From contig JAXLZO010000001.1 of assembly GCA_046350815.1 (NCBI GenBank), positions 540,001-572,000 on the forward strand: a DNA stretch of 32,000 nt. The letters are read 5' to 3'. Under the pieces are notes generated by a model. That model saw only the letters and a program-made list of their open reading frames with translations, did not search any database and had not been told where the DNA came from. The DNA comes from Candidatus Saccharimonadota bacterium (GTDB lineage Bacteria > Patescibacteriota > Gracilibacteria > BD1-5 > UBA2023). Shown here piece after piece: positions 1 to 32,000 of this stretch. Position 1 is the first letter of the stretch. The number at the start of each line of letters is the position of its first letter. The position numbers and the translations under genes were made by a program.

Positions 1-512
1 GCTTCGAGAGTATAACCAAGAAGATCCATATGATCCCAGCCAATGGAAGTAATACAGGTGATGGATGGATGAGTGAGGATATTTGTTGCATCGAGTCTCC
101 CACCAAGCCCTACTTCAATTACGGCATATTCACACTTTGTATCACGAAAATAGAGAAATGCAGCAATGGTTTTTGCTTCAAAAAATGTTGTCTGTGGTTG
201 ATATGCAAGGATTTGCTCAAAATACTCAGCAAGTTTTTCATGTGGAATATATCCTTCATTCGTTTCAATCGACTCTGTAATATCTACGAGATATGGAGAG
301 GTGAAGACTCATACCTTGTATCCTGCTTCCTTAAGGATTGCAAAAGTCATCTGGCTCACTGATCATTTTCCATTTGTCCCGGCTATATGGATGGTTTTAT
401 AGCTCTCTTGAGGATTTCAAAAATACTCTGCCAACTTACGAACACGATCGAGAGAATAATCGGTGGTGATTCTGGTATTTGATATAAGTTGTGAAATAAG
501 ATCTTGTAGCAT
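1..512 (-). CDS. folC: Folylpolyglutamate synthase / dihydrofolate synthase (Mur-ligase family), N-terminal part; the C-terminus lies beyond the window start
   Basis: Minus-strand translation from ATG (510-512): MLQDLISQ...YKTIHIAGTNGK[TGA]SVSQM...AVIEVGLGGRLDATN. The HIAGTNGKGS P-loop and GLGGRLDATN are FolC hallmarks. 3 in-frame TGA read as Gly. Confidence 0.85.
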
Positions 513-558
513 TATTTATTTTTTGCAATGTAGTATAAATACATCACTCTATTTATCC

Positions 559-588
559 ATAAAATCGCTCAAAATTGAGCGATTTTAT
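559..588. terminator. Perfect 13-bp hairpin (ATAAAATCGCTCA-AAAT-TGAGCGATTTTAT), likely rho-independent terminator of the upstream minus-strand gene
   Basis: Inverted repeat read directly. It is T-rich after the GC core on both strands and lies 20 nt past the TAA at 609-611. Confidence 0.6.
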
Positions 589-608
589 CATTGATATTAT
601 AACGGGTA

Positions 609-2513
609 TTATGATATCTTTTCAGTAATGTCTTTTGCGAGTTGATTATATTGTCCAATAAAAAGCTTTTTTCGAATACTTAATTTTTCTCAAATTGAGA
701 GTTTATATTCTCAACTAGCAGCTATATTTCTGATTGCAGAGATATATGTAATATACTCTCGTGCTTTGCCAGATATTTTTGGATTGATATTATTGAGCAT
801 CTCCCATGGCTTGTTGTATTCTCCAAAATTGGAGATGAGGATAGACAATGACTCTTGCAGGAGATTCTGATTATGAGTTTCAAGAGCACTCTGTATGAGA
901 GACTCAAAACACCAAAGAGGAGTTTGAGTTGGATATCGTTTCATACATTTTTGATACTCTTCGATCGATTTCGCAGCATCACCTAACTCTCGGTAGAGTT
1001 TACCGAGTAAAAGAGTCTCTTGAAAAGTTCCTGTTGGTTTTGCAAGGATCGCATCTCTATACGCTTGATTCTTTTCTTTTGACAAGCCAATTCCTTGATA
1101 TTGAGTATGTTCCAATATATTCTGCGACCAAAGTTCTATTTTAGCCATCTTTGCATTCTCATTGCCATAGTGCGCATGGTTATTAAGAATTGATTGCATG
1201 ATGCCGGATTCTGGAATGGTCGCTTCATAGTCATACGACCATTGTGAGTTATCAAGATAGCTAAATCATTGAAAATCAAGCTCCGTTTTATTAGTATCCG
1301 GATTGATTTTACGAGATGCAATAGGAATAAGCTCTTGGAGGTTAGTCGGATCTGCGAGATAATCCTTTCCGTCTATCTGGAGTGTGAGAGCAATATGTCC
1401 ATTTCATTGAGCATCAGTTTTATTCATTATAATGGTCGAGTGAGCTATATCGAGCTCTTCGAGGAATCCATGCATCAATGATACCTTTCCGACACACAGC
1501 ATTTGTTTTGTCTCCAGCATTTTTCCAGGATCTTGAGCTTCTTGAGTCATCACCCATGGATATTCGGTACGAATCGTCTTGAGTATCTGGCTTGCTGCCT
1601 GTAGCTGCAGTTGTCGCTTTTGTGATTCAGAGTTCATCTCACGAAGCTGTCGCTTGTATCCTGCAATATTGAGAAGTGAATAAAGCCTTGGAGTATCGAG
1701 AAATGATTGATAATTGGATGGTGAGAAAGAATCATTTGCACCATTTGCAATCACACTTGATGGATTGATTTTTTCGAGTTTAGCAATTCGCTCTCGATCT
1801 TTCGTGGTTAAAAGAGCGATATTTTGAGTTGTCTCTTGATTTCATTGTTCAAAGAGGGCAGTCTGAAGATGGAGGTCGACTTTTTCAGTAACGGTGTCAT
1901 CAAGCTTCGTAATAGCCTCTTGCGTTTTAATGGTTACTCCATTTTGTTCGATATGATAATATGCTACACGATTCTCCATGACTTCCTCCTTTTTGATAAG
2001 ATCATCAAGAAAAGCTTTTACTCATTCAGGGTTTCTGACGGGGAGTGGTAGATGTGAAAAGGCTTTTGCATAGGTATCCCAATATTTCCCCATCTGATTG
2101 GCAGCAGTATTTCGTACATCTTCCGGCGTATTTGGATCTTCCATTGCTACCATGAGCTTATGAATAGCACTCATGAGACTGATTTGGTATTGTTTCGTGA
2201 TACTACCTTTTTCTGGCGGAGTAAAATAGGCCTTTCCTTCGTAGATTACACCTTGAAGTTTGCTCATCAGAATGATTTTTTCTGTTTCGGTGATATCATT
2301 TGGTAGAGATAGAGCTTTTACTCGGAGTTTCCCATCTAACATAGTCTCTGGGATAATCCAAGTAGAGACATCCTTGCGATCAAATTTTGTATTGAGACTT
2401 GGATCCTGCACTTGTATACCCATTGCTTCTCCCCATTTTTTGAGTTGTTCCTGATTTGATGAGAGTTTTGGGGGTTGCTTTGCATCAAATCATCGCTTAT
2501 TTTCAAGTGTCAT
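609..2513 (-). CDS. Hypothetical 634-aa protein with a transglutaminase-like Cys-His-Asp core (tentative)
   Basis: Track ORFs 711-1199, 1404-1754 and 2022-2423 share one frame and are joined only by TGA (7 in total). ATG at 2511-2513, TAA at 609-611. QMLC(1494-1496)VGK...NGH(1395-1397)IALTLQIDGKDYLAD(1350-1352)PT matches the C..H-x15-D pattern of the transglutaminase/cysteine-protease core. Confidence 0.6.
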
Positions 2514-2523
2514 ACTAAAAAAA

Positions 2524-2555
2524 GAAAATATATCCTCATAGTAGGATATATTTTC
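2524..2555 (-). terminator. Rho-independent terminator after the lipoprotein gene
   Basis: GAAAATATATCCT / AGGATATATTTTC 13-bp stem, followed on the minus strand by a T-run (complement of A-run 2516-2522). Confidence 0.6.
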
Positions 2556-2585
2556 TTTTTCTGCAAAGATTGATGGGTTGACTTT

Positions 2586-3923
2586 TTACTTTTCGATCAC
2601 TATTGGAAAATAAGCATGTTCACTGTTAGATCCAAAAAAATCAAAAACATATGGAAGCTCACAAACATTGTTCAATTTCTCACTTATATGGTATTCGAAG
2701 CTCTTCTTTTTTATATCGTACGATTGAATTTTATAAGGGTTACTATCATATGAATTCTTGTTATTCGGGTCACATGTCCATATCTGCAAGTTGGATAGTT
2801 CATTTTTCTCTCATGAATTCTTTGGAGAAAAAGATATACCCTCCGATCGAAGTGTGAAAACACCATCTCGCTCTGCAAGCAATATTTTGTCGTATGTGAG
2901 TGAGGTGTTTCATCAATTGAATTTTGAGGAAATGAGTTCACTCCATTGTTTCATGGTATCAAAAGAGAGAAAATAACTTGTTCTATTGCTGAATGGAATT
3001 TCAAAATCTTTCTGTGGTTGATTGTATCGATCTGATTCGATCCCACTTAGATACCTTGACTCGTAGCGATCTGGAAATTTGATATTGATCTCGGAGAATT
3101 GAGGAGCGTTTTCTCAACGAGAGTCTTTCATATTATACCCAGCGATAAAAAGATTCTTCGCAATGAGTGAGTCTTCTGAGTTCCCTTCGGAAACATAAGT
3201 TTGAAGATGATAGTCTCCAACACTCAATCCTTTGGTTAATCTTTCAGGTCCATCTTCAAAGGATTTACGCGTAAACTGACTTACACTTTGGCCATCTTTG
3301 GTAAAAAAAGTGTGAGCTTCCATAAATGCGCCACCATCACCAATGGTTTGAATAATTTCCCAACCAGAATCAGATGATCAGATAATCGATGAAATAGACA
3401 TATCATTATCCAGAAATACTGGAGTAAATTCTCAAGCTACTTTCACAAATAAATAGCACGTGCCTTCACTGTAAATACCACATCCATGTTGCCCATCAAA
3501 TCCTTTATCGGCAATATTTCCAGACTGTGTTAAAACAAAGTATTCATCTCCTTGAAGTTTTCCGGTAGATGCGAGGATTTGTCTTGTAAAATTTTGCTCT
3601 TTTGCCCAAAGCGCAAACCCCTGTCTCTCTTGTGAACTGATAAGATCGATGGTGATTTTTTGATATGGTTTTGTTCTTGATTCGACAAGCTGGTTGATTT
3701 CCTCAACAGATATAGCTTTGCCCGTATATGTTTGCGCTGGAAGTGTATTTCAAGAATTACCGAGAGATCATGACTGCGTATATCCTGAAGTTACTTCACG
3801 TATAAAACAGATACTTTTTTGACTATCCCAATTTCATCAAGATTCTACACAAGATGCTGCTTGATCCTGTGTGCAGGCAGCGAGTGATAATACAAGAGGA
3901 ACGAAAAGTAGCGTATACTTCAT
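2586..3923 (-). CDS. Putative lipoprotein, 445 aa, function unknown
   Basis: Starts MKYTLLFVPLVLSLAAC (signal peptide plus LAAC lipobox). Single frame from 3923 to TAA 2586-2588 with about 10 TGA(Gly) codons. Track ORFs 2586-2789 and 3114-3323 are fragments of it. Confidence 0.7.
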
Positions 3924-4008
3924 AAAAAATATTATGTTGGCAAGTATACTCACAAGAAAAAATATTCAAAAGATTCATACAATCTTCACCTATCATCCAA
4001 TATCTCCA

Positions 4009-5781
4009 TTAGTCTTCTATCTCCTTTACTCTTCCGGTTTGCAGATCCACCATAGATTTATAGAGATCCGAAGTATTCAGAAGCTCATTGTGAGATCCGA
4101 TTGCTTCGATCTTTCCATGTCGGACGACGATGATCCTATCTGCTTCCCGGACAGTTTGGAGTCTATGAGCGATTGTGATGATCGTTCTTCACTTTGAGAG
4201 CCGATGGATTGCCTCGGTCACCTTTGCTTCGCTGATACTATCGAGTGCTGCTGTCGGCTCATCAAGGATGATGATCGATGGAGATTGGAGAAAGAGCTTG
4301 GCAATAGCGATCCTCTGACGTTCTCCACCAGACAACAGGAGTCACTTTTCACCAATGATGGTATCGACTCACTCAGAGAGATCATCGAGGACAAAGTCTG
4401 CCGCAGCATCACGAAGAGCTCGTTCAATATCTTCGTTCGTCACCTCTCGATCGATTCCGTACGTGAGATTGTCACGAATGCTCGCATCAAATATTTGTGG
4501 CTCTTGTTGGAGATATCCGATATAGTCAATAATTGAAGCAAGGTCGAGTGATTTTGTATCCTGTTTATCAAGCAGAACAGATCATGAGGTTGGGAGGAGA
4601 TATGCCATCACAAGTCGAACGATCGTCGTCTTACCAGCACCTGAAGGTCAAACAAGTGCAATATGTTCTCATCATGCGATTTTTAAGGATACTCATTCTA
4701 GGTTGAGTTTGTTTTCATTGTATCCGAAAGAAACATTCTTAAATTCAATAGTACCATTTCAAGGTTTATATTCATCACCATGATCGAGATTTGGCGCGAG
4801 AGGGAGTGAAGCAAATGCTTCGAGCATCTTATCGACTTCAGTTTTAATACCTCCATATTCCCAGGCAATATCCATAAACCAATTAATGCTGAACGAAAGT
4901 TGGGCTAGTATGAGAAAAACAACAGGAAGCTGTACGATAGGATCATGAAGTATTCACCATGAATAAAGAACGGATACGACGAGAATAATTCTGAGAATAT
5001 TGGAAAGACCATAAATCAGATCAAACATAACAAAAGCTCCTATGCCTTCTTTCTTCTTGAGTATATGAATCTGCTCTCAAAGTGATAGAATCTGTGACTG
5101 AGTATCAATAAGTGATTTTCGCTTGAGGAGAAGTGATGGCACGAGAAAAGATCGCAGTGTAATATTCTTCATGTCATTTGCGAGTTCACGCCTCTTCTCA
5201 CGTATTGGTTGAATATAAGCATGGAGTGATTTTGCAAGAAAAGCAAATACTATGAGAATAAACATGGCGCCGAGTCACCATATTCCAGGAAGTATCAACA
5301 TGAGCAAAATAATACTCACCGAGAGAGAAATAATTGCACTGGTTACTCGATTGATCAGAAAGTAAGAGAAGTTTGTCCACTCCTCTGATCCTTTATGGAT
5401 AATGCTATAAAGACGAGTGATGCCATAACGCAGAGCACTGTCATATGAGATTAATCGATACCATGAGAGGATTCTTGATTGTATAGTAGCATTCCACTGC
5501 ACAAGGAGAATCCATCAAAAATATCTATGCCAAAGCCAACCAGTAATGAAAGTAGTTATTCAAAAGATGCTTAGAATAATAAGCGTGATTTTTAATAGAT
5601 GTATATCGTTTGCTCGTATGGCAGTAAGAATTTTTTCAACAAAGAATGGAAGTGTTGATTCTGCAATACCGTTAAAAAATGCGACCATTAAAAATCCAAA
5701 ACTCATCCATGGAGTGGTACGAGCAGGATAGAGATAGGTCCACAAACTTGGTTTTGTTGGGAAGGGTTGAGTTGGTTTCAT
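4009..5781 (-). CDS. ABC exporter, fused permease and ATPase (MsbA/ABCB-like), 590 aa
   Basis: N-terminal TM region (track ORFs 5560-5781, 5275-5502, 5077-5265, same frame). Walker A GEHIALV[TGA]PSGAGKTTI (4621-4680), signature [13 protein letters not shown], Walker [14 protein letters not shown]-loop ITIAHRL. TAA at 4009-4011. Length is divisible by 3. Confidence 0.9.
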
Positions 5782-5802
5782 AGTTTGTATTCAAATGGTG
5801 AA

Positions 5803-6858
5803 TTAATCACAAGCAATATCACAACTTCGCCATGCTTCCATTTGACTCGATGAAGACCCATCATCTGGGATAGCATCGAGAATTGATTGGTGCTCGTGTG
5901 TGATCGTATCGAGTACAGCATGGATCATCTCCGGTGTTTCAACCGTCACGAGTGCTTGACGATAGGTCTTCACTCCGGGAAATCCATGAAGATATTGCAC
6001 AAGATGCTTGCGAGCCTCGAGCATTCACTTTCGTCACTTTCTCTCCCAAAGAAGATCACCATGAAGTCGCATAATTTCGAGGATTTCTCACAGAGTCGGT
6101 CGAACATGTCATGGAAGAAAAGACCATGGATTCCCAAAGGTAGATCGACCAATCATAAATCCGTCGAGCACAGTATCTCCTGATCCGATCCATGTTGATT
6201 CTTGTATCCTTCTGATACCATCATCGTAGTCAATTACATCACCATTCCCTATGACCGGTATAGAGAGATGACGCTTGAGATCAAAGAGTGCTGACCAGTC
6301 AGCTTGACCGGTGAATGCTTGCTTGTAGGTACGGGCATGAACAGTGATGAGATTAGCTCCAGCATTTTGAAGTCAGAGACAAAAATCCTTGAGAAGTTCT
6401 GGATTTTCCCAGCCAAGCCGTGTCTTCACTGATACAGGTATTGACACTGCTTTACTCATCTCTTCTACAATGCGAAATGCTGTGTCACGATTGATCATGA
6501 GGGATGATCCATGACCACTTTTGACCACTTTCTTGGCAGGGCATCCCATATTGATATCCACTCAGGCAGCTCCCGATTGCTCGATCATGACGGCTGCCTT
6601 GGCGAACATATCTGGATCTTTACCAAATATTTGAAATATCACGGGCTTTTCATCTGCTTCATGGGGGAGTACTGTGTCAGCAAGTGTTTTCGAATGCACC
6701 AGACCATCGGCAGAATAGAACTCTGCAAAAGTGATGATATCAGGAGCGACTCGCTTCATCACACGACGATAGGGAGAATCACAATATCCATCCATAGGGG
6801 CAAGTGCGGCGATCGGTCATTTGGACGCGAGATCGGACCAGAAAGATTTTGAGGGCAT
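5803..6858 (-). CDS. dus: tRNA-dihydrouridine synthase
   Basis: MPSKSFW...APMDGYCDSPYRR..., GAA[TGA]VDINMGCPAKKV, LITVHARTYKQAFTGQADW, MIGRSTFGNPW. The frame was checked codon by codon. TAA at 5803-5805. Confidence 0.9.
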
Positions 6859-7017
6859 AACAAAAAAAGATTTTCGAGAAAATGAGAGTATGATTATATG
6901 GAAATCTGAGAAAAACCGATATTGTTCTGTACAAAATCTTTGAAAGATATAATGCAAACAAAGATATTTTCTGGATTTTGTACGGGAGATTATTCAGGGT
7001 ATGTAGGGAAATTATAT

Positions 7018-7048
7018 AAAAAAGGACGGTGGCATGAAGCCTCCGTCC
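7018..7048 (-). terminator. GC-rich rho-independent terminator about 160 nt downstream of the foreign-looking gene
   Basis: GGACGGTGGC-ATGAA-GCCTCCGTCC (10-bp stem, 1 mismatch), followed on the minus strand by TTTTTT (complement of 7018-7023). Confidence 0.6.
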
Positions 7049-7208
7049 AGTGTCTCAAAGATTTAGTATGAGTGTCTTTTGATACCTAATGGTACTAGGA
7101 CTACGTTATACCAGATCTTTTTTGATATTTCCTCCTTTTGTCAAACGCTCATCGTGCGTCTGACTTTATGTGAATGAATCCTATACGATGATTGGGGGGT
7201 GAAGGTGT

Positions 7209-8252
7209 TTAGCTAAGCGCCTTCACAAGGATTGGACGGAGAACCTCCCAGCGTTCAGGCGAGAGATGCAGGAGAAAAGGAGTATTTGAAATCACTCCAT
7301 TTTCCGGCTTCCATCCATCTTTAGGGCGCACACCGAACACTTGTTCAGCAAGAGCTGAGAGATCTACCCCTAGTCGCTCACCGCTTTTTGTGCGTGCAAG
7401 ACTTATCTGCACGCCAAAGGTCTTGGCAATGGGTCCAAATTTGACTTTTCGACCACTGACCAAAACACCAATGTCCAACTCACTCGCCAATGTTGGTGGA
7501 TCAAACTCTGCTTCATCCGGCATTTCGAGGAAACGGATGGATGGTGAAAGGAGCGTTGCTAGAGTGGCAAGATTCTTTGCACTTTCGACCTTCCGTTCAT
7601 ACTCGACCGCAAGACGATCGAGCCCTTCCATACCAGAAGCATCACCTGCAGCAGCAGCCACGAAGGCATGTACTACATCGGAGAACACCTTGGCTCGATT
7701 GGGTGCACCGAATGCAGGTATAGCACCCCATGCCCGAACGAGCTTCCAGCCAATGTGACTTAAAGCTTGCTCAGTCTTGCCAGTATGCGGACCATCAAGG
7801 ATGGCAGCATCACTTTCCAGTTGAGCATAGCTGATAATCCCTGCTGCCTTGAGGGCGGCAGTAACACCATCTTGATCCGCATCAGCTATAATAATAGCAT
7901 CAGCGAACTCGCCAACTTTCACGAGACTGGCACATGCTGGGTTTTCGGAGCGAGTTGTAACAACCGATCGGTCGCCAAGTAGCTCACGGCAGCGTGCAAC
8001 AGTTACACCATCACGATCGCTATCGCCATGATGATCACGCAGGTGCACTTCTGCACCAGCAACGATCAGTCCCTCAATCAAGGGGATAAGACCAGCTGTT
8101 GGTGGATGATCAATGATGACCACCCGCTTGCCGGCAATACCACCACCATCATTGGTGATCTCGGCAACGAGGGTAGAGCCCTCTTCTGCCTTGAAAGCTT
8201 TCGCAAAATGTAGTTCAGTAGAACCAAATGCTATTTTAATCGCAGTAGCCAT
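7209..8252 (-). CDS. Hypothetical 347-aa protein, compositionally foreign; DHH/RecJ-like metal-binding-type motifs in non-canonical order (function unassigned)
   Basis: Uninterrupted ORF even under the standard code. Visibly much higher GC than the flanks. Ala/Gly/Val/Arg-rich. 32 Gly, all GGN, and no TGA. Motifs VVIIDH, HLRDHHGD, IIIADADQDGVTAA. TAA stop. Confidence 0.75.
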   Translation of the reverse strand: MATAIKIAFGSTELHFAKAFKAEEGSTLVAEITNDGGGIAGKRVVIIDHPPTAGLIPLIEGLIVAGAEVHLRDHHGDSDRDGVTVARCRELLGDRSVVTTRSENPACASLVKVGEFADAIIIADADQDGVTAALKAAGIISYAQLESDAAILDGPHTGKTEQALSHIGWKLVRAWGAIPAFGAPNRAKVFSDVVHAFVAAAAGDASGMEGLDRLAVEYERKVESAKNLATLATLLSPSIRFLEMPDEAEFDPPTLASELDIGVLVSGRKVKFGPIAKTFGVQISLARTKSGERLGVDLSALAEQVFGVRPKDGWKPENGVISNTPFLLHLSPERWEVLRPILVKALS

Positions 8253-8267
8253 TTTTTTCTCTCTATC

Positions 8268-8325
8268 TCGGTGGTTGAGTTTACTCCCGTAGGACAGAAA
8301 TTGTCAGTAGGGAGTGGTGGACCGA
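8268..8325 (-). promoter_or_regulatory. Structured 5' leader of the foreign-looking gene (three stacked helices)
   Basis: Pairings read from sequence: TCGGT(8268-72)/ACCGA(8321-25), ACTCCC(8283-88)/GGGAGT(8310-15), GACA(8293-96)/TGTC(8302-05). It ends about 15 nt upstream of the ATG at 8250-8252. Confidence 0.35.
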
Positions 8326-8561
8326 TGAATATTTCATCAGCCCAATGCTTTCTACTGTATATCAAACATCACCACATCTAACCACTAATAGTAATCAAAT
8401 GAACATTGATAGATGACATAATAACATTATTTAATTTAATGTCAAATTCTAATTTATAGAAGTCATTTCTATTTCACCCTGTTACATAGCGAGTTTCCCC
8501 TATATACGAACGGTTCTTTGCTTCTAATCTTTCGTTAGATCAAAGTGTAGATACATTTTTT

Positions 8562-8774
8562 ATGAAACTCGTCTACGATGATGGCCATCTTTTTCGGTTG
8601 TTAATCGATACCGATCATTCCTTTTCTCTCATTCAAAAATATAAGAGCAAGAAAACATATTTCTCCCAAAGAATGATTGATCGTCAACTAAATCTTGTTC
8701 TCTCCTTTGCCTGATCAGAAATTATCTCTATAATTCGAAAAATTCGATCGTTCCACACTCATGCAAACTGATAA
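8562..8774 (+). CDS. Small hypothetical protein (70 aa), visible only with TGA=Gly
   Basis: ATG 8562, two in-frame TGA, TAA 8772-8774. Overlaps the next gene start by 14 nt (operon-style coupling). No recognisable motif. Confidence 0.3.
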
Positions 8775-9474
8775 AATCCGTACTCCGAAAAAAGTACCCA
8801 CCGACTCAACCACTCAGCGATCACTTCCTTTTTCTGAGATTCGTGATAATCTCATCATGATGAAAGATGGCTCTTCTCGTATGGTGATTAAGGTACACCC
8901 GATCAATTTTGAGCTCAAAAGTGAGGAGGAACAGGATGCAATTATTCTCTCATTTCAGAGAGTGCTTAATGCTCTGAGATTCCCAATCCAAATCGTGGTT
9001 CGATCACTCAAGATTGACCTCGCACCATATCTCGCGAAGCTCTCGAACCGTGCCTATGCCCAGCAGAATGCACTCCTTCAGACACAAACCCTCAAATATA
9101 TAGAGTTTCTCAAAAATTTGGTCGAGTATGCTCAGATTATGCGCAAGGAATTCTATATTGTTGTTCCTTTTGATTATGAGGAGAATGCAAGCGTAAAACG
9201 AAGCGGGATTCAGGGGATATTTGAAAATTTTTGGGCTGCAATTACTAATGAAGAAAGCATAACATCTATAAGATCGAATCATCAGCGTGTTGATAAAATG
9301 AAGAAGGGAAATATGGAACGAGTGTCTCAGATCAAGACATCTCTTGAAAGTGTAGGACTCAGATCTCAGGAACTCACAAAAGATGAGATTGTAAAATATC
9401 TCATCAGTTACTACAATCCTCGTCTAGGTGGTGACCTCAATCCAAAAGATATGACCAAGATTGTTCTCAAATAA
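8761..9474 (+). CDS. VirB4/TcpF-type conjugative ATPase N-terminal-domain-like protein, without an ATPase domain (237 aa)
   Basis: SLPFSEIRDNLIMMKDGSSRMVIKVHPINFELKSEEEQDAIILSFQRVLNALRFPIQIVVRS follows the pattern I recall for the N-terminal region of Gram-positive-type VirB4 family proteins. No Walker motifs. No TGA. Confidence 0.55.
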   Translation: MQTDKIRTPKKVPTDSTTQRSLPFSEIRDNLIMMKDGSSRMVIKVHPINFELKSEEEQDAIILSFQRVLNALRFPIQIVVRSLKIDLAPYLAKLSNRAYAQQNALLQTQTLKYIEFLKNLVEYAQIMRKEFYIVVPFDYEENASVKRSGIQGIFENFWAAITNEESITSIRSNHQRVDKMKKGNMERVSQIKTSLESVGLRSQELTKDEIVKYLISYYNPRLGGDLNPKDMTKIVLK

Positions 9475-9504
9475 TTCTCTGTTTTTTCTGCTGTGTCGCA
9501 CACA

Positions 9505-12357
9505 ATGTTCATTCGAAGATTTTCTCAAATAATAATCGTATTCCTGGTGATAACAGGAATATTTTTATGAGCATGGACAACGATGGGAAGTGAGAGTATC
9601 GCCTCATGAAACATAGTGATCACTGAAATCGCTGCGAATGTGATAAATGAAAATGATGATGAGTATTTTATCATTCGTAATATTACCTGTCAGGATATCA
9701 ATCTTGAAGGAATTTCGATTCATGATGCAGCGCTCAAAACTCATCATCTCACAGGAATACTCGCATCTCATACAAGTCGGACAATTTGATATCTAGAATC
9801 GAGAATTCAACTCAACAATACGAATGAGGCCCTCACGATACGATCAAGTACTTGAATGGCAATTGATGAAAAACAGTATACAAAAACTACCAAGTGAGTT
9901 CCGATTTTGTACACTCCTTCTGACCATGATTGTTCTGCTGTAGTAGAGTCTACAGGATCAACAACTTGAACAACTGTAACCATAAGTGAATCATGAAGTT
10001 CTGCCTCATGAGAGACATCCACTTGATCTGAGTGAGAAGGTGAGATAGCATTCTCTGGATCAACATCATCCGGGAGTACGACAAGTTCATGAAATACTTT
10101 GTGAACAACATGATCAACCTCTTCATGAATGATCGATGCAACGAGTTCATGAAATAACGTCAGCTTTTCTGGAACCATCATATCATCTGGATCAGAAAAT
10201 ATCTCAAACTCTGGATCAACATCATCAGGAAGTGCACTGAGTATGAGTTCATCAGGCGAAGAAATATCATCTGGCACAATCTCATCAACCGGTACAATAT
10301 CTGAAAATACATCATCAGGAAGTGTTACATTTTCTTGAAATATCAATTCTTCAACGGGTTCAACTATCACCACAGGATCAGTCTTTGCTGGTGAGCTCGC
10401 ACCAATATTTCTCTCGATTGAAGATAGAAATGTGGATAACATCTATGATACGATCAAGATTGCTTATAATGAAGATTTGACTGGCAGTATCGATGTATCA
10501 ACACTTCTTGTATTCAGTGCTACGTGAGGATTGTTCTCTGATCGTAAATTCGAGGGAACATGAGCTTTTGCTTCATGAGAAATCTCTGGAAATATTCTTA
10601 CGCTGCATCTTGTACGAGGTAGTCATACAGGTAGTTTATCCGATATAGCATGGAAGGTAAACTCTACAACCTCGAGTCATTTTCGTATCAAGGGATCGAC
10701 CAAAAATCTGCAAGGACTCTATTCTCATCGAGTTGCGCAAGATCTGACATATACAACGATTCTTGAATGATACAGTCGTGAGATGATATCGGTTCAAACT
10801 TTGATGTCATCTTCTGCTACTATTACTACAGGTGAAGTTTCCTCATCACAAACTTCTGTTGGTGGCAATTCTGGAGTTGAGAGTACTTCTACTTGATCAG
10901 TTGACTCATCAACTGACAGTCTCTCTGGATCAACACAGACTCCAATGTTCTCTCTGCATCTCCAATATCCATCAAATGCAACATTGAGCGGTGATACAAT
11001 CTTGTGTACGCAGCTCACATGTCGAACGAATTTTGAAATTCTCATTGCTTCCGGATCACTCAAATCATGCACATTTACTCTAAACGGAGTTGTGATCGCA
11101 GAGAGTTGTAACCCACCATCACTTACCCTCGATCAAGTAATGAGTTATGCAATCGATATATCCGCAACTGCGAAAACAGGAGAAATCTACAGTCGTCATT
11201 TGCTTTGGAGTTATACGCCTCAGGCCGCACTCACATCAACAAAGACTACATCTTCCTCCTCTTCTTCCCCACAATCAAGCTGTTTTGTGAGTGATGGTAG
11301 AGAATTTCTTCAGATTGCCTGAGTCAACCCCTCTCCGAAAGATGACAAGAGATCGAGCGAATATGTATTGATCACAAATAATACCAATACTCCTATTTCA
11401 CTCTGTGGATGCCATCTTGAACGTACCGATGAAAAATGAAAAACAACGCTTTCAAAGGATTTGGAAGCAATTGTTATGCCGTGAATTTCCTATCAATTAA
11501 CAACGAGTGAATCCAAACTCACACTTCCAAAGGTCGGAGCAAAAATTGATTTGGTATGTGATGCAAAAACTATCGATAGTCTGCATTATCGTGGCAATCA
11601 TGTTGATGGTCGACTGATCACACAGGAAATGATCGAAGCAGAGGATCGTATAAGAGATTTGTTACAAGGATATCTTCTTACATGATCCATTGATACTATA
11701 GCTGATGATACTCAAGAAAGTTCATCATGAGTCATGGATCTTTCTTCTGTATCGGATATTGAGGAGTGAACGAGTGATGAACATTTTCTCGACCTGAACC
11801 CCCTGCTTCTCTGGAGTCTGAGCAATTCCACTATAGCTTCAGATTTAAGTGAATGAGATGATGGATCAATCGAATGTTCTACAAACAATTCGTGATGTAG
11901 TATCACGGCAGAAATCATCGGACTTGGAAGTCATATGATGGTTCGCTGGATAGTGGACGATCTAGATATAACAAATGGTTCCGGCGCGGTTTGGATGAAG
12001 AGACAAAATTATACGTTTGAGCTCTCACCAGGAGTACATCATATTCAAACTATGTTCATGAGTGATGAGAGTGATTCTACTCTTTTTGAGCCCATAAATT
12101 CACTTATTCATGTAGTGCGTACACCAATAGTCTCAAGAAAACTTGCACCACTACCAAGACCAAAGAAAGCTAAAAAGATAGCACAACCAAAGGCACAGAA
12201 AATTGCTTGAAACGAAGCAAATTCATCAGTAATCAATTCTGATATACGAACAGAACTAACGAATGAAGAGCAGGCTGCTTGAGCGAGTATACTCTTTTCA
12301 TTCGGTGCTCTTGGTGGCTACTATATTCGGAGAAAAGTGTTGATGATGTACTTTTAA
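9505..12357 (+). CDS. Large cell-surface protein (950 aa): N-terminal TM/signal, two lamin-tail-like domains, Ser/Gly/Thr-rich spacer, C-terminal TM anchor
   Basis: One frame from ATG 9505 to TAA 12355-12357, walked codon by codon, with about 31 TGA(Gly). Track ORFs 10945-11322 and 11935-12210 are in this frame. LTD-like NIVITEIAANVINENDDEYFIIRNITCQDINLEGISIHD and LQIAGVNPSPKDDKRSSEYVLITNNTNTPISLCGCHL. Tail ASILFSFGALGGYYIRRK. Confidence 0.8.
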
Positions 12358-12380
12358 AAAACCACCTAGGTGATTTTTTT
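12356..12380. terminator. Possible bidirectional terminator between convergent genes
   Basis: A-run, then palindrome CACCTAGGTG (12363-12372), then T-run. Overlaps both stop codons. The stem is weak. Confidence 0.35.
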
Positions 12381-14166
12381 AGAAAACTTTAATCAGTGAT
12401 GTCCCAAGATCAGGAACAATAATTTGTTCTTCTTTCAAGCCATTATTCTGGATAAGTAGTTTTTTGAGTTCCTGAGATCATGTATCTTTGTTTCCATGTA
12501 CAATGATCACATTTGCATCAGGCGTAAGTGATATTGCTCTAATCCATGTTTGGATATCTTCACTATCACCATGTCCAGAGAATCATTTTGGTTGTCGAAA
12601 AGTCGCATTAATCTTATACGTTCCATTTTCTCCTAAATCTATGGTGCGGTCACCCCATTCCTCAGATTGTTTTTGTAAAATATTAAATCATCGCGTTTCT
12701 TCCACGAGAAATCATGGACTGTAGAATACGGTTTTTGGATCACTGATAAATTTTCGGAGATAGTCTTCAATTGGTCCGCCATCCATCATACCGGAAGATG
12801 TAATATAGATAGCTTTTTTATCACCAATAGTCTGCATCCATGCATCACGATTAGTATAATCGACCACAATATACTCTCAATTATTCGGATCGAGATAGTC
12901 TGCAAAGTTATGCAATTTATATTTTTCTTTATTCTTATAGTCTTTATCGAGAATGGAATGAATAGAGGAACCTTTAGGGGGAGGATTCTTATCATCTTGT
13001 CTGAGAGCTTGTTTCACATAAGCCATTAAATACTTGGATCCCATGACTGAGTCAACAAATACAAGAGTATCTTCTGGAATAATTCAACGTTTTTTAGCAT
13101 CAATAACACGATAGAGCATCATCTGGAGACGGTCCAATGCAAAACAAGCATGAATGATACGATCATATTTTTGGACATCCTCTCACAACTGTTTTTCATA
13201 TTGTTGTAAATCTTCTGCAAAAGGTGCTCGTGTGAATCATCCATATGTTGACTCTGTGATAACAGTTTCTATGGGAATATCTATTGGGGGTGTAGGTAGT
13301 CCATTTGGGTGAATATCCCACTTATACGATCCAAGGTCACCAGAAAAAAGAATGTTATGATCTTTTCAATTATAGTTAATACGAATCGTAATACTTACAC
13401 TGCCAAGTATGTGACCAGCATTATCAAATCGTATTGAGATACCAGGTGCAATATCTCGCCATCCATCGTGAATACCATGTGTTTGTACTTGATTCATCAG
13501 CTCCATGAGATCTTCTTCTGTATGCTCCAGTGGTGCTACATAGGTAAATTTTTCATACCATTTTGAATCCATCGGATCAACCTTATTCTCTTTCAAAATT
13601 CTTTTCATGAGCTCGAGTTGAGCATTTTTACTCTCTACTTGTTCTGTCGTTTCTACGCGATCTCCTGATGTATTACGAATAACACCTTTTTTCCTTTTAT
13701 TAAATGAGTTAACAAATGTAACAGCTAATTTTATTTTTTCGGCATCCTGTCGAAGTTTTCGTTCCTTTGCTTTTCGAAATTCATCGGCTATTTTAATGGC
13801 ATCTGCAAGTGCGACATTCATTACAAATTTTGTTCCTGGTGTCGTGATAATATTTTGAGGGCATTCACTGCTAGATGTTACAGCAAGTGCTGAACCGATA
13901 TGGTCCATATGACCATGGGTGAAGAGTATAGTATGCACTCAGTCCACTATATTTTCCATAACTCGATCGATCTTCCCTCATCACTGGTATGCTCACATAT
14001 CAATGAGGATTCGAGTCACTCTACCTTCGATTGATGCCTGTAATTCATGACATGATCAACTCAAATTTCGCTCTTTTCAGACGCCAATTCCACCATGATG
14101 TATGATTTTATAGCCGTTTTTTATATTAGTATCAGAATTATTAGAGCTGTCGAGTGCATTAGACAT
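12379..14166 (-). CDS. Metallo-beta-lactamase / beta-CASP family ribonuclease (RNase J / CPSF73-like), 595 aa
   Basis: HGHMDHIG (HxHxDH), AGHILGS, ITESTYG[TGA], FALDRLQ, SSGMMDGGP, SGHGDSEDI, VHGN. The full frame 12379-13365 was checked triplet by triplet. ATG 14164-14166, TAA 12379-12381. Confidence 0.9.
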
Positions 14167-14249
14167 ATATTGTATAATTATATATTATAATATAATATGA
14201 AAAAAATAACATTTGCAATATATATTAATAAATGTTTTTATAAATAAAC

Positions 14250-14437
14250 GAAGAAAAAGACACCCGAATTGGGTGTCTTGGTTTTGTATGCTTCACACAG
14301 ACTAATTTTCCCTGTGCCTGTTTCAACTTTTCACGTCACAGAGAGATGTATCTCTTTCGCATTACACGAACACCACATAAGCATACAAGATGTGGCACTG
14401 TGCGAGATGTGGGATCACCTCCGCGCTGGTTGAAACT
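14250..14437 (-). ncRNA. Candidate structured RNA (~190 nt) of unknown family, between its own promoter-like element and a strong terminator
   Basis: Closing helix GUUUCAAC/GUUGAAAC (14429-36 with 14320-27). Hairpin CCACAU..AUGUGG, whose loop UUGUAUGCUU (14379-88) is perfectly complementary to AAGCAUACAA (14284-93) near the 3' end. Further hairpins. No long ORF (27 codons at most). Confidence 0.35.
14252..14278 (-). terminator. Rho-independent terminator
   Basis: AAGACACCC-GAATT-GGGTGTCTT, followed on the minus strand by TTTTTC. Confidence 0.7.
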
Positions 14438-14443
14438 AAAGGC

Positions 14444-14471
14444 ATAGTATACTTATAAAAATTATTGTCAA
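14444..14471 (-). promoter_or_regulatory. Sigma70-like promoter (TTGACA-16 nt-TACTAT) reading into the candidate RNA
   Basis: Minus strand: TTGACA (14466-71), 16-nt spacer, TACTAT (14444-49). Located just after the PiT stop codon. Confidence 0.4.
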
Positions 14472-14485
14472 GTACTAACCATTTT

Positions 14486-15523
14486 TTAAATGAAAGATCC
14501 AAAATAGGAGAAGAGAAGAAAAGTCAGAGCACCTACAATCGCTGCGCCAGGAATCGTGAGAAACCACCCACTCACAATAGATAGTGCAAAATCCCAATGA
14601 ACTCTTCGAGGATTTCGGATAGCCCCAACACCACTGATTGCACCTGTGATAACATGCGTTGTTGATACAGGTATACCGAGTGCACTTGCACTAAAGAGAG
14701 AAATAGATCCTGCAAGGGTTGCAGCACTTCATCCGATTGGTGTAAGTTTGGTAATTTTGCTTCCCATAGTTCGAATGATGCGCATGCCTCAGAAGAGAGT
14801 ACCCATTCCAATCGCTGAGTAACAAAGAAGTGCTACCCAGAATGGGACTTCAAATTGAGCATAGACACCTCCTGCAACAAGAATACCAGCAATGATACCC
14901 ATAGTTTTTTGGGCATCGTTTCAGCCATGCCCAATACTATAGAGGAGAGAGGATCCGATTTGTAGATATTTTGCATATTGTTGTGCATTGAGAAAATCTA
15001 CTCAACGAAATATTCTCAGTAAAATTACTAGAATAACACCTCCAAGAACTGCGCCAAGGAGTGGCGCTAATATCATAAATCCGAGCACTTTTATCCATCA
15101 CATGATGATAACAACACTCCATCAGGCATGAGCAACTCCAGCACCAAGGAGGCCACCAAAAAGACTGTGGCTCGACGATGATGGAAGTCAGAATTTCCAT
15201 GTCAGAAGATTCCAACAAATCGCAGCAACGAGTGCTGATGCCGTTACGGTGAGAGTAATAGCTGATAGCTCAATGAGGCCACTTCCGACAGTCTTTGCTA
15301 CTTCATGATTCGTGAAGAGAAAAAATGCAACAAAATTAGCACCTGCAGCCATAATAATCGCTCTCTTTGGAGACATGACGCGTGTTGCAACGATCGTAGC
15401 GATCGAGTTGGCCGAATCATGCATTCCGTTGCTAAAATCGAATGCTAATGCAAGGAGAATGAGCAAAATAATAGCGGGATGATGCATCAAAACATCAAAC
15501 ATTGAATGAATAATTGCTTCCAT
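14486..15523 (-). CDS. pit: Inorganic phosphate transporter, PiT family (345 aa)
   Basis: FDFSNGMHDSANSIATIV, GHG[TGA]NDAQKTMGII, GIPVSTTHVITGAISGVGA. The whole frame was checked. TAA 14486-14488. Confidence 0.9.
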
Positions 15524-15524
15524 A

Positions 15525-16148
15525 CTACAACCCCTTTACAAAAATGGTTTCATATCCTTTGATAATCGAAGTAAGACTATTAGCAACCTTGCGAAGATTC
15601 TTCGAATTATTGAGAGCACCAAGTCATTCTTTCCAATTTGTTGCGGCGCTCAAACCCTCAAGAAGCATATCCTCAATAGTATTTTTAAGTTCCTCTACCG
15701 AAGCATGTGCTAATGTAAGTGTTGCTTCAAGATCACTAGATGAGATTTTTTCAGCACAAATTACTTCATTAAGTTCGCTCAAATTTTTTCGAACCTCACC
15801 AAGATGATCAAGGAATGATTTTCCATATTTACTACTTTCTTCTTCAAAACAACATGCATCAAGTATAAGAATACGTGCATTCTGTGAGAATACTTCATAA
15901 GCAAGTGCAACACCAAGAATATCCTCACGATCAAATGGGGTAATGAATGTGTGAGCAAGTTCTCGGAGAGTTTTTTGATAGGTTCGTTCTGAAGCACTAT
16001 CATTTTTCTTGATTCGACTACTTGAATTACAAAATTCTTTCGTATTACGAAAAGCGGATTCTATAAGTGAGAGTGCTTCGTCAGCTTCTTTGTGAAGCTC
16101 TCCGAGGAGATCAAAAAATTGGTTTTCGTGTGGGAAAAGAAAGGACAT
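15525..16148 (-). CDS. DUF47 / PhoU-like phosphate-transport regulator usually paired with PiT (207 aa)
   Basis: Track ORF 15624-16148 continues through TGA to TAG 15525-15527, which gives the usual ~205-aa length. It ends 1 nt before the pit ATG. FITPFDREDI motif. Confidence 0.75.
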
Positions 16149-16215
16149 AAATTGGTAATAAAAAGATACAAGCTCACTGTAGCATATATTTTTTTATTGT
16201 GCAAAAAATCCCCTT

Positions 16216-17442
16216 TTATTCAGGAAATTTATCATTGTAGTAGAGTTCTCAAATCGTGCTCCTTTCTTCCATAAGATCAGCAACTCGTGCGTGAGTTCGT
16301 GCATCAAAACCAGCAAGACTTCGGAGTGTTGATATGGTTCTATCGAAGAGCACACCATCTCGAAGCTCAAGTGCATTTTTTGCTTGTACTTCGAGTGTAT
16401 CGATATGACGAGGATATTTTTTGAGATATATCTCCGCAAATTCTTTGGATGCTCGATAATCTCAGAGGAGTGCACTGAGATTAAGAAGCATTGATATAAC
16501 CTCATCACTCGTATTATCGAGAATATATGCTTCCTGATAGAGCTCATAAGAGGTTTGGTATTTGCCAGCAAACGACAACATAAGGGCGAGTCTTGCCAGG
16601 AGATCAGCATCTTTGCCATGTTTGCGTATAATATCTGCATAGAGAATTTCCGCACGATGATAGTCACTCTCTGATTCATAGACCTCCGCAAGTGCTATAT
16701 TGAGGATTTTATGATCTCGATCAAAAGACAATCATTCAATGATAAGTGGGTGCGCTTTTGCATAGTCTCCACGTGATATATGCAAATGTATTTCACCGAT
16801 GAGTTCATCGGATGGAGTATCACTGATGGATGATGACTCTTTCTGCTCATTTTCTTTTGTAGCATCAAGCGTTGTATGTGGCTGATTGCTGACAAAGATA
16901 TCACCTTGGAGAGATGTTTTCACAGGTTTTTTGATGCGTTCGTAGAAATCCTCTTCTTCTATGATTTCTTTTTTTCATTCATCATCAGTAGATATTTCAT
17001 CTTCATCAGATACTTCTCTATTTTCGTATTCGTCCTGTTCTGATGTACTCTTGTATCATCCTATGTCGAGATCGATATCTTCTGATGTATCATCTATTCA
17101 TATTTCCTCAGTGTTTGTACTGTCACTTGTTTCTTTCGATTCTTTATCATTTTCATCCAATATATCTTCATCCATGGAGCTTTCTTGTTCTCATACTGTT
17201 ACAATATTCTCGGTAGTATGAGGAGATTCATCTGGGAGAAGAATGTGTGCGATCACTTCTGTTTCTCCTTGTATCATTTTTTTCTTCTCCTGCATTTCGT
17301 TGTAGAAGCTTTTTAGTCTTCTACCAAGAGTAAAAAGATATTCCACCAAAAAGATAACCAAAGATATTAGCACCCCGATGAGAGAGAATCATGCGAAGAA
17401 GAGTGCAAAAATTTGCAATGATGGGTTGAAGAGGAATTCCAT
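16216..17442 (-). CDS. Membrane-anchored TPR-repeat protein with acidic linker (408 aa)
   Basis: N-terminal TM IFALFFAGFSLIGVLISLVIFLV, a D/E/S-rich region, then TPR-like repeats (GDYAKAHPLIIEG..., SDYHRAEILYADII..., GKYQTSYELYQEAY...). ATG 17440-17442, TAA 16216-16218. Confidence 0.6.
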
Positions 17443-17492
17443 ATTTTTTTGTACTATTTTACGAACTTCTTCCATCTTGCCAAGTGCTATAT

Positions 17493-17521
17493 TTGCAAAG
17501 TCGAAAATACTCTGCTATTAT
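17493..17521 (+). promoter_or_regulatory. Sigma70-like promoter TTGCAA-17 nt-TATTAT
   Basis: Read directly. Lies 33 nt upstream of ATG 17554. Confidence 0.4.
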
Positions 17522-17553
17522 AGTTCTAATAACGTGTTTTTTGCTTCTTTTTT

Positions 17554-18303
17554 ATGATTCTATCGACTGCTTCGCTTGAGTGATACGGACTTCACAAGAT
17601 CTTTTCTATTGCAAAAGATGTTGGTGTTTCGTCTATCAGTCTTGATTTGGATCGTGATCTCTATGATACGCTCGATGCAGAATATCTCCTTTCGCTCTCA
17701 CAAGAGAGTGGCGTGAAGATTGAGAGTATTGTGGCTTTTGAACGAAAAATGGATAGTGCTACAGTGGAGAGAATTATCACTATTGCTACAACTCTCTCAG
17801 TCCGAAAAATTTATTTCTATCCTCCGCATCGTCTTGATAAAGATGTGAGTTGGTACGAAGAGACACTCCCACAAATGTCAGAACTCCATCCAGATCTCTC
17901 TCTTGCTATTACGAATGTTGAACCGAAAACCTTTCTCTTTTTTATTCCAGAATATCGAGATGCAACTCTCCAGTCGATTAAAAAAATCACAGGGCACACC
18001 GCACTTTCCATTACTCATGTTGATCCAGAATCATGAGTTGATCTTTTGCGGACTCTCTCGCTCCTTGGATCGAGTATCAATAATATATTTCTCTCTGATC
18101 GAAAAGGTGAGAAGGTGGATCTCTATCCTGGCACTGGAAATGCTCCGATTGACCGTCTCATGCAAATGCTTTCAGAGTGATGATACAAGTGAGATATTAC
18201 ACTACGTGTTCTTCCAAAAGAGCTTTGAGCTGGAAATATAGTAAAAATTCGCGAGCGAATCGAGCTCATGAAGAGTTATGTGGCGAGATTTTTCCCAAAG
18301 TAA
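17554..18303 (+). CDS. Sugar phosphate isomerase/epimerase-like (xylose isomerase-like TIM barrel) protein, 249 aa
   Basis: NIFLSDRKGEKVDLYPGTGNAPIDRLMQMLSES[TGA]YK[TGA]DITLRV resembles the hvHlsD...pGxGxid...L...gYxG...lE tail of this family. TAA 18301-18303. Confidence 0.55.
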
Positions 18304-18316
18304 TTCTCAGTTTCAT

Positions 18317-18350
18317 TCCGTTATTCGGGATTTGTAATCCCGAATAACGG
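18317..18350. repeat. Hairpin element copy 1 (perfect 13-bp stem); also acts as a bidirectional terminator between convergent genes
   Basis: CCGTTATTCGGGA-TTTGTAA-TCCCGAATAACGG. Its core TTCGGGATTTGTAATCCCGAA recurs in degenerate form at 19102-19133. Confidence 0.7.
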
Positions 18351-18355
18351 ATAGT

Positions 18356-19063
18356 TTATTTTTGGTTATGTTTTTTTAGGTTTTTAATCATTCGTGTAGC
18401 ATAGATATCAAGAATCCCTTTTCCAATATTTTTATTGGTCAACCATTCAGGATGATTATCTACTATTCCATTTGGACACTTTTCTGTAAGGTTATCTGTT
18501 TCAAAAGGATCTTCTACTCTATTCTTTTGATCATTTTCAGTTGGCAGTTTTACCAACTTTTCCTCAATAACAAGCATATTCGATATTTCTGTATTTCCAG
18601 CATGTCCATCAAATTCACCATGTAGAATATTTGTTTCTATATACTTATCATCTTCATCGTGTGTAATTTGAAGATGGACAATATTTACTCCATCAAATTT
18701 TGTGTTTTCTATAAAATCTTCGATGTATGGATCATTAAAATGAAATGATGTGATAAAGATATTCCTTGCTCTCTCTTTGATGGAATTACAAATATCAAAT
18801 ATAACTGATTTGAGTGTTTCCTCAGATAACCAGAGAGTTCCATAAAACCCTCTATGTTCTTGAGATCTTGATACTTCTAAAGTCGGTAAAATTACCAATT
18901 CTGGAAATTCTTTGGAAACTTGCTCAACTAGGTAGTCGGTAATATATGTGTCTGTTCCAAATGGAAGAAATGGACCATGCTGTTCGGTCGCTCCTATTGG
19001 AAACAGAAAATCATATTTTTGATCATCTTGAAAATCTGTTGCTTTGAGTTCTTTGAGTTTCAT
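18356..19063 (-). CDS. Creatininase-family amidohydrolase (235 aa)
   Basis: LFPIGATEQHGPFLPFGTD, SQEHRGFYGT and DGHAGNTEIS match creatininase/MftE-type motifs. No in-frame TGA. TAA stop. Confidence 0.8.
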   Translation of the reverse strand: MKLKELKATDFQDDQKYDFLFPIGATEQHGPFLPFGTDTYITDYLVEQVSKEFPELVILPTLEVSRSQEHRGFYGTLWLSEETLKSVIFDICNSIKERARNIFITSFHFNDPYIEDFIENTKFDGVNIVHLQITHDEDDKYIETNILHGEFDGHAGNTEISNMLVIEEKLVKLPTENDQKNRVEDPFETDNLTEKCPNGIVDNHPEWLTNKNIGKGILDIYATRMIKNLKKHNQK

Positions 19064-19101
19064 ATGGTATGTAAGTAAAAAAGCTTGGGTCTAGGGATTT
19101 A

Positions 19102-19133
19102 TCCTGTTCTTCGGAATTTGTAATCCTGAAATT
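19102..19133. repeat. Hairpin element copy 2 (degenerate)
   Basis: TCCTGTTCTTCGGAATTTGTAATCCTGAAATT against copy 1 TCCGTTATTCGGGATTTGTAATCCCGAATAAC. Same orientation, on the other side of the creatininase gene. Confidence 0.55.
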
Positions 19134-19162
19134 ATAAAATACTATCATTCATCTTAAAAACT

Positions 19163-19843
19163 CTACCAGGCTCTGCGTGAGCTGTAGTAGGGTTTTTTCT
19201 TTGGAGCTTGAGAGCTACGCAGTGTATCGATTTCTTGGAGTTTTGATGCCACAGTCTCTGCTATGTTGATTTTATCGCGAATAATTTCCATATCTGGATC
19301 CGTGAGAAGCGTAGTAATGAGCTTGTCATCATACGAGAGCCTCTTCTCGAGTTCGAGTTCGGTAATGATCGCAAATTTGACACTCTTACCCATAAAATTC
19401 TTCTCGAGAAATTTGGCAAATTCATCACGATCTATTTCCCCGATAAGAAGAATGTCAACTTTCGGTGGATTCTCACGTTTACCTATAGAAGAGAGCGACT
19501 GATGGATACTCACGACTTGGATATTTCGTCTGTTACTGAGAAATTCTTTAAGTGGAGAGATTGGATCATAGTTATCACGAAAAATTCCAATAATTCCCTC
19601 ATAAATAGGGGATTTTACATTGATAGTATAGATCTTCTTATTGTCTGCTGTTTTTGATTTGAGAATACCAAGTTCTTCAAGATTGATGAGTTCTCGTCGT
19701 ATGGAGTTGATCTGTTCATCCAAATCTCTCGAGAGTTCTCGCATAAAAAAACCTCAAGAGAGACGTGTAATAGCTTGTTCGAGGACAAATTTTTCGAGAA
19801 TTTTTACGCGGCATTTGGATCCAAAAAGGGGAGTGAGATCCAT
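19163..19843 (-). CDS. Winged-helix (ArsR/MarR-like) DNA-binding protein with C-terminal uncharacterised domain (226 aa)
   Basis: MDLTPLFGSKCRVKILEKFVLEQAITRLS[TGA]GFFMRELSRDLDEQINSIRRELINLEELGILKSK. TAG 19163-19165. Confidence 0.55.
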
Positions 19844-19881
19844 AGGGTAGAGCAGGAAGAAATGCTAAATCTGATATTACT

Positions 19882-20145
19882 TTAGAGAGCTTTTGTGATT
19901 TGGCAAATCTGATTTCAAAAAACCATATTCTGAAGTTTGATCAGTTCTTCTTGTGTTTCAATACGAATATCTCGCGCCTCCGTGAGGAGCTCAGGAATAT
20001 GACTATTAGTACAGATTTGATCCATAGCTTCATTATTGTACGCGTACTGTACGAACATGGCTTCGATTTTTTGTTCAATGTCGGATTTCTTTGGTGCATC
20101 ACCAAAAAGTACCTGCATGGCAATTCATCGGTCAAAAGCACTCAT
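19882..20145 (-). CDS. Small hypothetical protein (87 aa)
   Basis: Track ORF 19915-20118 extended on both sides through TGA. ATG 20143-20145, TAA 19882-19884. Confidence 0.4.
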
Positions 20146-20313
20146 AGTTTGCTTTTGTTTTTTGATTCGGGATGACGATGGTTGAAAAGTGAGAGTCACG
20201 TGTAAGTTTTAAATATCTTACGGTATTTTTTTCTCCACGGCAATTATATGAGCTTGACATTCGATGTTTTCAAAGATTTCTTCGAAAAAGCACGAAAAAA
20301 CTCTGATATTTAC

Positions 20314-20340
20314 TTGCATTTTGACTATATTTTCTATAAT
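20314..20340 (+). promoter_or_regulatory. Possible promoter of the rpsF operon (TTGCAT-15 nt-TATAAT)
   Basis: Perfect -10 at 20335-20340. The spacer is short. Confidence 0.3.
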
Positions 20341-20426
20341 AACTCCTCGAATTTCATCTGAGATTCATTTACTTCCTCCTTTCTAGTTGACTCACTGTCA
20401 TATGAGAAAGGCTTATCCATAGGTCC

Positions 20427-20714
20427 ATGCGTCAATATGAACTCATGATTATCCTCGATCCGAATCTTTCGAATGAGGAAAATACTGCCCTGATCCAAGA
20501 AATCACTGACGAAGTGAAGGCACTCAACGTCGTTGATCTCAAGACAGATCTCTGGGGTGTCCGCGATCTTGCTTATAAGATAAACGGATCATATACTGGT
20601 TACTATCTCCTCCTTACATTTGGTGGTGAAGGTCTTTCATTCTTTGAAGTTATTAAGAACTTCAACCTCAAGAAGGCTATCTGGAGACATATGTTTGTTA
20701 AAATCGACGAATAA
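20427..20714 (+). CDS. rpsF: 30S ribosomal protein S6
   Basis: MRQYELMIILDPNLS...WGVRDLAYKING. Conserved rpsF-ssb-rpsR order. No TGA. Confidence 0.9.
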   Translation: MRQYELMIILDPNLSNEENTALIQEITDEVKALNVVDLKTDLWGVRDLAYKINGSYTGYYLLLTFGGEGLSFFEVIKNFNLKKAIWRHMFVKIDE

Positions 20715-20729
20715 TTCTATTTTTATACT

Positions 20730-21143
20730 ATGCGAACGGTTAATAAAGTTATCCTTATTGGGAATATTACTCGTGATCCTCTCGTGAAGGTCACGGCTGC
20801 TGGTGCTAAGGTTGTTGTTTTTACTCTTGCAACGAATCGTACTTTTACGAATCATCAGGGTGAAATGATGTCTGAAGCAGAGTATTCAAGCTGTGTAGCA
20901 TGGGGTCCTCTTGCAGACCGTGCAGCTGATTTTCTCTCAAAGGGAAAGCTTGTTTACGTTGAGGGTCGTCTCAAGACGAGAACAATCGATAAAGAAGATG
21001 GTTCTCGTCTTCAAAAAACAGAAGTCATCATATCGAATCTTATTTTCCTTTCAAAGCGAGAGGATGCCGATCGCGAAACGGTTCCTGAGGTGGATATTGG
21101 TGAATATGGTGATTTTAGCGATCTTGATTCTGATAAATTCTAA
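20730..21143 (+). CDS. ssb: Single-stranded DNA-binding protein
   Basis: [20 protein letters not shown]...[10 protein letters not shown], acidic tail DLDSDKF. No TGA. Confidence 0.9.
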
Positions 21144-21154
21144 TTTTTCTTCTT

Positions 21155-21445
21155 ATGTCTCTTCGTCAAAAGAAAGAGTGCCCATTCAAAGCAGAAGGTA
21201 TCACGTCTATTGACTATAAGGATACTGCTACATTGAAAAAGTACCTTACAAAGTTCAATAAGATCGTTCCACGATACTATTCTGGTGTATCTCTCAAGAT
21301 GCAAAAAGAGCTTGCTCGAGCTATCAAGCGCGCTCGATATATGGCTCTCCTCCCATATGTTGTTGACTACCGTGGCCCTATAGCTGCCATTGAGTCTCAC
21401 ACTCTCGTAGTTGAATCAGCTCCAGCTGAAGTTACTGCTGAATAA
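21155..21445 (+). CDS. rpsR: 30S ribosomal protein S18 (with C-terminal extension)
   Basis: [24 protein letters not shown]...[33 protein letters not shown]. No TGA. Confidence 0.9.
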
Positions 21446-21449
21446 TAAT

Positions 21450-21471
21450 AAAACCTCCGTATGGAGGTTTT
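21450..21471. terminator. Terminator hairpin AAAACCTCC-GTAT-GGAGGTTTT between convergent genes
   Basis: 9-bp stem followed by a T-rich tract. Lies right after the rpsR stop and right after the recoded SRPBCC stop (21473-21475). Confidence 0.7.
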
Positions 21472-21472
21472 A

Positions 21473-21934
21473 TTATTTGGTCTCAATTGTTTGTGTGAGT
21501 CATTCGGCATAGATACGAAGGTTCTCGAGTATCGCAGACCAACCAGCAATTTGCATCTCATCAGAGTGAATATCTTCTGCATCGAAGATTTCAGTGAGTT
21601 TAATGCCTTCAGGAGTGTCTTCGAGAATTACCTCTACCTGTCGACCCGCATCGAGAAAATATTCTTTCATCTCACCCATGGTATAGACGAGTCGAGTCAT
21701 CGGCTCCACGATATTATATTGAGCGGTGAAATCAAATTGAAAACTTCCATCTTTTGCGGCAAAGGTATTCGTAAAGATGCCACCAACTTTTGGTTCTTCA
21801 CCGAGAGCCTTTGGGCAATGCCAATCAGGAGAAGCAAAACACCAGTGGACAATATGTTCAGGTTTCCAGAAGACTCCCCATACAGTGGAGAGGGGAGTCT
21901 TGATAGTGGTGGAAACAGTGAGTTTGTGAGTCAT
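21473..21934 (-). CDS. SRPBCC / AHSA1-family protein (153 aa)
   Basis: Track ORF 21500-21934 (TIKTPLSTVWGVFWKPEHIVHWCFASPDW...) extends through TGA 21500-21502 to TAA 21473-21475. Confidence 0.75.
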
Positions 21935-21963
21935 ATGTATAAATAAAAAAAGAAAAAGATACT

Positions 21964-22452
21964 CTATGAATTATATGCCTCTTCAATCGCGTCCCATGAG
22001 AGTCGTTTCATATCCATGATTGCTTTCATAAGATGTGCGGTTTTGGCTGTATCACCAGTTCTCATATATTCTGTGAAATTCACTGGGATAAGCTGCCATG
22101 ATACACCGAACTGATCACATACCCATCAGCATTGCTCTGCATCAGGCACTGTCGAGAGTTTGCTGTAATAATGATCAAGCTCTTCCTGGCTCGCACATGG
22201 GATCATCCATGAAGCAGCACAGGAGTGCTGGAAATATGGGCCACCATTGAGTGTGGCAAACTGATTCGATCCAAGAAGATTGAATTCGACGATCATAACG
22301 TCTCATTTCTTTGATCCTGGAACATGAGGATTCGCTTCGTCATAGAGCCCTTTTGTCGTAATCTGAGAATCAGAAAATACAGAGCAGTAGTACTCTGCCA
22401 TATCGAGCGCACGATTATCTGGAGACCAGATACAGGTGGTAATTCGGGACAT
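21964..22452 (-). CDS. VOC (glyoxalase) superfamily protein, PhnB / 3-demethylubiquinone methyltransferase-like domain (162 aa)
   Basis: MSRITTCIWSPDNRALDMAEYY...FATLNGGPYFQHS...EQC[TGA]WVCDQFGVSWQLIP. The CGW..D.FGVSWQ motif is typical of this family. TAG 21964-21966. Confidence 0.75.
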
Positions 22453-22614
22453 ACGATGAAGTTAAGAATCGTGTACATCTAGTGTAGCTCAAATTTAAAA
22501 AATTAAAATGAAAAATATGTTCCAACACAGCAGTATAAGTCTCTTATGAAGACTTTTTGCTTGCAATTATACAAGTCACAATATTATACAAGTATTTTTT
22601 ATATGTAATATAGT

Positions 22615-23064
22615 ATGTTAAACACAAGCAGGCAGAACGAAGGTGTGATGAAAGAAGAGATAATCGATCAAGATTACAATGCTCGATCATGGGAAATACT
22701 CTCTGAATTCATGCAGATGGTCTCTTTGCGTCGCCCACAAACTATAGATTTTCAAGCGTGTGTGGGCATGATATCTCCCTCTGGTATTTGAGTATTAACC
22801 CAGGAAGCAGCGGAGAGAATAGATTTGTTTGTGAAAAGAAACCCGCAATGGAAGATGCAGGTAGCATACCTTATAGCGGAGGTTCGGAAAGGTTCCATTG
22901 ATGATATGCACATACTTGATCTTATTGTGAACCCCTACACAAGTTACTGGGGGAAATCTTCAAGAAATCATATTCTTAGCTCGGTGAATCAAATTCTCAT
23001 AGGAAATGCTCCAGCCTCAGAAAAAATTCAAATATTCGTGAAAAATCCAGAACTTGGTGATTAG
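22615..23064 (+). CDS. Hypothetical protein (149 aa; the start could instead be ATG 22648)
   Basis: Track ORF 22825-23064 extended upstream through one TGA. No motif recognised. Confidence 0.45.
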
Positions 23065-23161
23065 ATAGAAATTCAGAAAGTACGAGAAAGTTATATTTCT
23101 CAATAAGCCAAAGTTAAGCATTATCATTGAAATAATAACAGTTGAACTCATTATAAACGAT

Positions 23162-23189
23162 AAAAAAAGAGCTTAGAATAAAGCTCTTT
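23162..23189 (-). terminator. Rho-independent terminator downstream of tRNA-Thr
   Basis: AAAGAGCTT-AGAATA-AAGCTCTTT, followed on the minus strand by TTTTTTT. Confidence 0.65.
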
Positions 23190-23228
23190 GAGGGTCTTGA
23201 GGACCTTCTAAATAATGAAAATTGAGAA

Positions 23229-23303
23229 TGGAGCCGATAGCGGGAATTGAACCCGCGACCTATCCCTTACCATGGGATTGCTCTACCACTGAGCCATATC
23301 GGC
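23229..23303 (-). tRNA. tRNA-Thr (anticodon GGT), CCA encoded
   Basis: Reverse complement GCCGATATGGCTCAGTGGTAGAGCAATCCCATGGTAAGGGATAGGTCGCGGGTTCAATTCCCGCTATCGGCTCCA folds as a cloverleaf: 7-bp acceptor, GCTC/GAGC D stem, ATCCC/GGGAT anticodon stem with loop AUGGUAA, GCGGG/CCCGC T stem with loop TTCAATT. Confidence 0.92.
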
Positions 23304-23437
23304 GTGAGCGTAACAATGAAGAATGCTATAATGATGATACATCCAGCTATGAGGAATTTTCTCTTCATTTCTGTCTCGAGAGGGAATGCTGCGATGATTG
23401 CAAGAAGCGTAAGGGAGAGTATCCCAAGAATCATCAT
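23267..23437 (-). CDS. Possible 56-aa two-TM micro-protein whose 3' end runs 37 nt into the tRNA-Thr gene
   Basis: MMILGILSLTLLAIIAAFPLETEMKRKFLIAGCIIIIAFFIVTLTPIWLSGRAIPW. Starts 10 nt after the hemW stop. The hydrophobic pattern is convincing, but the overlap with the tRNA is odd. Confidence 0.25.
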   Translation of the reverse strand: MMILGILSLTLLAIIAAFPLETEMKRKFLIAGCIIIIAFFIVTLTPIWLSGRAIPW

Positions 23438-23447
23438 GATTCGTCTC

Positions 23448-24497
23448 TTAAAGCAGTCACAGTATATGGTTTTCCTGGAGAATTCAAGACAAAGTAGGGG
23501 AGATAATCCCATTTTTTTGCTCGATAAGTCAGGCTTGAGAGAGTTCAATAATATGTTCGTGGTCACAAATGCTACCATCAAGATGAAAGGTGCGAAATCC
23601 AAATATGATTTTCTCTTGTTGAATATTTTCCTCTGAGAGATATTCACTTTCATATTCATGGCGATAGTATCCTCGAAAAGAAGACGAGTTGACGATACGA
23701 TCCCTGTCAATGAGACTTGCGGCTGATAGTCCATATCAACGATATCCGTGATGTGTCCAATAATTCTGATTGTGCTTACACTGATATCATGGCTTTGCCC
23801 AGTTTGAGACCTCATAATGTTCATATCCAAGATTCTCCAATGTCTGAGACATGTGAATATACTCATCTGATATGACTTTAGTATCTGGAGAAACAGTCTC
23901 CCATGCCTTTGGGTAGACCCCAGATTCAAGCATATAGACACTGATATGTGGAAGATCAAAAATTTGAGTAAGTAACTCTACATCATGCATGATATCTCGT
24001 GGTTGCATGAGGGGGAGTCCGATAATCAGATCAATGGAAAAATTGGAAAAATACTTCTTCACAAGTGTCAGTCCACGAACAATATCATCTTTGTTAGTGT
24101 GAGTGCGACCAATTTTTTGTAAAATATCATCTCGCAGACTTTGTATGCCTACTGAGATCCGATTAATCCCGAGTTCCCTAAGATCTTGAAGATAGGATTC
24201 GCTGATATCTTCAGGATTGCATTCAAATGATGTTTCTGTATTTTCATCTCTCTCAAAACAATCAAGAATCATCTTAATTTCTTCCTTCGTAAGTACCGAC
24301 GGAGTGCCACCACCAAAATAAATTGTTGATGCTTTGTTTTTTGGTTCTTCGGATGCTTGAATTTCTGCGATGAGAGCCGATAGATATTGTTTTTTTGCGA
24401 GATCTGTGTAGCGATGTGTCATAGCAAACTTACAAAAATGACAACGTTCATGACAGAAGGGAATATGGATGTAGAAATTTTTGCAATGATTTGACAT
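23448..24497 (-). CDS. hemW: Radical SAM HemN-like protein (heme chaperone HemW family), 349 aa
   Basis: YIHIPFCHERCHFCKF (CxxxCxxC), STIYFGGGTPS, ISVGIQS. Track ORF 23787-24497 continues through TGAs to TAA 23448-23450 (walked codon by codon). Confidence 0.85.
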
Positions 24498-24568
24498 TTA
24501 GATATTATAAGGAGCAATAACCATTATTTTGTAAATATATGAATTCTGTAGAATTTGTGTGATCACTG

Positions 24569-24985
24569 ATGGATCGTCTAATGAATGAAAATGAAATTAT
24601 TAATGATATAATTGACCAAGATTTTCGTCGTATTCAGAGGACAATTCCTCAGGATGCCTATGATTCTTGGGCTCAAATTCATAGCAAGATGGGCCGAAAA
24701 AATGTGAGTGCACTCTTGCAAAAGATAGGCAGTAGTGTTCTTGAATTGTTGTGACCAGCCGCTCAACATGGTCTAGCAGATGGTATATATAAGGATGCGT
24801 TACGAAGCATGGAGCATCGTTATGAAGAGCAAGAGATGCAAATTCACACTGAACTTCAGGAAATGTTACTCGAGAGTATACATCACAGAAATACAAAACC
24901 ATATCATAGGAGAATCGTTGCATTGGTGAATGTTCGTGGAAAACTCTACTCTGTACATCATGCATCTTGATATAATAAGAAATAA
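24569..24985 (+). CDS. Hypothetical protein (138 aa) lying between hemW and the relic copy of its 5' end
   Basis: Track ORF 24569-24754 extends through 2 TGA to TAA 24983-24985. Its composition (I/E/D/K/L-rich) matches native genes, unlike the His/Cys-rich antisense ORF 24600-24965. Confidence 0.5.
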
Positions 24986-25010
24986 GTCCTCAGTTAGGGA
25001 TTTTTTTTTA

Positions 25011-25166
25011 TTCCTTGGATGCTTAAATTTTCGCGATCAGAGTCACTCTATATTATTTTTGTGAGATCCGTGTAGCGATATACCATAGCAAGCCTATAAA
25101 AATAACATCATTCGTGATAAAAGTATAGAAGGGATGTATCAATATTTATTAGCTATATTGATACAT
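25011..25166 (-). pseudogene. Decayed duplicate of the first ~155 nt of hemW
   Basis: Aligns by eye to 24344-24497 at roughly three-quarters identity (GGATGCTT.AATTT..GCGAT.AGAG...GAGATC.GTGTAGCGAT...CATAGCAA...AAAAAT.ACA.C.TTC.TGA...GGATGTA). The radical-SAM cysteines are lost and there is an in-frame stop. Confidence 0.6.
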
Positions 25167-25503
25167 CATACAATCTATTCGTTTCAACTTGATTTAGCCA
25201 ATCATGTAACCACTTTGGAATAGTACTTGAGGGAAGGAGGCTATAATTAAAGGTGGCACCACCCTGTCAGCAACTTCAACAAACTTTAGAGAACTCTGCA
25301 AAGTAGAAAATGAAAAGAAGTAACGAAATAACAAGGCTTGTCAAATAGATTTTTCGATTTTGAAATCGTGATCAAAAAATAATTATTATAAGAAATAGAA
25401 GTCCAAAAAGACATCAGAAGAGCGTTAAATTTATATTAATTGCATCTCCACAGACCGCAAGGCATGCTTTTGGATGTTCGATAGCACTAGAAGAAAGTGG
25501 CAT
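25153..25503 (-). CDS. Possible 116-aa membrane protein with two CxxC pairs, visible only with TGA=Gly
   Basis: MPLSSSAIEHPKACLAVCGDA...LFGCLFGLLFLIIIIFG...IYLTSLVISLLLFIFYFAEFSKVCGSCGQGG... 117 codons are free of TAA/TAG in AT-rich DNA, with 4 TGA. No RBS or homology evidence. Confidence 0.3.
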
Positions 25504-25525
25504 ATATGGATTGATAAAATATTGA

Positions 25526-25556
25526 AAATAAATCCTCAAAAAATGAGGATTTATTT
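25526..25556 (-). terminator. Rho-independent terminator of atpC (overlaps its stop codon)
   Basis: AAATAAATCCTCA-AAAAA-TGAGGATTTATTT, 13-bp stem. Confidence 0.65.
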
Positions 25557-25979
25557 CTTTATCGCGAGCATCTCAAGTGCAGATTCTTTGAGAAATTGTG
25601 TCTCGAGATCGATAATTCACTGCATCGTCTCTACACTTCCATCATTTGCATGTTGCAATTTGAGTTCTGCGATCTCTTTTGCCAGCTTTTCTTTTCGCTC
25701 AATGAGCTCCGCTTGGTCAATATTGGATCCGTCATTTGCCATGTCTGCGAGAATCATGAGTTGATCATGTTCAATATGAGCAACTCATTGACCTATTGCA
25801 TAGGAGAGAGAATTCCCATCCTTATCAATCACCTGAAGGATGCAAGGCTCTACAGCAGTCATCAGAGGCTCATGATGAGGAAGAACAGTAATAATTCCTG
25901 ATCTTGTCGTGAAAGTAGCACTACGAATCTTCTCTCCGTTTACAAGACGTGAAGACGAGGATGTGAGGGTGAATTTCAT
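25551..25979 (-). CDS. atpC: F0F1 ATP synthase epsilon subunit (142 aa)
   Basis: Track ORF 25785-25979 (RSGIITVLPHHEPLMTAVEPCIL) continues through 2 TGA to TAA 25551-25553. Lies immediately downstream of atpD. Confidence 0.85.
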
Positions 25980-26000
25980 GGTGATAACTGATCTTAATGA

Positions 26001-27404
<1,404 letters not shown>

Positions 27405-27478
27405 AATGAATGAAGAGAAAACAAAAAAGACAGCAAGAGTATATGGAGACTCGTGAAAAAAGCAAAAAATCAAGAGAA

Positions 27479-27502
27479 ATACCGCCGAGATTTCGGCGGT
27501 AT
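27479..27502 (-). terminator. Rho-independent terminator separating the upstream 138-aa gene from atpD
   Basis: ATACCGCCGA-GATT-TCGGCGGTAT, followed on the minus strand by a T-rich tract. Confidence 0.7.
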
Positions 27503-27520
27503 GACGGGGCGTGCTCTGTG

Positions 27521-27937
27521 CTACAGAGACTCAAGGAGTTTGAGGCAGCGATCAAGAGCTTCCAGTTCGAATCTCTGATTGCTTGTTCTCATCTCCCTGA
27601 AGAACTTCTCACACCTCCAACTTTCGATCTCGTTGATCTGGCTTTGGAGGAGCGCTTTTTCTTCCAGGATTTTATTTGCCACTGCTTTCACGACGTCTGC
27701 TTTTTGAGCAAGCGCCGATTTTACCCGATCCCCCACAGAAGCAGCTGTTTTGCTCTCTAACTGCTTTTTGAGTATCTGCTGGGTAATATTATGAATTTTC
27801 CACCAAGCCTTTAACTCAAATCCATCCTGCAACTCTTTCTCACTCGTGGTGAGTTCTGGGGCTTTTAGCGGATAGACGGGTATCGCTTGACGATACTCTC
27901 TTTTTGAATGGCTTGGTGCAAATATTGCCTGCTGCAT
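27521..27937 (-). CDS. Hypothetical protein (138 aa), predicted helical; no TGA
   Basis: Intact ORF with a strong SD (AAAGGAGAAAAAGAC-ATG) and TAG stop. No recognisable motif. Confidence 0.6.
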   Translation of the reverse strand: MQQAIFAPSHSKREYRQAIPVYPLKAPELTTSEKELQDGFELKAWWKIHNITQQILKKQLESKTAASVGDRVKSALAQKADVVKAVANKILEEKALLQSQINEIESWRCEKFFREMRTSNQRFELEALDRCLKLLESL

Positions 27938-27954
27938 GTCTTTTTCTCCTTTGG

Positions 27955-28003
27955 TTTTGACAAATGCAGATGGATTATTATGAAGAAGTTATTTTTGTCA
28001 AAA
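27955..28003 (-). promoter_or_regulatory. Promoter-like TTGACA plus a 10-bp inverted repeat (possible operator) upstream of the 138-aa gene
   Basis: TTTTGACAAA (27955-64) and TTTGTCAAAA (27994-28003) are reverse complements 29 nt apart. On the minus strand this reads TTGACA-16 nt-AATAAT. Confidence 0.3.
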
Positions 28004-28033
28004 TATTTGAGAAGAGATATATTTGCATTGAAA

Positions 28034-29128
28034 TTACATCTTCCCGAGTATTCCTTCAATCGCTGGAGATGGGTTGGCTGATACTTTGCGTAGAAGTTTG
28101 TAATATATTTCTGAGAATTCCCCAGAGCTATCTCTCTCAAGATCAGCCTCAAAAAGTGCAGAGAAGATGTCAGCAAGTTTGACGAGACTGCCATTTGACT
28201 CTTGCCATGGATGGAGCATTTTGTTCTCCACCTGGCTTGCGAATTGAAAGGTGGAAATAGGTGCTATGAGGTATTCTTGCACCATGCTTGCTTCAATCAT
28301 TTCAATGCTTGCTTCAAGTCATGGGACAGCTTTCTTTGTCGGTGTGATAATATCTCAAGTTATGGCCTCAGGAATATCATGAAAGAGTGCTGTTTCGAGC
28401 ATGTCATCAAGTGTATTGTTATCAATATTTTCATAAATACCGATAAAGTAAGTCATAAAAGCGACTAAAGCAAGATGCCCCAGCACGGAGACGGGATATT
28501 TTCTCGTCATACGATTCCATCGATAACTCGATGCAAGTCTGTGTATGGTGAGGAGATATTTTTCTGGTCAGGTTTGGTTGAGTGGATTGAGATCAAGATA
28601 TTTGAGAAATATAGCATGCTCATCAGTATCAATTCTTGCATGCATAGTCTGGAGTAGTGGACTATATGCATCAGCATATACAAGGCTATTGTGATAGGTC
28701 TCATAGTAGCTTGCCCATGCTTTTGCAAAGTTAATAAGGTGATCTTCCATGGTCGGATCACGATCCTGATAGGTAGCATGAAGATCCTCGAGAATACGTG
28801 AGTGGAGATTATAAGTTTCGAGAGTGTCTATGATTTTCTTATCAAGAGCACGATAGATTTCTGGTGAATTGTTTTTGAGTCTATGCTTAACCTCTGAGCT
28901 TATATCTGAGTAGAGAAAGGTATAGAAACCACCGAACAAAACTCGACGGATGAGTGTCCCTTTGTGGAGCTTAATACCTTCTTTCTCTTCGAGTAACGAA
29001 CTGAGAGTAAGGCAGATGTGTATCACAAATGCAAGATGATCGAGGGTTGTATACGTCTGGAGCCTTGGAAAGGTGTTCCATCGAGTAATGGATATTCATG
29101 AGAGTATGTGAGGGATGAGAGGATTCAT
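28034..29128 (-). CDS. HD-domain phosphohydrolase (YfbR-like module) preceded by a degenerate copy of the same module (364 aa)
   Basis: C-terminal half: SYRWNRMTRKYPVSVLGHLALVAF...ALFHDIPEAITGDIITPTKK. N-terminal half: ITRWNTFPRLQTYTTLDHLAFV...FLYSDISSEV. Track ORFs 28034-28300 and 28568-29026 are in the same frame and are joined by TGA (checked). Confidence 0.75.
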
Positions 29129-29169
29129 ATTGAGAAGTGGTACTGTAGAAGATTTTATAGTATTACTCT

Positions 29170-30513
29170 TTATATATTTTTCCAGTTTTCATGAGATATT
29201 CACCCAAGATATGCTTCTTTTGCTCTTCTTGCGCTCTCTTTCTGATCGACGATGGGAGGATGATATATGCCTGCAAGATTGAGAGTATGTATATCTTTTG
29301 GGCTGATATGTATGAGCTCTGGAATATATTTCTTGATAAATTTTGCTTCACTGTCGAATTTTTCACTCTGAAGGAGGGGATTGAATATGCGGAGTGGTTT
29401 CGGATCGGCACCGACGCTGGCTGACCATTGCCAGTTCCCATTATTCACAGCACTATCGTAGTCGAGAAGATACTTCGCAAAGAACTGTTCTCCCCACCTC
29501 CAGTCAATCAAGCAATTTTTCGTTATAAAAGATGCGACCACCATACGCAAACGATTGTGCATGAAATTGGTTTCTTTGAGTTGGCGGATAGCTGCATCAA
29601 CAAGAGGGTATCCCGTCTCGGCTTGTTCTATCTTTGATTGCAGATATATATCGTTCTCCCAATGAATCCCTCGTCTCTTCTCGAGGAATTCCTGATGGTA
29701 TGTCTCAGGAAAATAATGAGCAATATGGTACCAAAATTCTCTCCAAGCAAGCTCTTGTATGAATTGCGAATTCTGAGAATAGGTGAGTGTGTAGAGGAGT
29801 CTTGGACTCACAAGACCGAATCGTAGATAGGCTGAGAGGCGAGAGGTTCCATCGATTGCTGGAAAGTTTCGTGATTCAGTATAGTTTGCTATACTGCTGA
29901 GTTTTTTGAGTCGATCGTCGAGATATGTGAGTGTATAGTATGGGTGTTTTTCGAGCGCATGAATATCACTCATTGGGACTTCACTCGGAATATGTTCATT
30001 CCATGTTCCCCAATTTGGTGAATCTGGAAATGGTGTCGGTTGTGTTTGTGTGAGTGCCTTTTGCCAGAGCCGAAAGAATGGCGTGAAGACCTTTCGTACT
30101 GGGGCTTCTTCAGGTTCAACAAGAAGAAAATCTTTTACAAGTGTGAATGGTATAGATTGTTCGGTAAGTGATTGCTTGGTTTGTTCATCTCGATACATTC
30201 CATGAGGTGCATAGCTTCTGGATGCGTAGACGTGTCAGACTTTCTCTATTGTACAAATCTCTGGAATAATTTCCCACGGATTTCCACGATATACTCGCAG
30301 TTCACCTCATTGTTCTCTGATTTGTTCTAATAGATGAGTGAGGACTTCGCGTAGAAAAGCAAAGCGAATATCATCTTTTCAGAATTTTTCCTGAGAGGCT
30401 TGATCAAGAATGAATATTGGGAGTACATTTGCCGAAGACTTTAGTGCCTCTATGAGGCCAAGATTATCTTCGAGACGAAGATCTTGGCGAAATATAAAGA
30501 GAGATTTAGACAT
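29170..30513 (-). CDS. phr: Deoxyribodipyrimidine photolyase / cryptochrome family (447 aa)
   Basis: N-terminus SLFIFRQDLRLEDNLGL. C-terminus TSRLSAYLRFG, WREFWYH, GYPLVDAAIRQL..TNFMHNRLRMVVASF, DYDSAVNNGNWQW. ATG 30511-30513. TGA 29200-29202 is read through to TAA 29170-29172. Confidence 0.88.
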
Positions 30514-30601
30514 AGGAGATAGGGAAATCTGTATAAATTCATACTTGGATTCAGGATTTTTGTCCGTGCAGACAATTCAAATCTATGTCACCCAATTTTT
30601 T

Positions 30602-31960
30602 TTATATCTCTTCTTCATTCATTTCGCGACCCTTCGAAAAATAAGGGAGTATATCACGAATATGCTCGATATTAGTAACTCATTCTATATGTTGAAGGTC
30701 TTTTGTAATGGGGGCAAAGATTTTTTTCATACCAAGTTTTTTGGCTTCTTCGATTCTTTTTCTCAGAAGATGTGGTGCCTTGAGTCGTCAGGTGAGAGAT
30801 ACTTCTCCGAGCCATACAACATCACGAAAGACACTATTCGTCTTTGATGAGAGTATCGCAGCTGCTATAGCGACGTCAATTCCAGGATCAGGAAGTGTAA
30901 GACCTCGAGCGATATTGGCATAGACATCACTGGAATCGAGCGATATTTTTGCATGTTTGATGAGTGTTGCGATGATGAGATCGAGCTTACTCGTATTGAT
31001 TCATCGTGCTGATCGCTTTGGATAACCAAATTTTGTCGAGGTAACGAGGGATTCCACCTCAATAAGAAGAGGTCTGGTTCACTCGATAGTCATAGAGATG
31101 ATGGATCCAGGGTCTTGATGAGAGAGATTGATAAACTCCATGCCAGCATTCACAATATCATGAAGCCCATCTTCCTCCATGCGAAAGAGAGCGATTTCAT
31201 CAGTTGGCCCAAATCGATTTTTCAACGCTCGAAGAATCCGATAATTCTCCCATTTTTCTCCTTCAAGAAAGAGTACGGTATCCACCAGATGCTCCATCAT
31301 CTTCGGTCCCGATATTGACCCATCTTTGGTTACATGTCCAATAAGGAGGACGCTCTTTCCGGTACTTTTTGCGAGCTTCATATACGATTCGCTCGCGAGC
31401 TTGAGACTTGATATGACTCAAAGATCGCTATCACTCGACATGAGTGATATAGAATCGATGATGATGAGTTGACTCTGATTTTGCATGATCAGATCGATGG
31501 ATGTTTCCAGACTTGATGTTTGTGCGAAGAGAATATTTTTATTTGCTATGTTCATTCGTTTCGCACGAGAAGAGAGATGTGTGAAGTTCTCTTCGGCACT
31601 TATATAGAGTGTAGATTGGTCACCCTGAGCAAACCAATCAGCAATTTGGAGTGAGAGAGTGGATTTTCCAATACCAGGTTCGCCCGAGAGAAGTGTGAGA
31701 CTCCCTTGCGTGAGTCCACCTCAGAGCACTCGTGAGAGCTCTTGACTTTCAAGAATAACTCGATGATTTCCTGCTTGATTTTCACTCACTTCTTCGGTAA
31801 TCGGTATGACTGATACAGATTCTCTACTGACATTGGTTGATTTTTTCTTTCCGAGAGTTACCGCATCAATTTTCTCTTCAAGTGAATTCCATTCTCAACA
31901 TGTGAGGCATCGCCCTGTCCATTTTGCGGTTTGTGCGTTGCAATTATTACAAATATACAT
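30602..31960 (-). CDS. radA: DNA repair protein RadA/Sms (452 aa)
   Basis: Zinc finger CNNC...RCLTC[TGA]EW, Walker A GEPGIGKST, LLIGHVTKDGSISGPKMMEHLVDTVLFLEGE, KNRFGPTDE, Lon-like C-terminus LGEVSLT[TGA]RLK. ATG 31958-31960, TAA 30602-30604. Confidence 0.92.
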
Positions 31961-32000
31961 AGAGTTTTTCCTACTCTAAGCAAAAACTGGTTGTATGCAA

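Follow-up and report, generated by a model that had tools for sequence, protein, structure and literature searches.

A divergent DHH/DHHA1-like protein gene of probable standard-code ancestry in a code-25 Gracilibacterium

The 347-aa product of ORF 7209-8252 probably belongs to the DHH/DHHA1 phosphoesterase family, as judged from its modelled structure, and sequence comparisons suggest that the gene probably reached its present lineage by horizontal transfer from a GC-richer background with the standard code. The host, a Gracilibacterium, uses code 25, and the ORF lies in a 32,000-nt stretch of contig JAXLZO010000001.1 (assembly GCA_046350815.1; positions 540,001 to 572,000), which is here called the window. 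On the whole, we consider it reasonably likely that the ORF functions in this bacterium as an accessory gene that stands alone, that its product is a two-domain protein of the DHH/DHHA1 type, and that the gene is of high-GC, standard-code origin and arrived long ago.

Genomic context and genetic code of the host

Reading TGA as a sense codon increased the ORF coverage 3.7-fold, and TGA was found at canonical glycine positions in the Walker A and signature motifs of ABC transporters, from which it follows that the host uses genetic code 25. The sequence-only reading had placed the ORF between a native dus gene and the remnant of a conjugation gene. The first of these neighbors is well founded, as Dus has a strong Pfam match (Table 1), and its nearest named relatives belong to Candidatus Gracilibacteria. 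For the second, there is a precomputed match of the 237-aa protein to a TraC-like model, whereas our own Pfam scan of that protein gave a sub-threshold match to PF11130 (E = 0.009) and nothing better. This TraC-like ORF is the sole mobility-related neighbor. Insertion scars, attachment sites, and mobility genes were not found at the borders of the 347-codon ORF, and the flanking repeats are short and of a size expected by chance. The intergenic spacers on either side of the ORF are the two longest in this part of the window. The window copy is chromosomal and lies outside any prophage.

The GC step at the ORF is sharp and gene-precise, a pattern that an assembly chimera, or contaminant read-through that fused foreign sequence to a Gracilibacteria contig, could also produce. 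However, the exact 347-aa protein and the gene order recur in at least five contigs that were assembled independently and come from different sequencing runs, the synonymous codon usage is adapted to the host, and 2.2 kb across both junctions are 100% identical between the window and four independent assemblies. The identity of this junction-spanning region excludes a chimera, an alternative that the sequence-only reading had raised and whose probability we regard as negligible. The gene is absent from the two nearest sampled Gracilibacteria dus loci. The nearest sampled relatives, whose Dus is about 66% identical, share no synteny with the window, and synteny is not conserved among Dus relatives at 63 to 68% identity; at this distance it yields neither a date for the insertion nor an empty site.

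Transcription signals

The ORF had been credited with a terminator of its own and with a structured leader, and both were borne out by folding statistics (Table 1). The terminator begins 160 nt beyond the stop codon, and none of 200 shuffled sequences folded as well as its hairpin, which carries one internal mismatch and hence was missed by a simple scanner. No sequence in the leader is common to the leaders of other carriers of the gene, and the 3' spacer showed no conservation in the loci of other carriers. A regulatory RNA was considered here and rejected, as the Rfam matches over positions 6800 to 8800 were sub-threshold noise and neither the leader nor the 3' region is shared among carriers. 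The promoter-like site is a consensus match only, and such sites are no more common in the region than in shuffled sequence.

Table 1. Positions of the 347-aa protein gene, its sequence motifs, its signals, and its neighbors in the window
Feature	Position	Strand	Description
Dus (tRNA-dihydrouridine synthase)	5803..6858	-	Native downstream neighbor; PF01207, E = 1.4e-71; 7 in-frame TGA codons
Intrinsic terminator	7018..7048	-	Hairpin 7024-7048, T-run 7018-7023; dG -17 kcal/mol, z = -4.4
3' untranslated spacer	7049..7208	-	160 nt, stop codon to terminator; modest folding, z = -2.4
CDS, 347 aa	7209..8252	-	TAA stop at 7209-7211; divergent, unannotated two-domain DHH/DHHA1-like protein; from ORF listing and homologue family
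GVISNTPFLLH, codons 319-329	7266..7298	-	C-terminal-domain motif where canonical DHHA1 domains carry GGGH
DADQDG, codons 124-129	7866..7883	-	Putative DHH motif IV equivalent (NrnA D156), from spacing only
RDHH, codons 72-75	8028..8039	-	Proposed DHH motif III equivalent (NrnA D102-H103-H104)
VVIIDH, codons 44-49	8106..8123	-	D48 is the proposed DHH motif II equivalent (NrnA D80)
Structured 5' leader	8253..8400	-	Lineage-specific; dG -45.5 kcal/mol, z = -4.5
Promoter-like site	8418..8445	-	TTGACA, 16 nt, TATTAT, extended -10 TG; 11 of 12 consensus positions
TraC-like protein, 237 aa	8761..9474	+	Divergently transcribed; precomputed PF26593 match; native-type composition; 0 TGA in 7 Gly codons

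Protein family and its carriers

Searches with the 347-aa protein gave no match at an E value of ≤1 in Pfam or NCBIfam and nothing significant in PADLOC or PHROGs, and PDB sequence searches, whether started from the single sequence or from a profile, gave no significant match. Cluster look-ups and a profile search yielded no named family member. The family comprises 45 close homologues and 212 representative clusters at 50% identity, occurs mostly in Patescibacteria, and is known solely from metagenomes; the closest non-self relative of the 347-aa protein is 65 to 66% identical. Carriers include Saccharibacteria, other Patescibacteria, one metagenome-assembled genome labelled Gammaproteobacteria (label as deposited), and one phiKZ-like jumbo-phage contig, which encodes the family member P0044. 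Two peptide patterns matched 5 of 185,579 species representatives, which points to a sporadic distribution. No match was obtained by tblastn against 50,697 GenBank phage records and against the PLSDB plasmids, and pattern scans of IMG/VR (alignment A1; P0044) revealed no relatives.

Across 30 family sequences, 31 columns are invariant, indicating strong purifying selection. The gene belongs to a GC-rich subclade, for which 11 loci (the window and 10 other carriers) were compared. No neighbor gene is conserved across these 11 loci, and the candidate idea of an operon partner was rejected on this ground. Toxin-antitoxin and defense-type genes were seen near several carrier loci. Distant family members sit among core genes.

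Predicted fold and proposed DHH motifs

The fold, which the sequence-only reading had left open, is no longer wholly so. The AF2 model of the 347-aa protein (pLDDT, 95.1; pTM, 0.88) has a two-domain architecture in which a linker joins a DHH alpha/beta domain to an alpha/beta domain of the DHHA1 type, and, at full length, it matches only DHH/DHHA1 enzymes. In a Foldseek search of the PDB with the full-length model, the top 19 matches were all DHH/DHHA1 proteins (GdpP, PAP phosphatase, RecJ, PggH, NrnA, and Cdc45), with a best E value of 3e-6 and a probability of 1.0 for the top 13. The top structural matches in BFVD were jumbo-phage DHH phosphohydrolases (TM-scores up to 0.49 over ~324 columns).

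Three sequence motifs had been recognized previously as recalling DHH metal ligands in a noncanonical order. All three are present and belong to the conserved core of the family, but the order was misassigned, as they map to motifs II and III and, by spacing, putatively to motif IV, in the canonical order. In an hhalign comparison, family positions 44 to 75 were aligned to NrnA residues 76 to 104 (numbering according to PMC5593865), which places D48 and D73-H74-H75 on the motif II and motif III residues of NrnA (Table 1). D48 follows the strand comprising residues 43 to 47, falls inside the partial Pfam DHH matches, and does not vary among 30 sequences, while in 88 it is conserved to 90% or more; D73-H74-H75 follows the strand comprising residues 68 to 73 and is invariant. 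Residues 41 to 101 of P0032 align with positions 41 to 101 of the DHH profile. Sub-optimal hhalign alignments stop at the motif II-III block, and none of the alignment methods reached the motif IV region. Motif IV was assigned by distance: D124, D126, and D128 lie 49 to 53 residues past H75, with 51 residues separating H75 and D126 and 52 separating H104 and D156 in NrnA. Within the subclade, D124, D126, D128, and G129 show no variation, and D128 does not vary in a set of 88 sequences either.

Other canonical elements are missing. In residues 1 to 42, where motif I (DxD after His or Asp) was sought, there is no invariant acidic residue; K18, F20, and G25 are conserved, and position 24 is a semi-conserved E, D, or Q. 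The DHHA1 substrate motif GGGH (or GGH) is absent from the 347-aa sequence. In the segment found in its place (Table 1), G319, N323, and P325 never vary, and H329 is conserved to 90% or more.

Sequence support for a DHH N-terminal domain is weak (hhalign E value of about 0.01; Pfam E values of at least 0.005). DHH is the only Pfam family that recurs in the protein family, with sub-threshold matches in 5 of 30 members; the best score for PF01368 in the family is 17.5 bits versus a cut-off of 28.1, and the curated thresholds of PF01368 (DHH) and PF02272 (DHHA1) were not passed by the family members scanned. When residues 1 to 205 were modelled alone (pLDDT, 93.1), Foldseek gave no match at an E value of ≤0.001, and the top 50 consisted of generic Rossmann-like enzymes and included no DHH protein. 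Taken by itself, the N-terminal domain is therefore not DHH-specific, and its assignment rests on the weak sequence signals together with the full-length architecture.

The behavior of the isolated domain, the missing motif I and GGGH, the lack of a curated DHH or DHHA1 model at threshold, and the low global TM-scores of the full-length model to DHH structures (0.25 to 0.49) would suit a different kind of protein, in which a Rossmann-like N-terminal domain whose DHH-like motif arose by convergence is joined to a DHHA1-like binding domain and which acts as a noncatalytic scaffold or sensor (cf. Cdc45) or performs other chemistry. However, the top full-length structural matches are all DHH/DHHA1 proteins in two libraries, Pfam hmmscan and hhalign both equate D48 and the DHH tripeptide with motifs II and III, at the canonical distance from each other, and nine Asp/His residues are invariant or nearly so in the family, which is typical of a metal site. 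The NrnA active site and the mobility of the DHHA1 domain are consistent with the motif mapping and with the low global TM-scores (PMC5593865), and the latter are accounted for by this mobility. We consider such a non-DHH protein rather unlikely.

In a DHH/DHHA1 phosphoesterase of the kind favored here, D48, D73-H74-H75, and D126/D128, the proposed equivalents of motifs II, III, and IV, would be the probable ligands of divalent metal ions. The C-terminal domain appears to keep an Arg/Lys strand (SLARTK), with G-x-I-S-N-T-P-F in place of GGGH. The protein would most likely hydrolyze a small phosphoester or phosphodiester in a metal-dependent manner; nanoRNA, pAp, and cyclic or linear (oligo)nucleotides are examples of candidate substrates. 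With motif I missing and GGGH replaced, the metal site and substrate pocket would be unlike those of characterized members.

Composition and origin of the gene

The GC content of the ORF is 0.509, compared to 0.392 in the flanks, and is the highest among the 27 ORFs in the window, in agreement with an earlier estimate by eye of about one half. Codon positions 1 and 2 supply 0.086 of the GC excess of 0.111 (about three quarters), the values for the three positions being 0.67 (z = 2.9), 0.46 (z = 1.5), and 0.40 (z = 1.4). The excess thus reflects the amino acid composition. Of the residues previously named as abundant, Ala (13.8% versus 5.9% in native genes), Gly (9.2% versus 6.9%), and Val (8.4% versus 5.1%) are indeed raised, whereas Arg is merely at 5.2% versus 4.6%. 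It was also correctly noted that all 32 Gly codons are GGN, that TGA is absent, and that the stop codon is TAA. In native genes, TGA makes up 27.9% of Gly codons, so that 0 of 32 corresponds to a P value of 2.9e-5 (pooled rate); AGR is likewise absent from the 18 Arg codons. However, native AtpD is nearly as poor in TGA (1 of 43 Gly codons), and TGA scarcity is therefore not unique to the ORF. The codon pattern of AtpD is similar overall (GGT, 0.53; TGA, 0.02; AGR, 0.04; GC1, 0.63), and translational selection explains the missing TGA and AGR equally well.

The sequence-only reading was that the gene had been acquired recently, by horizontal transfer from an organism with a higher GC content and the standard code; amelioration would then still be pending. 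Such an event would fit the top-ranking GC content, the improbable lack of TGA and the lack of AGR, the long spacers on both sides of the gene, and the standard code of all other carriers compared. The synonymous sites argue otherwise: relative to the host they are not anomalous, either in GC3 or in four-fold GC3 (0.40; z = 0.9; rank 6 of 27 ORFs). Codon usage without Gly (chi2/df, 1.91) is within the native range of 0.82 to 2.93, with host-type preferences for Leu CTC/CTT and Asp GAT, and the window copy fits its own host best (1.88), whereas sister copies compared with the same host fit 2 to 7 times worse (3.3 to 12.8). In addition, the nearest non-self homologue is just 65 to 66% identical, and the identical locus is present in independent samples. 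A recent arrival is thus very unlikely, whereas the other part of the claim, a standard-code and GC-richer ancestry, is supported as probable by the standard-code carriers, the patchy distribution, and the lack of synteny.

The native-looking GC3 and codon usage could also mean that the gene was inherited vertically and owes its composition to amino acid needs and to translational selection favoring GGT and CGN and avoiding TGA and AGR. The Gly/Arg pattern and high GC1 of AtpD speak for this, as does the broader family, which is mostly from Patescibacteria and has distant members of host-like composition among core genes. These distant members (~26% identity) match the GC content of their hosts (0.329 versus 0.352 for L024 and 0.375 versus 0.378 for L025). 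However, they combine the same conserved core (D48, DHH, and D126/D128) with a low-GC amino acid composition, so the Ala/Gly/Arg-rich make-up is not needed by the fold. In all 11 subclade loci, the gene exceeds its flanks by 9 to 27 GC points in a gene-precise step, and sister copies in other hosts are anomalous at synonymous sites too (GC3 z up to 5.6 to 6.4). No second recoded carrier was found, the window host alone being recoded among the 11 loci and the other 10 being standard-code. The sporadic distribution, the absence of synteny, and the two nearest sampled Gracilibacteria dus loci without the gene also count against vertical inheritance, which we regard as fairly unlikely.

That GC-richness might be intrinsic to the fold was seriously considered as well and then dropped, given the host-like composition of the distant members. 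The Gly and Arg codon-block usage of the window copy matches that of the standard-code relatives. Across the subclade, Gly codon choice follows host GC in a shift from GGC to GGT, and GGA counts remain between 0 and 6.

Under the preferred scenario of an old horizontal arrival, the subclade would have become rich in Ala, Gly, Arg, and Pro, a high-GC-type composition, in a standard-code lineage of higher GC content and would then have spread horizontally, as its composition suggests. The high-GC source lineage itself is putative, no sampled carrier having a GC content equal to that of the gene. After an old arrival, the third codon positions and synonymous choices of the window copy may have drifted to host usage, while purifying selection would have preserved the GC-rich amino acid make-up. 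The TGA-free and AGR-free state would persist because the Gly codons were derived from GGC and are drifting to GGT. Among Gly codons, GGA alone can turn into TGA in one step, and it is rare throughout the subclade; selection against TGA, as in native AtpD, may contribute.

Implications

The 212 clusters, mostly from Patescibacteria, represent an unannotated family, apparently a DHH/DHHA1 variant in which motif I and GGGH are lacking. Its members are candidate phosphodiesterases acting on nucleotides or oligonucleotides in a group of bacteria whose nucleotide metabolism and phage defense are poorly understood. The gene may also exemplify gene flow across genetic codes, as a gene from standard-code relatives would work unchanged in a code-25 host. 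While its synonymous sites are ameliorated, the amino acid composition and the codon blocks (no TGA and no AGR) appear to form a slowly decaying record of origin. As a caution, neither a high total GC content nor a lack of TGA proves a recent transfer by itself, and position-specific GC together with native controls such as AtpD is needed when the age of a transfer is judged.

A more far-reaching reading takes the GC-rich subclade for a mobile, conflict-related phosphodiesterase of nucleotide signals, a new DHH-like variant without motif I that would degrade cyclic or linear oligonucleotide messengers, shuttle between Patescibacteria and phages, and be kept free of TGA through repeated exchange between standard-code and code-25 hosts. 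It would then be the counterpart, at the level of one gene, of the Gracilibacteria phages that are compatible with both codes. We consider this quite unlikely.

Comparison with known systems

The nearest characterized relatives of the 347-aa protein are the NrnA-type DHH/DHHA1 phosphoesterases, which gave the top structural matches (NrnA, 5J21; GdpP catalytic domain, 5XSI; PggH, 7D62; and archaeal PAP phosphatase, 8A8K). Several features are shared: (i) both are stand-alone proteins of ~310 to 350 aa in which a long helix links an N-terminal to a C-terminal alpha/beta domain; (ii) a DHH tripeptide lies past a beta-strand, preceded by an Asp at a distance of 26 residues and followed by an Asp cluster at ~51 residues, corresponding to the spacing of motifs II, III, and IV; and (iii) the C-terminal domain has a basic strand, SLARTK in the 347-aa protein and RFRSKG in NrnA-type enzymes (compared by eye). 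However, the identity is ~10%, and no curated model reaches its threshold. Motif I (H-x3-D-x-D) is absent, and the N terminus of the 347-aa protein has invariant K18 and F20; G-x-I-S-N-T-P-F-L-L-H is found where GGGH is expected. Furthermore, the family has the extra invariant residues D124, D128, D148, D153, R101, and C107, and its N-terminal domain alone is not recognized as DHH by Foldseek.

The best global structural matches are the DHH-superfamily phosphohydrolases of jumbo phages (TM-scores of 0.41 to 0.49; rmsd of ~6.3 A; ~300 to 330 columns). Those of PaBG, vB_EamM_Y3, and vB_AbaM_ME3 have been proposed to counter cyclic-nucleotide immune signals (PMC7824862). The presence of P0044 on a phage contig is a further likeness, whereas the identity is again ~10% and the window copy is chromosomal, with no prophage.

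Phages that are free of TGA and compatible with code 11 have been predicted to infect Gracilibacteria and Absconditabacteria (PMC10746230). The window gene differs from these whole genomes in being a single chromosomal gene with host-adapted synonymous sites. Like them, it has no in-frame TGA, reads the same under codes 11 and 25, and resides in a code-25 host, and the TGA-free phages predicted for such hosts make it plausible that genes pass from standard-code genomes into recoded CPR bacteria.

Organization and authenticity of the gene X locus

The GC-rich ORF (gene X), which encodes a DHH/DHHA1-like protein, has the length and stop codon proposed in the sequence-only reading (Table of features). 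The same reading had proposed a terminator of its own and a structured leader; both were recovered, as a hairpin that begins 160 nt beyond the stop codon and as strong folding of the 148-nt leader (z = −4.5). The window is otherwise compact, with typical spacers of 5 to 100 nt, and none in this half exceeds the two that border the gene; neither repeats nor gene remnants were detected in these two. A perfect Shine-Dalgarno-like sequence lies within the 160-nt 3' spacer of gene X, and no ATG, GTG, or TTG start codon was found at a suitable distance downstream of it.

The order TraC-like ORF, gene X, Dus, and ABC transporter, with the exact protein, was found in at least five independently assembled contigs from different sequencing runs, and four of these contigs match the window at 100% identity over 2.2 kb that span both gene X junctions. 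An assembly chimera at the junctions, against which the first description had cautioned, is thus ruled out.

Features of the window and of related loci
Feature	Sequence	Coordinates	Strand	Properties
Gene X ORF	window	7209-8252	minus	347 codons, ATG start, TAA stop
Terminator hairpin of gene X	window	7024-7048; T-run 7018-7023	minus	dG −17 kcal/mol, z = −4.4
Promoter-like site of gene X	window	8445-8418	minus	near-consensus
AAGGAGG	window	7131-7137	minus	Shine-Dalgarno-like
Spacer	window	6859-7208		350 nt
Spacer	window	8253-8760		508 nt
Ser/Thr/Gly-rich protein	window	9505-12357	plus	950 aa, 31 in-frame TGA
RNase J/CPSF-type ribonuclease	window	12379-14166	minus	595 aa, 15 in-frame TGA
ATP synthase beta	window	26004-27404	minus	1 TGA among 43 Gly codons
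Family member	L010	9902-10918		gene GC 0.69, locus GC 0.42
P0044 gene	L016	10001-10999		jumbo-phage contig
bAvd gene	L020	10317-10568		~3 kb downstream of family member

Genetic code of the host

Reading TGA as sense increases ORF coverage (ORFs of ≥100 codons) 3.7-fold. In the ABC transporter, TGA sits on canonical glycines of Walker A (LV-x-PSGAGKTT) and of the signature region, which identifies the code as 25 and not 4. Relatives of the neighboring Dus bear the name Candidatus Gracilibacteria. The most TGA-dense gene of the window, in which TGA accounts for 38% of the glycines, encodes a probable surface protein that is hydrophobic in an N-terminal segment and in its C-terminal tail and shows a faint LTD domain in the precomputed annotation. 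The ribonuclease gene at 12379-14166 encodes a metallo-beta-lactamase/beta-CASP/RMMBL protein.

Composition and codon usage of gene X

The outlier composition that had been estimated by eye was confirmed by computation. The GC content of gene X (0.509, against 0.392 for the rest) is the highest of any ORF in the window, and all 32 of its glycines are GGN with no TGA, against 27.9% TGA in native genes (P = 2.9e-5 under the pooled native rate). Compared with native genes, GC is 0.67 at codon position 1 (z = 2.9), 0.46 at position 2 (z = 1.5), 0.40 at position 3 (z = 1.4), and 0.40 at four-fold degenerate third positions (z = 0.9, rank 6 of 27). Positions 1 and 2 contribute ~0.086 and position 3 ~0.025 of the total excess of 0.111 over native genes, and the excess at positions 1 and 2 reflects amino acid composition. 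Among 19 long proteins in the window, this one is extreme both in residues with GC-rich codons (GARP, the sum of Gly, Ala, Arg, and Pro; 33.1, native 20.4) and in residues with AT-rich codons (FYMINK, the sum of Phe, Tyr, Met, Ile, Asn, and Lys; 18.7, native 29.1).

Synonymous usage resembles that of the host. The distinctive host choices are present (CTC/CTT for Leu, ATT/ATC for Ile, and GAT for Asp at 0.90), and the codon chi2/df without Gly against pooled native genes is 1.91, within the native spread of 0.82 to 2.93. The best-fitting host is its own (1.88, versus 2.1 to 2.6 for three other carrier hosts), whereas sister copies from other hosts score 3.3 to 12.8 against the codon usage of the window host. 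The synonymous sites have therefore adapted in place, and gene X is not a recent arrival.

The lack of TGA is not diagnostic of transfer, since the native ATP synthase beta is nearly TGA-free as well; its glycine and arginine codon pattern (GGT, 0.53; AGR, 0.04) is nearly the same as that of gene X, and its GC1 is 0.63. Avoidance of the reassigned codon is thus suggested for genes of this code-25 host that are highly expressed or conserved. Such selection against TGA, as in AtpD, would also account for a TGA-free gene X, and the codon picture expected from it is the same as that expected from C-to-T amelioration. Under AT pressure acting mainly through C-to-T transitions, an ameliorating copy would become GGT-rich long before gaining TGA. 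In the subclade of GC-enriched close relatives, GGC dominates in high-GC hosts (16 to 25 GGC and 0 to 2 GGT), with a shift toward GGT plus GGC in low-GC hosts; GGA, the sole glycine codon one step from TGA, is rare throughout (0 to 6 codons), and each copy has 0 to 3 AGR arginine codons.

Glycine codons in three subclade copies
Copy	GGA	GGC	GGG	GGT
Window	4	8	3	17
L005	2	11	5	13
L006	3	8	5	14

Family distribution and origin

The gene X protein has 45 close homologues (best non-self identity, 65% to 66%), none of which carries a functional name or Pfam domain. An exhaustive profile search gave 212 clusters at 50% identity, and among 185,579 species representatives two peptide patterns matched 5. 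The family occurs in Saccharibacteria and other Patescibacteria, in unnamed MAGs, and in a single MAG labeled Gammaproteobacteria; the member in this last (CAYNYL010000001.1, 181 kb) is 57% identical, and its tblastn match appears frameshifted.

In all 11 subclade loci, including the window, gene GC exceeds that of the flanks by 9 to 27 points, with the step at the gene borders; no neighbor gene is conserved across the 11, and only the window host is recoded. Sister copies are anomalous at GC3 too (z = 1.6 to 5.6 against called host genes). The L010 copy, in Patescibacteria MAG Dive96_bin10.367, forms the strongest single-gene GC island encountered (GC3 of 0.92 against 0.36 in the host; z = 6.4) and looks like a truly recent transfer.

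Composition of family members and their hosts
Members	Gene GC	Host GC	GARP	FYMINK
Subclade copies	0.51-0.73	lower in every case	32-40%	15-21%
L024 (distant)	0.329	0.352	18%	37%
L025 (distant)	0.375	0.378	24%	25%

The two distant members (~26% identical) lie among core genes and have the composition of their hosts, showing that the fold does not need a GC-rich makeup. The subclade composition probably dates from a GC-richer lineage, with horizontal spread since then. Gene X is thus likely foreign and of standard-code, GC-richer ancestry, as had been claimed; a recent arrival is not supported, given its host-adapted synonymous sites. TGA-free, dual-code-compatible phages of Gracilibacteria have been documented (PMC10746230) and are a plausible vehicle by which genes could pass from organisms with the standard code.

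Toxin-antitoxin and defense-type genes (PemK, PIN, HepT/MNT, Fic, and AbiEii) often lie near family members. At L020, a PIN-domain gene is directly adjacent and the bAvd gene encodes a diversity-generating retroelement accessory protein, surroundings that fit a variable or defense region. P0044, a 43% identical member, is encoded on a phiKZ-like jumbo-phage contig (ENA metagenome contigs L016 and L017), where its neighbors are phiKZ_gp29PR, PhiKZ_VTX, one HTH protein, and one HD-domain protein; the GC content of its gene (0.41; GC3 z of about 2) exceeds the 32% of the phage.

Fold and putative function

No significant match to the gene X protein was found in Pfam, NCBIfam, PADLOC, or PDB sequences, and PHROGs gave a single match (E = 0.43). 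The AlphaFold model is of very high confidence (pLDDT 95.1, pTM 0.88) and shows a long helix connecting two alpha/beta domains. With the full-length model, the best 19 Foldseek matches in the PDB were all DHH/DHHA1 proteins (GdpP, PAP phosphatase, RecJ, PggH, NrnA, and Cdc45/GAN; best E, 3e-6; identity, ~10%), and the best BFVD matches were jumbo-phage DHH phosphohydrolases (TM up to 0.49). Movement of the DHHA1 domain against the DHH domain (PMC5593865) makes low global TM scores expected. The N-terminal domain modeled alone (residues 1 to 205; pLDDT 93.1) retrieved only generic Rossmann-like enzymes, with no match at E ≤ 0.001 and no DHH protein in the top 50, indicating that most of the full-length match stems from the C-terminal domain and the overall architecture.

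At the sequence level, Pfam DHH was the only family recurring below threshold among members (5 of 30), and residues 41 to 101 of member P0032 aligned with positions 41 to 101 of its profile. An hhalign comparison of an 88-sequence family profile with four PDB-verified sequences of the NrnA (nanoRNase/pAp phosphatase) type aligned family positions 44 to 75 with NrnA 76 to 104, placing D48 on motif II (NrnA D80) and D73-H74-H75 on motif III (NrnA D102-H103-H104). D124, D126, and D128 lie 49 to 53 residues past H75, compared with 52 from NrnA H104 to D156, and by this spacing DADQDG is most simply read as motif IV. The motif order, previously described as noncanonical with DADQDG taken for motif I, would then be the canonical II, III, IV. 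These weak alignments and motif spacings point to a candidate catalytic site in the N-terminal domain, and a noncatalytic or differently catalytic protein is possible.

Gene X encodes a probable DHH/DHHA1 variant that had no previous annotation. By family resemblance, its product is most likely a phosphoesterase that depends on metal and has small nucleotides or oligonucleotides as substrates. In contrast to canonical DHH proteins, it lacks motif I at the N terminus, where no acidic residue is invariant and K18 and F20 are invariant instead; it also lacks GGGH, in place of which stands G319-V-I-S-N-T-P-F-L-L-H, and has additional invariant residues R101, C107, D148, and D153. For jumbo-phage DHH enzymes, a role in phage-host nucleotide signaling has been proposed (PMC7824862). 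We hypothesize that gene X could have a similar role, with which the patchy stand-alone distribution, the frequent nearness to toxin-antitoxin and defense genes, and the copy on a jumbo-phage contig are compatible.
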